From NCBI GenBank assembly GCA_017560905.1, contig JAFZEA010000008.1, forward strand, positions 1 to 60,489: a stretch of DNA of 60,489 bases, written 5' to 3'. Position 1 is the stretch's first letter. Every line of letters begins with the position of its first letter. The notes under the pieces were generated by a model. The model made no database searches and had not been told where the DNA came from. It saw nothing but the letters and a program-made list of their open reading frames with translations. The stretch is from Clostridia bacterium (GTDB taxonomy: Bacteria > Bacillota > Clostridia > Oscillospirales > QAKW01). This document shows positions 1 to 60,489 of this stretch, one piece after another. Made by a program: the position numbers and the translations under genes.

Positions 1-460
1 CAAAGTACTTTTTGCCGACTTCCATAACAACGTCGGAGTACATCTGAATAAATCTTCTGTAGCAGTCCCAAGCCCAACGGGGATTGCCGGACTTAGCGCT
101 CATAACCTCAACAACCTCTTCGTTAAGACCGAGGTTGAGGATGGTATCCATCATACCGGGCATGGAAGCTCGGGCACCGGAACGAACGGAAACCAGCAGG
201 GGGTTCTCCTTGTCGCCGAACTTCTTGCCGGTGATCTCTTCCATCTTGTCGATATTCTCCATGATTTCGGCCTGAATATCATCATTGATCTTTCTGCCGT
301 CATCATAGTACTGTGTGCAAGCCTCAGTAGAAACGGTGAAGCCCTGGGGTACAGGCAGACCCATCTTGGTCATCTCAGCCAAGTTAGCACCCTTACCGCC
401 CAGCAGCTCACGCATGCTTGCGTCGCCTTCTCTGAACAAATAAACAAATTTTTTGCTCAT
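1..460 (-). CDS. ppdK: Pyruvate, phosphate dikinase, N-terminal part (runs off window start)
   Basis: Not in ORF track. Manual translation from ATG at 460 gives [42 protein letters not shown]...[27 protein letters not shown]; GGAGGG RBS upstream. Confidence 0.96.
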
Positions 461-580
461 TGGTTTTTCCCTCCATATAAAAAATATTTTTAAACATAGC
501 AAAATTGAGGTCGTCGACCTCTTTATCCGTAGTATTATATCACACAAAAATCGGATTGTAAACCATTTTTGTAAAATTTA

Positions 581-1699
581 CTATTTTTTGAAAATATAAA
601 CACGTGGAACACGAATACCGATGCCACAGATCAGTTCATAATGCAGGCGGTCGGAAAGACGGGCAACCGTTTCGGTATCCACGCCCTCTCCCATCACGAT
701 AACCTCATCTCCACGTTTTACATCGGGAATATCTGTCACATCCACCATCAACTGATCCATACAGACCCGACCCAACACAGGGGCTTTTTGTCCGTGGATC
801 ATCATAAAGCCTTTGCCGGAGAGTGATCTGGGATAGCCGTCCGCATAGCCGATGGGCACCGTGGCGATCACTGTTTCCCGCTCGGTCACAAAGGTGGATC
901 CGTAGCTGACCGTCGTACCCGCAGGCACACGCTTGACAAAGGTGACCTTGGCGTGCAGACTCATAGCAGGCGTCAGTCGGACAGCGCTGCGGTCCACCGC
1001 ATCGGAGGGATACAATCCGTAGGTAGCAATGCCGCAACGCACCATATTAAACCGTGCCTCCGGCAGATCGGTAATGCCTGCGGAATTGCACATATGAAGC
1101 ATCGGGATCTGCACGCCTGCCGCCGCGATATCATCCGCAAAGCGCAAAAACGTTTCCATTTGCTTTTTGGCAAGAGTTTTATCCGCCTCATCGGCGCCGG
1201 CAAAATGAGAGAACAGTCCCTCAATCTCAAGCTGACGAAGCGCAGCGATGCGGCACACCGTTTCCAAACTCTCTTGCTGCGGAAAAAAGCCGATACGACC
1301 CATGCCGGTATCCAGCTTGATATGTACCTTGACGGTCTTGCCCAGACGACAAGCCGTTTCGGACATTATCTGCGCACTTTCATAATCAAACACTGTCAGC
1401 GCCACATCCTGACGGATCAGCGACTCATAGCTGTCGGGAAAAACATAGCCCAGAATCATCATGGGGTTATCAATTCCCTCTTGACGCAAGGCGAGCGCCT
1501 CTTCGCCCGTAGCCACACAAAAGCCATCTACCTGATTTTTAAGCGCTTGCGCCACCTGCAGAGCACCGTGACCGTAGGCATTTGCCTTGATGACGGCATA
1601 GACCGCCACCGCTTCCCCCACGACACGCTGCACCTCGGCTATATTGTTGCAGATCGCGCTCAGATTGATCTTTGCATATACTCTATTGGGATATATCAT
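581..1699 (-). CDS. alr: Alanine racemase
   Basis: AVIKANAYGHG PLP-lysine motif, HIKLDTGMGRIG, GYADG, GRVCMDQ; start set at ATG 1699 with GGAGG RBS. Confidence 0.96.
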   Translation of the reverse strand: MIYPNRVYAKINLSAICNNIAEVQRVVGEAVAVYAVIKANAYGHGALQVAQALKNQVDGFCVATGEEALALRQEGIDNPMMILGYVFPDSYESLIRQDVALTVFDYESAQIMSETACRLGKTVKVHIKLDTGMGRIGFFPQQESLETVCRIAALRQLEIEGLFSHFAGADEADKTLAKKQMETFLRFADDIAAAGVQIPMLHMCNSAGITDLPEARFNMVRCGIATYGLYPSDAVDRSAVRLTPAMSLHAKVTFVKRVPAGTTVSYGSTFVTERETVIATVPIGYADGYPRSLSGKGFMMIHGQKAPVLGRVCMDQLMVDVTDIPDVKRGDEVIVMGEGVDTETVARLSDRLHYELICGIGIRVPRVYIFKK

Positions 1700-2609
1700 C
1701 CTTGTCCTCCCATCTGATCCACACTGTGCCATCACTCTCTCCCGTGATCAAAGCGGCGGTAGAAAACGCATCTGCCCAACCGGCATCACGGTGTACGACG
1801 CTTACCTGTGCTATACCGCTGTCCGCAGGATAGCCGGTAGTAAGATCTGTAATATGATGATATTTTTTCTCTTGATAAACAAAAAAGCGTTGCTCGGTGC
1901 CGCTGGTGGACAATGCCTCGCCGTCTTTCAAATAAACGGTTTCGGCAACACCCCCGACACCGTCACTGAGTCCCACGGCAAAAGGCTCTCCGTTTTTATC
2001 TCCCACAGCCACCACCGAAGAAACGGCGCTGAGCAGACCCTTAAAGCCGGAGGCTCTCAGCGCATCTGCCGTTTTTTGCAAAGCATAGCCCTTGGCAAAG
2101 GCGCCCACGTCGATACGAGCATCGGGGTCGGCAATACGGACACGACCGTTTTCGATTTCCAAAGCATTGATATCTATATGCTGCAAAGCCGAAGCGATCG
2201 CACTTTCGGAGGGTGGTGCTTCGGTATCCTTCCACAGTGCCGTCACCGCGCCCCCCATCACATTGACCGCACCGTCAGTCTGCCGATACATCTCTACGCC
2301 GAAGGTAAGCAGGTCTTGCAACTCTTTGGAAATCTCCACCCATTGTCCCGCCTTTTGATTGACGGTATACACGCCCACAACCCCTTCCCAAGGACGGTAA
2401 GCATCACATAGACGGTGCCAACCGTCCAGCATTTCCTCTGCCTGTTTGCCATAGGTTTCAGCATCGTCTTGCGAGGTGTAGCAAATAATATCGATCAACG
2501 TATCAAATGTATCGGGAACGGTGTAACGATAACTCTGCGCATGAGCGCAACCGCACAGTCCACCGCACAGAGCCAAAATGATAAAAAAGACCGCAAAACG
2601 TCTTTTCAT
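1683..2609 (-). CDS. apbE: FAD:protein FMN transferase, ApbE-family lipoprotein
   Basis: Lipobox LCGC, IDVGAFAKGYA, STSG, YHHITDLTTGYP, ADAFSTA motifs. Confidence 0.9.
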   Translation of the reverse strand: MKRRFAVFFIILALCGGLCGCAHAQSYRYTVPDTFDTLIDIICYTSQDDAETYGKQAEEMLDGWHRLCDAYRPWEGVVGVYTVNQKAGQWVEISKELQDLLTFGVEMYRQTDGAVNVMGGAVTALWKDTEAPPSESAIASALQHIDINALEIENGRVRIADPDARIDVGAFAKGYALQKTADALRASGFKGLLSAVSSVVAVGDKNGEPFAVGLSDGVGGVAETVYLKDGEALSTSGTEQRFFVYQEKKYHHITDLTTGYPADSGIAQVSVVHRDAGWADAFSTAALITGESDGTVWIRWEDKDDISQ

Positions 2610-2734
2610 TGTTTACACTCCATTTACACTTTCTTAACACACTCTTTTTTCCGTTGTGTTATACTTAAACCAAGATGAGAAACATCCATCTCATCTGCGG
2701 TTTGAACCTACCGCACTTTTTCATCATTCTCCTA

Positions 2735-2882
2735 TTTTGGACAAGGGCGCTCGAAAGAGCGCTCTTTGTCTTTGTATAGGGTCATTGATCCTATACAAAG
2801 ACAAAGCAACCCCCTACAGGGTTCTTGTCCAAAACATCCTCGAACGATCTATGGCATAGCCATAAGGGAAAGTGAGAGGATA
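2735..2882. repeat. Structured intergenic element: four-way-junction palindrome plus a second hairpin
   Basis: TTTTGGACAAG (2735) pairs with CTTGTCCAAAA (to 2834) and encloses three hairpins; followed by ATCCTC...TATGGC-ATA-GCCATA...GAGGAT. Confidence 0.55.
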
Positions 2883-3003
2883 TTTTTTGGAGAAATACCA
2901 AAGATTTCGCGAAGCGAAATCTTCCTTTCTTTTAATTTTACCACGATATTTATTGCAAAGCAAGCCCCGCCGTGATATACTTTGAATACAGAGGTGATAA
3001 AAC

Positions 3004-3465
3004 TTGGCAAAAAGACAAAAAAAGCAAAAATGGGAACGGGAAGACCGACTGCTTGACTACATCACCACCCACAAAGCAGAGATCACCCGTTATCTCGTTG
3101 TGGTACTCATCGGCGAACTATGGAGATGGGTGCTGGATAATATCATATATAATCTGTTTCCGTTTATGCTCACCTATCGCAGCGGTTTTACCTTTATACT
3201 GTGGGCACTGCCCTATTTCCTTGCTTGCAAGCTGTGGGTCTGGCGGCAGACGGAGGATGACAGCTTTACCTGGGGAACACAAGGACTTAAATTTATTATG
3301 TCCATTCTGGTGATCGCCGTCATCAATATAGGCGTCAATATTCTGATGAGCGATATATTGCTGTTGAACAGCTCGCTGGCGGCACTGTTTGGTCATCTTG
3401 CAGAAGAAATCTTGTATTTCATCGCAATGTATTACGTGATATTGCAGCCTCATAAAAAGAATTAA
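3004..3465 (+). CDS. Hypothetical membrane protein (about 4 TM, possibly GtrA-like)
   Basis: 153-aa ORF, TTG start with GAGGTG RBS, four hydrophobic stretches. Confidence 0.7.
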   Translation: MAKRQKKQKWEREDRLLDYITTHKAEITRYLVVVLIGELWRWVLDNIIYNLFPFMLTYRSGFTFILWALPYFLACKLWVWRQTEDDSFTWGTQGLKFIMSILVIAVINIGVNILMSDILLLNSSLAALFGHLAEEILYFIAMYYVILQPHKKN

Positions 3466-3547
3466 AAAAATTTGCAAGTATTGAAAAAACAAAAAATACT
3501 TGGTATACTATATTTATATAGAAGCAAAAAGAAAGGTGTGTAAGCAC

Positions 3548-3727
3548 ATGAGCAAAAGAGTTGGAACCATTATCGGCATCGTTGTCGGCATTCTGGCTGC
3601 GCTGGCCGCCGTTGGCGCCGTACTGTATTGGCTGGACAAAAAGGGTACCTTGAAGTTAAAGAAAACCGATTTCACCTATTCCGAGGAATTCCCCGATGAA
3701 GAAGAGGAAGCCGTAACAGAAGCATAA
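3548..3727 (+). CDS. Small single-TM protein with acidic tail (59 aa)
   Basis: MSKRVGTIIGIVVGILAALAAVGAVLYW...EEEEAVTEA; AAAGGTG RBS; TTGAAA-17-TATACT promoter at about 3481-3509. Confidence 0.75.
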   Translation: MSKRVGTIIGIVVGILAALAAVGAVLYWLDKKGTLKLKKTDFTYSEEFPDEEEEAVTEA

Positions 3728-3822
3728 ACCGGAGGGGCCGGAAAAATAGTCCGAAATGTAAAAGCCGACCCAACAAACTGAAATTTCAGAGAAAGAAAAA
3801 TACCATATTTCGTTTGAAATTG

Positions 3823-3876
3823 AAGTGATATAGTGATGGTAGACACAAAAAAGTGTCTACCATCACTATATCACTT
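3823..3876. repeat. Perfect 24-bp-arm inverted repeat between convergent genes
   Basis: AAGTGATATAGTGATGGTAGACAC-AAAAAA-GTGTCTACCATCACTATATCACTT. Confidence 0.8.
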
Positions 3877-3904
3877 TAGTTTTGAAAAACTACTGACTTT
3901 TCTT

Positions 3905-5293
3905 TTATTTAAGACCAAAAATTTTGCGTTTGACATGAGGATTTTCCAGATGGAAACGCCGCTTTTTGACAATTACACGATAGACGATCAAGTCCGTTAT
4001 AATAGTAGCAAGCCACGACACCGTGTAGGAGAAGAACAGACATTCCAATGTGTGGAACATCTGAAATACCGTAAAGATCCACACCAAACGGACACCGCAG
4101 ACACCAAGTACCGATACCAGCATCGCCGCCACGGAGCTTCCCATGCCGCGCAGGGTACAACTCATAACCTCCATAATACCGCACAGGAAGTACGGTACGC
4201 CCATCCATAACAGTTTGATCACGCCGTACTTAATGGCCTCGGGAGAATCGGTGATGTACAGGGAGAGAAGCTGAGATCCGAACACATAGCTCAGCACACC
4301 CAACGTCAGTCCCGTCACCGTAACACAGCCAAAGCAGATACCGATGATACGGGATATCCGCTCCTCCTTTTTAGCACCGATATTCTGTCCCACAAAGTTG
4401 AGCGCCGTCTGTCCGAAAGCGGAAAAACTTACATATACATATCCCTCAATATTGCCGGCGGCAGACATGCCGTTTACCACCTCGGCGCCGAAGGAATTGA
4501 CCGCTGCCTGAATGATAACATTGGAAATGTTAAACAGTGTACCCTGAATACCTGCAGGAATACCGATGTTCAGAATTCTGCCCACCGCCTGTCTGTCAAA
4601 GCAAAGCTTTTTGAGTTCCAATTTGCAGGCGTCGTTGCGTCGCATCAATGCGATCACGACCAGTGTTGCCGAAACAAACTGAGAAATAGCGGTAGCCAGT
4701 GCCACACCCGCCACATTCATATGGAAGAAAATTACGAATATCAGATTGAGGCCCACATTGACTACACCTGCAATACTCAGATAGATGAGCGGTCGCACAG
4801 TATCTCCCGCCGCACGCAAAATAGCGGCGCCGAAATTGTAGACCAGATTGCCCAGTACACCGCAAAAATAGATACGCATATATATCGTAGCAAGCCCTAT
4901 GGTCTCCTCGGGGGTTCCCATCCATTCGAGAAAGTAGCGGCTGAAAAGCACACCGACGATTGTCAGCACTATGCCGCCCACCGCCGCCACGGGAAATGCC
5001 GTATGAACCGACTTATGCACGCGTGTATTATGGTTGCCGCCCAAGCCCTGCGCCACAGCAACGCTGACGCCGATAGACAGTCCCATAAACAGATACACAA
5101 TCAACGTAATAATGGATCCGGTAGCTCCGACCGCGCCCACTGAGTCAGCACCGCAGTAACGTCCCACCACCAGCAAGTCCGCCGTATTAAACAGCAACTG
5201 CAATACGCTGGTCGCAATGATTGGCAATGTATACAGCACGATGTTTTTAAACAACCGGCCGTTTACCATATCGATCTGTTTTGATCCTTTCAC
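3905..5293 (-). CDS. MATE family efflux transporter
   Basis: About 12 TM; PIIATSVLQLLFNTAD, LRAAGDT, GVAGVALATAISQ-like and GQNIGAKK MATE motifs. Confidence 0.93.
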   Translation of the reverse strand: MKGSKQIDMVNGRLFKNIVLYTLPIIATSVLQLLFNTADLLVVGRYCGADSVGAVGATGSIITLIVYLFMGLSIGVSVAVAQGLGGNHNTRVHKSVHTAFPVAAVGGIVLTIVGVLFSRYFLEWMGTPEETIGLATIYMRIYFCGVLGNLVYNFGAAILRAAGDTVRPLIYLSIAGVVNVGLNLIFVIFFHMNVAGVALATAISQFVSATLVVIALMRRNDACKLELKKLCFDRQAVGRILNIGIPAGIQGTLFNISNVIIQAAVNSFGAEVVNGMSAAGNIEGYVYVSFSAFGQTALNFVGQNIGAKKEERISRIIGICFGCVTVTGLTLGVLSYVFGSQLLSLYITDSPEAIKYGVIKLLWMGVPYFLCGIMEVMSCTLRGMGSSVAAMLVSVLGVCGVRLVWIFTVFQMFHTLECLFFSYTVSWLATIITDLIVYRVIVKKRRFHLENPHVKRKIFGLK

Positions 5294-5399
5294 GATCGTC
5301 TCCCCCTTTGCTGCTTACATTATACACCCCTTAAAATAAAAAACAACCCCAAACACCCATTTTTGAAAAATAAAAATGCACGGAAGCCCGTGCATCTTC

Positions 5400-5769
5400 T
5401 TATACTAAGATCTTAATATTTTCTTCTTCGAGGATGATCGGTTCTGCCTTTAGCAGTCTGTCAAAATTACCTGCCAGACGATCGACCATCAGCGCAAAGC
5501 CCTTTTCATTAATATGCTGATTTTTTTAGCCGTAAAAACTGTCGCAGCAGTGATCGTAGGCCGCCTCTGGCGGCGAGACAAACCACGCGCTCTCATCCCT
5601 TTCCGCATAGGTCAGAAAAGAGGCGCAGCTCGGGTCATCATATAGGCGACGCATTTTATGCAAATATTCATAACTGTTGCTCACGGCAATCTCATTTACG
5701 GAAGGCAGCACCGCCGCCCCCCATCATATTGGATTGCCCTGCAAAAACGAACAATTCTCTGTAAGTCAT
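5400..5769 (-). pseudogene. Degraded SGNH/SASA-type (sialate or acetylxylan) esterase remnant
   Basis: ATG overlaps the upstream TAA; [17 protein letters not shown] (GQSNM motif), frameshift at a G6 run, in-frame stop at 5526-5528, then KNQHINEKGF to TAA at 5400. Much shorter than an intact family member. Confidence 0.65.
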
Positions 5770-7127
5770 TAGTTTTTCAGGCTCTGCAGAGGCGCAGGGA
5801 TGCGGCCGCCGCGATGAATAAATTCATGGGGAGATGCTGTGTTTATATTCATTACCGGGCCCTCGCCCAGCAGTCCGCCGAAGGACAATGTGTCGCCCAC
5901 CTTTTTGCCGATGGCGGGAATAACACGAACAGCCATTGTCTTGGAATTGACCATACCGATGGCCGCTTCGTCGGCGATGAGCGCAGAGATAACCTCAGGG
6001 CTGGTGTCGCCGGGAATGTTGATCATATCAAGACCCACACTGCACACAGCGGTCATCGCCTCAAGCTTTTCCAGTGTCAGGCAACCGGTCGTAGCCGCAT
6101 TGATCATACCCGCATCTTCGGTAACGGGAATAAATGCGCCCGATAAGCCGCCCACGTGACCACTGGCCATAACGCCGCCCTTTTTCACCGCATCATTGAG
6201 CAATGCCAGAGCCGCCGTTGTGCCGCAACCGCCGCACTGCTCCAGACCCATTTCTTCCAAAATATGAGCCACACTGTCACCCACCGCAGGTGTGGGCGCC
6301 AACGAAAGATCTACAATACCAAAGGGTATGCCCAATCTTTCCGAGGCACGGGTGGCCACCAGTTGACCGATTCGTGTGATCTTAAATGCCGTACGCTTGA
6401 TACACTCTGCCACGGCAGAGAGATCCTCGCCTTTGTGCTTGGCCAATGCACTGCGCACCACACCGGGGCCCGAAACGCCCACGTTGATACAGCAGTCCGC
6501 CTCGCCCACACCGTGAAATGCACCCGCCATAAAGGGGTTATCCTCCACCGCATTGCAAAAGACCACCAGCTTGGCGGCGCCGATACAGTTGCGATCGGCG
6601 GTCAGACGTGCCGCTTCTTTCACGATATATCCCATTTTGCATACCGCATCCATATTGATGCCGGCTCTGGTCGAACCGATATTGACGCTGGAACAGATAT
6701 GATCCGTGACACTCAGTGCCTCGGGAATGCTTTCAATCAAGGCCAGATCGCCCGGTGCAAAACCCTTCTGCACCAGTGCGCTGTAACCACCGATAAAGTC
6801 CACGCCCAGTGCTCTTGACGCCTTCTCCAGTGTCAGTGCAAATTTGACGGGACTCTGCCCGTGGCAGGCCGCCGCTAACATAGAAATGGGCGTTACGCTG
6901 ATTCTCTTATTGATGATGGGTACACCCAACTCGCCCTCGATCTCTTCGCAGACCGCCACCTGACGGGCGGCAATACGAGTGATCTTATCATAAACCTTCT
7001 GACAGGCACGATCAATATCCGGGTCAATGCAATCCAAAAGCGAAATGCCGATGGTTACGGTACGGATATCCAGATGCTCCTGCTCGATCATCGAGATGGT
7101 TTCCAAAATATCATTGGTATTGATCAT
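5769..7127 (-). CDS. PFL-like DUF711/UPF0210 family protein
   Basis: [40 protein letters not shown]-terminal GGRIPAP..SLKN; follows an ACT protein as usual. Confidence 0.93.
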
Positions 7128-7139
7128 AACAATCGGCTC

Positions 7140-7409
7140 CTATACTTTGTGCATGGTGTCAAAAATTTCTTCGTGCATACAGTGAATGTCCATATTCATC
7201 TCTGCCCCCATTTTTTTGAGATTTTCGGCAAACTGCGAAAAAGAGATTTCCATCTCTCCGATGTCCGCCAGCATAATCATACAGAACATATCCTGCAGTA
7301 CGGACTGAGTGACCTCCACAATATTCAGCCCGTTTTCGGCGCATTTGCCGCTGACCGTCGCCAATATGCCCACGCGGTCTTTTCCAACCACAGTAATAAC
7401 AGCTCTCAT
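7140..7409 (-). CDS. ACT domain protein (UPF0237)
   Basis: MRAVITVVGKDRVGI...EEIFDTMHKV; standard partner of DUF711. Confidence 0.92.
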   Translation of the reverse strand: MRAVITVVGKDRVGILATVSGKCAENGLNIVEVTQSVLQDMFCMIMLADIGEMEISFSQFAENLKKMGAEMNMDIHCMHEEIFDTMHKV

Positions 7410-7517
7410 TTGTCATTCCTCCGTTTTATGATACATTTTATTATATATAATTTCTAAAACAAAGTCAACTTTTTATGCCTTGCGTTTTACCAAAGAGAAG
7501 AACTTTTTCCGTCAACC

Positions 7518-7546
7518 TTGAAAATCCAAAATTTATATGCTACAAT
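7518..7546 (+). promoter_or_regulatory. sigmaA promoter of the yebC-like gene
   Basis: TTGAAA-17 nt-TACAAT with TG extension. Confidence 0.7.
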
Positions 7547-7581
7547 AAACTCTGTTATAATTATGATATGGAGTGAATACA

Positions 7582-8316
7582 ATGTCCGGACATTCTAAAT
7601 GGAAAAACATTATGCACAAAAAGGGTAAGACCGACGCACAGCGCGCCAAAGTCTTTACCAAAATGGCCAAAGAAATTATGGTAGTGGTCAAAGAGGGCGG
7701 AGCTGACCCCGCCTCCAACTCCCGTCTGGCCGACGTCATTGCCAAAGCCAAGGCCGCCAACGTTCCCAACGACAACATTGAGCGTGCCATCAAAAAGGGT
7801 GCCGGTGCCGAGGGCGGCGCCGACTATATCAACCTCACCTATGAGGGCTACGGTCCCGGCGGTGTGGCTGTGGTCGTGGAATGTCTGACCGACAACAAAA
7901 ACCGTACCGCAGGCAACATCCGCCACTGGTTTGACAAATTCGGCGGCAATCTGGGCGCCACAGGCAGTGTGGCCTGGCAATTCAAGACCTACGGTCAGCT
8001 CATTATTGAAAAAGCCGACGGCATCGATGAGGACGAGCTGATGATGCTGGCGCTGGACAGCGGTGCCGATGACTTTACCGCTGAGGAAGAAGCATTTGAG
8101 ATCATTTGCGCTCCCGAAAACTTCCACGCCCTGCGTGAAGCACTGGAGGGTGAAGGCTATACCTTCCTGTCTGCCGAAGTCACCCGCATCCCCGACAACG
8201 AGGTCACCCTGACCGACGAAAAGGACATCAAGTTCATGGGCCTGCTCATCGAAAATCTCGAAGACGATGATGACGTTCAGAACATCTATCATAACGCCGC
8301 AAACGAGGATTTGTAG
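7582..8316 (+). CDS. YebC/PmpR family protein
   Basis: MSGHSKWKNIMHKK, YEGYGPGGVA, TDNKNRT, DDDVQNIYHN. Confidence 0.96.
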   Translation: MSGHSKWKNIMHKKGKTDAQRAKVFTKMAKEIMVVVKEGGADPASNSRLADVIAKAKAANVPNDNIERAIKKGAGAEGGADYINLTYEGYGPGGVAVVVECLTDNKNRTAGNIRHWFDKFGGNLGATGSVAWQFKTYGQLIIEKADGIDEDELMMLALDSGADDFTAEEEAFEIICAPENFHALREALEGEGYTFLSAEVTRIPDNEVTLTDEKDIKFMGLLIENLEDDDDVQNIYHNAANEDL

Positions 8317-8432
8317 AAATCAAAAAATATTTATTGCCCGAGGGCAAACATAAAAAAGAAAAGCGACCGTAAATATTCGTGCAAAGCGAAAGCGTCCCCC
8401 AAGAGGCACACTCCGTAAGGAAGTGTGCCTCA

Positions 8433-8637
8433 GTTTTATTCGCCAAAGGCGAGTTGTATTGCTTCGCAGTGATATTCGGCTACCGCCGAGTGTTATTCGC
8501 TTCGCGAGTTTAGGGGCGAATAAAATATCACTAAAACCGTCAGGTTTTAATATCACTTTCCTTTTAAAAATATCTCGCCATAGGCGAGGATTTTCAAAAG
8601 AAAATATCACTGTGAGACCTGTCTCACAATATCACTT
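8433..8637. repeat. Motif-and-hairpin array A (AGTGATATT / AATATCACT)
   Basis: Four degenerate AGTGATATT units, each followed by a different short hairpin, then four to five AATATCACT units separated by hairpins. Confidence 0.8.
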
Positions 8638-8687
8638 ATTATTTTTTTCTTTGAGATAGGTAAAATTTTAAGGTATGTAACCCACTA

Positions 8688-8894
8688 TGACACTTTCAAA
8701 CAGAAAGTGTCAATTTTTATATAAAAAGAAAATTGGGAGAACACTTCTTTACGAAGTGTCCCCCAAAAAGTAACCATTTATTTTCGGTCAGGGATAGCCT
8801 TTTTTAAAACCATGCCACTTTCAAAAAACAGAAAGTGGCATTTTTTCTTTATAAAAGAGAACGGAGACTGCTTCTTTACGAAGCGTCTCCGTTC
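8688..8894. repeat. Tandemly duplicated ~125-bp unit with two hairpins per copy
   Basis: TGACACTTTC..GAAAGTGTCA (8688-8712) vs TGCCACTTTC..GAAAGTGGCA (8813-8840); each followed by a hairpin with CTTC-TTTAC-GAAG core (8735-8765, 8859-8894). Confidence 0.7.
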
Positions 8895-8920
8895 ATATGT
8901 AAAAACAAAATACAAAAGCC

Positions 8921-9865
8921 TTAAATTTTGAGGCTCTTTATAACTTCTTTGAGAGTGTTGGCGCTCTTTTGCAAGGAGATAATTTCTTCATCATTTAAGG
9001 GCGTCAACACCTTGGCAACGGCACCCTCCTTGCCGATCACGTTAAGAGTAGACAGGCACACGTCGTTGATGCCGTACTCGCCGTGCAGCATAGTGGAAAC
9101 CGTCATAGTGGTGTCAATACCGTCCAGAATACATTTGCAGATATGACAAACCGAAGAGCTGACCGCATAATAAGTAGCACCCTTGCGCTCGATCACACTG
9201 GCACCACTGCGGCGGACATATTCCTCGATCTCCGCAAAATTTATTTCGGGATAACTGCGGATCGCTCCGCCCAAAGACTCTCTGTACTGACCGATGGGTA
9301 TATTGGAAATATTGGCCAGCGACCACGGGATAAACGAAGAATCCCCGTGCTCACCCATAACGTAGGCGTGCACATTTTTTTGATTGATATTGTAATATTG
9401 GCTCAGACGAGTGCGCAGTCTGGCGGTATCCAAAATGGTACCGGAACCGATGATCTGATGTTCGGGAAGCCCGGAGTGCTTATAGAAGGTGTAGGTCAGT
9501 ATATCCACGGGATTGCTGACGATGACATAAACCGCCGTGGGGGCGTACTGCAAGATTTTAGGGATGATTTCCCTGGTAATATCGACGTTGGTCTGCGCCA
9601 GATCCAGACGGCTCTGACCGGGCTTACGTGCCATACCGGAGCAGATAACGACAATCTGCGAACCCGTGGCATCCTGATAGCTGCCCGCATTTACTGTGGT
9701 CGATGTACTGAAAGGTGTACCTTGCTCTATGTCCATAGCCTCGCCCTTGGCGCGCTCGGCATTGACATCAATCATAACGAGTTCAGTGGCCAGTCCCGTA
9801 ACAGACATAGTATAAGCGATCGTAGATCCGACGGACCCTGTGCCGATAATGGTGATCTTGGGCAT
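8921..9865 (-). CDS. ldh: L-lactate dehydrogenase
   Basis: KITIIGTGSVG, RKPGQSRLDL, VSNPVD, GSGTILDTAR, MGEHGDS, KGATYY; start at ATG 9865. Confidence 0.93.
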   Translation of the reverse strand: MPKITIIGTGSVGSTIAYTMSVTGLATELVMIDVNAERAKGEAMDIEQGTPFSTSTTVNAGSYQDATGSQIVVICSGMARKPGQSRLDLAQTNVDITREIIPKILQYAPTAVYVIVSNPVDILTYTFYKHSGLPEHQIIGSGTILDTARLRTRLSQYYNINQKNVHAYVMGEHGDSSFIPWSLANISNIPIGQYRESLGGAIRSYPEINFAEIEEYVRRSGASVIERKGATYYAVSSSVCHICKCILDGIDTTMTVSTMLHGEYGINDVCLSTLNVIGKEGAVAKVLTPLNDEEIISLQKSANTLKEVIKSLKI

Positions 9866-10017
9866 AGTCTTTTTCCTCTCTTTATCAACATTTCTCAACA
9901 ATTTTACCACAAGCACAACATTGTTGCAATACTTTTTTCAAAAACTGCATTCGTTCACCAAAAATATCTTTTGTGTTTTATACAGAACGCCATTTACTGA
10001 GGACAACGCCGCTATTA

Positions 10018-11382
10018 TTATCTGTCTTTCAGCGGCACGTAGGGATAACGTGCATTGACATTTTCATAGGCGGGACGAATGATCTTGCCGCCGCCGATGA
10101 GTTCCTCCAGTCTGTGCGCACTCCAGCCGGCAATTCTGCTGATGGCAAACAAAGGCGTATACAACTCGCTGGGCAGATCCAGCATTGAATATACAAAACC
10201 GCTGTAAAAATCTACGTTGGCACTGACGCCTTTATAGATTTTACGCTTTTTGGCGATGACGTCAGGCGCCAGACGGGCAACACCGGTGTACAACGCAAAC
10301 TCTTTTTCTCTGCCCTTTTCTCTGGACAGCGCTTCCACGTATTCTCTGAGAATGTCGCTTCGGGGATCGCTCAAGGAATAAACCGCGTGTCCCATACCGT
10401 AGATCAGACCGCTTTTGTCAAAGGCTTCCTTGTTCACGATCTTTTCAAGATAAGCTGCAACCTCTTGCTCATCCTCCCAATCCTTCACATTGGCACGGAT
10501 ATCGTCGAACATCTGCACGACCTTGATATTGGCGCCGCCGTGACGGGGACCCTTAAGAGAACACAAAGAAGCCGCCATACTGGAATAAGTATCGGTACCC
10601 GACGAGGTGACAACGTGGGTGGTAAAGGTAGAGTTATTACCACCGCCGTGCTCGGCATGGAGCACCAGCGCCACATCCAGCAGCTTGGCCTCAAGTTCGG
10701 TATACTGACCGTCGGGACGGAGCAGATACAGAATGTTCTCCGCTGTGGAACGAGCGGGGTCAGGGTTACGGATATACAAATTGCCGCCGGCGATATAGTG
10801 AATGTAGGCGTGATAGGAATACAGCGCAATCATCGGCAACGTGGCAATCAACTGCAAGCACTGGCGCAGTACGTTGGGAATGGAAATGTCCAAGGGGTTG
10901 GTGTCATATCCATAGAGCGTCAGCACACTGCGGGCCAGCGTGTTCATCAGATCGGGTGTGGGCGCTTTGAGAATAACATCACGGACAAAATTGGTAGGCA
11001 GGGTGCGGTAGGATGCCTGCATTTCTTTAAATTCTGCCAGCTCCTTGCTATTAGGCAATTTTCCAAACAACAGCAAATACACCGTTTCCTCAAAGCCAAA
11101 ACGATTTTCTTCCGAAAAGCCGTGTACCAGATCACGAATGGGAATACCCCGATAATACAACTCGCCCTGACAGGGAATCAGCTTATCGTCAACTTTTTTA
11201 TAAGCGTTGATCTCAGAAATTTCCGTCAGGCCCGTCAGAACACCGCGGCCATCCAGATCGCGCAGACCGCGCTTGACCTGCAGAGAGGTATACAAAGAAG
11301 GGTCTATACCGAAATTCTCTATACATTTTTGCGCATAGACCTCAATACATTCAGTAATGTCGGAATAGTGCTTATTGGTCAT
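10018..11382 (-). CDS. gltA: Citrate synthase (citrate/2-methylcitrate synthase family)
   Basis: LHAEHGGGNNSTF, GPRHGGAN, GMGHAVY..SDPR, ANVDFYSG, RIAGWSAH. Confidence 0.94.
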   Translation of the reverse strand: MTNKHYSDITECIEVYAQKCIENFGIDPSLYTSLQVKRGLRDLDGRGVLTGLTEISEINAYKKVDDKLIPCQGELYYRGIPIRDLVHGFSEENRFGFEETVYLLLFGKLPNSKELAEFKEMQASYRTLPTNFVRDVILKAPTPDLMNTLARSVLTLYGYDTNPLDISIPNVLRQCLQLIATLPMIALYSYHAYIHYIAGGNLYIRNPDPARSTAENILYLLRPDGQYTELEAKLLDVALVLHAEHGGGNNSTFTTHVVTSSGTDTYSSMAASLCSLKGPRHGGANIKVVQMFDDIRANVKDWEDEQEVAAYLEKIVNKEAFDKSGLIYGMGHAVYSLSDPRSDILREYVEALSREKGREKEFALYTGVARLAPDVIAKKRKIYKGVSANVDFYSGFVYSMLDLPSELYTPLFAISRIAGWSAHRLEELIGGGKIIRPAYENVNARYPYVPLKDR

Positions 11383-11436
11383 CGATTTTCCTCACTTTTT
11401 GATATTATAATAGAGTATTTTACCACAATTTACGTA

Positions 11437-11976
11437 TTATGGCAAGACCTCTTTATGGGACTCAATGTATCCGAAATATTTTGCGGCGGCAGAGGGAGTG
11501 AGATTGCTGAGGCTTACGCCTCTGACCGAACCATCGGTAGCAATAAAATACGTGATGGGACAAGTGGTCACATTATAAAGTGCGGCTATTTCGCCCTTTT
11601 TGTCGGGAATGATAATATCCGCTGTCAGCCCCGCCTCGTCAAGATAATCGGTAATGTCCTTCCCACTGTCACCGATGGCTACCAAAACAGTAGTCACCGC
11701 CTTGCCCTCGGCGGCGACCGCAAGATTGGTGAGCAACGCTTTGCCGTCCCCCTGGGTGCGGTCAAAAAAGATCAGTGCCACACCTTTTTCACCGTAAAGC
11801 TTACTGAGGGTCTGCGCCTGTCCTGCGGCGTCTTCGGCGGTAAAGTCAACACTGTCGCCCAGATTTTTGTCACCGCCCATCAAACCGGCCACTGCAAAAA
11901 ACAAAGCGATGATCAAGATGACCGCACCGCAGATGAGCAAAAACGGTTTTAAAAAACCGGTAGAATTTCCTTTCAT
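11437..11976 (-). CDS. Membrane-anchored redoxin/TlpA-like protein lacking CxxC
   Basis: N-terminal TM, then DFTAEDAAGQAQTLS and D.KGEIAALYNVTTCPITYFI thioredoxin-fold pattern. Confidence 0.7.
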   Translation of the reverse strand: MKGNSTGFLKPFLLICGAVILIIALFFAVAGLMGGDKNLGDSVDFTAEDAAGQAQTLSKLYGEKGVALIFFDRTQGDGKALLTNLAVAAEGKAVTTVLVAIGDSGKDITDYLDEAGLTADIIIPDKKGEIAALYNVTTCPITYFIATDGSVRGVSLSNLTPSAAAKYFGYIESHKEVLP

Positions 11977-11988
11977 ATCTTTTCCTCC

Positions 11989-12240
11989 TTATGACTTATC
12001 CGCACCGGGCAATACGGAAAAACACTTACGGTACACTTTTGAAAAATAGGCGGGTGATGCAAAACCGCATTTTTCTGCAGTCTCCGCCACCGAGTGTCCT
12101 TTACGAAGCATACGGCGTGCCTTTTCACAGCGCACCGATTGCCAATAATGAGATGCGGTATTCCCGGTCACGATTTTAAAAATATGGCAAAGATGGTAGC
12201 GACTGATGCCCACCGCCGCAGCCAGTGACTGCGTGATTTT
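11989..12240 (-). pseudogene. AraC-family regulator C-terminal HTH remnant
   Basis: SLAAAVGISRYHLCHIFK...VAETAEKCGFASPAYFSKVYRK; no sensor domain or start between it and the aroK stop. Confidence 0.7.
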
Positions 12241-12735
12241 TTACTTGGAAATGATTTTAAGTATTTTTTTGAGAAGCTCGTCTTTTGACAGGCCCGAAGC
12301 GTTGACGGTAATGTGGGCATATTTCTCGTAAAGTGCCTTGCGCTCCAGATAGATCTTGGAAAAATGCATGTGCGACAATCCGGCGATTCCGCGGGATTTG
12401 AGATTTTCAATGCGCCCGTAGACCTCTTCCAAGGGAAGCTCCAGATAGATCACGGTGGCGTTACGGCAAATGTGCTCCATGCCGGCCGCGCTGTATACCG
12501 CACTGCCGCCGGTGGAGATCACTGTTTCATCCACGTCCACCGAAAGCAAAGCCTGTTCCTCTATGTTATAAAAGCTTTCAAGACCGTCCTCATCCAGAAT
12601 CTTTTGGATCATCTTTTTTTCTCTGCGCTGCAAAAGAATATCCGTATCCAGAAAATCAAAACAGATCTCCTTTGCCAGCATAACACCCACCGTGCTTTTT
12701 CCGCTGGTCGGCATTCCGATCAATACATAATTCAT
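12241..12735 (-). CDS. aroK: Shikimate kinase
   Basis: LIGMPTSGKSTVG P-loop, DTD, VISTGGSAV, ERKALYEK. Confidence 0.92.
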   Translation of the reverse strand: MNYVLIGMPTSGKSTVGVMLAKEICFDFLDTDILLQRREKKMIQKILDEDGLESFYNIEEQALLSVDVDETVISTGGSAVYSAAGMEHICRNATVIYLELPLEEVYGRIENLKSRGIAGLSHMHFSKIYLERKALYEKYAHITVNASGLSKDELLKKILKIISK

Positions 12736-13205
12736 ACTGTTTTTCCTCCCACGTTTATAATTTTAAGACCTTTTTTGCCCGCATAATCCACGGTCATCTG
12801 AGTACCGCCGCCCGGATGGCACTGAAAGCACACACAGTATTCACTGCCATCTACCAATGCGCGGTTGCGAACAAACATACAGCCCCGATAATAGTGCTCT
12901 GCCAAAACGTTGACCTCATCGGCCGCTTGCTTGATGGACTGATATCGCCTACGATCTGCCGCGCCCCAACTTTTGTCCTGGTCGGCGCAAGGCAACATCA
13001 GCACCAGACGGATGTGTGGATATTTTTCCCGCTGCTCCAGCACGGCCAGTGCCGCCACGGTGTCAAAACCAAGCGCACCGCCGGCGCGAAACTCGGTAAC
13101 CCCTTGTGAAATCAGATGTGTAATCGTTTGCTCCAGCCGATCTCTCAGTCCGTCGGCCGCCTCTTGCGGCAACTCACGATGCCCCGTAAAACAACACACA
13201 CTCAT
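12732..13205 (-). CDS. SLOG/DUF1273 (YspA-like) protein
   Basis: CCFTGHR, GGALGFD, RNRALVD, GGTQMTV; GGAGGTG RBS before ATG 13205. Confidence 0.88.
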   Translation of the reverse strand: MSVCCFTGHRELPQEAADGLRDRLEQTITHLISQGVTEFRAGGALGFDTVAALAVLEQREKYPHIRLVLMLPCADQDKSWGAADRRRYQSIKQAADEVNVLAEHYYRGCMFVRNRALVDGSEYCVCFQCHPGGGTQMTVDYAGKKGLKIINVGGKTV

Positions 13206-13342
13206 TTCCCTCACCTCCGTTGTTTTCATTCTAACACAGCCCATCTTATCTTGCAAGACAGAAAATGTTTGATTTTTGTTGTAACTGTCTTCTTTTTATG
13301 ATAGAATACTTATATTGAGATCGATAAGGAGGTCAATCCTAT

Positions 13343-14710
13343 ATGAAACGATTGCTTTGCTGGTTGCTGGTACTGCTTGTGTTGTGTGCTGTCGGCTGTT
13401 CGCCCATTGACGAAACCCCTTCGACCGAAGCACCCGCCGACGACAATCCCCCCGTCACACAGCCGGAAAATCAAAGCCCGAGTGCCAAAACCGAAAATCT
13501 TTTGCTTGATAAAAATGCCATCGCTAATGAAAAACTGTTGCCCCGCGGCGTTACAAAAAATCACGCCTGGATCAACGAGTTAAAAGATAAAACCCTCACC
13601 CTTTACTACTGCACCGAAAACGATTCCTTTAGCTATACAAGCGGCAAAAACAAAATTTACGAAAGCACGTGGCTTCGCAAAATACAGTCCGAATATAATA
13701 TCAACGTACACGCCGTCCGCAAAAGCGAGAACTCCTCACTTGCCGCACAGCGCATAGCCTTTCTCAGCGGTCAACAACTTGACCTGATGTCTTTTACTCC
13801 CGCACAACTGCCCTTTGCGCTCAATATGACAGTCGATGCCACCACACTGCTGGAGGATTACAAGACGACGGATTTTCTCAATCAGACCATACTGACTTAC
13901 GGTAACGGCAAACGCTTCTTTTCTCCCGCAGGTGTGGCACGCAATCTGTGGTACACCAAGCAAGCCGCCACCTCACCGCTTTCCCTGTCAGAAAACGAGT
14001 TGTGGGACCTGACCGCTTTTGGAAACTTTATCACCGAACGCACCAAGATCAAAGATACTACCGTATCGATCTACGGTTACGAAACACACGACTTTACCGA
14101 TTTTCTGTCGGCGCTGGGTACGCCCGTCATCACCTATGACAACGGCTACACCGCCGCCATCGACAGCGCCAAAAGTAACATTCTTTCCCTGCAGACGCTC
14201 AACAGCACTTACCGTTATCACTACAACGGGCAGAGCAGAGAAAATGCCCCCTCTTTGATCGACGGCACACTGGCGATGCGGTACGGTCAGACCCCCTTTA
14301 TCAAAACCGCAGACAAATACCCCGAAATCGAATGGGCTCCCCTGCCCACCGCCGCACGACATACAGGCAAGGGTGTCGTCAGCGCCTGCGCCCCCGTTTT
14401 TGCACTGCCCAAGGATGGCCCGCAAAACAAAGCGGCGCTGTGTCTGGCACTGCTGTGGACCGCACGTATGGCCGATGCCAACCACGATCTGTTGCGCTTT
14501 ACCTACGGACTTAGCTTTAAAAACTGGACCAAATATTATCACGCCACCAATTCGCAGATGCAGATCGTCCATAGTGCAGGTGCCAATTTCACCGCCGCAC
14601 TGCGACGCCTGATGGCGACCGCCACCTTTGAAGAAAGCGAATACCAAACCTTGCGTCAGGATATCCATAATTGCTGCATCAACGCCAATGCGAGACTGAC
14701 CGATGAATGA
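13343..14710 (+). CDS. Lipoprotein, probable extracellular solute-binding fold
   Basis: Lipobox AVGC, Pro/Thr linker, patterns such as WDLTAF and IEWAPLP; AGGAGG RBS. Confidence 0.65.
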   Translation: MKRLLCWLLVLLVLCAVGCSPIDETPSTEAPADDNPPVTQPENQSPSAKTENLLLDKNAIANEKLLPRGVTKNHAWINELKDKTLTLYYCTENDSFSYTSGKNKIYESTWLRKIQSEYNINVHAVRKSENSSLAAQRIAFLSGQQLDLMSFTPAQLPFALNMTVDATTLLEDYKTTDFLNQTILTYGNGKRFFSPAGVARNLWYTKQAATSPLSLSENELWDLTAFGNFITERTKIKDTTVSIYGYETHDFTDFLSALGTPVITYDNGYTAAIDSAKSNILSLQTLNSTYRYHYNGQSRENAPSLIDGTLAMRYGQTPFIKTADKYPEIEWAPLPTAARHTGKGVVSACAPVFALPKDGPQNKAALCLALLWTARMADANHDLLRFTYGLSFKNWTKYYHATNSQMQIVHSAGANFTAALRRLMATATFEESEYQTLRQDIHNCCINANARLTDE

Positions 14711-15164
14711 CAAAGAATATATGATGCTGGCGCTGGAGCAGGCAAAAATCGCCTATAACCTGGGTGAAGTACCCGTAGGCGCCGTCATTGTACAGAACGG
14801 CAAGGTGATAGCCACGGGCTACAATCGCCGCGAAATTGACAAAAATGCGCTCTCTCACGCCGAGCACACCGCCATTGACAACGCCTGCAAAGCCCTGGGC
14901 GGGTGGCGACTCCCCCGCTGTACACTGTACGTGACACTGGAACCCTGCCTTATGTGCAGCGGTGCCATCCTGCACGCTCGCATCGACCGTGTGGTATTCG
15001 GCACACGCGACGAAAAAAGCGGTGCCTTTGGCTCGGTGCTGGACGTGAACACGCTGCCCCTCAATCACAAGTGTGAGGTCACCGAGGGCATCTGCGCCGA
15101 GGAATGTAAAAATATATTACAGCAGTTTTTTTCTGACCTGCGGCAGCGCAAGAAAAAGAAATGA
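14703..15164 (+). CDS. tadA: tRNA adenosine(34) deaminase
   Basis: GEVPVGAVIV, HAE, TLYVTLEPCLMC, FFSDLR. Confidence 0.94.
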   Translation: MNDKEYMMLALEQAKIAYNLGEVPVGAVIVQNGKVIATGYNRREIDKNALSHAEHTAIDNACKALGGWRLPRCTLYVTLEPCLMCSGAILHARIDRVVFGTRDEKSGAFGSVLDVNTLPLNHKCEVTEGICAEECKNILQQFFSDLRQRKKKK

Positions 15165-15211
15165 TCCTATAATATAATTTGGGATCAACTGTGAATTTTC
15201 CTTTTATATGC

Positions 15212-15245
15212 AAGACCCCCGCCTCTTTACGAGGCGGGGGTTCTT
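15212..15245. terminator. Bidirectional hairpin between tadA and the LTA synthase-family gene
   Basis: CCCCCGCCTC-TTTAC-GAGGCGGGGG followed by TTCTT. Confidence 0.75.
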
Positions 15246-15265
15246 ATTGGTTTGTCTGCAATATA

Positions 15266-17269
15266 CTATTTGGAATAATAGTGTTCGCGGCCTGTGACGG
15301 CGGCGTAATAATTATTCTCCAGCATCTGCGCGCTGACCTTGAATTTGTTGCTGACGATACGTTTAATATTCTCCACGTATTCTTGTTCGTTTTCTACCGT
15401 TTGCCCTGCAAACAGCTCAAACTCTTTTGTTTCCGCATTGTATCTTCCCTTATCGGTGATCCAACTGCGGTTGAGAAACAGCACAAGCGGCTGGGCATCA
15501 GACAAGATATCCTTACCCATCAGCAATCTGGAGTCATACTCAAAGCCGAACAGATTGTTCAGTGTCGGAATGATATCCGACGTACCGCAGACCTTGTCAA
15601 CGGTAATCGGCTCCATAGAGGGACAATATATAATCAGACTGCTCTTGTACAGCTCAAAGTTGGTTTCCACGCTGTGGCCTGCCACCTCGTCAAAGTACAT
15701 ATACGGATTTTCAGCGCTGCTGTCCTCCAGCCCGTAGGGGTAATGGTCGGGGGTGATGACAATGACCGTCTTATCCGCCACACCTGCCGTTTCCAGTGCC
15801 GACAGCAGTTTTTCCATTGCCTTATCAAATTCAATATTACAGGCGTAGTAAGCTCTGACCGCTTCGCTATAGGGCAGATGGGAAACAAGATCTCTGTTTT
15901 TGTACGCCATGGAATTGCCGTCAAAGTTATACTCCATATGGCCGCTGACCGTCATATAGTAGGTCATAAACGGTTGCTCGCCGCCCAGATAATCCTCCAC
16001 AGTGGCCTCGATCATCTCCAGATCGCTCTCCGGCCACACCTTGCCGTTGACCTCGGTTTCCAGACCGTTGCCGATGCCCTTGTAAATATAGCCGAGATTG
16101 GGATGAGATACATCACGGTGATAATACGAATAGCTGTGATTGTGATAGGCGCGTACCGTTTGGGTGCCGCTGTGCAAAAACTGTTGCGGCATGGTAAAGG
16201 GCAAGAGCATATCCTGCTGTCCCGCAAGGTAATAACTCCACACGCCGCTCTTGGGCACAAGTCCCGTGGTGGCGGCATATTCACCGTCAAAAGTGCTGAC
16301 CTCCCAGATGGGGGTGTAAAACTGCGTAAAGTTAAAGCCCTCTGTCTGCATTTTATAAAGGGTGGGTGTCAGTTCCTTGTCAATGGCATAAGGAGAAAAG
16401 CCCTCAGCAGTAATCTGAATCAGATTATATCCCTCAAACATACCGGTATATTCGTTTTGTTGCGTGGGCTGTTGCAGGGCAAAATATTCGTGCAGTTCCT
16501 TTAAGTTTTGATCTGTTTCCGTGGCGGCAAGTGCCTCGAAATCAATACTCATAACATTGTCTGCATACTTGATCTCTTCCGGCTCGGGCGTTTCTGTCAC
16601 CGGTACTTCCGGCTCGATCTCGCCTGTGCCGCCCAGTCCCAACACATTGCAACGGATATCCATCAATTCCGCGCGAAGCAGACCAAACGCTTTGACCGAG
16701 CGTTCTTTATTAAAGGCGTCCAGCTGGATCTCACGTTGCGCGGGGATGCACAGACCGAGCAGCAGGATCAGACAATACGATACTATGCCCAGACCCGCTC
16801 TCCACAGACATCCCTTCCAACCAAGCTGACCCATCGCAAAAGAGCGGGTATAGACCACCACACCTGCCACCGGCAGCGCCAACAGGATAAACGCCCACCA
16901 ACAGCCCAGTATGGCGCCCACGGTATTCTCTATCAATCCCGAAGCGATGACCTGATCGGCGCCGCCCGCCATAATGGAATACAAAATCATAAACTTGCCG
17001 AAAAATGACTGGTAGATGATCTGAACAATATACCACACCGACAGCCCTACCTGCACACCGATCATAATACGGCGGTTCACTTTTTCACTAAAAAAGCTCA
17101 CAAGCGCGGTAAGGATACCACCCAGCACAATACTGTTGAGTATCACAAACAGCAAGCCGACGTCAAAAAAACGTCCGCCGGCGCAGATGCGAATGATGAT
17201 CTCCATAAATATTAAATTAACAGGCAGCACCAACCAACGGTGCCACAAGGTCTGTCTGTTTTCTCTCAT
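15266..17269 (-). CDS. LTA synthase/sulfatase family membrane protein
   Basis: Five N-terminal TM, NLIQITAEGFS, LTPTL, STFDGEY, YMTVSGH, TPDHYPY. Confidence 0.88.
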   Translation of the reverse strand: MRENRQTLWHRWLVLPVNLIFMEIIIRICAGGRFFDVGLLFVILNSIVLGGILTALVSFFSEKVNRRIMIGVQVGLSVWYIVQIIYQSFFGKFMILYSIMAGGADQVIASGLIENTVGAILGCWWAFILLALPVAGVVVYTRSFAMGQLGWKGCLWRAGLGIVSYCLILLLGLCIPAQREIQLDAFNKERSVKAFGLLRAELMDIRCNVLGLGGTGEIEPEVPVTETPEPEEIKYADNVMSIDFEALAATETDQNLKELHEYFALQQPTQQNEYTGMFEGYNLIQITAEGFSPYAIDKELTPTLYKMQTEGFNFTQFYTPIWEVSTFDGEYAATTGLVPKSGVWSYYLAGQQDMLLPFTMPQQFLHSGTQTVRAYHNHSYSYYHRDVSHPNLGYIYKGIGNGLETEVNGKVWPESDLEMIEATVEDYLGGEQPFMTYYMTVSGHMEYNFDGNSMAYKNRDLVSHLPYSEAVRAYYACNIEFDKAMEKLLSALETAGVADKTVIVITPDHYPYGLEDSSAENPYMYFDEVAGHSVETNFELYKSSLIIYCPSMEPITVDKVCGTSDIIPTLNNLFGFEYDSRLLMGKDILSDAQPLVLFLNRSWITDKGRYNAETKEFELFAGQTVENEQEYVENIKRIVSNKFKVSAQMLENNYYAAVTGREHYYSK

Positions 17270-17270
17270 A

Positions 17271-18149
17271 TCAAATCTCCATTCCGCGCGCTCTGAGCAC
17301 GGCATATAATCCGTTAATGGTTTTCTTTTTATCTGCGCTCCAAAGCGGTGCGATCAGCAAACGCTTATCTCCATCTCCCGTCATACGGTGCACCACCATA
17401 CCCTCGGGCAAGCACTCCAGTGCCTCTGCCACTATATCATAATATTCCTGTGGGGAAAGCACCTTGCACCTTCCCTCATAATACCATTTTTCAAGCTCCG
17501 TGCCTTTAAGCACGTGCAACAGCTGCAGCTTGATACCGTCACCTATGGCAGCGGCCCGCACCGAGCACAGCATTTGCTCCCTGTCCTCTCCGGGCAGACC
17601 CAAAATAACATGGGTAATAATATGGATGGGCAGTGTCCTGAGCTTGCACACAGCCGCCTCATATTCCTCAAAAAGATAACCTCGACGGATCCGTTTGGCC
17701 GTGTCATCGCTCCCGCTTTGCAGACCAAGCTCTACCCACAGCGGCTTGACGGAGGAAAGCTCAGAGAGCATCTCCATCACCTCTGGTCCCAAACAGTCGG
17801 GACGGGTGGCAATACTCAGCGCCGCTATATCCTCCCGCTTTGCCGCGGCAAGATACATTTCTCTTAAATGGGATAACTCCCCGTACGTACCCGTATAGCT
17901 TTGAAAATAAGCAATGTACCGCTGACCGGAATACTTGGCGGACACCTTTCTCTTTGCGTACTCGATCTGGCGGTCTATATCCCATGCCGCAGGCGCGGCA
18001 AACTCCCCCGAGCCGCCCTCGGAGCAAAAAATACAGCCACCCTCCGCCCGTCGGTTGGGACAGTCGGTAGCGGCGCTCAAAGACAGCTTGTAGAGTTGCT
18101 CACCGAAAACGCTACGGCAATATTTATTTGTCGTGATGATCTTTTTCAT
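17271..18149 (-). CDS. TIGR01212 (YhcC-like) radical SAM protein
   Basis: CPNR...GGCIFC, YFQSYT, IATRPDC, VELGLQS, HRMTGD. Confidence 0.92.
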   Translation of the reverse strand: MKKIITTNKYCRSVFGEQLYKLSLSAATDCPNRRAEGGCIFCSEGGSGEFAAPAAWDIDRQIEYAKRKVSAKYSGQRYIAYFQSYTGTYGELSHLREMYLAAAKREDIAALSIATRPDCLGPEVMEMLSELSSVKPLWVELGLQSGSDDTAKRIRRGYLFEEYEAAVCKLRTLPIHIITHVILGLPGEDREQMLCSVRAAAIGDGIKLQLLHVLKGTELEKWYYEGRCKVLSPQEYYDIVAEALECLPEGMVVHRMTGDGDKRLLIAPLWSADKKKTINGLYAVLRARGMEI

Positions 18150-18256
18150 ACCCTTCTATAATAGCACCTTTTATGCCTAAAATCAACAAAATTCACTATA
18201 TCTTTACAAACAGAAAGAGAAGGCCGAAACCTTCTCTTTTTTTGATTAAAGTAAAC

Positions 18257-18829
18257 TTATTTTACGATGGTGCCTACGGCATCGCGGGGCAAACAAACAG
18301 CGTTGGCCTCGTCGGTGTCGATGTGCATAGCAGCAGCATAAGAGGGGCTGACACGGCAAACAACGTCTTCCAGGATGGCAGAACGCTCGCTCTGGATCTT
18401 AACGCCTACGATCTCCTTGTCCACAACGCCCAATCTCTCGGCATCTTCGGGAGTCAGGTGGATGTGACGCTTAGCGGCGATCACGCCCTTCTCCAGAGTA
18501 ACCTCGCCTGCAGGACCTCTGAGGATGATACCTGCGGTACCCTCAATGTCACCGCTCTCACGGATGGCAGCGGCAACACCCAGTGTACGGGCATCGGTCA
18601 GAGAAACCTCAACCTGTGTTTCAGGACGGCAGGGACCCAGAATGCTGACACCGGGAATGGTCTTCTTGGGGCCGACCAGGTCAACTCTCTCTTCGCAGGC
18701 AAACTGACCGGGCTGGCTGAGATCCTTCTTGGGGGTCAGCTCGTGGCCTTTGCCGAACAGGGTTTCCAGATCTTCCTTGGTAACGTGCAGGTGTCTGGCA
18801 CTCATTTCAACGATAAAAGTCTTGTCCAT
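18257..18829 (-). CDS. pduL: Phosphate propanoyltransferase (phosphotransacylase)
   Basis: SARHLH, DLSQPGQFA, RESGD, KRHIH, MHIDTDEANA. Confidence 0.94.
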   Translation of the reverse strand: MDKTFIVEMSARHLHVTKEDLETLFGKGHELTPKKDLSQPGQFACEERVDLVGPKKTIPGVSILGPCRPETQVEVSLTDARTLGVAAAIRESGDIEGTAGIILRGPAGEVTLEKGVIAAKRHIHLTPEDAERLGVVDKEIVGVKIQSERSAILEDVVCRVSPSYAAAMHIDTDEANAVCLPRDAVGTIVK

Positions 18830-18909
18830 TTTTATATCTCCTTAAAAAATAAAATTCATACACAATTATTGTACAACACTTATTTGTAAAATTCAACCTT
18901 TTTTATGAC

Positions 18910-18938
18910 TTGAAAAATAGCAACAGATATAATATAAT
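18910..18938 (+). promoter_or_regulatory. sigmaA promoter of metG
   Basis: TTGAAA-17 nt-TATAAT, about 35 nt before the ATG. Confidence 0.7.
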
Positions 18939-18972
18939 GATTATATCTGTATTACAAAGAGGGTAAGAAACT

Positions 18973-20904
18973 ATGAAACCGAAATTTTATCTGTCCACCG
19001 CCATCGCCTATGCCTCGGCAAAGCCGCACATCGGCAACACGTATGAGATCGTGCTGGCCGATGCCATCTGCCGCTTTAAGAGAATGCAGGGCTATGACGT
19101 ATATTTTCAGACAGGCTCGGACGAGCACGGTGAAAAGATCCAGCTCAAGGCCGAAGCCGCAGGCATCACGCCTCAGCAATACGTTGACAAAACGGCAGGT
19201 GTCATTCAGTCCATCTGGGACAAAATGAACACTACCTACGATGCCTTTATCCGCACCACGGACAAGACTCACGAGCGCAAGGTACAGGAGATCTTCACCA
19301 AGCTCTATGAGCAGGGCGATATCTACAAGGGCGCTTATGAGGGTATGTACTGTACCCCCTGCGAGTCCTTCTATACCGAGGGTCAGCTTGTTGACGGCAA
19401 GTGTCCTGATTGCGGCAGAGAGGTCAAGCCTGCCAAAGAAGAGGCCTATTTCTTCAAAATGCAAAAATATGCCGACCGTCTGATGAAGCATATCGAGGAG
19501 CATCCCGAATTCATCCAGCCCGAGAGCCGCAAAAACGAGATGGTCAACAACTTCTTAAAGCCCGGTCTGCAGGATCTGTGTGTATCCCGTACCTCCTTTA
19601 ACTGGGGTGTTCCGGTCGAGTTTGACAAGGGTCACGTGGTCTATGTCTGGATCGATGCGCTGAGCAACTACATCACCTTTCCCGGCTACTCCGTAGACGG
19701 CAACCACGGTGAAATGTACAAAAAATACTGGCCTGCCGACGTTCATCTGATCGGCAAGGATATCTTGCGTTTCCACACCATCTACTGGCCCATTCTGCTG
19801 ATGGCGCTGGGTGAGGAGCTGCCCCATCAGGTCTTTGGTCATCCGTGGCTGATGATGGGCGACGGCAAGATGAGCAAATCCAAGGGTAACGTTATGTACG
19901 CCGATGAACTGGTTGATCTGTTCGGCGTGGATGCGGTACGCTACTTTGTACTGCACGAGATGCCCTTTGGCAACGACGGCACCATCTCCTATGATCTGAT
20001 CATTGAGAGGGTCAACTCCGACCTTGCCAACATTTTGGGCAATCTGGTCAGCCGTACCGTTTCTATGGTAGAGAAATACTTTGACGGCGAGATCAAGGCA
20101 CCTGTCAAAGCCGATGCTCTTGACGACGAGCTTAAGGCCGTATGTCTGGAAGCCGTAGGCAAAATGACCGCCAAGATGGAAACCATGCACGTAGCCGATG
20201 CCATTGACGAGGTCATCACCGTGCTCAGACGCGCCAACAAATATATTGACGAAACCACTCCTTGGGTATTGGGCAAGCCCGACGGTGACCGTGACAGACT
20301 GGCCACCGTACTGTACAATCTGTGCGAAGCCATCCGCTTTGCCGCTGTACTGATCGCACCCTTCCTGCCCGAGACAGCTGACAAAATGCTCCGTCAGATC
20401 GCCTCTGAGGGCGCCACGCTGGATTCACTGACCACCTTCGGCGGTGTTACGGCCGGCAGTCACGTAGGTGAGAGAGAAATTCTCTTTGCCCGCATCGACC
20501 CCAAAGAAATGGAGCAGAAGATCGAGGCCGCCAAGCCCAAAGCCGAGCCCAAAAAGCAAGCAAAGGCCGAGGCTCCTGCAGGACTCATCGGTATTGACGA
20601 GTTTGCCAAGGTTTCGCTGAGCGTAGCCGAGATCAAGGCTTGTGAGAAGCTGGAAAAGAGCAAAAAACTGCTCAAACTCCAAGTGGAAAGTCTGACAGGC
20701 CCCCGTCAGATCGTCAGCGGCATCGCACCGTGGTATGCGCCCGATGATCTGGTCGGCAAAAAGGTGATCATTGTTGACAACCTCAAGCCCGCCAAACTCT
20801 GTGGCGAGATCTCCGAGGGTATGATCCTTGCCGCCGACAATGCCGACGGAAACGTAAAAGTCATTTTTGTAAACGAAATGGATACAGGAGCTAAGATTCA
20901 CTGA
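18973..20904 (+). CDS. metG: Methionine--tRNA ligase
   Basis: HIGN, GSDEHG, Zn knuckle, KMSKS, C-terminal tRNA-binding OB domain. Confidence 0.97.
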   Translation: MKPKFYLSTAIAYASAKPHIGNTYEIVLADAICRFKRMQGYDVYFQTGSDEHGEKIQLKAEAAGITPQQYVDKTAGVIQSIWDKMNTTYDAFIRTTDKTHERKVQEIFTKLYEQGDIYKGAYEGMYCTPCESFYTEGQLVDGKCPDCGREVKPAKEEAYFFKMQKYADRLMKHIEEHPEFIQPESRKNEMVNNFLKPGLQDLCVSRTSFNWGVPVEFDKGHVVYVWIDALSNYITFPGYSVDGNHGEMYKKYWPADVHLIGKDILRFHTIYWPILLMALGEELPHQVFGHPWLMMGDGKMSKSKGNVMYADELVDLFGVDAVRYFVLHEMPFGNDGTISYDLIIERVNSDLANILGNLVSRTVSMVEKYFDGEIKAPVKADALDDELKAVCLEAVGKMTAKMETMHVADAIDEVITVLRRANKYIDETTPWVLGKPDGDRDRLATVLYNLCEAIRFAAVLIAPFLPETADKMLRQIASEGATLDSLTTFGGVTAGSHVGEREILFARIDPKEMEQKIEAAKPKAEPKKQAKAEAPAGLIGIDEFAKVSLSVAEIKACEKLEKSKKLLKLQVESLTGPRQIVSGIAPWYAPDDLVGKKVIIVDNLKPAKLCGEISEGMILAADNADGNVKVIFVNEMDTGAKIH

Positions 20905-21692
20905 TGTTTTTTGACACCCACACACATCTGGACGACGAAAAATTTGAAAATATGCGCGGGGAGCTTTTAGCAGAGCTCCCCGCAAACGGTATTGCGCCCA
21001 TTATGGCCATCGCCGCAGACAGAGAAAGTTGCTTTTCTGCCGTCAAGCTGGCAGAGCAGCATCCCTTTGTCCTGGCATCGGTGGGACAGCATCCTGCCGC
21101 TGCGCAGAACATGGATGAGGAGCAGTTTGCAGAACTGGCAGAACTGGCAAAGCATCCCCGTGTCAAGTGCATCGGCGAGATCGGACTGGACTATCACTGG
21201 CCGGAGGATACCGACAAGGAAATGCAAAAGTATTGGTTTATCCGTCAGATGGAGCTGGCCGACAAGCTGTCCCTGCCCGTCAGCATTCATTCCAGAGATG
21301 CGATGGCAGACACACTGGAAATACTGCGTATGTTCCCCCGTGTCACGGGTGTTATGCACTGCTATGCAGGCAGCTACCACACGATGAACGAGCTGGTGAA
21401 AATGGGGTATTATATTGCACTGGGCGGTGTGGTCACCTTTAAAAATGCGCGGGTCAGCCACGAGGTGGCGCAGTATGTACCCATCGATCATCTGCTCATT
21501 GAAACCGACTGTCCCTACCTTGCCCCCGAGCCCCACAGAGGACATCTCAACACACCGCTCTACGTACCGCTGGTGGCCGAGAAAATCGCCGCACTCCGTC
21601 ATACCGACACCGAGCAAATTGCAAAAGCGACCCGTGAAAACGGTATGCGCTTGTTTAATATCACACAAAAGGGAGAATATGAGTATGAATAA
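20904..21692 (+). CDS. tatD: TatD family hydrolase
   Basis: DTHTH, GEIGLDY, HSRDA, HCY, ETDCPYL; follows metG. Confidence 0.95.
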   Translation: MFFDTHTHLDDEKFENMRGELLAELPANGIAPIMAIAADRESCFSAVKLAEQHPFVLASVGQHPAAAQNMDEEQFAELAELAKHPRVKCIGEIGLDYHWPEDTDKEMQKYWFIRQMELADKLSLPVSIHSRDAMADTLEILRMFPRVTGVMHCYAGSYHTMNELVKMGYYIALGGVVTFKNARVSHEVAQYVPIDHLLIETDCPYLAPEPHRGHLNTPLYVPLVAEKIAALRHTDTEQIAKATRENGMRLFNITQKGEYEYE

Positions 21693-22248
21693 GTCAAAAC
21701 TGCGCTATATGGCCAGAACGTATGATTTTGAGCGGGGCTATATTGCCAAAAGCAATAACGCCATTACCTCCAAGGTCATTACTCACCCTCTTTTTAAACA
21801 AGCCAAGACCATATTTTGCTACGTTTCCATGAACGACGAGGTGGACACCCGTTCTATTATCAAGTATGCCCTGCGTGAGGGCAAGAGCGTATGCGTGCCG
21901 CTCTGCGAGGCAGAGGGCAAAATGACACCCTATATCATTTACTCCTTGGGAGAAATGAGCGAGGGCGCCTACGGCACGCCCGAGCCGCCGGTCGGCGCGC
22001 CGATGGGAACGGATATCGATCTGTGTATCGTCCCCTGTATGTGCGCTGACAAAGAGGGCTACCGTGTAGGTCACGGCGGCGGCTACTACGACCGCTATCT
22101 GGCAAGCTTTGAGGGCAAAAGCATGCTGCTCTGTCGTGACGTCTTACTGCACGACAGCGTACCGAGAAAAGAGCACGATATCAAATGTGATATCATCATT
22201 ACCGAGAAACAGACGGTGTTGTGTTCCGAAACACAACACGCGATATAA
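21679..22248 (+). CDS. 5-formyltetrahydrofolate cyclo-ligase
   Basis: YVSMNDEVDT, IVPC..D.EGYRVGHGGGYYDRYL, HDIKCD..ITE; start at 21679 or 21685. Confidence 0.92.
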   Translation: MSMNKSKLRYMARTYDFERGYIAKSNNAITSKVITHPLFKQAKTIFCYVSMNDEVDTRSIIKYALREGKSVCVPLCEAEGKMTPYIIYSLGEMSEGAYGTPEPPVGAPMGTDIDLCIVPCMCADKEGYRVGHGGGYYDRYLASFEGKSMLLCRDVLLHDSVPRKEHDIKCDIIITEKQTVLCSETQHAI

Positions 22249-22420
22249 ATCCCTTTCGGGATTTGCGATATTCCCTATGGGAGCGATATTTGCCGATGGC
22301 AAGCGAGATGCCCTGCGGGGCGCGAGAGATTTATATCATATCGCATCTTTGCTTTAGCAAGGATATATCGAATTTTCCAAAAGAAAATATATCGCTCTGT
22401 GCCTCGGCACAGAATATCGC
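22240..22420. repeat. Motif-and-hairpin array B (GCGATAT / ATATCGC)
   Basis: Five GCGATAT-like units separated by four different hairpins, a short centre, then four ATATCGC-like units separated by three hairpins. Confidence 0.85.
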
Positions 22421-22432
22421 AAACTTTAATGT

Positions 22433-22458
22433 AAAAAGGCACCGAAAGGTGCCTTTTT
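22433..22458. terminator. Bidirectional intrinsic terminator
   Basis: AAAAAGGCACC-GAAA-GGTGCCTTTTT. Confidence 0.85.
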
Positions 22459-22680
22459 AATTTTAAACTTATTCGTTTTTGGAAAAATCAATCAAGCAAA
22501 ATCTCCGCTTGCTTGATTTTGCCGCCAAGCTCGGTCGTGGAATTTGGGGACGCAACCCCTCGCCTTCACACCTGCTCGGCTCAAGGAGCAGTCCCCAAAC
22601 GGCAACTGTGCTCCGTACCTGCCGTGTGCACACCAAACAAGTATGCGGGTGGAGCCATGCAATAAGAAGATGTTTCGTTT

Positions 22681-23709
22681 CTACGAACGACGGCACAGTT
22701 TCTCTGCACTATTGCAAAGTAGTTGTCCCAACGGCACCGTCACAAAGCGCAGTAGTCTTGCCAATACATAGGTGGCGGCAAAATTAATTAACAGCACCTG
22801 CCATGCGGGCAGCGGCAGCATCGTATACAGCACGTGGTCGGTAAAATAAGACAGCAGATACATCTCAAAGCTGCAGGTAGATATCTCCCGCGCCACCGTG
22901 CAAAGCGCCTTATTTTTGGGAGCGGCACGGTAAAAGCACAGAAAAACACACAGCACCACCATCAAATGCGGCAGGTCGGAAAATTCAGAAAAGAGATGCC
23001 AGTTGTACTTCCATCCGTGGAGCAGATAAGATACACCCGTTTCTGCCGCCACCACCGCCATTCCGAGCCCCACACAGAGCCATCGATTGACCTGCGGCTG
23101 ATAGCGGGCAATATACGCTCCCAAAAAATAATAGGTAATGACGTACATATCCTTTAAAAAGTCAGGCACGATCTGCAGCCAAACGCCCTCGACCAGCAGA
23201 TTGGCAACAAAGTTTGGCAGTATGGTAATACCGATCAGTATGCCGATTAAGAGTTGAAATTTTTTGCGATCCAGTGCCTCGATGAGCATATTGAAAAACG
23301 GGAGCAGTGCAAACAAGCAAAGATACATCTCCACGTACCAGCCATATCCGTAGGTAAAATCAAATATATTCACTACCGTATGCGCTACTCCGTTGGGCAG
23401 TCCGACGGTCTTTCCTTGGACCACGGCGATCAACGCCGCAATTATAAAGTATGTAACAAGGAGCGGAATTCCGCTCAGATAATGCTTTGTCGACAGCTTT
23501 TTACGATTTTGAAAATATCCCGTCAACAGCAAAAATAACGGCACCGATGCGAGCGATGCGAAGCGGGTGAACGTACCCATCATCCATTTGATATCGGGAA
23601 CATCAGATTTATTGGCACCGGAGATCGCCACCATATGCACACTGAAAACCAAAAATATAGCAATCGCACGGATGATATCCGGCCCTACCAGACGTTGTTT
23701 CTTTTCCAT
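22681..23709 (-). CDS. Acyltransferase family 3 membrane protein
   Basis: DIIRAIAIFLVFSVH, VPLFLLLTGY, WYV.MY, SFEMYL; about 10 TM. Confidence 0.9.
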   Translation of the reverse strand: MEKKQRLVGPDIIRAIAIFLVFSVHMVAISGANKSDVPDIKWMMGTFTRFASLASVPLFLLLTGYFQNRKKLSTKHYLSGIPLLVTYFIIAALIAVVQGKTVGLPNGVAHTVVNIFDFTYGYGWYVEMYLCLFALLPFFNMLIEALDRKKFQLLIGILIGITILPNFVANLLVEGVWLQIVPDFLKDMYVITYYFLGAYIARYQPQVNRWLCVGLGMAVVAAETGVSYLLHGWKYNWHLFSEFSDLPHLMVVLCVFLCFYRAAPKNKALCTVAREISTCSFEMYLLSYFTDHVLYTMLPLPAWQVLLINFAATYVLARLLRFVTVPLGQLLCNSAEKLCRRS

Positions 23710-23712
23710 TTG

Positions 23713-24996
23713 TCAATCCTCGAAGTTTTCAAGCAGTTGTTTTTTGGGGGGCTTGCTGTCGCCGTGGCGCACCATCAGCATAGTCACAAAGCTCAGCGCC
23801 GAAAAGACGACCGCATAAGGAAACAGCACGTTATAGCCAAAGCCCAGCCTGTCGATCAAAAAGCCTGACAGCAAGGGCGTGGTGATCTGCGCCGCCATAG
23901 AAAACGTATAATAAAATCCCGTATATTTTCCCACGTCACTGCCGCTGCTCATTTCCACCACCATCGGATAGGAATTGACGTTGATGGCCGCCCAGCCGAT
24001 ACCGACCAGACCGAAAATGAGATACATCAAGGGCGTTTCCTGACGGATAAAGATGGCAATCGTATAGCACACCACCATCAGCACAATGCCTGCCAGCACT
24101 GTCTTTTTCCGTCCCAGCTTGCTTGCGGCAAACCCGAGCGGCACAAAAGCGGCGATCGCCGCCACCGTCGCGGTCAACAGATAACTTGATGATGTTCCCA
24201 GATCCACGCCCCATACACTGCCACAGTATCTGGAAAAGGCGGTGGTAACGGCATTATAAGCGGCATACCACAAAAAAACACTCAGCAGTATCAGCACCAA
24301 AGAGCGAAATACCTCCCGCGGCATTTTTTGACCCGTACCCGTAGGGGCTTCTGTCTCGTCGATGACGTGCGGCAATCTGTTTTCCCTGAGAGAAAAAACC
24401 ATAACCAAAACGCTCACCAGCATAAAGGCGGCAATGATCAAAAATACGGGGGCAAAGGATTGATCGGCGGCATACACGCTTTCGCCCGCTTCGTTCTTTT
24501 GACTGCGCAACAAAAACATCATAACCACCGTGGCAAAAATACCGCCGAGATACCCCACCAGATTGATGACGGCATTGCCCTTGGAACGAAGCGGTTTTTC
24601 GGTGACGTCGGGCATATAGGCAACGGCGGGTGTGCGGTAAATTGCCATCACCACCAGCAGTGCCACCAGCGTGATCAGAAAGCCGGAGAAATTATCATTC
24701 TGCACAAATATGCTCAGCAGCATCAGCATCACAACGGCCGCCAACGTACCAAACAAGATATACGGCGTACGTTTTCCCAGTGATGAGCTTGTTTTGTCGG
24801 AAATGGCACCAAACAACGGCAACATAAAAATCGCCAGCACGTTGTCAATAGACATCACAAGGTTGGTGCCAAATGTCGTCAGCCCGAATTTGTATTCCAA
24901 CAAATAGGGTATCACCTGATCGTAAAACTGCCAAAACGCAAGAATGCTCATAAAGGAAAGGCCGATCAGTATAGTGCGTTTATAATTGAGTTTCAT
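23713..24996 (-). CDS. MFS transporter (SLC45/maltose-type)
   Basis: GAISDKT.S.LGKRTPYI, GIGWAAINVNSYPMV; 12 TM. Confidence 0.9.
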   Translation of the reverse strand: MKLNYKRTILIGLSFMSILAFWQFYDQVIPYLLEYKFGLTTFGTNLVMSIDNVLAIFMLPLFGAISDKTSSSLGKRTPYILFGTLAAVVMLMLLSIFVQNDNFSGFLITLVALLVVMAIYRTPAVAYMPDVTEKPLRSKGNAVINLVGYLGGIFATVVMMFLLRSQKNEAGESVYAADQSFAPVFLIIAAFMLVSVLVMVFSLRENRLPHVIDETEAPTGTGQKMPREVFRSLVLILLSVFLWYAAYNAVTTAFSRYCGSVWGVDLGTSSSYLLTATVAAIAAFVPLGFAASKLGRKKTVLAGIVLMVVCYTIAIFIRQETPLMYLIFGLVGIGWAAINVNSYPMVVEMSSGSDVGKYTGFYYTFSMAAQITTPLLSGFLIDRLGFGYNVLFPYAVVFSALSFVTMLMVRHGDSKPPKKQLLENFED

Positions 24997-25009
24997 TTTG
25001 TTCTCCCGA

Positions 25010-26035
25010 CTAAATCAGCGCATCCAGTGCCTCAATATCCTGCGGGGTCGTGGCCCAGGAAGTGCAAAAACGAACCACGGTATGATGCTCGTCCCACGGC
25101 TCCCAGATGCTGCAATATGCTTGTTTTTGTAGTATTTCCAATTTTTCGTTTTCCAGTACGACAAATTGCTGATTGGTGTGCGAATCCATAAAGAACTTAT
25201 ATCCTTTAGCGGCAAAAATTTCCTTTAATTTTTCCGCCATATCAATGGCGTGACGGCTGATGTCAAAATACAAATTATCGGTAAAGAGCGTATCAAACTG
25301 TACACCGAGCAAGCGACCCTTTGCGCTCAATGCGCCCTGCCGCTTGACCAGCGTGAGGAAATGGGGCGGCATATTGTTTTTGGTAAACACCACCGCCTCA
25401 CCGCACAGCGCACCCACCTTGGTACCGCCGATGTAAAACACATCGCAAAGACGTGCAACATCTTCAAGAGTCACATCGGTCTGCCGCGACATCAGTCCGT
25501 ATCCCAGTCTGGCGCCGTCCATAAACAGCGGAATGTCATACTCTTTGCACACCTCGGACAGGGCGGTCAGTTCAGCCTTGCTGTACAGGGTACCGTACTC
25601 GGTGGGATGGGAAATATACACCATTCCGGGAAACACCATATGCTCACACGTACCGTCAGCATAAAAGGCGGTCAGATACTTTCTGACCGTCTGAGCCTCC
25701 AGCTTGCCCTCTTTTTGCGGCAGAGCCAGACACTTGCGACCCGTGGCTTCAATGGCGCCCGACTCGTGGGCGTTGATGTGGCCCGTCAGGGCGCAGATTA
25801 CACCCTCATAAGAGCGGCAAAGGGAATCGATGACCACTTTGTTGCTCTGGGTGCCGCCGTTCAAAAAGAATATCTGCGCCTCGGGACAGCCGCAAGCGGC
25901 GCGGATCTTTTCCTTGGCCGAAGCACAGTACTCGTCCTCACCATAGCCCGGTTGAGGTACCAGATTGGTCTCAACGAATCTCTCTAAAATCTTGGGATGC
26001 GCTCCCTGCATATAATCACAGCTAAATGGTAACAT
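25010..26035 (-). CDS. ltaE: Low-specificity L-threonine aldolase
   Basis: GYGED, GGTQSN, HESGAIE, MDGARL, YIGGTKVG. Confidence 0.9.
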   Translation of the reverse strand: MLPFSCDYMQGAHPKILERFVETNLVPQPGYGEDEYCASAKEKIRAACGCPEAQIFFLNGGTQSNKVVIDSLCRSYEGVICALTGHINAHESGAIEATGRKCLALPQKEGKLEAQTVRKYLTAFYADGTCEHMVFPGMVYISHPTEYGTLYSKAELTALSEVCKEYDIPLFMDGARLGYGLMSRQTDVTLEDVARLCDVFYIGGTKVGALCGEAVVFTKNNMPPHFLTLVKRQGALSAKGRLLGVQFDTLFTDNLYFDISRHAIDMAEKLKEIFAAKGYKFFMDSHTNQQFVVLENEKLEILQKQAYCSIWEPWDEHHTVVRFCTSWATTPQDIEALDALI

Positions 26036-27197
26036 CTATATAACTCCTATCAAATGTAATTACGGTAAAACATTCGGGATGGGTACTGTGCAGCGCCGCA
26101 TCTAATTTTTCTTTCAGTTGCTTATCACTGCCCTTATAATCACTTGGCAGTACGATATCAAATATCAGATTGGTATGGCTTGGACCCACCACCGCGCGGA
26201 AATCATGAAAGCTCAGACCCTCTCCCATTTCCTGCAAAATGCGCGCCACAAGCTCCTTGAGCTTCAGCACGTCGGGGTCATCGGTCACAATGGGGTCGAT
26301 GTGTATTACGGTTTCAATGCCCATCTCTTGTTTGAAATCCCGCTCGACGTTGTCGATCAGATCGTGGCTGGCCAGAATATCCCCCTTTGCGGGAATTTCG
26401 GCGTGAAAGGACATAAATTTTCTGCCCGGACCGTAGTCGTGTACCACCAGATCGTGAATACCGAGTATGCCTTCATAACCCAGCGCACGCTGATAGATCT
26501 CCTGCACCGTTTCTGTGGAGGGGGGCTGACCCAGCAGAGGATCCAGCGTTTCCCTGATAAGACCGATGGCAGAAATAAGGATAAATATACTGACCAAAAG
26601 TCCCGTATAGCCATCGATGTTCAGTTGGGTAAAGGCGTACACCAACGTACTGACCAAAACAGCCAGCGTGCTGATCACGTCGTTACGGCTATCTGCCGAA
26701 GCCGCGCCGAAGGTGGCAGATCCTGTCTTTTTCTGCATTTTTTTGTAAAACACACTCAGCCACAGCTTGCCCGCAATACCCAACACCATAACGCCGATAC
26801 TGATAAACGATACCGTGAGGGTTTCCGGGTTGAGAATTCTTTCAAAAGAACTCTTGAACAATGACAAGCCCAACAGCAACACCACAAACGCCATCACAAG
26901 GCCGCTGATATACTCCATTCGCCCGTGTCCGTAAGGATGGTCACTGTCCGGCTCCTTGCCTGCCAGCTTAAATCCAAACAACGTTATAATGCCGCTGGCG
27001 GCATCGGTGATATTGTTGGCCGCATCTGCCACCAGCGCGATCGAGCCGAACAGCACGCCCGCCGCCGCTTTGGCCACCGCCAGAATGGCATTGACCACAA
27101 TGCCGACGGCACCGCCTACCGTGCCCAGTCGCAACCGCTCTTGCACCCGAGTGCGTTCTTTGTTATAAACAAATAATTTAAGGATCAATTCAGTCAT
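26022..27197 (-). CDS. Cation diffusion facilitator family transporter
   Basis: SIALVADA, DHPYGHGRMEY, DSRND, HDLVVHDYGPG, IHIDP. Confidence 0.93.
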   Translation of the reverse strand: MTELILKLFVYNKERTRVQERLRLGTVGGAVGIVVNAILAVAKAAAGVLFGSIALVADAANNITDAASGIITLFGFKLAGKEPDSDHPYGHGRMEYISGLVMAFVVLLLGLSLFKSSFERILNPETLTVSFISIGVMVLGIAGKLWLSVFYKKMQKKTGSATFGAASADSRNDVISTLAVLVSTLVYAFTQLNIDGYTGLLVSIFILISAIGLIRETLDPLLGQPPSTETVQEIYQRALGYEGILGIHDLVVHDYGPGRKFMSFHAEIPAKGDILASHDLIDNVERDFKQEMGIETVIHIDPIVTDDPDVLKLKELVARILQEMGEGLSFHDFRAVVGPSHTNLIFDIVLPSDYKGSDKQLKEKLDAALHSTHPECFTVITFDRSYIDVTI

Positions 27198-27301
27198 TCA
27201 TCTCACTCCTATAAATAAAATCATATCATATATTATGAAATTATTCAATGGTGTAGAAAGAAAGGGCTGTAAAAAACAACTGTTTTTTACAGCCCTTTAA
27301 G

Positions 27302-29083
27302 TTATACTCTGATAAAGTTCATAGGATTGTACGGCACGCCGTTCTTTCGCACCTCAAAGTGGAGATGGGGACCTGTGGAGTTACCCGTAGAGCCTGCTCT
27401 GCCGATCAGCTGTCCCTTGGACACCTTGTCGCCGACCTGCACGTAACGGGTATTGAGATGCGCATAGTAGGTCACATATCCGTTAGAGTGCTGAATGCGA
27501 ATCATATTGCCGTAGCCGCCTGCCCAACCGGAGAAAATAACGGTACCACCGTCTGCCGCCAATATCGAAGCGTTGAGTGTGCCGCCTCGCAGGCACAGGT
27601 CAACTGCCGTATGACCTGCATAACCGTACCATCCGCAAGAAATATAGCCGCCGGGCAAGGGATTGGTAAAGTTACCGCTGGCCACACCGCTGCCCTGCGA
27701 ATGGTTGCCGGGAACGTAACCGTTGCCGGAAGAAGTGGCACGCTTTTTGGTGCCGACATAGATCACCTTATCCACGGGTTTCTCGATAACCTTGGATGAA
27801 ACCACCTTTTTGCCGGTACGCTGACCGTCCACGTAGGTAACCTCTGCAGTGACCCGCTTGACACCTTTTTTACCGGCGGTCTTAACGCTGGTGGTGCCAA
27901 CGTACATAGAAGCATTGTTTTCACGCTTAACGGAGAATCCGATCTCTTCATTATAGGTTTCGGTTTTTACCGTCTTGATGCGCAAATACAGCTCAGGTGC
28001 CGCAATATTCAGTCGCAGACCTTCATAGATGGCCGTTTCCTTAACATTGGGATTGAGCGCTTTGAGCTGAGAGGTGGTCATATCAAACTTCTCAGCAATG
28101 GTGGACATATAATCGCCCTCTTTACAGGTGTAGTAAGCGGGATTATCACTGTCCGTTTCAAACATGGCGCGCAGTGCCGTTTCATCCTTGAGCACATCAG
28201 AAGAGAACATACCTCTTTTGATAACGACATCTTCTACAAATTCGATGCGGGTGTTTTCCTCGTCATTTTCATACGGTGCCTTAAGCTCGTCTAAAATTTT
28301 GTCAATGATCGTGCGGTCGGAACAAGCGGCCTGCAGCTCGCCGTCGACATACAGACCCCAGTTGGTACCGACCAGCTCGGATACAGCATTGTAGACATCG
28401 CCATACAGGTCTTCCTCTGTAGCAAGATCACTCTTGCGCACAAAGCGCAGCGAATACTCCGCTGTCGTCGTGATAGCATAGCTCTCGCCGTCCAGGTTGA
28501 GGGAAGAAAGCGTAGGCTTGCTGTCATCGTCGTCATCTTTTTGAGTGGCGGAAACCGTCACGTTCAGACTCTGATCGCTCTCCTCTTTGCTGGGGGCGGT
28601 CTGCACTATCGTAGCATCGGTAGAAGCGTTCTGGTCGATCTGCTTTTGAATGTCCGACTCCACCTGGCCGAGAATGGCACGATAGGTGCGCTCGTTGGTA
28701 ACATAGCCAACACTGTTTTCATTGATGCTGACCTCCAGCGCCACGGCAAAGAAATTGCTCACGATGGCAAAGCCAATGATGGCCACCAGCCCAATGCAGG
28801 GGGCCCACCAGGAAAAATCGTTGACAAAGCTGTGTGCCACCACGTGGCCGAAACGGGCAGTACCGTGTGCGATTTTGCCGCCCTTGCCCAGTACCCACTC
28901 ACCGATGTTACAGATGGCTTGAAACCACCCCAGGCTCAAAACCTTCTTTGCCAGACGGAAGAGGGCAAAAAATGCTTTTTCAACATAAAAGCCGCATCCG
29001 TAGATCAGCACCAGCATCACCTTAACGGCAAGCCAGAGACCACGGATTATTTTATTAAATGTAGTTTGCTCAGCAAGCTGCAT
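27302..29083 (-). CDS. Membrane-anchored LysM-G5-M23 peptidoglycan endopeptidase
   Basis: LysM (YTCKEGDYMSTIAEKF), G5-like segment, M23 motifs HTAVD, YAHL, STGPHLHFEVR. Confidence 0.92.
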   Translation of the reverse strand: MQLAEQTTFNKIIRGLWLAVKVMLVLIYGCGFYVEKAFFALFRLAKKVLSLGWFQAICNIGEWVLGKGGKIAHGTARFGHVVAHSFVNDFSWWAPCIGLVAIIGFAIVSNFFAVALEVSINENSVGYVTNERTYRAILGQVESDIQKQIDQNASTDATIVQTAPSKEESDQSLNVTVSATQKDDDDDSKPTLSSLNLDGESYAITTTAEYSLRFVRKSDLATEEDLYGDVYNAVSELVGTNWGLYVDGELQAACSDRTIIDKILDELKAPYENDEENTRIEFVEDVVIKRGMFSSDVLKDETALRAMFETDSDNPAYYTCKEGDYMSTIAEKFDMTTSQLKALNPNVKETAIYEGLRLNIAAPELYLRIKTVKTETYNEEIGFSVKRENNASMYVGTTSVKTAGKKGVKRVTAEVTYVDGQRTGKKVVSSKVIEKPVDKVIYVGTKKRATSSGNGYVPGNHSQGSGVASGNFTNPLPGGYISCGWYGYAGHTAVDLCLRGGTLNASILAADGGTVIFSGWAGGYGNMIRIQHSNGYVTYYAHLNTRYVQVGDKVSKGQLIGRAGSTGNSTGPHLHFEVRKNGVPYNPMNFIRV

Positions 29084-29223
29084 AAAACACCTCAAAAGTT
29101 ACAATTTGGTTACAGGTGTTTAAAGGATACCATTATTTAATATAAAAAGCAAGTGTTTTTTTGAAAAGTTTACAATTCGGATACAAGCTCGCACCCAATA
29201 CTATATTTGAAAGCGGCGAATGT

Positions 29224-29325
29224 TCAGTTCCCACCCTCATACTTGGCATAGGTGGTTCTCCCGATGTCGCAGCCACGGCATAGATTGCCGTCCATATTTT
29301 TGTCTCGTCTGATTTTCTGTTCCAT
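29224..29325 (-). pseudogene. Internally deleted XRE-type HTH regulator remnant
   Basis: MEQKIRRDKNMDGNLCRGCDIGRTTYAKYEGGN*: retains the recognition helix (GCDIGRTTYAKYE); ELNIR follows in a shifted frame; first HTH helices are missing. Confidence 0.6.
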
Positions 29326-29413
29326 ATTATTTCCTACCGTTTTGACCAATATCGGTTGCAATTTTTCTAGATTATATGATATAGTGAAGTCAAATATTGT
29401 CCGCTATACAGGT

Positions 29414-29480
29414 CAAACAATTTTAAAAATAAATACAACATTAAAGCAGGCATTTGTCCGTCTGAACAAATACCTGCTTT
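29414..29480 (+). repeat. Direct repeat copy 1 (~67 bp, includes terminator hairpin)
   Basis: CAAACAATTTTAAAAATAAATACAACATTAAAGCAGGCATTTGTCCGTCTGAACAAATACCTGCTTT. Confidence 0.9.
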
Positions 29481-29723
29481 TTATTTCAATAATAATTCTT
29501 CCAAAGTCACATCAAATACTTTGACAAAAGCGATAATTTCAATATCCGTTACAAATCGTTTACCGCACTCGATGCGTTGAATGGCATTTTTATCAATGTC
29601 GATGCCCACCAACTGCATTTGATTTGCGAGCACTCTTTGGGAAATACCGACATTGGTACGCAAACGAGCGATATTTTTCCCACATACATTGTTGCGCCCA
29701 TCTTTTGTTTTGTTAATAAACAT
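29481..29723 (-). CDS. XRE-family HTH transcriptional regulator
   Basis: GKNIARLRTNVGISQRVLA...IDKNAIQRIECGKRFVTD; GAGGGAG RBS before ATG 29723. Confidence 0.88.
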   Translation of the reverse strand: MFINKTKDGRNNVCGKNIARLRTNVGISQRVLANQMQLVGIDIDKNAIQRIECGKRFVTDIEIIAFVKVFDVTLEELLLK

Positions 29724-29827
29724 AAAACTCCCTCTTTTTGACATTCAGTGCTTGTCTTTAAAGAAATTATATGTTATAATCGCAAAAGATATGACATTCA
29801 CCAAATGTCAAATAAGAGAGAAGAATT

Positions 29828-29989
29828 ATGAAACCAAAATACAAGGATATGTATCTGAAATTAATGCACGCTACGGAGGACGCCATCAATCTGTTGATCT
29901 CTGCACAGCAAGAATGCGAAGAGATCTACCTTGAAGATCCTTCTGCCGACATACCGAAAATTATTGATGCAAACGATTTCAAAAAATAA
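29828..29989 (+). CDS. Small helical hypothetical protein (53 aa) divergent from the HTH gene
   Basis: Below ORF-track cutoff: MKPKYKDMYLKLMHATEDAINLLISAQQECEEIYLEDPSADIPKIIDANDFKK; TTGTCT-17-TATAAT promoter at about 29752-29780 and downstream terminator. Confidence 0.7.
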   Translation: MKPKYKDMYLKLMHATEDAINLLISAQQECEEIYLEDPSADIPKIIDANDFKK

Positions 29990-30037
29990 ATACAACATTA
30001 AAGCAGGCATTTGTCCGTTTGAACAAATGCCTGCTTT
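29970..30037 (+). repeat. Direct repeat copy 2
   Basis: CAAACGATTTCAAAAAATAAATACAACATTAAAGCAGGCATTTGTCCGTTTGAACAAATGCCTGCTTT. Confidence 0.9.
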
Positions 30038-30057
30038 AATGTTTTGAGTGCGGGTCT

Positions 30058-31749
30058 TTATTTTGAAACTTTCAGAAATTGTGAAATATCTGCACCGTAG
30101 TCCACCGTCAGTCGAGGCACTCTTGTCAGATCCAGACAGTCCATATCCAGTGCCTTCCAATCAGTGGTCATCTGCATCACCACATCGTACTCACCTGCTA
30201 TCTTGCAAGTAATATCATTATATCGACCGTAGGGATACGCCAAAATTCGACGATCTTTTTTGAGATTCTTCTCCAAGACGGCATAGGAATCAGCGAAATA
30301 ACTGTGCAGTTGCTTTGTCGACAGTTGCGTATGATCGTCATGCCGCCAGGAATGAGCCTGAATATCCACCAGTCCGCTGTTTTCCATCTCCTGCATCTGC
30401 GCCCAGGTCATACTATTCTCAGACACACCCATAGTGGATACACTGACAAAAATGGTGGCATGTATACCGTATTTCTTTAAAATAGGGAATACCTTAGTAT
30501 AATTACTGAGGTAGCCGTCATCCATTGTGAGAATGACGCTTTTTTCCGGCAGAGCACGCATACCGTTTTGATAATCAATCAGCGCATTTAGGGGGATTAT
30601 GGTATAACCGCTTTGCAAAATATTCTGAATGTCTTTTTTAAATTTGGCGGGAGTGGTAATTACTCCGTAGGACCTTTTCGGCGGAGCGTTATCTGTAAAC
30701 TCGTGATAAAGAAAAATACGGCTGTCCAACGTTTTTTGCCCCTTATAATAGAGCGGTGTGCCGTCAGGCGCATTTTGAAACAGTTGGGCCAAGTAAGCTG
30801 ATTTTTTATATACAGTCGTACCTTGACACTGCACTGTTACCTGCATAGAGGCGGTCAACGTCAGTCCCATATTGTTATAATCAGATGCGTACAGTTTGGC
30901 CGCATTTCCTGTGTATTCCTCAGAATAAGCGCAATCGGAAAACGTCCGACTTTCGGTGGCAACTGTCTGATCTTTTATCTTATAACTGACAGATACCGTG
31001 ATCTTTTCTTGCTGTGGCAGTCCTGCCAGACGAAAATGCAGTTTTTGGTTGTCCAGTCTTGCACCTTGCAAGCTGATGCCATACGGGTTGGACGAGCTCT
31101 TACGGTATTGAGCCATAGATATCCCCCGTACCCATTCATCATAATTCATCATCACCTGTGCCAACTGGGCACGGGTAGCACTTTTTTGAGGCGAAATATG
31201 CAGTGCGTCAGTTCCGTTGATCACACAGTTATTCAGACACCAAGCCACCGCTTTGCGTGCATATTTTCCAGCAGTCCCTCTGTCGGCAAACGAAGCGGGC
31301 ATCTTTGTATGATCGTTGTCTTCTCCGACCATTTTTGCATATCGGTACAGCATAACCATCATATCCTGTCTGGTAAGTGCATCCTCCGCACCGAAAGTAT
31401 CGTTGCCGTAACCGGTCACAATTCCTTTGCGATAGCAGTATTCCACAGCATCAAAATACCATTTTCCCTTGATGTTATCCGCAAAGGATGAAGTGGCATA
31501 TTTTTCGCCGTCACCCGCCAACCGATACAACACCGTAGCCAATGTTCCTCGTGTCAAGACTGTTTGCGGTGCAAACCGACCGCCGCCGACACCCTGCATA
31601 TATCCTTGCTCTTGGGCATAGGTTACGGCTTGGCCGTACCAAGCGGTCGATTTTACGTCAGAATAACCTGCGGCATACCCCGACATTTGCGAAAAAATTA
31701 ATATAACAGTCATAAGACAACAGACTGCAACTTCCGTAATTTTACGCAT
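30058..31749 (-). CDS. SLH-domain protein with C-terminal polysaccharide deacetylase (CE4, IcaB/PgaB-like)
   Basis: Signal peptide, three SLH repeats (LTRGTLA, LTRQDMM, ATRAQLA), LTMDDGY, HSWRH, AYPYG. Confidence 0.9.
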   Translation of the reverse strand: MRKITEVAVCCLMTVILIFSQMSGYAAGYSDVKSTAWYGQAVTYAQEQGYMQGVGGGRFAPQTVLTRGTLATVLYRLAGDGEKYATSSFADNIKGKWYFDAVEYCYRKGIVTGYGNDTFGAEDALTRQDMMVMLYRYAKMVGEDNDHTKMPASFADRGTAGKYARKAVAWCLNNCVINGTDALHISPQKSATRAQLAQVMMNYDEWVRGISMAQYRKSSSNPYGISLQGARLDNQKLHFRLAGLPQQEKITVSVSYKIKDQTVATESRTFSDCAYSEEYTGNAAKLYASDYNNMGLTLTASMQVTVQCQGTTVYKKSAYLAQLFQNAPDGTPLYYKGQKTLDSRIFLYHEFTDNAPPKRSYGVITTPAKFKKDIQNILQSGYTIIPLNALIDYQNGMRALPEKSVILTMDDGYLSNYTKVFPILKKYGIHATIFVSVSTMGVSENSMTWAQMQEMENSGLVDIQAHSWRHDDHTQLSTKQLHSYFADSYAVLEKNLKKDRRILAYPYGRYNDITCKIAGEYDVVMQMTTDWKALDMDCLDLTRVPRLTVDYGADISQFLKVSK

Positions 31750-31797
31750 TGCTTAACTCCTTGACAGAAAAAAGGGTGTTTTAGCACCCGTTTTTCG

Positions 31798-33240
31798 TTA
31801 TTTTAATTTGTCATAATTTTTAAGAAATTCTCTGAAGTGACCCTCGATGATTGCCACGCCGCCTGCCACGTCACTCTCTATGTTGACAGGCAGTACAGGG
31901 TCGTGTACCGACAGACGCATCAGAATCCAGCCCTCGCCGATCACGGCACGCACACCCTCATAAGAAGGTGTTTCGATTTGACCGAATTTTGCAATGTACG
32001 CCTCAAAGTCTTCCAGCACCTTCTGCCCGTAAGTGCGGAAATCCGGTTCGGTGATATTCAGTCGGATCTCCTTGGTTTCCATCGGCTCTTTGAGGTCAGC
32101 GATCAGATCGCTCAGTTCTTTGCCCTGCGCGGCCAACTGCGCCGCTTTGCAAAGTAACTTGACCACCAGATAGGCACCGTCATCCAGATAATAATTTTCT
32201 TTGAGTGCAGCGTGTCCGCTGGTTTCAATGGCAAGAGGTGCTGAAATGCCCTCGGCTTCCAGACGCTTGGCCTCGTCAATTACATTTTTGTATCCGCGTT
32301 TAAAACGGTGATGATGTCCGCCTTTGGCTTCAATAAACAGCTTAAGTCCTGCACTGGTAACAGAATCGGTCACCACGGTACTGCCGGGGATCTCCTCCAA
32401 TACCACTGCGGAGATCAGTGCGATCAAGGTGCTGGAATTGATGGCCTTACCGTTTTTGTCCACGATGGCGGCACGGTCACAATCGGTATCAAAGCAAATA
32501 CCGAGCGTTGCGCCTGCGGCGACGGTGGCATCAGCAGTTGCCTGCATAGCGGCGGCATTTTCGGGGTTGGGAATATGAGCAGGAAAGGTGCCGTCGGGCG
32601 TCAGATTGACCGAACCCGTCGTATCTGCACCTAAGGGGCGCAGTACCTTTTCTTCAAAAAAGCCACCCATACCGTTGCCTGCATTGACAATGATCTTCTG
32701 TCCTGCAAAAGGTCTTTGTTTGCCCGTGCGGCGGCAAATGAGCTGACAGAGTTCTTCGGAATAGGGGGTGAGAATGTCAAAAGGCTCTACCGCCCCGCTT
32801 TGTTGCGCTTTATAGGGAGTTTCGGCGTGAGAGAGGATCCACTCAATATCCTTGCCCTCCAGACCCCCTTCTTTGGTAAAGAATTTCAGTCCGTTTCTTT
32901 CGGGAGGCAGGTGAGAGGCGGTGATCTCAATGGCGCCGTCACAGTCAGAACCCTCAAATCTTGTGGCGAAAAACATACTCGGTGTGGTGGCATTGCCGCA
33001 GTCCAGTACTTTGATACCTGCTTGGCTCAGGCCTGCCACGGCGGCGGCCGCCAATGCAGGAGAGCTGATACGGGGGTCGTGACCCACCGCCACGCACAGC
33101 GATCTGTCGGGATACTTTTCTTTTAAAAATTCGGCAAAGGCTGCCGCGCAGTCCCCTGCGATCTCGTTGGTCAATGTGATGTTGTCGCCCAGTGCCACAC
33201 CGCGGATGTCGGTGCCGCTTTTAAGATGTTTATATTTCAT
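31798..33240 (-). CDS. Phosphomannomutase/phosphoglucomutase
   Basis: SGTDIRG, ITASHLP, FDTDCDR, IETSGH. Confidence 0.93.
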   Translation of the reverse strand: MKYKHLKSGTDIRGVALGDNITLTNEIAGDCAAAFAEFLKEKYPDRSLCVAVGHDPRISSPALAAAAVAGLSQAGIKVLDCGNATTPSMFFATRFEGSDCDGAIEITASHLPPERNGLKFFTKEGGLEGKDIEWILSHAETPYKAQQSGAVEPFDILTPYSEELCQLICRRTGKQRPFAGQKIIVNAGNGMGGFFEEKVLRPLGADTTGSVNLTPDGTFPAHIPNPENAAAMQATADATVAAGATLGICFDTDCDRAAIVDKNGKAINSSTLIALISAVVLEEIPGSTVVTDSVTSAGLKLFIEAKGGHHHRFKRGYKNVIDEAKRLEAEGISAPLAIETSGHAALKENYYLDDGAYLVVKLLCKAAQLAAQGKELSDLIADLKEPMETKEIRLNITEPDFRTYGQKVLEDFEAYIAKFGQIETPSYEGVRAVIGEGWILMRLSVHDPVLPVNIESDVAGGVAIIEGHFREFLKNYDKLK

Positions 33241-33243
33241 ACG

Positions 33244-34104
33244 TTACTCCTTTATTGCAGTGATCATACGGTCATTCTGTCCCAGGTCCTTATGGGTGGC
33301 AATGTCCTTAAAGGGATACTCCTTCAACAGCTCTGCCACATCTTTTGTAGTATCATAGCCGGCTTCCATTACCAGTCGACCGCCGCTTTTGAGCGGGGTT
33401 TGCCAACCGCTTGCGATCGCTCGGTAGAAGGTCAGCCCGTCCACGCCGCCGTCCAATGCCAGCGCAGGCTCTGCCTGCACCTCGGGTGACAACGCTGCCA
33501 TATCACGGCTCTTGATATAGGGAGGATTGGACAAGATCATATCAAACATATTGTCGGGGAAATAATTGGTGCCCTCCAGCAGTACATCGCCCTGCACGAT
33601 ATGGCAACGCTCCGTCAATCGGTGAAGCTCAGCATTTCGTCGGGTGGCGTCAATGGCGGTAGCGGATACATCAAACAGGGTCACATCAAGATCCGGTACC
33701 AGCTTTGCCAGCGTGAGTCCTATGCAGCCGCTGCCACAGCACAAATCCAATATACGGGGCTTGTCCATTTCTTTAAGGATAGGCAGTGCGTAATCCACAA
33801 GTGTTTCGGTATCTCCACGGGGGATCAATACTCCGGGAAGAGTGATAAACTCCAGCCCGTAAAACTCCCACTTGCCGATCAGATATTGAAGCGGCGCTCC
33901 GTTGACACGCTTGCTGACATCCATCATAAAGCGGTCAATAGCCTCCGGCTCTACTTCTCGCTCCACGCCCAGCAGTATCTCCCCACGGGTGACGGGAATA
34001 TGCGCATTGAGCAGATAAAAGGCCTCGTCACGGGGAGAGGGTATATTCTTTTCGGTGAAGATGATCTCAGCATTCTTGAGAATCTGTTTGAGTTGTACTT
34101 TCAT
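33244..34104 (-). CDS. prmC: Release factor glutamine methyltransferase
   Basis: PLQYLIG, VLIPR.DTE, LDLCCGSGCI, SNPPY, ALDGG.DGL.FY. Confidence 0.95.
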   Translation of the reverse strand: MKVQLKQILKNAEIIFTEKNIPSPRDEAFYLLNAHIPVTRGEILLGVEREVEPEAIDRFMMDVSKRVNGAPLQYLIGKWEFYGLEFITLPGVLIPRGDTETLVDYALPILKEMDKPRILDLCCGSGCIGLTLAKLVPDLDVTLFDVSATAIDATRRNAELHRLTERCHIVQGDVLLEGTNYFPDNMFDMILSNPPYIKSRDMAALSPEVQAEPALALDGGVDGLTFYRAIASGWQTPLKSGGRLVMEAGYDTTKDVAELLKEYPFKDIATHKDLGQNDRMITAIKE

Positions 34105-35110
34105 CGTTTTTTTCCTTCAATTTATAGCTTTCCTCTGTCAGGATCAGATCCTGATCCAAGGGATACTCCTTGAGTACACCGTTCAGTGCGGCAATGGCAA
34201 TCTCCAGCTGACTCTTGTCGGGCTCCTTGGTGGTCAGTCTTTGGAACCACATACCGGGAGCAGACAGAATACGGGTCAAAACGTTGTCATATTTTCCCGC
34301 CAGACGGATACATTCATAAGCCAGTCCCATCATCACCGGCAGCAGACAAATGCGAAGTCCTGCCCTCAGCCATACATTACCCGTGGTAATGAGTGTGGAA
34401 ATGACGATGCTGACCAACAGTGTCAAAAACAAAAAGCTGGTGCCGCAACGGGGATGAAAACGCTTGAACTTCGCCGCGTTTTCGGGGGTAAGTTCCTGTC
34501 CCTTTTCGTGGCAGAAAATACTCTTATGCTCTGCGCCGTGATACTGAAAGACTCTCTTGATGTCCTTCATCTGGGAAATGAGCAACAGATAGCAAAGAAA
34601 TACCACCATCTTGATCACACCCTCACCCAGTGAGGTAATGAGCTGTTGCCACCCGTCACTCAGTTGCGCATAAGCGGGAACCATTCCTGTCACAAAAGAA
34701 ACGATGAGTGTAGGCAGCCCTAAAAACAGACCGATGCCCATCACCGCGCCGATTACCATAGCCAACACACCCAAAACGGCCAGTCCCGTTTTTCCGAAAA
34801 CTTTGGAAAGAAATTTTTCCATCTTGGTTTCCGGCGGTGTTTCCTCCTCGATCTCCTCCATGGCCACGTCGGCGGCATACATCATCGAACTGTAGCTGAG
34901 TTTCATAGAGGCCACAAAGTTCACAAGTCCTCTGATAATGGGAATTTTGGCGATGATCTTATTGGGCTGTTTGTTTTTGCTGACTTTTAAAACAATGTCG
35001 CCCCGCTCACGACGTACAGCGATCGCCGTCTTTTCGGGGGAGCGCATCATCACGCCCTCGATCAGCGCACTGCCGCCGATGGCGGTATAACAGGTTTTTT
35101 CTTTTTTCAT
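34067..35110 (-). CDS. DUF1385 domain membrane protein
   Basis: IGGSALIEGVMM, FQYHGAEHK, HPRCGTSF, LTTKEP; usual neighbour of prmC. Confidence 0.92.
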   Translation of the reverse strand: MKKEKTCYTAIGGSALIEGVMMRSPEKTAIAVRRERGDIVLKVSKNKQPNKIIAKIPIIRGLVNFVASMKLSYSSMMYAADVAMEEIEEETPPETKMEKFLSKVFGKTGLAVLGVLAMVIGAVMGIGLFLGLPTLIVSFVTGMVPAYAQLSDGWQQLITSLGEGVIKMVVFLCYLLLISQMKDIKRVFQYHGAEHKSIFCHEKGQELTPENAAKFKRFHPRCGTSFLFLTLLVSIVISTLITTGNVWLRAGLRICLLPVMMGLAYECIRLAGKYDNVLTRILSAPGMWFQRLTTKEPDKSQLEIAIAALNGVLKEYPLDQDLILTEESYKLKEKNDESTTQTDSQEC

Positions 35111-35204
35111 ATTTTTTCACCTTTATATAAAAATGCATATTCACTATATCACATTTTTCCTCTCGTTACAAGAGGAAAATAGCAACACGCAGTTATTGAC
35201 ACAA

Positions 35205-35250
35205 ATAAAAACAAACGGCGGTGCACCTTTCTCACTACAGGTACACCGCC
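35205..35250 (-). terminator. Intrinsic terminator closing the candidate ncRNA
   Basis: Minus strand GGCGGTGTACCT-loop-AGGTGCACCGCC followed by GTTTGTTTTTATTT. Confidence 0.75.
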
Positions 35251-35686
35251 TTCAATGGGTCAGCATAGTCTTTTTAAGTTACCTTTCATTGTAATTGTCC
35301 ATAGTATGTGCTACGGAACTTTGATTTGTTTTCCACCCAATCTTTTATTCTTTTAACACCGTTTCTCTTCCGGTGTTCCCTTATATACCGTTCTTCTTTC
35401 GGTATATTTTCGCTGTATTGGTTACTTTATTGTGGTACTTACTCAGAATATCGGAAGTTTTTCCTAGTTTAAACTGTACATGGGAGTCATCCTCCATAAT
35501 CATTGGCCCTTAGCGAACGTTGGGTAAAAACTTAACTGTGCATTGGACTGATTTCCTTTTCTGAAATTTGTTGTAAAAGTTAAAACTGCTTAAACCTTTG
35601 GACTCACCTCTTTCGATTTTTTGTGTTCTCACCGCCTGTTCTCCTACGAGATCACCGGGCGGTTTTGTGTGATTATCTCTCTTTTC
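35205..35686 (-). ncRNA. Candidate ~480-nt structured non-coding RNA (family unassigned)
   Basis: Lies between a good sigmaA promoter and a terminator; no RBS-supported ORF of meaningful size; several hairpins and nested long-range complementarities. Confidence 0.5.
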
Positions 35687-35692
35687 GCTTTT

Positions 35693-35721
35693 ATTGTAAC
35701 AGATATTTTTTTCACTGTAAA
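35693..35721 (-). promoter_or_regulatory. sigmaA promoter upstream of the candidate ncRNA
   Basis: TTTACA-17 nt-TACAAT with TG extended -10 on the minus strand. Confidence 0.7.
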
Positions 35722-35877
35722 TTCGCAGATTATACAAAATAATTATGTAAACTTTGTGCACACTGACACGATTTTTTGTGGTATAATAAATATGTTGGGT
35801 GTCTGCGCCGAAAATAAGGGAGATATTCGCAAAATGCGAATATCTCCCCTTTTATTTGTGAAAAAGCGCCAAATAGC

Positions 35878-35906
35878 TGTGGATAACTCTGTGGATTTGT
35901 GAAAAA
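35878..35906. promoter_or_regulatory. DnaA-box cluster (one perfect, two degenerate)
   Basis: TGTGGATAA (35878-35886, complement of TTATCCACA), TGTGGATTT, TGTGAAAAA in the same orientation. Confidence 0.5.
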
Positions 35907-35910
35907 GTGC

Positions 35911-36423
35911 CTAATCGAGCTGACTTTTGATCAGATCGTGCGAATGGAAATAAGAGTAGAGTTTTTTGTTAAATCTTATGTCACCTTCTCCGATGCTGAG
36001 TACGGAAAATATGTACCGTTCTCGGTCTTTTATATAGGGTGAACGCTGGGAGGTCACCGAAGAAGTGCCTCTCTCAAATCCGCCCACATAGACCGCCTTA
36101 CCGTCCAGCATCCATACAAACAGATCGTCACCCGTGGTTTTCAGCAAACTGCTGCCGCCGTGCTCCGAAGTTACCACGCTTACCGAAACTGAGGCCTCGG
36201 ATTTGACAGCAAACATTTGTTGCTCCCAGTCTACCCCGGAAAAATCCTCGCCTCGCAGCGCCAATCTGCCCTCTTGCAGTGCCACCTTGCCAATCTCGGC
36301 ATCCGTCATCGTCTGCTCGTTAACACGCTCTGCAGGCAAAATATAAAGCTCCAGCGTCTGCTCCCCCGTACAACCGCCAAGAACAAGCAGACACAGCAAT
36401 AACAACACCCGAAAACGCTTCAT
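35911..36423 (-). CDS. Hypothetical lipoprotein
   Basis: MKRFRVLLLLCLLVLGGC lipobox; GGAGGTG RBS; 4-nt overlap with the upstream gene. Confidence 0.75.
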   Translation of the reverse strand: MKRFRVLLLLCLLVLGGCTGEQTLELYILPAERVNEQTMTDAEIGKVALQEGRLALRGEDFSGVDWEQQMFAVKSEASVSVSVVTSEHGGSSLLKTTGDDLFVWMLDGKAVYVGGFERGTSSVTSQRSPYIKDRERYIFSVLSIGEGDIRFNKKLYSYFHSHDLIKSQLD

Positions 36424-37424
36424 CGGAGTGTCACCTCCAACAGTTGACCCTCAGCTGTCTGGCGGTAGGCAGAGGTCAATGTCTTGTGTCCGTCATCATA
36501 CGTCAGATAAATAATATTACCGTCGGGCAACACGTAGGCTTCTCTGTATTTAGAGGCGTTGCCCTCAAACCAGGCAGGCTCGCCCAGCGCACGGTACACG
36601 TCTTTGGCAGTAGTGCCTTTTTTAAGCGCCGTCACGGAAGACAGCTCCACACGAGGACGGATAAAGTCTGCCGGCTTACTCTGTACGCTCCAGCTTCCCA
36701 GATACTTTCTGGTCACACCCCCTGCCTCCTGCAAAGCGGCACCACGCAGATTGATGCGGTTATAACCGTAGTCAAGCAACATAATACTGCCGTCATCCAA
36801 CACATAACAATCAATAATATAGGAATCCTTCTGATACGTTCTGCCGCGGTAGTAGTTGGGGAAACCAAAGGTGGACAGTATGGTACTGCGATCAAGATAC
36901 AAGCTCAGTCGTCCCTCAAATTCCGACAACTTATATGTGCGATCAGAGAACAATACGATGCCGCCACTGCCGCCCTGTCCTGTGGGAGGTGTGACCGTTT
37001 CACCCGATCCATCCGCAGGAGGCTCTGTTTCGACATCGGACTGACTGCCCCGCAATACGCCCAACTGTGTCAGCTTGTCAAACAGAGAATAACTCAGTCC
37101 CGTTTCAAATTCCGTATACAGTGTATCCTCCAGAATGCCCTTGGCATCGTAGGTCAGCACCACCTGCGAACCGTCGCTGAGCGTATAGGTGTCACTCTCG
37201 CCCAAAACAAAAAAAGGTGTGCCCAGCATCAAAAGATTATTGTCACGCATCGAGCCGCTCGTTACGGAATAAAAATCGGAAAGTTCCAACACGCTCTTGA
37301 TATCCGTGCCGTATCCCGAGCCGCCGCCATCCTCACTGCCGATACGGATTTCCCGATCTTCTGCGGGCTTACAAGCGGAAAGCAACACCAACAATATCAG
37401 CAACAAAGGCAATACTCTTTTCAT
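36420..37424 (-). CDS. Hypothetical lipoprotein with three internal repeats
   Basis: Lipobox LLSAC; three copies of G.P...Y.L.DG....L.Y. Confidence 0.78.
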   Translation of the reverse strand: MKRVLPLLLILLVLLSACKPAEDREIRIGSEDGGGSGYGTDIKSVLELSDFYSVTSGSMRDNNLLMLGTPFFVLGESDTYTLSDGSQVVLTYDAKGILEDTLYTEFETGLSYSLFDKLTQLGVLRGSQSDVETEPPADGSGETVTPPTGQGGSGGIVLFSDRTYKLSEFEGRLSLYLDRSTILSTFGFPNYYRGRTYQKDSYIIDCYVLDDGSIMLLDYGYNRINLRGAALQEAGGVTRKYLGSWSVQSKPADFIRPRVELSSVTALKKGTTAKDVYRALGEPAWFEGNASKYREAYVLPDGNIIYLTYDDGHKTLTSAYRQTAEGQLLEVTLR

Positions 37425-37428
37425 ACTG

Positions 37429-38301
37429 TCACCCCTTTCGTATTTTTTCTATATCTTTTGCGATCTGCGCCTGCAGAGCCGCCTCATTTTCAAACTTTAT
37501 CTCCTCACGAATAAAGCGGACAAATTCTACTCTGGCCGCCGCAATGCTCTCAAAGCTGCCGTCCAATATGTAGGTTTCCACATTGGGCGTTTTGCCATCA
37601 TCAAAGGTAGGCCGACAGCCCACATTGGTAATACCGTCATACGTCTTGCCGCTGACGGTTACCTGCGTCTGATACACACCGAACTTCGGATATACCAATT
37701 CGGCAGGCAACGGCAAATTAATGGTAGGTGTACCCCATTGATGGGCCAGCCCCTTGCCGTGGCGCACGTCATCCTCAATATAATACGGTCTTCCCAGTGA
37801 TGCCGCAGCAGAGCGCATATCGCCCTTAGATATCATTTTGCGGATATTGCCGGAGGAGATTTTTTTCCCTGCTCCATCCAGCACGAAGGAAACCACCAGC
37901 ACGCTCAGATTTCGACGCGCGCCCAGTGTTTTCAACATTTGGGCATCTCCGATGCCGCCCTTACCGAAACGAAAGTCCGTTCCGCAAACCAGACCCCGAA
38001 CACGATATTTGCTCACCAAAAAGTCCACAAATTCTTCCGGGGAAAAGTTACATACGTCTTCAAAGTTCTCCACAGCCACCACGTCGGCACCTGCCTGCCG
38101 CAACAGTTTGATCCGCTCTTTAAGCGGCACCAACAGACCGACCTTACGACCCGTCAGTTTTTCCAGCGGATGATCGCCGAAGGTAAATACGGCAGTACTG
38201 ATATTCAGTTGTTTTGCTCGCTGAGCGGCCGCACCGATCAGTGCGGCATGCCCCAGATGAACACCGTCAAAGGTACCCAACGCCATAACGCATGTATTCA
38301 T
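37429..38301 (-). CDS. ribF: Riboflavin kinase/FAD synthetase
   Basis: ALGTFDGVHLGH, GTDFRFG, ISSGNIR, GTPTIN, NVGCRPTF. Confidence 0.95.
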   Translation of the reverse strand: MNTCVMALGTFDGVHLGHAALIGAAAQRAKQLNISTAVFTFGDHPLEKLTGRKVGLLVPLKERIKLLRQAGADVVAVENFEDVCNFSPEEFVDFLVSKYRVRGLVCGTDFRFGKGGIGDAQMLKTLGARRNLSVLVVSFVLDGAGKKISSGNIRKMISKGDMRSAAASLGRPYYIEDDVRHGKGLAHQWGTPTINLPLPAELVYPKFGVYQTQVTVSGKTYDGITNVGCRPTFDDGKTPNVETYILDGSFESIAAARVEFVRFIREEIKFENEAALQAQIAKDIEKIRKG

Positions 38302-38320
38302 ACCGTACTCCCGTAATTGA

Positions 38321-39187
38321 TTATAAGTGTGTAATGATTTTAAAAGTGCCGTCCTGCAGTGTTTTACCGATGCCGAGCAACGACCCTTCATCATATACCC
38401 AGCTTTCCGTTTCCGGACAGCCCTTTAGCTTTTTGACATGCACCGCACAACCGTTTCTAAGCAGCCTTGCAAAAAAGGCAGGCGGCGCATAGCTTTCCAG
38501 CGGCAATGCTTTTTCCGGCGGCATAAGCGCAGAAAAATCGCCGGCCTTTAGCTGTGTTTCGGCCGTTTCGAGTGGCAGAGCATCACCAATCGAAAAGCCG
38601 CAGGTCGCCGTGCGGCGCAAAGAAGCCATACAACCGTACGTCCCCAAGGCTTCGCCGATATCCTTACACAGCGAACGGATATACGTGCCCTTGGAGCAGT
38701 CGATCTCCAACGTGGCCTCTCCATCGGAAAAATCTGTCATTTCCAAGCGGTATATTTCTATTTCTCGGGGCGCAAGCTCTACGCTTTTGCCCTCTCTTGC
38801 CAGTTTATACAGCGCCACCCCGTCCCGCTTGAGCGCAGAAAACATCGGCGGAGTCTGCAACTGACGTCCTACAAAACGTGGCAGGATGTCCCGTATTTCT
38901 TGCTCAGTGGGAATGCGACCGCCCACACTCAGCACTTTACCTGTCGTATCGTAACTGTCGGTGTGGACACCGAAGCGAAGCACGGCAGTATAGGACTTAT
39001 CCCCCTCCAACATATAGGCCGACAGCTTTGTGGCCTTGCCTGTCAGAATGGGCAGCAGTCCCTCGGCCATCGGGTCAAGTGTCCCCGTATGTCCGCAGTG
39101 CTTAACTCCCAGCGCACGGCGCACCACGGCCACCGCTACAAAGGAGGTAATGCCGGCCGGCTTGTCGATCAGTATAAGTCCACCCAT
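38321..39187 (-). CDS. truB: tRNA pseudouridine(55) synthase
   Basis: DKPAGITS, GHTGTLDPMAEG, PPMFSALK, CSKGTYIRSL. Confidence 0.96.
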   Translation of the reverse strand: MGGLILIDKPAGITSFVAVAVVRRALGVKHCGHTGTLDPMAEGLLPILTGKATKLSAYMLEGDKSYTAVLRFGVHTDSYDTTGKVLSVGGRIPTEQEIRDILPRFVGRQLQTPPMFSALKRDGVALYKLAREGKSVELAPREIEIYRLEMTDFSDGEATLEIDCSKGTYIRSLCKDIGEALGTYGCMASLRRTATCGFSIGDALPLETAETQLKAGDFSALMPPEKALPLESYAPPAFFARLLRNGCAVHVKKLKGCPETESWVYDEGSLLGIGKTLQDGTFKIITHL

Positions 39188-40123
39188 TTACAGTTCCTCG
39201 CCCATAACACGGGCCATCTGCTCTTTACATTCATCAAGCGTACCGCGCAGGGTACAACCTGCCGCCATCGGATGACCACCGCCGCCAAAGTGCGCACAGA
39301 TCTTCGCAGCATTGACACTGCCGTCCGAGCGCACAGACACCTTGTATTCATTCTCAGCCAATTCTCTGAGCGTGGCGGCTGTGTGTACTCCCTCGATCTG
39401 CATACCCACGGCGGCGATATTTTCCATATCATCCTCTGTGGCGCCACACTCGGCGATCATCGACTTGGTCACAAACAGCACCGCCACTCTTCCCTCGTTG
39501 TAGAGCGTAAGAGTATCCAAAAGCTTTGAACCCATCATCAAAGCGGCACGGGTCTTGATGGAAAACAATTTGCGGTTGAGTGCCGTAATATCCAGTCCCG
39601 TTTCCATCAGGTCAGCCGCCACACGGTGTGTGTTGGCAGTGGTGGAGCCGTGACGGAAGCATCCGGTATCGGTAGAAATCGCCGTGTACAGCGCCTGAGC
39701 AATCTCAAGATCAACGGTCGTGAGCGCCTTGACTACTTCATATACAATCTCGCCGGCGGCCGCCGCCTCGGGACAAATCAGGTTGAGTTTGCCGTAACCC
39801 TTATTACTGCCGTGATGGTCAATCACGATATCAGCTCTTTGCACATATTCGCTAAACCGACCACCCATATCGGGGGCGGCAATGTCCACCGCGATCAACG
39901 TGCCGCAGGGTTCGTCAAAATGCGCCTCGCCGCCCACCAACGGTGCATAGCGGGGCGTGATCTCATCCGAGCAGGCATACTGCACCTGTTTGCCCAAACG
40001 GCGCAGGGCAATCCCCAGCGCCGCCGCAGAGCCAACGGTATCCCCATCGGGGCGGTGGTGCATAAATATGGTGCACTGCTCGGTCTGCCGCAAAGCGCAG
40101 ACGATTTGTTCTACCGTACTCAT
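39188..40123 (-). CDS. nrnA: Bifunctional oligoribonuclease/PAP phosphatase (DHH/DHHA1)
   Basis: HHRPDGD, IDHH, TDTGCF, GGGGHPMAAG; conserved position between rbfA and truB. Confidence 0.92.
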   Translation of the reverse strand: MSTVEQIVCALRQTEQCTIFMHHRPDGDTVGSAAALGIALRRLGKQVQYACSDEITPRYAPLVGGEAHFDEPCGTLIAVDIAAPDMGGRFSEYVQRADIVIDHHGSNKGYGKLNLICPEAAAAGEIVYEVVKALTTVDLEIAQALYTAISTDTGCFRHGSTTANTHRVAADLMETGLDITALNRKLFSIKTRAALMMGSKLLDTLTLYNEGRVAVLFVTKSMIAECGATEDDMENIAAVGMQIEGVHTAATLRELAENEYKVSVRSDGSVNAAKICAHFGGGGHPMAAGCTLRGTLDECKEQMARVMGEEL

Positions 40124-40467
40124 TTTTCTTCCTCTTTTGTGGCGATGTCCGCCAAAATCTGATTGATCTTGAGTCCCTCTTTAATAGAGGTATCCATAAC
40201 GAATAACAACTCGGGTGTATAGCGAAGCTTCAAAGCCTTGGCCAAAGCGCCGCGCAGATAGCCTGCGCTGCTCTTAAGCCCCTTGAGAACTTCTTTTTCC
40301 TCCCCGGTCATTACGCTGACAAACACCTTTGCCTGCTTGAGGTCGGGCGTAGTCTGCACCTCCGTCACCGAAATAAAGGACGGCACTCTGGGGTCCTTGA
40401 CGGTGGGAAGCAGTTTTGCCAACTCTTTGCGAATCTCTTCGTTTACACGGGCAATTCTGTGTGCCAT
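40120..40467 (-). CDS. rbfA: Ribosome-binding factor A
   Basis: VKDPRV, TPDLKQAKVFVS, LRYTPEL.F..D.SI. Confidence 0.95.
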   Translation of the reverse strand: MAHRIARVNEEIRKELAKLLPTVKDPRVPSFISVTEVQTTPDLKQAKVFVSVMTGEEKEVLKGLKSSAGYLRGALAKALKLRYTPELLFVMDTSIKEGLKINQILADIATKEEEK

Positions 40468-40552
40468 AAATTAATCACCTAATTTCATTTATTGTTCAGC
40501 CATTTCGAGCGTCAAAAAGGCAAGCGATCCGATGCCTTTTTGACGGTCGGTG

Positions 40553-42898
40553 TTAGTCTTTGATCTCTTGCATTTCGAAGGCTTCGATCATATCGCCTTC
40601 CTTGATGTCGTTGTAGTTTTCAATGGTGATACCGCACTCATAGCCGGTCACCACTTCCTTGGCATCGTCTTTGAAACGCTTGAGAGAGGACAGCTCGCCC
40701 TCAAAAATAACGATATTGTCACGAAGCAGTCTGACAGAAGCAGATCTGACGATTTTACCGCTGCGCACGTAGCAACCCGCAATGGTGCCGACACCGCTGG
40801 CCTTGAAGGTCTGACGGACTTCGGCAGTACCCAGCACAACTTCCTTGAACTTGGGTGCAAGCATACCCTTCATAGCGGCCTCGATCTCCTCGATGCAGTC
40901 ATAGATAACACGGTAGGTGCGAATGTCAACACCGTCACGCTCAGCGCCTGTTTTGGCGTTGCTGTCGGGACGGACGTTGAAGCCGACAATGATGGCGCCC
41001 GAAGCGTTTGCCAGCATAACGTCGCTTTCGTTGATGCCGCCGACACCGCTGTGGATAACGCGAACGCGTACCTCTTCGTTGGTCAGTTTTTCCAAAGAAA
41101 CCTTAACCGCCTCGGCAGTACCCTGTACGTCTGCCTTGACGATGATGCTCAGTTCCTTCATCTCGCCCTCCTGGATTCTGCCGAACAGATCATCCAGAGA
41201 AACGGTGTACTGGCTCTGGCGGGCCTGCTTCTCTTCCTCACGGCGCTGTTCTGCCAGTTCACGGGCCAATCTCTCGTCTTCGACGACAAAGAAAGTATCA
41301 CCCGCCTGAGGCACGTCATTCATACCGATGATCTCAACCGGTACGCTGGGACCGGCATTCTTGACCTTCTGTCCCTTATAATCGGTCATAGCACGGACTT
41401 TACCCACGGCACAGCCCGCGATCAGAATATCACCGTTGTGCAGAGTACCGTTTTGTACCAGCAGGGTAGCAACGGGGCCTCTGCCCTTATCCAGTTTAGC
41501 TTCGATAACGGTACCCTTGGCGGTACGGTTGGGATTGGCCTTAAGCTCACGCATCTCGGCCACCAGATTGACCATCTCCAAAAGGGTGTCGATGTTATCT
41601 CTCTTAACGGCGGAAACGGGTACCATAATGGTCTCGCCGCCCCAATCCTCGCTGACCAGACCGTGTTCGGTCAATTCCTGCATAACACGATCGGGGTTGG
41701 CGCCGGGTTTATCCATTTTATTAATGGCAACGATAATCGGTATCTCAGCGGCCTTGGCATGGTTGATGGCCTCTACGGTCTGGGGCATAACGCCGTCATC
41801 GGCGGCAACCACCAGAATGGCAATATCAGTCGCCATGGCGCCGCGCAGACGCATCTGGGTAAAGGCGGCGTGTCCGGGTGTATCGAGGAAGGTCAGTGTC
41901 TGACCGCTGATCTTAACCTGATAAGCACCGATGTGCTGTGTAATACCGCCTGCTTCGCCGGAGGCAACATCGGCATCACGGATGGCATCCAGCAGAGAGG
42001 TCTTACCGTGGTCAACGTGACCCATAACGACCACAACGGGACTGCGGGGAATCAGATTTTCTTCCGCATCGTCGGTGTCGTCAATCAGTCTGTCCTCAAT
42101 GGTAAGGATGACCTCTTTCTCCACACGGCAGTGGAATTCCTCACCCACCAGATATGCAGTATCAAAGTCGATGGTCTGATTGACGTTGGCCATAACGCCC
42201 ATTTTCATAAGCTTCATAACTACTTCATTGACGTTGACCTTCATACGGGAGGCAAGCTCAGAAACGGTGATCTCATCAGGCACCAGTACCTTGAGCTGAG
42301 TTTTTTTACGCTGTTGCTCGATTCTCTTAAGACGCTCCTGCTCGCTTTCCTTCTTGCGCTTGGGTCCGCCGTACTGCTGCTTAAAGCCATTCTTTTTAAC
42401 GATCTTTTGCTTGTTGCTGGCGTTGGAAAACTTGGTGCTGGAGTGGCTGTCTGCCAACTCGTGCAGTTTTTCGTCATATTTTCCGAGATCTACGCTGCTG
42501 GTACGGGTGTCAACCACACGTACCGTTCTCTCATAGCTCTTCTCGGCAATGGGAGCAGGTGCCTTTTTCTCCTGCGGTTTTTCTTTTTTGGGCGCTTTTT
42601 GAGGTGCGGCGGCAGGAGTGGTGTCCTTTTCCTTCTTGCTCTCTTTCTTTTCTTGCTGAGGCCGGTCGGCGGGAGCAGGTTCTTCCTCCGCCTTCTGGCT
42701 CAAGAATTTGTCAAAGCTGTCCACGGCATACTTTTTGGAATAGTGATTGAGCAAAAAGTCCAGCTCCGGCACAGTAAGCAGTGCCATATGGGTACGCTCC
42801 TTTTTCTCCACCGCATCCAACAGCTTGATGATATCGGTACTTTTGCCACCTACATCCTTGGCAAATTCGTGAATTCTGTATTTCATCTCTAAACTCAT
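40553..42898 (-). CDS. infB: Translation initiation factor IF-2
   Basis: [40 protein letters not shown]. Confidence 0.98.
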
Positions 42899-43218
42899 AA
42901 CGGTTTACCCCCTATCATTTTTTTCCGTTCTGCCAGCAGCAGGGCAGCAAAGCCCTCCTCGGTTATACTCACAATGCCCACCGGCTTTGTGCCGATGGCT
43001 ACGGAGATCTCCGCCATACTCAGCGGAAGATCGTAACAGGTGACGCCCTTACGGGCGGCCAACTGCATCACAGAATTACGGGTACGGGCAGAAACATCTG
43101 CCGTTAAAAAAATCAGTTGTGCTGTATCCAGTCCCTCGGTGACCATATCAAAGCCGTAGTTCAGCTTACCCGCGCGGCGGGCCAGTCCCAAGGTGGATAA
43201 AAACTTAGTCTGTTGCAT
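42895..43218 (-). CDS. L7Ae/L30e-like RNA-binding protein (YlxQ-like)
   Basis: [14 protein letters not shown]; position between ylxR and infB. Confidence 0.88.
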
Positions 43219-43474
43219 CGGCAAGCTCCTCTCTGAGCTTGACAAAAATCTCCGACGGAATTTCCATAGAGAAAGAACGGCTGAGCTTTTTGTTTTTCTC
43301 CAGTTTATTCAGGCAGTCGGCGTTGTTACAAATATAAGCGCCCCGACCCGACTTTTTGCCGGTAATGTCCACCGAGATGTCACCCTCTTTGGTCTTAACG
43401 ATGCGAATGAGCTGTGACTTGGGACGACCCTCGCCGCAACCCAGACACAGACGCATAGGTACTTTTTTGTTCAA
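43205..43474 (-). CDS. ylxR: YlxR/RnpM family RNA-binding protein (DUF448)
   Basis: PMRLCLGC, LIRIV, GRGAYIC. Confidence 0.93.
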   Translation of the reverse strand: MNKKVPMRLCLGCGEGRPKSQLIRIVKTKEGDISVDITGKKSGRGAYICNNADCLNKLEKNKKLSRSFSMEIPSEIFVKLREELADATD

Positions 43475-43484
43475 GCTCTATCAC

Positions 43485-44531
43485 CTATACCTTTGACAGC
43501 GGCTTGATGTCGATCTTATAGCCGGTGAGCTTGGCAGCCAGACGGGCATTCTGTCCCTCTTTGCCGATGGCAAGAGAAAGCTGGTCGTCACTGACCACCA
43601 CGCTACAGGTGTGGCCGTCTACATCGGCGGCTACGGAAATGATATCGGCGGGTGCCAAGGCTTGCGCAATGTAAGTTTCGGGATCCTCGCTATAGCGGAT
43701 GATATCTACCTTTTCGCCCTTGAGCTCGTCACAGATGTGTGCGATTCTCTGTCCCTTGGCACCGATACAGGCACCTACGGGATCTACACTCTCATCCGAG
43801 GAAAATACGGCGATCTTGGTACGGGAGCCTGCCTCTCTGGCAATGCTCTTGATCTCTACGATACCCTCAAAGATTTCGGGAACTTCCAGTTCAAAAAGTC
43901 TTTTGACCAGTCCGCTGTGTGTACGGGAGATGAGAGCCTGCGGACCTCTTTTGGTTTCTCTGACTTCGCTGACGTAGATCTTGATATGGTCACCCTCTTT
44001 GAGCACTTCTCCGGGGATCTGCTCGTTCTTGATAAGCATAGCCTCGCTCTTGCCGATGGTCAGCAGAGCATTTCCGTTGGGCTCGATACGGGAAACCACG
44101 GTCGAGAGGATCTCAAACTCCTTGGAGTTGAGTTCCTGATACAGCAGACCTCTTTCGGCATCGCGGATGCCCTGGATGATAACTTGCTTGGCGGTCTGCG
44201 CAGCAATACGGCCAAACTCCTTGGTCTTCACTTCACAGTTGAGAACGTCGCCAACTTTGGCGCGCTTGCTGTGCTTGGCATGTGCTTCACTGAGGAAGAT
44301 CTGAGCGTTGGGATTTTCCATTGTTTCGCTGTCGTCAATAACGATCTTCTGCAGACAAAGCTTGATGTCCTTTTTGTCACGGTTGATGATCACAACGGCG
44401 TTGTCGGAGGAGCCGTATGCTTTTTTGGCGGCGCTCATAAGTGCGGCCTCGACCTTCTCCAGCATATACTCCTGCGGAATACCCCGCTCTGCTTCAATCA
44501 TTTCAATGGCGGTAAAAAATTCGGTGTTCAT
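43485..44531 (-). CDS. nusA: Transcription termination factor NusA
   Basis: [44 protein letters not shown]. Confidence 0.98.
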
Positions 44532-44558
44532 TTTTTGTTATTTCCTCCGTTCTTTATT

Positions 44559-45017
44559 TTAAAACTCAATGTAGGGGCGTATCAATGCCGCTTCCTTCTG
44601 GGAAAAGGTAATTTGTGTTTCCCCTGCTTCTATGGTAAAGTTTCCCTCGGCAAAATCTACCAGCCGCCCGACAAATTCCTTTTGTCCCTCGTGGGCCTTG
44701 TAGAGTCTGACCTCGATCATCTCTCCCATAAAATAATGAAAATCCTTTTCTTTTTTCAAATGTCTGTCCAGTCCCACAGAGCTGACCTCCAGATAGTAGG
44801 CCTCTCGTATCGGGTCTGCCTTGTCCAGCGCAGGATCCAGCGCACGGCTGACCGCCTCACACTGTTCTATATCCACGCCGTCGGGCGCATCGATATAGAT
44901 CCTCAGATATCGGGTGCCGCCCTCCTTGACATATTCCACGTCATAGAGCTCCACACCGATGTCCTCCACGATCGGACGGGCAATCTCGGTTACAACGCTT
45001 TCCACATCTTTCTTCAC
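44559..45017 (-). CDS. rimP: Ribosome maturation factor RimP
   Basis: LYDVEYVKEG, LRIYID, YYLEVSSVGLDR; GTG start at 45017 after GGAGAGGTG. Confidence 0.95.
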   Translation of the reverse strand: MKKDVESVVTEIARPIVEDIGVELYDVEYVKEGGTRYLRIYIDAPDGVDIEQCEAVSRALDPALDKADPIREAYYLEVSSVGLDRHLKKEKDFHYFMGEMIEVRLYKAHEGQKEFVGRLVDFAEGNFTIEAGETQITFSQKEAALIRPYIEF

Positions 45018-45040
45018 TTGTTTCACCTCTCCCAAAACAA

Positions 45041-45066
45041 AAGTGGACTGTCCCGACAGTCCACTT
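45041..45066 (-). promoter_or_regulatory. rimP leader hairpin
   Basis: AAGTGGACTGTC-CC-GACAGTCCACTT just upstream of the RBS; TTGACA on the minus strand at 45104-45109. Confidence 0.55.
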
Positions 45067-45132
45067 AGTATTCTACCAATAAATTAACACATATTTACAC
45101 TTTTGTCAAGAGATTTTACCATTTTACTGTGA

Positions 45133-45161
45133 TTGACTTTTATATAATAATCTAATATAAT
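45133..45161 (+). promoter_or_regulatory. sigmaA promoter of the GtrA/SLH operon
   Basis: TTGACT-17 nt-TATAAT. Confidence 0.7.
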
Positions 45162-45190
45162 GTAACTATGCAAAAGAAAGGACGTGAATT

Positions 45191-45655
45191 ATGAAACAAC
45201 GCATTATTTCTCTGTGCAAAAAATATCGGGAACTGTTGCTGTATCTTGTTGTCGGCTTTTCCGCTACAGCAATTAATTTTGTTTTATATGTGATGTTCAA
45301 TGCCGTGCTGGGAGATGCATTGTATCAGGTCAGTAACGTCATCGCCTGGCTGGTTTCCACCACTTTCGGCTTTTTTATGTACAAGCTGATTGTATTCCGC
45401 AGTATGAGTATGCACATCACCCGTTTGCTCGTTGAGGGCACGGAGTTTTATCTGGCGCGCATCTTTTCGCTGATTCTGGAAACCGTAGGTCTATACTTGC
45501 TGATCGATGTACTGGATTTCAGCCGTTTCGGTTGTCACCTCATCATACTGATCACGGGTGAAACTATCGCCAAATTTATTATGCTGGTCATTACCACCAT
45601 CAGCAATTATATTTTCAGCAAATTTATCGTTTTCAAAGCCAAGAAAGGGGACTGA
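45191..45655 (+). CDS. GtrA family protein
   Basis: YRELLLYLVVG..AT.IN, SNVIAW, NYIFSKFIVF; 4 TM. Confidence 0.9.
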   Translation: MKQRIISLCKKYRELLLYLVVGFSATAINFVLYVMFNAVLGDALYQVSNVIAWLVSTTFGFFMYKLIVFRSMSMHITRLLVEGTEFYLARIFSLILETVGLYLLIDVLDFSRFGCHLIILITGETIAKFIMLVITTISNYIFSKFIVFKAKKGD

Positions 45656-45657
45656 AT

Positions 45658-47322
45658 ATGAAACTGCGCCGAACCGTAAGCATATTACTGTGTGTACTGC
45701 TCGCATTGAGCATTTGCCCTTTTGCTGTGGCGGATACCGTAATCGAAATCTCTGATGCCGCCGACCTTGACAACATCCGCAACAATTTAAGCGGCAACTA
45801 TATCTTGACCGCCGATATTACACTGACCGAGGACTTTTTCCCCATTGGACTGAAACTGAACAATCAAGGCACGGGATATCAGGCGGTCGCTTTTACCGGC
45901 ACATTGGACGGTAACGGCCACACCATATCCGGTCTTTCCGTTACCGTTGATGAAAATACCGATAAACCTTTCTTCTATATCGGCTTGTTCGCCGACAACG
46001 ACGGTACGATCAAAAACCTGATCATAGACAACGCCACCTTTACCGCAAACGTCAATACCACGGTCAGTGCTGTCAATGTCGGCTTTTTTGCCGCTACTTG
46101 CGCAGGCACCGTACAGAACTGTGCGGTCACCCGTTCTGCGGCGCAAATCAGTGTTGATACCGTTATTTATGCCGGCGGTATCGCAGGCTATCATACCGGC
46201 CGTATCATAGACTGTTATTTTGACGGCACGCTGAGTGCCACCGCCTTGAACGGCAACGTCATTAACGTGGGCGGTATTGCAGGCCGCAGTTACAGCACGG
46301 AGTCTTTGCTGCAGACCTCCTTGTCTGTCGGCACGGTCACGGGCGACATCTGCTCAGACGACGAAAACAAGATTGCCACCAATCAGCGAGTCGGTGATAT
46401 TGCGGGCTATATTTCCGGCAAAGTAAACTACGTTTACGCCAAGAAGAACAACACGCTTGCCGTCGGGCAGAATTCTGCCGGCACCGCCGACCGAAACCAA
46501 AATGTTTTTGCTCAGCTGACCACCCAAGAGCTCAAAACATACGAAAGCTTTGAAACCTTTGATTTTACCAACATCTGGCTGATGAAAGCCGATCATCCCG
46601 CTCTGCAGATCACCCATACACACACCGCAGGCGATTGGCAGATCGTGACACAACCCACCTATCTCAAAAAGGGACTGCGCGAGCAATGCTGCCAAAGTTG
46701 TGGCGCCACGCTGAGTACCAAATCCATTACCAAACTGCAGGGCAAGGACGTCTCCAACGTCTTTACCGATATCAAAAAGAGCGACTGGTACTACAAAAAC
46801 GATTCGATCTACTATGCCTACAATCAAGGGCTGTTCAACGGTACCACCAAAAATACCTTTGCTCCCGAAATGGGAATGGATCGGGCTATGTTTGTCACCG
46901 TGTTGGGACGCCTATACGGCGCAGATACCCGAAAGGGCGGCATTACAAAATTTGAGGACGTCGACCCCGACCACTACTATGCCCCCTACGTCAAATGGGC
47001 AAGCGAGGGCGGCATTGTCAACGGTATTTCCGAAACCGAGTTTAATCCCACCGACAAGATCACCCGTGAGCAAATCTGCGCCATGCTGATCCGCTATTGC
47101 GATTTTGCTGACATCACCTTACAAAAGAGCAATGCAACCATTCCGTTTATCGATCAAAGCAGTGTTTCCCCCTACGCCAAAAAAGCAGTGTCCGCCTGTC
47201 AGCGGGCAGGACTGATAAACGGCGAAAAGGTAGGTCAAGGCTACCGCTTCCACCCCGTCAACAACGCAAGTCGTGCGGAGGTCGCCACCATTATGCTCAA
47301 CTTTGCAAAAAAATATCTCTAA
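45658..47322 (+). CDS. Secreted GLUG-type beta-helix protein with C-terminal SLH domains
   Basis: Signal peptide, YILTADI, FTGTLDGNGHTISGL, GGIAG repeats, three SLH repeats ending ASRAEVATI. Confidence 0.88.
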   Translation: MKLRRTVSILLCVLLALSICPFAVADTVIEISDAADLDNIRNNLSGNYILTADITLTEDFFPIGLKLNNQGTGYQAVAFTGTLDGNGHTISGLSVTVDENTDKPFFYIGLFADNDGTIKNLIIDNATFTANVNTTVSAVNVGFFAATCAGTVQNCAVTRSAAQISVDTVIYAGGIAGYHTGRIIDCYFDGTLSATALNGNVINVGGIAGRSYSTESLLQTSLSVGTVTGDICSDDENKIATNQRVGDIAGYISGKVNYVYAKKNNTLAVGQNSAGTADRNQNVFAQLTTQELKTYESFETFDFTNIWLMKADHPALQITHTHTAGDWQIVTQPTYLKKGLREQCCQSCGATLSTKSITKLQGKDVSNVFTDIKKSDWYYKNDSIYYAYNQGLFNGTTKNTFAPEMGMDRAMFVTVLGRLYGADTRKGGITKFEDVDPDHYYAPYVKWASEGGIVNGISETEFNPTDKITREQICAMLIRYCDFADITLQKSNATIPFIDQSSVSPYAKKAVSACQRAGLINGEKVGQGYRFHPVNNASRAEVATIMLNFAKKYL

Positions 47323-47384
47323 TACCCAAAAAGACGAACAGATATCTCTGTTCGTCTTTTTCTTCTATGCATTTAAAAAAGGGG

Positions 47385-47618
47385 TTAGACCCCTTTTTTA
47401 AATTTTCTGTTTTTGTTGATAAGATAGTATACGGGAATGGATGCCATCGGAAACAGCATACCGACCAGCATTCCCATTTTCAGCCCCAACAGCGAATATG
47501 ACGTATCGTAAAGCGTTCTGAACGTAAGAAATAACACGGGCGACAGATTTCCGATAACGGACATCGTAATATTGCCCATATAGCAACCCGGCTTCACTCT
47601 ACGGTATTGCTTTGACAT
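47385..47618 (-). pseudogene. MFS transporter remnant (N-terminus joined to C-terminus)
   Basis: CYMGNITMSVIGNLSPVLFLTFRTLYDTSYSLLG joined directly to LKMGMLVGMLFP; GGAG RBS; only 77 aa. Confidence 0.55.
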
Positions 47619-47642
47619 TGCAGTTCTCCTTGTTTTTGCTTG

Positions 47643-48206
47643 CTATTCTTTAATACCAAGCCCCAACTCATCGGCATATTCCTTCATCGCGCCGATGCAG
47701 ATCTCTGCCACATCTCTGACCTCCATCCCCAGCATCTCACAACCCTTGGTGATGACGGCTCTGTCACAGCCTGCGGCAAATTTTTTATCCTTAAACTTTT
47801 TCATAAAGCTCTTGAGCTCCATATCGGTAATACCGGCAGGACGCATACGAGCAGCGGCCTGAATGATGCCTGTCAGCTCGTCCACTGTATAAAGAGATTT
47901 CTCCATTAACGTCAGCGGCTCGACATCGCACACCAGACCGTAGCCGTGCGCCATAATACCGCGCACTTCCGTTTCGGTCAGGCCTGCCGCCAACAGCGGC
48001 GCCTCCGTGTGCTGCAGATGTTCCTCGGGATACTGCTCATAATCATAATCGTGCAAATAACCGATGGCTTGCCAAAGCGCCTTATCTTCACCGAAATGCT
48101 CGGCCATACCTCCCATTGCCGCCATTACGTTTTTGGCGTGCAAAAACAAATGCTCTTGCGAAGTTGTACTTGCCAATAATTCCTTGGCTCTATCAAGTGT
48201 CAGCAT
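47643..48206 (-). CDS. HD-domain hydrolase (HDIG-like)
   Basis: GYLHDYDYE, AH, VDELTG.I.AAARMRP, KKFKDKKFAAG. Confidence 0.9.
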   Translation of the reverse strand: MLTLDRAKELLASTTSQEHLFLHAKNVMAAMGGMAEHFGEDKALWQAIGYLHDYDYEQYPEEHLQHTEAPLLAAGLTETEVRGIMAHGYGLVCDVEPLTLMEKSLYTVDELTGIIQAAARMRPAGITDMELKSFMKKFKDKKFAAGCDRAVITKGCEMLGMEVRDVAEICIGAMKEYADELGLGIKE

Positions 48207-48224
48207 ATTTTTCCCCTCTGAAAT

Positions 48225-48711
48225 TTATTGTTCTGTTTTCACCCAGTTGAGCTGTACGGGCAAAGAAGTATCCTCCATAAATACGATCTTAAAGCTTGCC
48301 GGTAATTCATCTTCATCTGTCATAAAATACACGTATTTTTCACAGTCGTATTTTTTTGATAAGCGCCACAACTTTATCAAGATATTCCGGCTTATCCCCA
48401 CCCGTCTTGAGGTAAATGTTCACAATGCAGTGGCAGGCAAATTTTTTTGAGAATATCCTCAAAGGTGGGAATCCTCATTCCCGCATACTGCTCGCCACGG
48501 CGGCGCCGAAGGCAGGCAGACTGTTTTCGGGCGCCACGGTATTAAAGCCGCGATGTGCGCACACTCTGGGATAGGGTGTGATCGCATCGGGAGGCACAAT
48601 GATATCCATACTCTCATCACACTGGCCAATAAGCTCCATCTCTTTTTCAAAATATTTATCCGTTTCCGAAAAGTCCACGGAATACGGCGGTTGAATAATA
48701 CAAACTTTCAT
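48225..48711 (-). pseudogene. Collapsed nitrilase-like / glycerophosphodiester phosphodiesterase fusion remnant
   Basis: MKVCIIQP...MDIIVPP (CN-hydrolase start) joined to RVCAHRGFNTVAPENSLPAFGAA (GDPD motif); after frameshifts IPTFEDILKK and NIYLK...KKYDCEKYVYF. Confidence 0.65.
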
Positions 48712-48814
48712 AATATAACTACTTTATGTCGAACATTTTGGCCAATGAGAAAAAAGACAGCGTTTTGCGGTGCTCTTACAAAAAGCGCCGCAACAAACTG
48801 TCTTTTTTATGTTT

Positions 48815-49303
48815 TTATTCGTTATAGGGTTGGGCTGCAACAGGTGCCTCAACAGGAGCAGGTGCCTCAACAGGAGCCGCAGCCTCTTTATGCTGATCTT
48901 TGAGCTTGTTGTTGATCTGAATAGTATTCTTAACCAGAAGAATAAACATCATACATCCCTCAAAAGCCAGACGGAGTACGATGGGGCCAACGATCAGCAG
49001 CAACAGACCGTAACCGCCGTACCACTGAAAATAACCGCCGTAATAGCCATCATACACAGAGAAGCCAAAGATGGACAGAACGCCGTAGCAAACGCACAGT
49101 ACAGTTAATAATATGTACAGTCCGCGCAAGATCTTCTCAATAAAAAGAGTCTTGAAATCAAAGATATCTGCTACGATCTGACCGATTTTAGGCAACTTTT
49201 CTCTTTTTCTTTCGGGAAGAAGGAAAATGTGCACCAAAACAGTCAATGTAATAGCAGAAAGAATGGCCAACGCCGTAATAATAGGCAGTGTGTTAATGTT
49301 CAT
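48815..49303 (-). CDS. Membrane protein, DUF4282-like, with APVE-repeat tail
   Basis: AGGAGG RBS before ATG 49303; DIFDFKTLFIEKIL, GPIVLRLAFE; 18-bp tandem repeat at about 48841-48877. Confidence 0.75.
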   Translation of the reverse strand: MNINTLPIITALAILSAITLTVLVHIFLLPERKREKLPKIGQIVADIFDFKTLFIEKILRGLYILLTVLCVCYGVLSIFGFSVYDGYYGGYFQWYGGYGLLLLIVGPIVLRLAFEGCMMFILLVKNTIQINNKLKDQHKEAAAPVEAPAPVEAPVAAQPYNE

Positions 49304-49909
49304 AATATACCTCCTAAATTTATTAATTATATAATAACAAAACCGCACAAAATTGTCAAAATTTATTTTCCCTTTTTTGCCACGTTGACAACAAAAGTAC
49401 CATAAGTTAAAATGTGTCAACCGCATTTAGTGCAAGGATCGTCAAGTCAAGGGGTGAGAATATTAAAAACTTTACTATAAAAACACCCAAAGGACCCGAC
49501 CGTGTCAGACTTCGTCCCGTTGTCATATTCGGCTCTGAGGGAACAGATGGCATCATTTGTATGACAAGGATGTTGCTGGATGCTTTTGTCACCGAAGCGG
49601 CGCTCACTGTCCCGGGGACAAAATGCCGCATCCCCGATGAACAAAGCGGAAAAAGTGACGTCTTTTTCTATCCCAACGGACTTATTAACTATGTCGGCGG
49701 CCAACCCTTTATCAAAGAGATCGAGGCCACGGGGCAAGACAGATACAACAAACGGTCTGCCTTACCGCCCTCAAAGATCCGATCGATTTACTCGCACAGA
49801 TCCTCATTGCGCGGTGCCGCACACTCCGGCGCATCTATACCCAAAGCATAGGTAAGCGAAGTGCATATTCCGTCCAAAGAATTTTGATTTAACAGTACAA
49901 ACCTCTTTC

Positions 49910-51070
49910 TTATTTTTTCTCGGAAGCGCGGCATAATACGCCGTCCTCTCCCAGCACCAAAGGCACAATCTCATATTTGGTATACTTTGCAATCTCTTCA
50001 AGCTTTGTCTTTTCGGCAAAGTTGGCCAGCATAGAAAACACTACGCCTTTTTTCTGCGCACGTCCCGTTCGCCCGATGCGATGGATATAGTATTCGATCT
50101 CCTCAGGAATATCGAAATTCAGCACACAATCCACGTCGTCCACATCAATGCCTCTGGAAGCCACATCAGTGGCAACCAACACGGTGATTTTACTGTCACG
50201 GTATTTCTGCATGGTTTTTTCACGCTTGCTTTGCGGGATGTCGCCGTGGAGGCAATCGCAGTTGACTCCGCCCTTTTGAAGCGAGTCGCTCAGACGCTGA
50301 CACATCGCTTTGGTATTACAAAAAACGATCACACGCTCAAAGGGGCCTTCCTTGATCATGGTGAGAGTTGACTCAACTTTTTTAAACGGCGGCACCGTAA
50401 CCGAATATTGATCGATGTCCGGCCGATCCTTCTGCTTGGGCTCAACGGTGATCTCCACCTCGTCGCGCTGGTATTTCCAGGAAACGTCCATAACCTCACG
50501 GCTGATGGTGGCGGAAAACAGACCCAAATTACGGCGATTTTTCACCATATCCAAAATGCGGGTCACGTCTTTGTAAAAGCCCATATCCAGCATCCGATCC
50601 GCCTCGTCCAGCACGACCGTCTGAATGTGATCAAAGCGAAGATTGCGGCGCTTGTGATGATCCATCAGCCGACCGGGAGTCGCCACGATGATCTGCGGCT
50701 TTTTCTCCAGCTGACGAGCCTGTCCCACCAGGCCTGCGCCGCCGTACAGCACTGCCACACGAATGCCCCGATAATAGGTCAACAAACCTCTGAGCTCCTC
50801 CCCGATCTGCATAGCCAGCTCTCTGGTAGGTGCCAGAATCAAGCCTTGTATTTCCTCTCTTTGGGCATCGATATGCTCGATCATCGGAATACCGAAAGCA
50901 AAGGTCTTTCCCGTACCGGTAGGCGCCTTGGCAACGACATCCTTCCACGCCAAAAAGTGCGGAATGGCAAGCTGCTGCACCGTAGTGGGATAGGCATAAC
51001 CCTTATTCTCCAATGCCCCGAGCATTTCTTTTGAAAGTCCGAGATCTTTAAACATCAAATCATTTTCCAT
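49910..51070 (-). CDS. DEAD-box RNA helicase
   Basis: Q motif, APTGTGKT, PTRELA, LDEAD, SAT, HRIGRTGR; no long C-terminal extension. Confidence 0.96.
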   Translation of the reverse strand: MENDLMFKDLGLSKEMLGALENKGYAYPTTVQQLAIPHFLAWKDVVAKAPTGTGKTFAFGIPMIEHIDAQREEIQGLILAPTRELAMQIGEELRGLLTYYRGIRVAVLYGGAGLVGQARQLEKKPQIIVATPGRLMDHHKRRNLRFDHIQTVVLDEADRMLDMGFYKDVTRILDMVKNRRNLGLFSATISREVMDVSWKYQRDEVEITVEPKQKDRPDIDQYSVTVPPFKKVESTLTMIKEGPFERVIVFCNTKAMCQRLSDSLQKGGVNCDCLHGDIPQSKREKTMQKYRDSKITVLVATDVASRGIDVDDVDCVLNFDIPEEIEYYIHRIGRTGRAQKKGVVFSMLANFAEKTKLEEIAKYTKYEIVPLVLGEDGVLCRASEKK

Positions 51071-51253
51071 AGTTTTTCTTCCTTTTTTCTCATTGCTTTC
51101 ATTTTAGCACCATTTCGGAGTTAACGCAACCGTTCCGACGAAAAACCTACAATAATCCGCAAAAATTCTCTTCACCCACGACATACATGCGCTCTCTTTC
51201 TTCAACTTCTAAAGAAAGCCGCCCTGCAATGCAGGGCGGCCTTTGGCAGCATA

Positions 51254-51607
51254 TCATTTTCTATTTTCTTTTGCAGTTTTAATTGAAGCAATCAGTAAAA
51301 TTCTGATAGTAGAGCAGGTTTTGTTGATTTTCTTATATGTTGATTCATCTATATAGGCGGTTTTATGTAGCATTTCAAGCCATTTGCCCGTTTCACTTGC
51401 TTCTTTTAAAGCGATTTCAAGTTTAGCAATAAAATCAGCACGACTATGACCATATTTGCTCTCGGCAATGTTCGCACAAACGCTTGTGGCACTTCTGCCA
51501 ATTTGATTTGAAATGATAGTTTCTTTTTTATGTCGCAGTTCTTTTACCAAATTCAGAGCATCAACAGATAATTGCATTGACAAATCGGAAAGTTTATCTT
51601 CTTTCAT
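51254..51607 (-). CDS. Four helix bundle protein (23S rRNA IVP-like family)
   Basis: NQIGRSATSVCANIAESKYGHSRADFIAKLEIALKEASET..WL; GAGGTG RBS before ATG 51607. Confidence 0.92.
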   Translation of the reverse strand: MKEDKLSDLSMQLSVDALNLVKELRHKKETIISNQIGRSATSVCANIAESKYGHSRADFIAKLEIALKEASETGKWLEMLHKTAYIDESTYKKINKTCSTIRILLIASIKTAKENRK

Positions 51608-51632
51608 TTCTATCACCTCAGGCTTGTTATAC

Positions 51633-51822
51633 CATACGTTTGCGTGAAGCACAATAACGTTTGCCGAAGGCAACACTGTTTATGCGAAGCATAACACTGT
51701 TTGCGATTTGTCGCAACTTCGTTTTGTGTCCGCTTGTGCCATCAACGATGTTCTCGCTTTTGCTCGAAATGATGTTTACAACTAAAGTTGCAAAACAATG
51801 TTGTGTCCTGCGGACACAAACA
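51633..51822. repeat. Motif-and-hairpin array C (AACATCGTT-like / AACGATGTT)
   Basis: AATAACGTT, AACACTGTT x2 and AACTTCGTT separated by hairpins, then AACGATGTT, AATGATGTT and AACAATGTT separated by hairpins. Confidence 0.75.
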
Positions 51823-51832
51823 CCACCAAACA

Positions 51833-51861
51833 AAAAACCGACCCTATTGGGTCGGTTTTTT
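51833..51861 (-). terminator. Terminator of the tRNA operon
   Basis: AAAAAACCGACCC-TATT-GGGTCGGTTTTTT. Confidence 0.85.
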
Positions 51862-51864
51862 GTT

Positions 51865-51949
51865 TGGTGGGAGCGGGTGGATTCGAACCACCGAAGTCGT
51901 CGACAACAGATTTACAGTCTGCCCCATTTGGCCACTCTGGAACACTCCC
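51865..51949 (-). tRNA. tRNA-Tyr (GTA)
   Basis: GGGAGTGTTCCAGAGTGGCCAAATGGGGCAGACTGTAAATCTG...GGTTCGAATCCACCCGCTCCCACCA; long variable arm, encoded CCA. Confidence 0.97.
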
Positions 51950-51953
51950 ATTT

Positions 51954-52028
51954 TGGAGCTGGTGAACGGAGTCGAACCATCAACCTGCTGATTACAAATC
52001 AGCTGCTCTGCCATTGAGCCACACCAGC
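51954..52028 (-). tRNA. tRNA-Thr (TGT)
   Basis: GCTGGTGTGGCTCAATGGCAGAGCAGCTGATTTGTAATCAGCAGGTTGATGGTTCGACTCCGTTCACCAGCTCCA. Confidence 0.97.
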
Positions 52029-52057
52029 ACGCGTTCACCATATGTGGAACATATAAG

Positions 52058-52086
52058 ATTATACATAGTTTTTAAGGATTTGTCAA
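52058..52086 (-). promoter_or_regulatory. Consensus sigmaA promoter of the tRNA operon
   Basis: TTGACA-17 nt-TATAAT on the minus strand. Confidence 0.9.
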
Positions 52087-52101
52087 GTGTTTTTTTAAAG
52101 G

Positions 52102-52142
52102 AAAAATCCTCCGAGAAAATAAGCATTTCTCGGAGGATTTTT
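52102..52142 (-). terminator. Terminator after the giant protein and peptide
   Basis: AAAAATCCTCCGAGAAA-loop-TTTCTCGGAGGATTTTT. Confidence 0.85.
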
Positions 52143-52156
52143 AGGTATTGTTTTGT

Positions 52157-52273
52157 TTAACCGAAAGGATCCTCGATCACAATTGAGTTGACACCTTCAA
52201 TGGTGAGGTTCATTTGTACTTCTGCATCAAGCTCGGTGATCTCAATTTCGGGTGCGGTATATTCTTTCTTCAT
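52157..52273 (-). CDS. 38-aa peptide with YxxP leader-like motif
   Basis: Below ORF-track cutoff: MKKEYTAPEIEITELDAEVQMNLTIEGVNSIVIEDPFG; starts 2 nt after the giant gene stop, GAGG RBS, lies before the terminator. Confidence 0.7.
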   Translation of the reverse strand: MKKEYTAPEIEITELDAEVQMNLTIEGVNSIVIEDPFG

Positions 52274-52275
52274 AA

Positions 52276-55200
52276 TTACTCAGCCTCAGATACCAGAGTA
52301 ACCACGTCGCTGTATACCGTGTGGCTGACACCGGAAACCTCATAGGTCAGATACATTCTGCCGTAGCGGCTGACACCGTAACCTACGTTGTGCATACGCA
52401 GTGAGTAGATCAGGTTAACGCTGTCCAGACCGGTTGCATTGTTCTCGTAAGATTCTTTCTGTCCGACAGTCTTGCCGCCAATGCTGTAGGTGGCAACCGT
52501 CTTGCTATCGCCGGTAGCTACGTAAGCGGCACAAGCCTCATCGGTAACCGCCTCGGCAGTGTTGCCATAGAACATACCGTAATCGGTGATCTTAAAGTTG
52601 GTCTTGGCGAGCAGATCGGAAATATCGTTGCCGTTGGTGGAAACGATACGTCCCTCCCAATAGGTGGAGAAGGGCTTGGTGTAACCTGCGCCTGTCTCAT
52701 CTTCGACACGGCAATTTTCGTCAAGGATGTCAACACCGATGGGTGCTCTGACAATAGTAACGGTGTAGGTATCGCCGATTACAGTGCCGTCACCCTGTGT
52801 CAGAACAGCGGTAACGGTAGTGGTCTCGCCGGTCAAGGGGAATCCGTTGTAGTAGTAAACTGTATTTTCACCGTCAACCACAGCAGCGCGGATCATCATA
52901 CCCTTAGCAGTATTAAATTTGTAGTAATCGCTCGCAGTGGAGATGTCGGTGATCAGCAGATTCTCAGTATCAGCTACGCTACTGCCGGAGAGAGGAGCAT
53001 CGATGATGGAGAACTGATCACTGTTATCCTCGTTGGCTTTATAAGAAGTGCCGTCGGGATAGATAATGGTACTGGTGACATCACCGTCGGTCAGTACTAC
53101 GGGAACTGCACTTCCGTTTGCACGAACTGCAATGCCGGTACCGTCGTGTTCGGTCAGACCATAGGTCTGACGGAAGCCGTCAAAGATGTTGCCTGCAGCA
53201 ACGATCGCAACATCGGTTTCATTGATAATTGCATACTTGACGGGTGCGGTATCAGTATTGATAAAGGTGTTGCCCAAAATGGTAACAACATCGGCCAGCC
53301 CGGCAATGCGCAGGAAACCGTTAACGGTTTCGCAGCCTTCTGCCGTTTCAAGAGTATTGTTGGTAATGCTGATAACAGAACCTTCCATATTGGTTGCTGC
53401 AACAGTATCAACGATTATGCCGTAAAGGTCGCCTTCGGTTGCAACGATATGGTTGTTATCGATAGAAGCATTGAGGACAACAGGAGTTGTGGTGTTGAGA
53501 TCGGCCAAGTTAACGGCGCCGCCAACGATGGAGTTACCGCTGACAACAACACCGAAATCATTTTCAATGTTGCTCGTACCGTCGGAAGAAGCAGGAGAAA
53601 CATAAACAGCAGATGCAGCTGCGCCAACTTCAACGTAGTTGTTGGTCATAACCATATCTTCGATATGTCTTCCGACAAACATATGTCCTACAGAATCAGC
53701 GGTCATTACCAAATAGTTGTCATGAATCTCGGCTTCGCTTCTGACAGTGGTCTTAAAGCCGAAGGGCTGCCCATTTTCTTCATGCTGTTCGATGGGACGG
53801 GCAAGGTCGGTGGAGCAGTTGATGAGGATAAACTTATCAACAACTCCTGTTCTTGCGGTGCCGGTGTCGGTAACAACGGACTCGCCGGCAAAGGTTACAC
53901 CGTCAATGGTCACACTGTTCTGATAGTCGATATTCAGAGAAACGTTATAGAATACGGTTTCCTTGGACAGATCGGCACGAGCGGGGTTCATAGCATCAGC
54001 AACACCGTCAACATTGGTATCCGCAACGGCACTGATGCCGCTCTGTGCGCCATAGAAGATGTTGTGAATGCCGCTGGAGGTGGAATCGCCGATAGATTCG
54101 GAAACTCCTGCATACTCTTTTGCAAACAGATAGATATGTCTTTCGTTGTCAACAACGGGAACAGCGGCGATCGTTCCGAAGATGTTCTCGCCAACTACGA
54201 AGTTGACCAATGTATCTGCGCCGTTAATATTGACGGTCTTGGCATAGTTCAAGCCATCAAAGTGATTCTTGACAGCAGGATCAAAGAACTGCTTACCTGC
54301 AAGAGGCGTTTCGTTTACGTTTACTGAGCCCCGCAGCTGACCGGCCACACCTACGGTGTAAGTAACCGTACGATTGAGATTCTTGTGAGCAACGACCATC
54401 TTAAAGATATCACCGGGTTGGATGGTTTCGCTAACGACGGAGCCATCCATATTGGCAAAGCTGTAAATATAGGCGTTGTCCGAACCGAATTCGGTTTTTT
54501 CATTGATTTCGGAAACGGTCAGATCGTCGGTATAGTCTATCAATGCAATGTTTCCGTCGGAGATATCGCTGTATACCTCAGTACCGTCATTGTCAAAGGA
54601 CAGCGGATCGGCCGTCACATATTTGATGGGGCGATAGTCACTGGCGCGGATAGAGAAATCGTCGCTCAGGATAACGTCGGACATAGTAACCTTGCCCAGT
54701 TTGGGAGCAATAAAAGTGCCGTCGAGATCCTTATAGATGTTATCGGAAACGTCTACGTTGGCGCTCATACCGCCGAACAGAACGCTCTTAACACCGTAGC
54801 CTACAAATACGTTACCGGAAATATCAACGCTGCGATATTCGCCGGAACCGGCATCGATAACGCCACCGAAATCGGAAGCGGTGGGATAAGAAGACGCGGT
54901 CACCTCGTTGTTGGTAAAGGTGATCTCTGTGATGGCCATATTCTCAGCACCGGCAGAGAAAGAAGAATACAGAGGATCGCGGGTGTTATTGCCGGCTGCA
55001 GGGTCAATACCGCAATCAACAGCCTTGTTGTTGTTAAAGGTGATCTCGATCTTGTTACGGGTCTCAGCGGTAATGTTCTCGGTACCGTCGTGATATACAC
55101 CGTACAGATAGTTGCTGGGCATATTCAGGTAGCTGTTTTCACAGGTATAGCTGATGTCGTGCTTACTGGCATTGTTATAGCCGGTGGTGGGGTTAATATA

Positions 55201-58200
55201 GAAACCAACCAGATCCTCAGTTCTATCATTCTTATTAATAATGATAGCAGAATCGTCAATGTGGATCTCATCAGTGTTTACCTTACCGAGATTTACCCAA
55301 GTGGTATCCGTAGGATCAGCCTGGAGGTAAGTGCTGTTGATGTTCAGGATCATGTGCATCTTAGCAGTGTTCTTGGTAATGTCGGTGCCGACACTGCCGG
55401 ACTGAGCTCTGAAGCTGAACAGACCGTTACTGGCGCTGGCAACCTTGTAATCAACAATCAGACAGTTTTCAAAGGTAAAGGTTGCAGTGTTATTGTTGCT
55501 GTAAACGTAGGAAGCGTTGGTATCGTGGTGAGTACCGAAGTTGACAGCACCGGTACCGGCAATACCGTCGATAATGACCTCGTCATTATCGTCCAAAATA
55601 CCGTTCATGATGTAGAAGCTGATAGAAAATACAGCTTCGTTAGCAGTATCGGTAATGTCACGCAGAGCTGCACCGGTTGCGGTGTCAGCAGCGGCTACAC
55701 CGGCCTGGGGACCCAGAACGACAACCTTATCGGTTGCAACACCGGGACGAGCGATACCGAAGTTAGAGCTGTTACCGCCGGAAGCATACAGACCCTCGTT
55801 GCTATAACCGGTCTTCATATTGTAAACACCGGGGAAGACCAGAACGGTAGATGCACCGGAGGTATTGGCGCGGTACATATTGATGGCGGTTACGCCATAG
55901 GTGAACTTATAAACAATGCCGGTGGTGGGCATTTTAGCATAGAACTTAGTGCCTTCCTGCATTTCGAGGAAATCACCGTCAGCTGTAGGAGCAGTGGCTT
56001 CCATCAGTTCGGGATGGGTGGCGCGGTTGATGGGATCGGTCAGAGCTTCGTCGGTGTAAGCAAACGTTGTCCAGTCGGGAGCCACGGCAACGAATACGCC
56101 TTCATTGGCGTTGGCACGACCCTCATACAGAGCAGAGGTAGTAATGTCGATGTAGGTCTCACCTGCTACATAGCCCAGACCGTTATTCTCCCAAGGATTG
56201 GAGGAATATACGTCAACTGTCCAGGTAACGGTGTAGCCTTTATAGGTTACGGGAACGGTCAATACGTCGCCGGAAACTGCGGAGTAAACACCGTTAGCCA
56301 GAGTACCGCCGTTGGAATCGAGAGTGATCTCACCGATGGTGCCGCCGTTAGCTGCAAAAGCGGTGGCAACATTGTACTGTCTGCCGCCGGCGGCAGTGAT
56401 GGTGGCTTCGAACTCGTCCAGATCGCCGTAGGCTTTATCCAGAACGATCTCTTCAAATTCGCCCTTGCGCAGGTTGAACTTGCTCATATCAATGGTCTCG
56501 GTCCCATTCTCATCCGTCCAGTAGATGGAGGACTTTTCAAAACCGGAACCGTAGAATTCATCATTGGTATTCAGAACATAAAGCTCGTTATTAACGGAAT
56601 AGAAGTTATTGTCTACGTTCACGTTGCTATCGGGCTTGAAGTTCCAGGGCCAGGGGTAGTTGTACAGCTTGTTGCCGCTGACATCCCGAACCTTATGCTT
56701 GGCGCCATTGTTTGCTTCACCGATGACCCATGTGTCGGCGAAGTTTTCACTCTTGACAACGTTGTTCTTGAAGGTAATACCAACGGAGTTATCAGGTGTC
56801 TCCTGATTGGTAGAAGTCTGAATGATGTAAGCACCGTCCCAATTGTTAAAGGTGTTGCCTACAAAGTATAACTGATGGCCCTTGGCCAGCAGATCGCCGT
56901 TGGGAATGTCTTTGTAAGCACCGGTGAACCAAGGCTTTGCGGTGCTGGTGCCGTCAATGTAGCAGCCTTCCATAAACCAACCGATGGTCAGAGAAGGTAC
57001 GGACATACCGGCAGGATCTATGGGATAGTAGGAAACACCACTTTTCTTGGGATTGATGTTTGCAATGGTACAATCCTTAAAGCGGATGTAGGTAGCCTGA
57101 ACGTACATATTATAGTTGACTTTGCTGGAATCGGTAAAGTAGCTGTCGTTTACGTAGATCGGGCAGTTGTTGGCACCATAATCTTTGTACTCCGGGTCGG
57201 TCTTGGGAGCGGATATCAGGTTATGACCGCTGGACTTAATGTACATATCTGCCATATTCAGACGGGAATGTCTTTGATTACCATATCTACCGTCAACAAC
57301 TATAGTGTGTGTGACGCCGCCCTCCTGATTTGCGGTCAGACCACTCAGTGTGAGGAAGGTGTAGGTGGACCACTCAGTATCAAGCACGATTTTGCCGATG
57401 ATAGCTTCTGTAGCAGGATCAACGGAACGATCAGCAGACAGGTCAGCGGAGCCCTCAACGGTGGGATCAACGCCGAACTTGGGACCTACGATAGCAACAC
57501 TGTCCTTAACGTTTAAAGTTGTGGTATGGGTACCGGGCATTAAAAGGATAACTTCCTCCAAAAATGCAGGATCAGTGTCCAGGGCATTTTCAATGTGAGG
57601 AACATCGACGGCTTCATATGCCTTTGCCATACTGACGTAGAAATCAGCGTTATCAGCAGTGTAGGTGTCACCGTTAAAGGTATAGGTACCTACACCGGTG
57701 GGGTCTACAATGAGATATTTGGTGGGCTCGTTGAGGCTGTATACCACGATAGCATGGGTATTTCCGGCCTCATACTGTGCCTTAACGTACAGGGGGCCAT
57801 CTGCGCTGAAGCCCTTTTCGATAGTTGCAACAGAGTCGGTACAGGCAGGATCGCTGAATACACCCAGATACTCAACGCCCTCATCCTTGAAGACAAAGAG
57901 GTCCTCGGTATTGTAGGTCACACCGTCTTCGGGAAGAACGGTGATAGAACCGACAGTTTCAGTACCGAATTTTTCAATGTAGTAGGTGTTATAGCCGTCC
58001 AGTACAGGAACGATCAGAGAGTTGAGTACCAGCAGGTCCTGCGTGGTCTCCTGTACGGTGAACAGATCGAAAACACCCGCATCCTTGTTGTCGGATGCAT
58101 AAACATCATTTAGAACAGAAGGTTTTGAGGTAGGACGAAGGGCAAGCTCGTTTGTGCGAGGCATACGGATCTGGCCGTCGTGCGACATAAACAGGTTGGC

Positions 58201-59757
58201 GGAAAGATCTATCAGCCCGGTGGATCCTACGACCCAAATGTCAAATACAGGTTTTTTATCGGCGGATGCAACAATGGTGTTGCCCGTAATGGTGAGAGGG
58301 GCACCGTCAGCAAAATAGCCGTTGCCAGTATCGACGAAGCCAACCTCTGAGCGAGAGGTAACTTCTACAGCCTCAGCATAGTTGTTCTCAATGTTAACGC
58401 CAACTTTTATAGGATTACTCGCTTTGGAACCTTGCCGATAAGCACAGAAGTAGTATGTATAACCGCGGACAAAGTTGTCCTCAATGGTGATCTGTGCATC
58501 GGAGTAAGCACTGAACTGCGCATTGTGAATACCAAAAACGTTGCTCACAGCCTCATAGTCGAAGGTACAGTTCCGGACTACAGCGTTGAAGTCATTTCTG
58601 TAATCGCCGAGGAATGCAATATCACTCACCGCAGCAGCGGAGGGCGCGAAGTCGAGTTCAAGACCATTAGCACCTGCGCCGATGGAGTTGATGTTGTTAA
58701 TAACAACGTTCTCCATCAGAATATCGTTACCCTGCAGAATGTTCTCGCTAGCGATTTCGGTCTCCTCCACGTTACTACCGTCCATATAAGAGTTGGTCAG
58801 ATGGAACACGGTGACAACGCGGTTTGTATTATTGTTGCCACCGATGCTAAACATTACGTCGTTGTCAATGTTGTCGAGACTGAAATAAACATTATTCATA
58901 TACATGGCGCTAAGGTATGTGTAACTTTTGTTCGTCACAACGTCCTGATGCAGCTTGGCTTCGCCACTCAGAGCAATACCATCCATACGCCATACTCCAT
59001 CCAGCGGGAGCCGGATGGTATCAGTAAATACCATTTCGGTTTCGGGATCGGCACTTCTGTCGTTCATCAGGGTGGTATCACCTACGACACCGGCAGAGGG
59101 GCTTACACCTGCCTGAGGACCAAAGAAGTTTACGTTGGTGCAATCAGCCTGTGTACAATCGGGTGTGTCAACCCCTGCGGGCCAATTATAGTCGGTTTCC
59201 TTAGCACTAGTGCTGGTAGCATGGGTCATCTCGCCGGGGAACAGCAGGACATACCAGTTGTCGGGAGTAGAATGACGGATATCCTCCATCATATCGGCCC
59301 AACCGGTATAAGTGCCGGCGTCGGTCACCACATTACCACCTAAATCGGTGGTGTCAGCGTACTGCTCGGCACCGTGAGCGTTTACACCCCACTGCAAGAG
59401 GTAAACGTCGCCGTTACCCCAAGTCTCGCCGTCGCCGTACTCGGCGAGGAAGTAGTCGCCTTCAGCGTAGCCAAGGTCCTCAGTCCAGTTAAGGTTGAAG
59501 GCCTTGAAATTTTCGCCGGGCAGACGAATGGTCTTGCCGGCATACTCAGATACATCGAATCCTGTTCCATCTTCCAGCTCGATATAGCCGTCTTCAGGAA
59601 CTATAACTGTGGTAGCAGCATTCAGCTCTTCGTATGCTGCTGTTCTGTCAACAGCAGTTTCTGCTGCCGACACGGGAAGAACGATACCGGTAAGCATACC
59701 TACACACATCAGTACGCTCAGCAGCAGGCTCAACCCACGTTTGAAGCTTTGTCTCAT
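52276..59757 (-). CDS. Giant secreted protein (2493 aa) with four repeated probable beta-helix modules
   Basis: Sec signal peptide (..PVSA/AE), AAGGAG RBS, repeated GPQAGV..R....E.VF modules followed by Asn-rich I.NN.F turns; no SLH or LPxTG anchor seen. Confidence 0.85.
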   Translation of the reverse strand: MRQSFKRGLSLLLSVLMCVGMLTGIVLPVSAAETAVDRTAAYEELNAATTVIVPEDGYIELEDGTGFDVSEYAGKTIRLPGENFKAFNLNWTEDLGYAEGDYFLAEYGDGETWGNGDVYLLQWGVNAHGAEQYADTTDLGGNVVTDAGTYTGWADMMEDIRHSTPDNWYVLLFPGEMTHATSTSAKETDYNWPAGVDTPDCTQADCTNVNFFGPQAGVSPSAGVVGDTTLMNDRSADPETEMVFTDTIRLPLDGVWRMDGIALSGEAKLHQDVVTNKSYTYLSAMYMNNVYFSLDNIDNDVMFSIGGNNNTNRVVTVFHLTNSYMDGSNVEETEIASENILQGNDILMENVVINNINSIGAGANGLELDFAPSAAAVSDIAFLGDYRNDFNAVVRNCTFDYEAVSNVFGIHNAQFSAYSDAQITIEDNFVRGYTYYFCAYRQGSKASNPIKVGVNIENNYAEAVEVTSRSEVGFVDTGNGYFADGAPLTITGNTIVASADKKPVFDIWVVGSTGLIDLSANLFMSHDGQIRMPRTNELALRPTSKPSVLNDVYASDNKDAGVFDLFTVQETTQDLLVLNSLIVPVLDGYNTYYIEKFGTETVGSITVLPEDGVTYNTEDLFVFKDEGVEYLGVFSDPACTDSVATIEKGFSADGPLYVKAQYEAGNTHAIVVYSLNEPTKYLIVDPTGVGTYTFNGDTYTADNADFYVSMAKAYEAVDVPHIENALDTDPAFLEEVILLMPGTHTTTLNVKDSVAIVGPKFGVDPTVEGSADLSADRSVDPATEAIIGKIVLDTEWSTYTFLTLSGLTANQEGGVTHTIVVDGRYGNQRHSRLNMADMYIKSSGHNLISAPKTDPEYKDYGANNCPIYVNDSYFTDSSKVNYNMYVQATYIRFKDCTIANINPKKSGVSYYPIDPAGMSVPSLTIGWFMEGCYIDGTSTAKPWFTGAYKDIPNGDLLAKGHQLYFVGNTFNNWDGAYIIQTSTNQETPDNSVGITFKNNVVKSENFADTWVIGEANNGAKHKVRDVSGNKLYNYPWPWNFKPDSNVNVDNNFYSVNNELYVLNTNDEFYGSGFEKSSIYWTDENGTETIDMSKFNLRKGEFEEIVLDKAYGDLDEFEATITAAGGRQYNVATAFAANGGTIGEITLDSNGGTLANGVYSAVSGDVLTVPVTYKGYTVTWTVDVYSSNPWENNGLGYVAGETYIDITTSALYEGRANANEGVFVAVAPDWTTFAYTDEALTDPINRATHPELMEATAPTADGDFLEMQEGTKFYAKMPTTGIVYKFTYGVTAINMYRANTSGASTVLVFPGVYNMKTGYSNEGLYASGGNSSNFGIARPGVATDKVVVLGPQAGVAAADTATGAALRDITDTANEAVFSISFYIMNGILDDNDEVIIDGIAGTGAVNFGTHHDTNASYVYSNNNTATFTFENCLIVDYKVASASNGLFSFRAQSGSVGTDITKNTAKMHMILNINSTYLQADPTDTTWVNLGKVNTDEIHIDDSAIIINKNDRTEDLVGFYINPTTGYNNASKHDISYTCENSYLNMPSNYLYGVYHDGTENITAETRNKIEITFNNNKAVDCGIDPAAGNNTRDPLYSSFSAGAENMAITEITFTNNEVTASSYPTASDFGGVIDAGSGEYRSVDISGNVFVGYGVKSVLFGGMSANVDVSDNIYKDLDGTFIAPKLGKVTMSDVILSDDFSIRASDYRPIKYVTADPLSFDNDGTEVYSDISDGNIALIDYTDDLTVSEINEKTEFGSDNAYIYSFANMDGSVVSETIQPGDIFKMVVAHKNLNRTVTYTVGVAGQLRGSVNVNETPLAGKQFFDPAVKNHFDGLNYAKTVNINGADTLVNFVVGENIFGTIAAVPVVDNERHIYLFAKEYAGVSESIGDSTSSGIHNIFYGAQSGISAVADTNVDGVADAMNPARADLSKETVFYNVSLNIDYQNSVTIDGVTFAGESVVTDTGTARTGVVDKFILINCSTDLARPIEQHEENGQPFGFKTTVRSEAEIHDNYLVMTADSVGHMFVGRHIEDMVMTNNYVEVGAAASAVYVSPASSDGTSNIENDFGVVVSGNSIVGGAVNLADLNTTTPVVLNASIDNNHIVATEGDLYGIIVDTVAATNMEGSVISITNNTLETAEGCETVNGFLRIAGLADVVTILGNTFINTDTAPVKYAIINETDVAIVAAGNIFDGFRQTYGLTEHDGTGIAVRANGSAVPVVLTDGDVTSTIIYPDGTSYKANEDNSDQFSIIDAPLSGSSVADTENLLITDISTASDYYKFNTAKGMMIRAAVVDGENTVYYYNGFPLTGETTTVTAVLTQGDGTVIGDTYTVTIVRAPIGVDILDENCRVEDETGAGYTKPFSTYWEGRIVSTNGNDISDLLAKTNFKITDYGMFYGNTAEAVTDEACAAYVATGDSKTVATYSIGGKTVGQKESYENNATGLDSVNLIYSLRMHNVGYGVSRYGRMYLTYEVSGVSHTVYSDVVTLVSEAE

Positions 59758-59884
59758 TAGTAGTCATCTCCTTTTTATTTTTTTAGACTATGCTACATAG
59801 CGTATTTTAACATAAAAAATTCATAAAATCAATAGATTTCAGCACTTTTTACTAATTCATTTACCATTTTCGTCATTTTAAACA

Positions 59885-59918
59885 AAAACCACCGATGGTT
59901 TTTGCCATCGGTGGTTTC
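59885..59918 (-). terminator. Intrinsic terminator after the SLH gene
   Basis: AAACCACCGATGG-loop-CCATCGGTGGTTT. Confidence 0.8.
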
Positions 59919-59931
59919 TTCACATTATATA

Positions 59932-60489
59932 TTAGAGGTACAATTTTGCAAAATTAAGAATGATGGTGGCGACCTCCGCGCGAGTTGCCTGCTTTTTGGG
60001 TTCAAAGCGATAAGTACCGTCACCGTTGGAGATGCCGCTGACAATGCCGCAGACCTGACAATCGGCAACATAGTTTCTGGCCCAGGAGGAGATACTGTTT
60101 TGGTCAGTGAAATCAATGGCCGTGCTAATTACACGGAAATCCACATCGGCATAGTAGCCATACTCCAGAATCATTTTGCTGATCTGTTCACGGGTTACAT
60201 TGGCATCGGGCTCAAAGGTAGTAGCGGAAGTGCCGCTGACAATACCGGCCTTGAAGGCCCAGTTGATATACTTGGTGTAATATTGGTCACCGACATCGGT
60301 AAAGTGTGTTTTGTTGCTGTACTTAGAGGTATCTACACCGTGCAATCTGCCCAGTACCGTAACCATCATTCCGCGAGTCATCGGTGCGTTGGGACCAAAG
60401 GCGGTGTCACTCACACCGACAAAAAACTTGCTGTTGTATACATAATCAATAGCACCGTTTTTGCAGAACCAGTCCGAACGGGAGATATC
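59932..60489 (-). CDS. SLH-domain protein, C-terminal part (runs off window end)
   Basis: Open frame to the edge: DISRSDWFCKNGAIDYVY...MTRGMMVTVLGRL, VTREQI, ATRAEVATI; paralogous to the SLH block of 45658-47322. Confidence 0.9.
   Translation of the reverse strand, partial: DISRSDWFCKNGAIDYVYNSKFFVGVSDTAFGPNAPMTRGMMVTVLGRLHGVDTSKYSNKTHFTDVGDQYYTKYINWAFKAGIVSGTSATTFEPDANVTREQISKMILEYGYYADVDFRVISTAIDFTDQNSISSWARNYVADCQVCGIVSGISNGDGTYRFEPKKQATRAEVATIILNFAKLYL

Follow-up and report, generated by a model that had tools for sequence, protein, structure and literature searches.

Behind a tRNA-Tyr gene in the window (the whole stretch of 60,489 nt analysed here) lies a small gene for a four-helix-bundle protein, separated from the tRNA by an array of repeated words and hairpins. 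The question is whether gene and array form one unit and, if so, of what kind. We consider it probable, with some reservation, that the locus is a copy of an approximately 600-bp insertion cassette with an array in cis, related to the ORF-bearing rRNA intervening sequences. Such a cassette would combine three components: (i) an approximately 190-bp cis element whose two opposed blocks alternate a word of 7-9 nt with short free-sequence hairpins, the word being direct in one block and reverse-complemented in the other; (ii) its own putative sigma-70-type promoter; and (iii) a 117-aa four-helix-bundle protein of the S23p/PF05635 family. The features of the locus and the two related arrays of the window are as follows.

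52058..52086, minus strand: promoter of the tRNA-Thr/tRNA-Tyr operon, outside the cassette (TTGACA-17-TATAAT, 12/12 matches)
51954..52028, minus strand: tRNA-Thr (TGT) (ARAGORN; Rfam tRNA 67.9 bits)
51865..51949, minus strand: tRNA-Tyr (GTA), with the cassette in its 3' flank (ARAGORN; Rfam tRNA 52.1 bits)
51823..51870, minus strand: intrinsic terminator of the tRNA operon (22-nt arms, 100% complementary, then a T-run)
51803..51817, no strand: first (capping) hairpin of array C (inverted repeats I5, I3)
51744..51802, no strand: gene-distal half of array C, words AACGATGTT, AATGATGTT and AACAATGTT (plus strand) with two hairpins between them
51723..51733, no strand: centre segment of array C, 11/11 complementary to 51810-51820 (I3)
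51641..51723, no strand: gene-proximal half of array C, words at 51653-51723 AATAACGTT, AACACTGTT twice and AACTTCGTT (plus strand); direct repeats D1, D3
51626..51654, minus strand: putative promoter of the four-helix-bundle gene (TTGTGC-17-TATAAC, TG-extended -10)
51254..51607, minus strand: four-helix-bundle protein gene (PF05635 / TIGR02436; 117 aa; RBS GAGGTG at 51619-51614)
51211..51240, minus strand: hairpin with T-rich tail 3' of this gene, likely its terminator (from the sequence)
22240-22420: array B, same grammar as array C (Gut-1, 36.9 bits)
8430-8640: array A, same grammar as array C (Gut-1, 42.2 bits)

Array C (51636-51822, about 190 bp, between the tRNA-Tyr terminator and the gene) begins directly after the terminator, as the initial annotation had stated; the terminator stem takes in the tRNA-Tyr 3' end and the cassette begins at its foot. 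The right-hand end of the cassette is the hairpin at 51211..51240, relatives sharing no homology past the stop codon, and its neighbours are tRNA-Tyr on one side and a DEAD-box helicase gene on the other. No rRNA was found in the window. The gene starts with the ATG at 51607, just behind the GAGGTG, and is more AT-rich than its neighbours, as had been noticed at the outset (35-37% GC vs. 47-57%). The promoter proposed for it in the array edge was found as claimed, at 51654-51626, but its -35 matches at 3 of 6 positions only and the promoter scan does not list it. This -35 sits in the last side hairpin of array C, and most related cassettes have a TATAAT-type -10 at the corresponding position.

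The very large family PF05635 has been known from rRNA intervening sequences since 1993. The earlier assignment of the gene to the 23S rRNA intervening-sequence protein family was upheld by two profiles, both above cut-off (PF05635, E 5.8e-25, 88 bits vs. 33.8; TIGR02436, 95.8 bits vs. 24); the protein queries were made with 51254-51610, one codon longer than the CDS. The AlphaFold2 model is a single bundle of four helices (5-26, 31-50, 56-82 and 88-114; pLDDT 94.3). Foldseek aligned it with 2RLD (BT_0352; TMq 0.86-0.90), 2GSC (Xcc0516; 0.83) and, at 11% identity, Avd (4DWL; 0.77), in line with the suspected relation of the fold to Avd. Helix 2 carries an R-x3-S-x3-N-x2-E motif, in which R38, S42, N46 and E49 are invariant or nearly so among 20 representatives; the family motif is given as GxxRxxxSxxxNxxE (PMC3936711), and its G is Q35 here. 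Xcc0516 has been described as a homopentamer (PMC4990558, PMC3936711), and the entry of 2RLD, which is 49% identical to the protein of this locus, holds five chains; by analogy with these two, this protein may be a homopentamer as well. The PADLOC defence and PHROGs phage family libraries gave no match.

Array C alternates 9-nt words with variable mini-hairpins in two opposed blocks, which are inverted copies of a polar unit. Seven short hairpins stand between and beside the words (those of the gene-proximal half at 51641-53, 51662-72, 51681-93 and 51702-15), and nine perfect hairpin starts were counted, compared with 1.9 ± 1.8 for shuffled sequences, none of which (n = 500) had as many. One arm of the capping hairpin alternatively pairs with the array centre; the resulting long-range stem (51723..51733 with 51810-51820) closes the gene-distal half and appears in the centroid fold, and analogous stems between start and centre were found in every array type seen. 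The strict mirrored-7-mer score of array C is only 2 and its RNA fold z-score -1.95; array C is a degenerate member, of which relatives hold cleaner homologues. The suggestion that a 4-5-unit array is matched to a pentamer was not supported by the unit counts, as blocks hold 3-5 units (4 + 3 in array C), with no fixed five.

Arrays A and B share the mirrored build of array C and are its gene-less relatives, as had been proposed. Hairpin sequences differ within and between arrays. The suspected abundance of the family was also found: the array detector returned 22 rows in the 1.0-Mb genome, 14 accepted by eye and 8 discarded (arrays A and C and one hairpin-less array were missed), and Rfam Gut-1 (RF01706) matched half-arrays 23 times at E <= 1. 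The Gut-1 cut-off of 50 bits is passed by nine further arrays of this genome (50.5-72.8 bits), while A and B match below it. Array C gave no Gut-1 match at E <= 1, and an Rfam identity was rejected for it, there being sub-threshold chance matches only, driven by the terminator. Its layout fits the Gut-1 plan, with four words and three hairpins in the proximal block and three words and two hairpins in the distal one. At E <= 0.001, Gut-1 matched 6 of 20 representative cassettes, those with a word near GUGAAAU.

These matches raise the possibility that the array works as RNA, each block being a Gut-1-type ncRNA and the protein its RNA-binding partner, much as Avd is with the template RNA of diversity-generating retroelements (DGRs), here without a reverse transcriptase and with a cellular role, e.g. 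RNA processing near tRNA operons. The half-arrays that match Gut-1, nine of them over the cut-off, would suit it, as would the predicted RNA fold of array B (z -6.5, with nested word helices and side hairpins), the likeness of the fold to Avd, which is part of an RNA-protein complex (8UB7, 8UBE), and the processing by RNase III of intervening sequences of the S23p family, which are cut as RNA (PMC4990558). However, with a strong terminator on one side of the array and the promoter of the gene on the other, no promoter is seen that would transcribe it. Moreover, the mirror symmetry gives the same thing on both strands and therefore suits DNA at least as well, and array C itself, like most of the representative cassettes, is unmatched. 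A strand test on G-T vs. A-C mismatches in the side hairpins was not significant (12 vs. 5 and 6 vs. 7). We regard this RNA reading as quite improbable. Among public sequencing runs, the stretch was present only in three DNA runs from a single study; RNA runs with 5-6% of its words had reads over the tRNAs only and are uninformative for transcription of the array.

The link between gene and array was examined in 36 relatives and this genome by scoring mirrored arrays in the 330 nt upstream of each gene. Scores of at least 3 were obtained for 53 of 63 PF05635 genes vs. 22 of 233 control genes, and scores of at least 4 for 28/63 vs. 1/233; in a second, wider set of public genomes the counts were 67/74 and 43/74, respectively. 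The association postulated in the initial annotation, which had named such an enrichment as its check, is borne out and not refuted by these counts. All three PF05635 genes of this genome show the order tRNA, terminator, array, promoter, gene. In 52 of the 74 public loci and 31 of the 63 from the relatives and this genome, a same-strand tRNA ends upstream at a distance of under 420 nt; 13 tRNA identities are represented in the latter set. L123, a close homologue at 82% identity, lacks an array. Other small genes too stand behind arrays.

The coupling extends to whole genomes. The array pattern ATATCAC x3 occurred in 30 of 37 genomes with a homologue vs. 2 of 24 without (within genera, 5/6 vs. 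1/6 in g2 and 12/15 vs. 0/3 in g3), and CATCATT x3 in 11/37 vs. 0/24; reversed-pattern controls gave 0 everywhere. Gene-less arrays, A and B among them, are found almost only in genomes that encode such a protein. This co-occurrence favours action of the protein in trans on the arrays, but it could also reflect common descent, the arrays being decayed cassettes and kin not being independent.

Arrays and genes might nevertheless be independent, the arrays forming a REP- or MITE-like family that favours terminator flanks and the genes being selfish passengers of the same safe sites. The arrays do outnumber the genes in this genome (23 Gut-1 half-matches vs. three genes), they also precede the other small genes, and PF05635 genes are described as inserting in many places, 18 of them in cas loci (PMC3936711). 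Independence would hardly produce the fixed order and distance of array, promoter and gene, the coupled presence and absence within genera, array types that accompany protein clades, or the arrangements described below in which duplicated hairpins flank array and gene jointly or the gene is held between two blocks. We consider independence very improbable.

Each of the many cassette types has a word and a protein clade of its own. Protein pairs with the same word have a median identity of 72% (224 pairs) vs. 51% for pairs with different words (1987 pairs). The co-variation of word and protein that had been predicted is thus seen in so far as the word follows the protein clade, but simple co-inheritance could also account for this. 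Array types and protein types correspond only loosely: the TGATAT word adjoins proteins just 43-45% identical to each other, and three genomes (G002, G038 and G043) have 10-14 ATATCAC pattern hits but encode no protein that reaches 74% identity to the clade beside such arrays. A strict word-to-protein code was rejected, as distant proteins have TGATAT in common and most pairs of similar proteins with different words merely show one word at different offsets.

Words are spaced by approximately 20-24 bp, and the side hairpins are of free sequence, kept through compensatory or wholesale replacement. In 85 arrays, blocks with YGAW words had T..C loops in 96 cases vs. G..A in 10, and blocks with WTCR words had G..A in 77 vs. 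T..C in 28. In a bracketing form (L019, L022, L033, L084, L087, L099 and L171) the gene lies between two blocks, with no promoter between blocks and gene; other cassettes have no hairpins (L002, L021, L028, L031, L086 and L098). Many solo arrays are situated downstream of terminators or in the gap between convergent genes.

A control region would account for part of this: the protein would autoregulate on duplex words upstream of its own promoter, solo arrays would be operators, insulators or terminators for their neighbours, and mobility would be secondary. In the cassettes examined, the end of the array invariably coincides with the -35 of a good promoter, which such an operator would explain together with the word spacing, the higher identity of same-word proteins and the co-occurrence of arrays and genes in genomes. 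Replaced hairpins of free sequence and a loop polarity tied to the word are, however, unexpected for a duplex operator, the gene of the bracketing form is flanked by blocks that enclose no promoter, and solo arrays between convergent genes or after terminators have nothing to regulate. We know of no DNA-binding regulator in the S23p/PF05635 family, which also counts against this explanation. On balance, there is only a small chance that the array is primarily a control region.

The insertion cassette, the reading that we prefer, is favoured by the sites occupied. Many versions of the gene-plus-array unit are found behind the tRNA genes of gut bacteria, and it therefore looks like a small mobile cassette. 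Cassettes sit at the foot of terminator hairpins, mostly behind tRNA genes, and the hairpin is sometimes duplicated: in four loci (L006, L020, L086 and L090) a doubled terminator hairpin, a duplication of 20-50 nt, flanks array and gene. Partial tRNA 3' ends stand at the left edge of five others (L002, L005, L059, L094 and C1:2085 of G000), and near-identical cassettes (protein 83-93% identical) lie behind different tRNAs. The AT-richness of the gene is a further sign of mobility. The same build was found in Victivallales, Bacteroidaceae, Acholeplasmataceae and one faecal contig labelled as phage. At the tRNA-Tyr flank itself, G000, G015 and G025 each have a cassette with a different word, G008, G013 and G029 have other arrays, and G004, G007, G009, G011 and G021 have no array. 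Empty tRNA-Tyr sites, which had been suggested as a check, therefore exist in five genomes, but an exact pair of empty and filled sites in close strains was not found. For array B, four same-genus genomes show the upstream gene and then other genes; its junction is unreadable because synteny is broken at the orthologous site. In sister genomes, a conserved element of about 170 nt was observed behind tRNA-Tyr; its identification as a tmRNA was rejected, as ARAGORN and Rfam find nothing there.

With different cassettes at one flank and duplicated terminator hairpins, the notion of a mobile module without its own transposase has held up; the search for Y1 and reverse transcriptase found no transposase for the cassette. 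The companion suggestion, a RAYT/HUH nuclease or a reverse transcriptase associated with the arrays, was not borne out: neither follows the arrays in the 61 genomes searched. Six genomes with 10-22 array pattern hits (G020, G025, G026, G027, G028 and G039) have no Y1 gene, and G000 has one weak Y1 match (42 bits). No PF00078 reverse transcriptase matched in this genome (60% complete); reverse transcriptases occur in 15 of 61 relatives, unrelated to array content. We know of no nuclease or recombinase chemistry in a 117-aa helical bundle.

Among known systems, the ORF-bearing 23S rRNA intervening sequences of Coxiella burnetii and Leptospira (S23p ORF) share the protein family with the cassette. 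They are described as elements of about 0.4-0.6 kb with complementary arms of, or near, tandem 7-nt units; in that of Coxiella, 2-3 GACAGAT heptamers precede the ORF and the terminal stem measures 28 bp (PMC4990558). Like the cassette, they lie in or beside stable-RNA genes and have no transposase, and the bracketing loci likewise keep the gene between blocks. The cassette differs in lying behind a tRNA terminator and not in an rRNA helix, in having both blocks upstream of the gene with nothing complementary after the stop codon, in arms broken by free-sequence side hairpins, in its own putative promoter and in the gene-less copies dispersed in the genome. One block of the arrays of this genome corresponds exactly to the Gut-1 model of four UGAAAU-type words separated by three hairpins. 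In the main text of Weinberg et al. 2010 (PMC2864571), Gut-1 is listed among non-coding RNAs as one found exclusively in sequences from the human gut, and a neighbouring gene is not named; that main-text description contains neither the two-block build nor the tRNA flank nor the four-helix-bundle gene. Array C is unmatched, and the cassettes that do match (6/20) all have a word near GUGAAAU.

Avd resembles the protein in its four-helix-bundle fold and, by analogy, may resemble it as a small basic protein working with structured nucleic acid; it differs in sequence, a reverse transcriptase neither was found in this genome nor follows the arrays, and no template/variable repeat pair was seen. 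REP and BIME (REPIN) elements are likewise intergenic hairpin repeats that are dispersed, oppositely oriented and often located at the ends of genes, whereas here it is the linker word and not the hairpin sequence that is conserved, the word varies from array to array, and, in contrast to REP/RAYT systems, Y1/HUH genes do not follow the arrays. The convergent heptamer repeats of Xanthomonas and Nostoc (Rehm et al. 2015, PMC4692102) also have tandem 7-nt units facing their reverse complement between genes, a form shared by the hairpin-less cassettes, but most arrays here have side hairpins between units; S23p, intervening-sequence and four-helix-bundle genes have no mention in that paper. We found no published description of a gene-plus-array cassette.

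How the two halves would work together is a more tentative matter. The protein might act by attaching to the repeated word next to the hairpins of the arrays, and we lean towards unwound or single-stranded DNA as the substrate; binding would help to maintain or copy the element, while host enzymes would cut and join the DNA. Direct, word-specific binding of protein to array is a serious possibility, on which we would nevertheless not bet. A bolder version, which we think unlikely, is that a pentamer reads the word on unwound strands, that the hairpins set the words side by side, and that the complex directs transposase-free copying to the foot of other hairpins (terminators, rRNA helices), so that rRNA intervening sequences, Gut-1 and the mirrored heptamer arrays of many phyla would be one class of protein-guided mobile element.

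PF05635 and Gut-1, the latter an orphan RNA motif since 2010 (PMC2864571), are two catalogued items without a function that can now be seen as halves of one unit. The resulting prediction is that the protein should bind its own word-and-hairpin array. If so, this would be a first handle on how such cassettes spread without a transposase, and it would bear on their preference for the flanks of stable-RNA genes and on the nature of the mirrored short-repeat arrays that abound in many bacteria. For annotation, the cassette accounts for many loci recorded as a hypothetical protein plus an odd repeat, and for many contig breaks, behind the tRNA genes of gut Clostridia.

The locus around array C, the only one of the window's three word-and-hairpin arrays that adjoins a four-helix-bundle (4HB) gene, is laid out as follows.

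52086-52058, minus strand: consensus promoter of the tRNA operon (promoter scan)
Minus strand, upstream of array C: tRNA-Thr, then tRNA-Tyr (ARAGORN, Rfam)
Minus strand: terminator of the tRNA operon, with 22-nt arms that include the tRNA 3' end
Between this terminator and the 4HB promoter: array C, approximately 190 nt
Minus strand: putative 4HB promoter with a weak -35 and a TG-extended TATAAC -10, followed by GAGGTG and the ATG at 51607
51607 (ATG) to 51254, minus strand: 4HB ORF, 117 aa
Minus strand, downstream of the 4HB ORF: hairpin with a T-rich tail, read from the sequence

Profile searches place the 4HB protein clearly within PF05635 and TIGR02436. A single four-helix bundle was predicted for the 117-aa protein (pLDDT 94.3), and this model superposes on BT_0352 (2RLD; 49% identical) and Xcc0516 (2GSC), with Avd as a more distant structural match. 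The GC content of the gene is 35-37%, compared to 47-57% in its surroundings. The minus-strand gene upstream of the tRNA operon (52276-59757) encodes a secreted repeat protein of 2493 aa.

On the plus strand, array C has four AAC-NNN-GTT words at 51653-51723 and three words of the complementary form at 51744-51802, neighbouring words (7-9-nt repeats) being separated by short hairpins of unrelated sequence. The first hairpin arm pairs over a long range with the array centre (11/11), and there were 9 hairpin starts vs. 1.9 ± 1.8 in shuffled sequences (9 was reached in 0/500). Array C is a weak strict mirror (mirrored-7-mer score 2, RNA fold z -1.95); its homologues in relatives, with identical opening sequence and words, are cleaner arrays. 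Arrays A (8430-8640, word GTGATAT) and B (22240-22420, word GCGATAT) follow the same grammar and have no gene. Folded as RNA, array B gives 7-bp helices of paired words, nested in one another, and each step bears a side hairpin (z -6.5). Next to array A lies a conserved GC-rich capping hairpin, also present beside homologous arrays on contigs C18, C24, C27 and C39. An upstream ORF enters the first unit of array B, and just to its right (22478-22627) there is a separate, different repeat with copies elsewhere in this genome (G000) at C10:17360-17511 (84% identical) and C10:26246-26319.

Three PF05635 genes were found in this genome (1.0 Mb, 60% complete, fragmented, often exactly at array repeats), and all three have the order tRNA, terminator, array, promoter, gene; at one of these loci the array is made of mirrored heptamers and lacks hairpins. 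Homologues were present in 37 of 61 relatives' genomes, at most six per genome. Two sets of loci were scored. Set 1 comprised 72 loci with 73 matching ORFs. Truncated genes, loci at contig ends and one duplicate row were excluded, which left 63 genes of 100 aa or more with 250 nt or more of upstream sequence. Set 2 was taken from public species genomes: of the best 80 among 590 relatives, 74 had at least 300 nt upstream. Controls were 250 ORFs drawn from the 697 of this genome, 233 of which had sufficient flank. The array score is crude: it counts a 7-mer (at most one mismatch) that recurs within a section of the 330-nt upstream region and whose reverse complement recurs within the section after it. 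A score of at least 3 was reached by 53/63 4HB genes in set 1 and 67/74 in set 2 vs. 22/233 control genes; a score of at least 4 was reached by 28/63, 43/74 and 1/233 respectively, and this sole control gene adjoins a real array. Array, promoter and gene are conserved together as one unit (the cassette); a rival explanation is that array and gene are merely co-located. True exceptions were few; no array was found at locus L123, whose protein is 82% identical to that of the window. Protein identity had a median of 72% between cassettes sharing a word 6-mer (224 pairs) and of 51% between the others (1987 pairs), which is what co-inheritance alone would give, and the TGATAT word also adjoins proteins that are only 43-45% identical; consequently, we do not claim a recognition code between word and protein.

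Words are near-identical inside one array and differ between arrays (GTGATAT, GCGATAT, GTGAAGT, ATGAAAT, AATGATG, GTGATGC, TATATCAT, GCTAAAT and others). The two opposed halves, or blocks, vary in concert, as in one protein clade with AACATCGTT/AACGATGTT, AACATCATT/AATGATGTT and AACTTCATT/AATGAAGT, while hairpins are swapped out or shuffled even among cassettes with 86-93% identical proteins. A tandem of five identical 19-nt units, each a word plus a hairpin, in one relative (G005:C3:3593-3738) is a sign of recent unit duplication. In 85 arrays, YGAW-word blocks had 96 T..C loops vs. 10 G..A loops, and WTCR-word blocks 77 G..A vs. 28 T..C. The array unit is polar, and an array is therefore an inverted pair of polar-unit runs, head to head or tail to tail. 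The G..A loops of 3-4 bases include GNRA tetraloops and also triloops that are very stable in DNA. In all types inspected, types having been assigned partly by eye, the array centre is complementary to the first word and first hairpin arm, and this pairing co-varies between subtypes. Two layouts were found: both blocks upstream of a gene with its own promoter, as in the window, or the gene between the blocks without visible promoter, which is the arrangement of rRNA intervening sequences. The array-gene build also occurs in Victivallales, Bacteroidaceae (on one contig, L166, the array upstream of the gene is partly masked by a run of N and was read in part), Acholeplasmataceae and one faecal contig labelled phage.

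The cassette prefers the terminator feet behind tRNA genes. A same-strand tRNA end lies less than 420 nt upstream in 31/63 loci of set 1 (13 tRNA identities) and 52/74 of set 2 (from the best 80 of 590 relatives), and in this genome tRNA and terminator precede 8 of the 17 placed arrays (6 from ARAGORN, 2 recognised by eye where contigs end). The terminators that separate various tRNAs from the arrays have a common apical sequence (TTTGTCTACC-AGACAAA type) on differing lower stems (for example L009, L012, L016, L024, L030, L080, L082, L089 and L093, and C1:2096 and C16:15339 of G000), so the terminator tip seems to be part of the cassette. Small variable genes of the same direction, encoding lipoproteins and immunity-like proteins, often follow the 4HB gene, as in L009, L012, L016, L003, L029 and L027; thus, the cassette may stand at the head of small accessory operons.

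The distribution of cassettes shows signs of movement: it is patchy and multi-type, with hairpin duplications. The tRNA-Tyr 3' flank of this genome was compared with that of 22 other loci. Cassettes of three types, each with its own word, occupy it in G000, G015 and G025; in G008 and G029 an array stands there next to a different small gene, and G013 has half an array. No array was found there in G004, G007, G009, G011 and G021. Eight sister genomes (L069, L070, L071, L072, L040, L041, L065 and L073) have a conserved GC-rich element of approximately 170 nt right after the terminator; its start is complementary to the tRNA 3' end, and it is neither a tRNA/tmRNA (ARAGORN) nor a match to any Rfam family. 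Elsewhere, one genome had a remnant at this flank, and in three the contig ended there. Same-word cassettes with 83-93% identical proteins were found behind different tRNAs, and the relatives compared share no sequence past the 4HB stop codon. In L006, L020, L086 and L090, the hairpin left of the array recurs directly after the gene (20-50 nt, in two of the four including the last tRNA bases); five cassettes have a partial tRNA 3' end at the left edge. Other rearrangements were observed. In L002 (G000 C26), approximately the last 40 nt of tRNA-Met are duplicated 210 nt downstream (1632-1672 and 1883-1916); the copy directly precedes the terminator of a 4HB cassette whose array lacks hairpins. 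Two tandem cassettes lie behind tRNA-Pro at C1:1734-2633 of G000, the first with a TATATCAT-type array followed by a partial tRNA end and terminator, the second with a GATGAAATC-type array that precedes a promoter and a 97-aa gene without Pfam family. The whole cassette is duplicated in tandem in L108 (G024:C104), and in L085 (G038:C6) the gene has a copy of one array block on either side.

A rival reading takes the array as an operator array for autoregulation by the 4HB protein. The majority of arrays have no 4HB gene, some standing before other small genes (one YcxB-like, two without Pfam family). Such solo arrays are coupled to genomes carrying the 4HB gene. Among the 61 related genomes, a strict three-word ATATCAC pattern occurred in 30/37 with a homologue vs. 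2/24 without (5/6 vs. 1/6 in genus g2 and 12/15 vs. 0/3 in genus g3), a CATCATT pattern in 11/37 vs. 0/24, and the reversed control patterns in none; as kin are not independent, these figures are counts rather than tests. Array type and protein type do not match strictly: G002, G038 and G043 have 10-14 ATATCAC matches, but none of their proteins reaches 74% identity to the clade adjoining such arrays. Of the suggested partner enzymes, neither Y1/HUH genes (28/61 genomes) nor reverse transcriptases (15/61) tracked the arrays.

Already in print are the PF05635 family, its intervening sequences with their heptamers (PMC4990558), the Gut-1 motif (PMC2864571), the occurrence of PF05635 genes within cas loci (PMC3936711) and, in a paper that does not mention PF05635, convergent heptamer repeats (PMC4692102). 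Our full-text literature search found no paper linking arrays to the 4HB protein. The main text of the paper that defined Gut-1 (PMC2864571) describes it as a non-coding RNA found in human gut sequences and links it to no gene. Its Rfam model, four UGAAAU-type words with three hairpins between them, is exactly one array block. This genome has 23 matches at E ≤ 1, of which 9 exceed the cut-off; array A scored 42.2 bits and array B 36.9 bits, and array C gave no match at E ≤ 1. At E ≤ 0.001, Gut-1 matched only 6 of 20 representative cassettes, the word being near GUGAAAU in each. A further rival reading is that array and protein form a Gut-1 RNA-protein particle. We lean towards DNA, unwound or single-stranded, over RNA as the acting form of the array, because of the mirror symmetry with strand-polar units and the site between terminator and promoter.

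We infer that the 4HB protein acts on the arrays, where it would bind the word beside the hairpins in unwound or single-stranded DNA. Cutting and joining might occur by template switching at the hairpins or by integration of a circle through crossover in the hairpin, and either would duplicate the hairpin.
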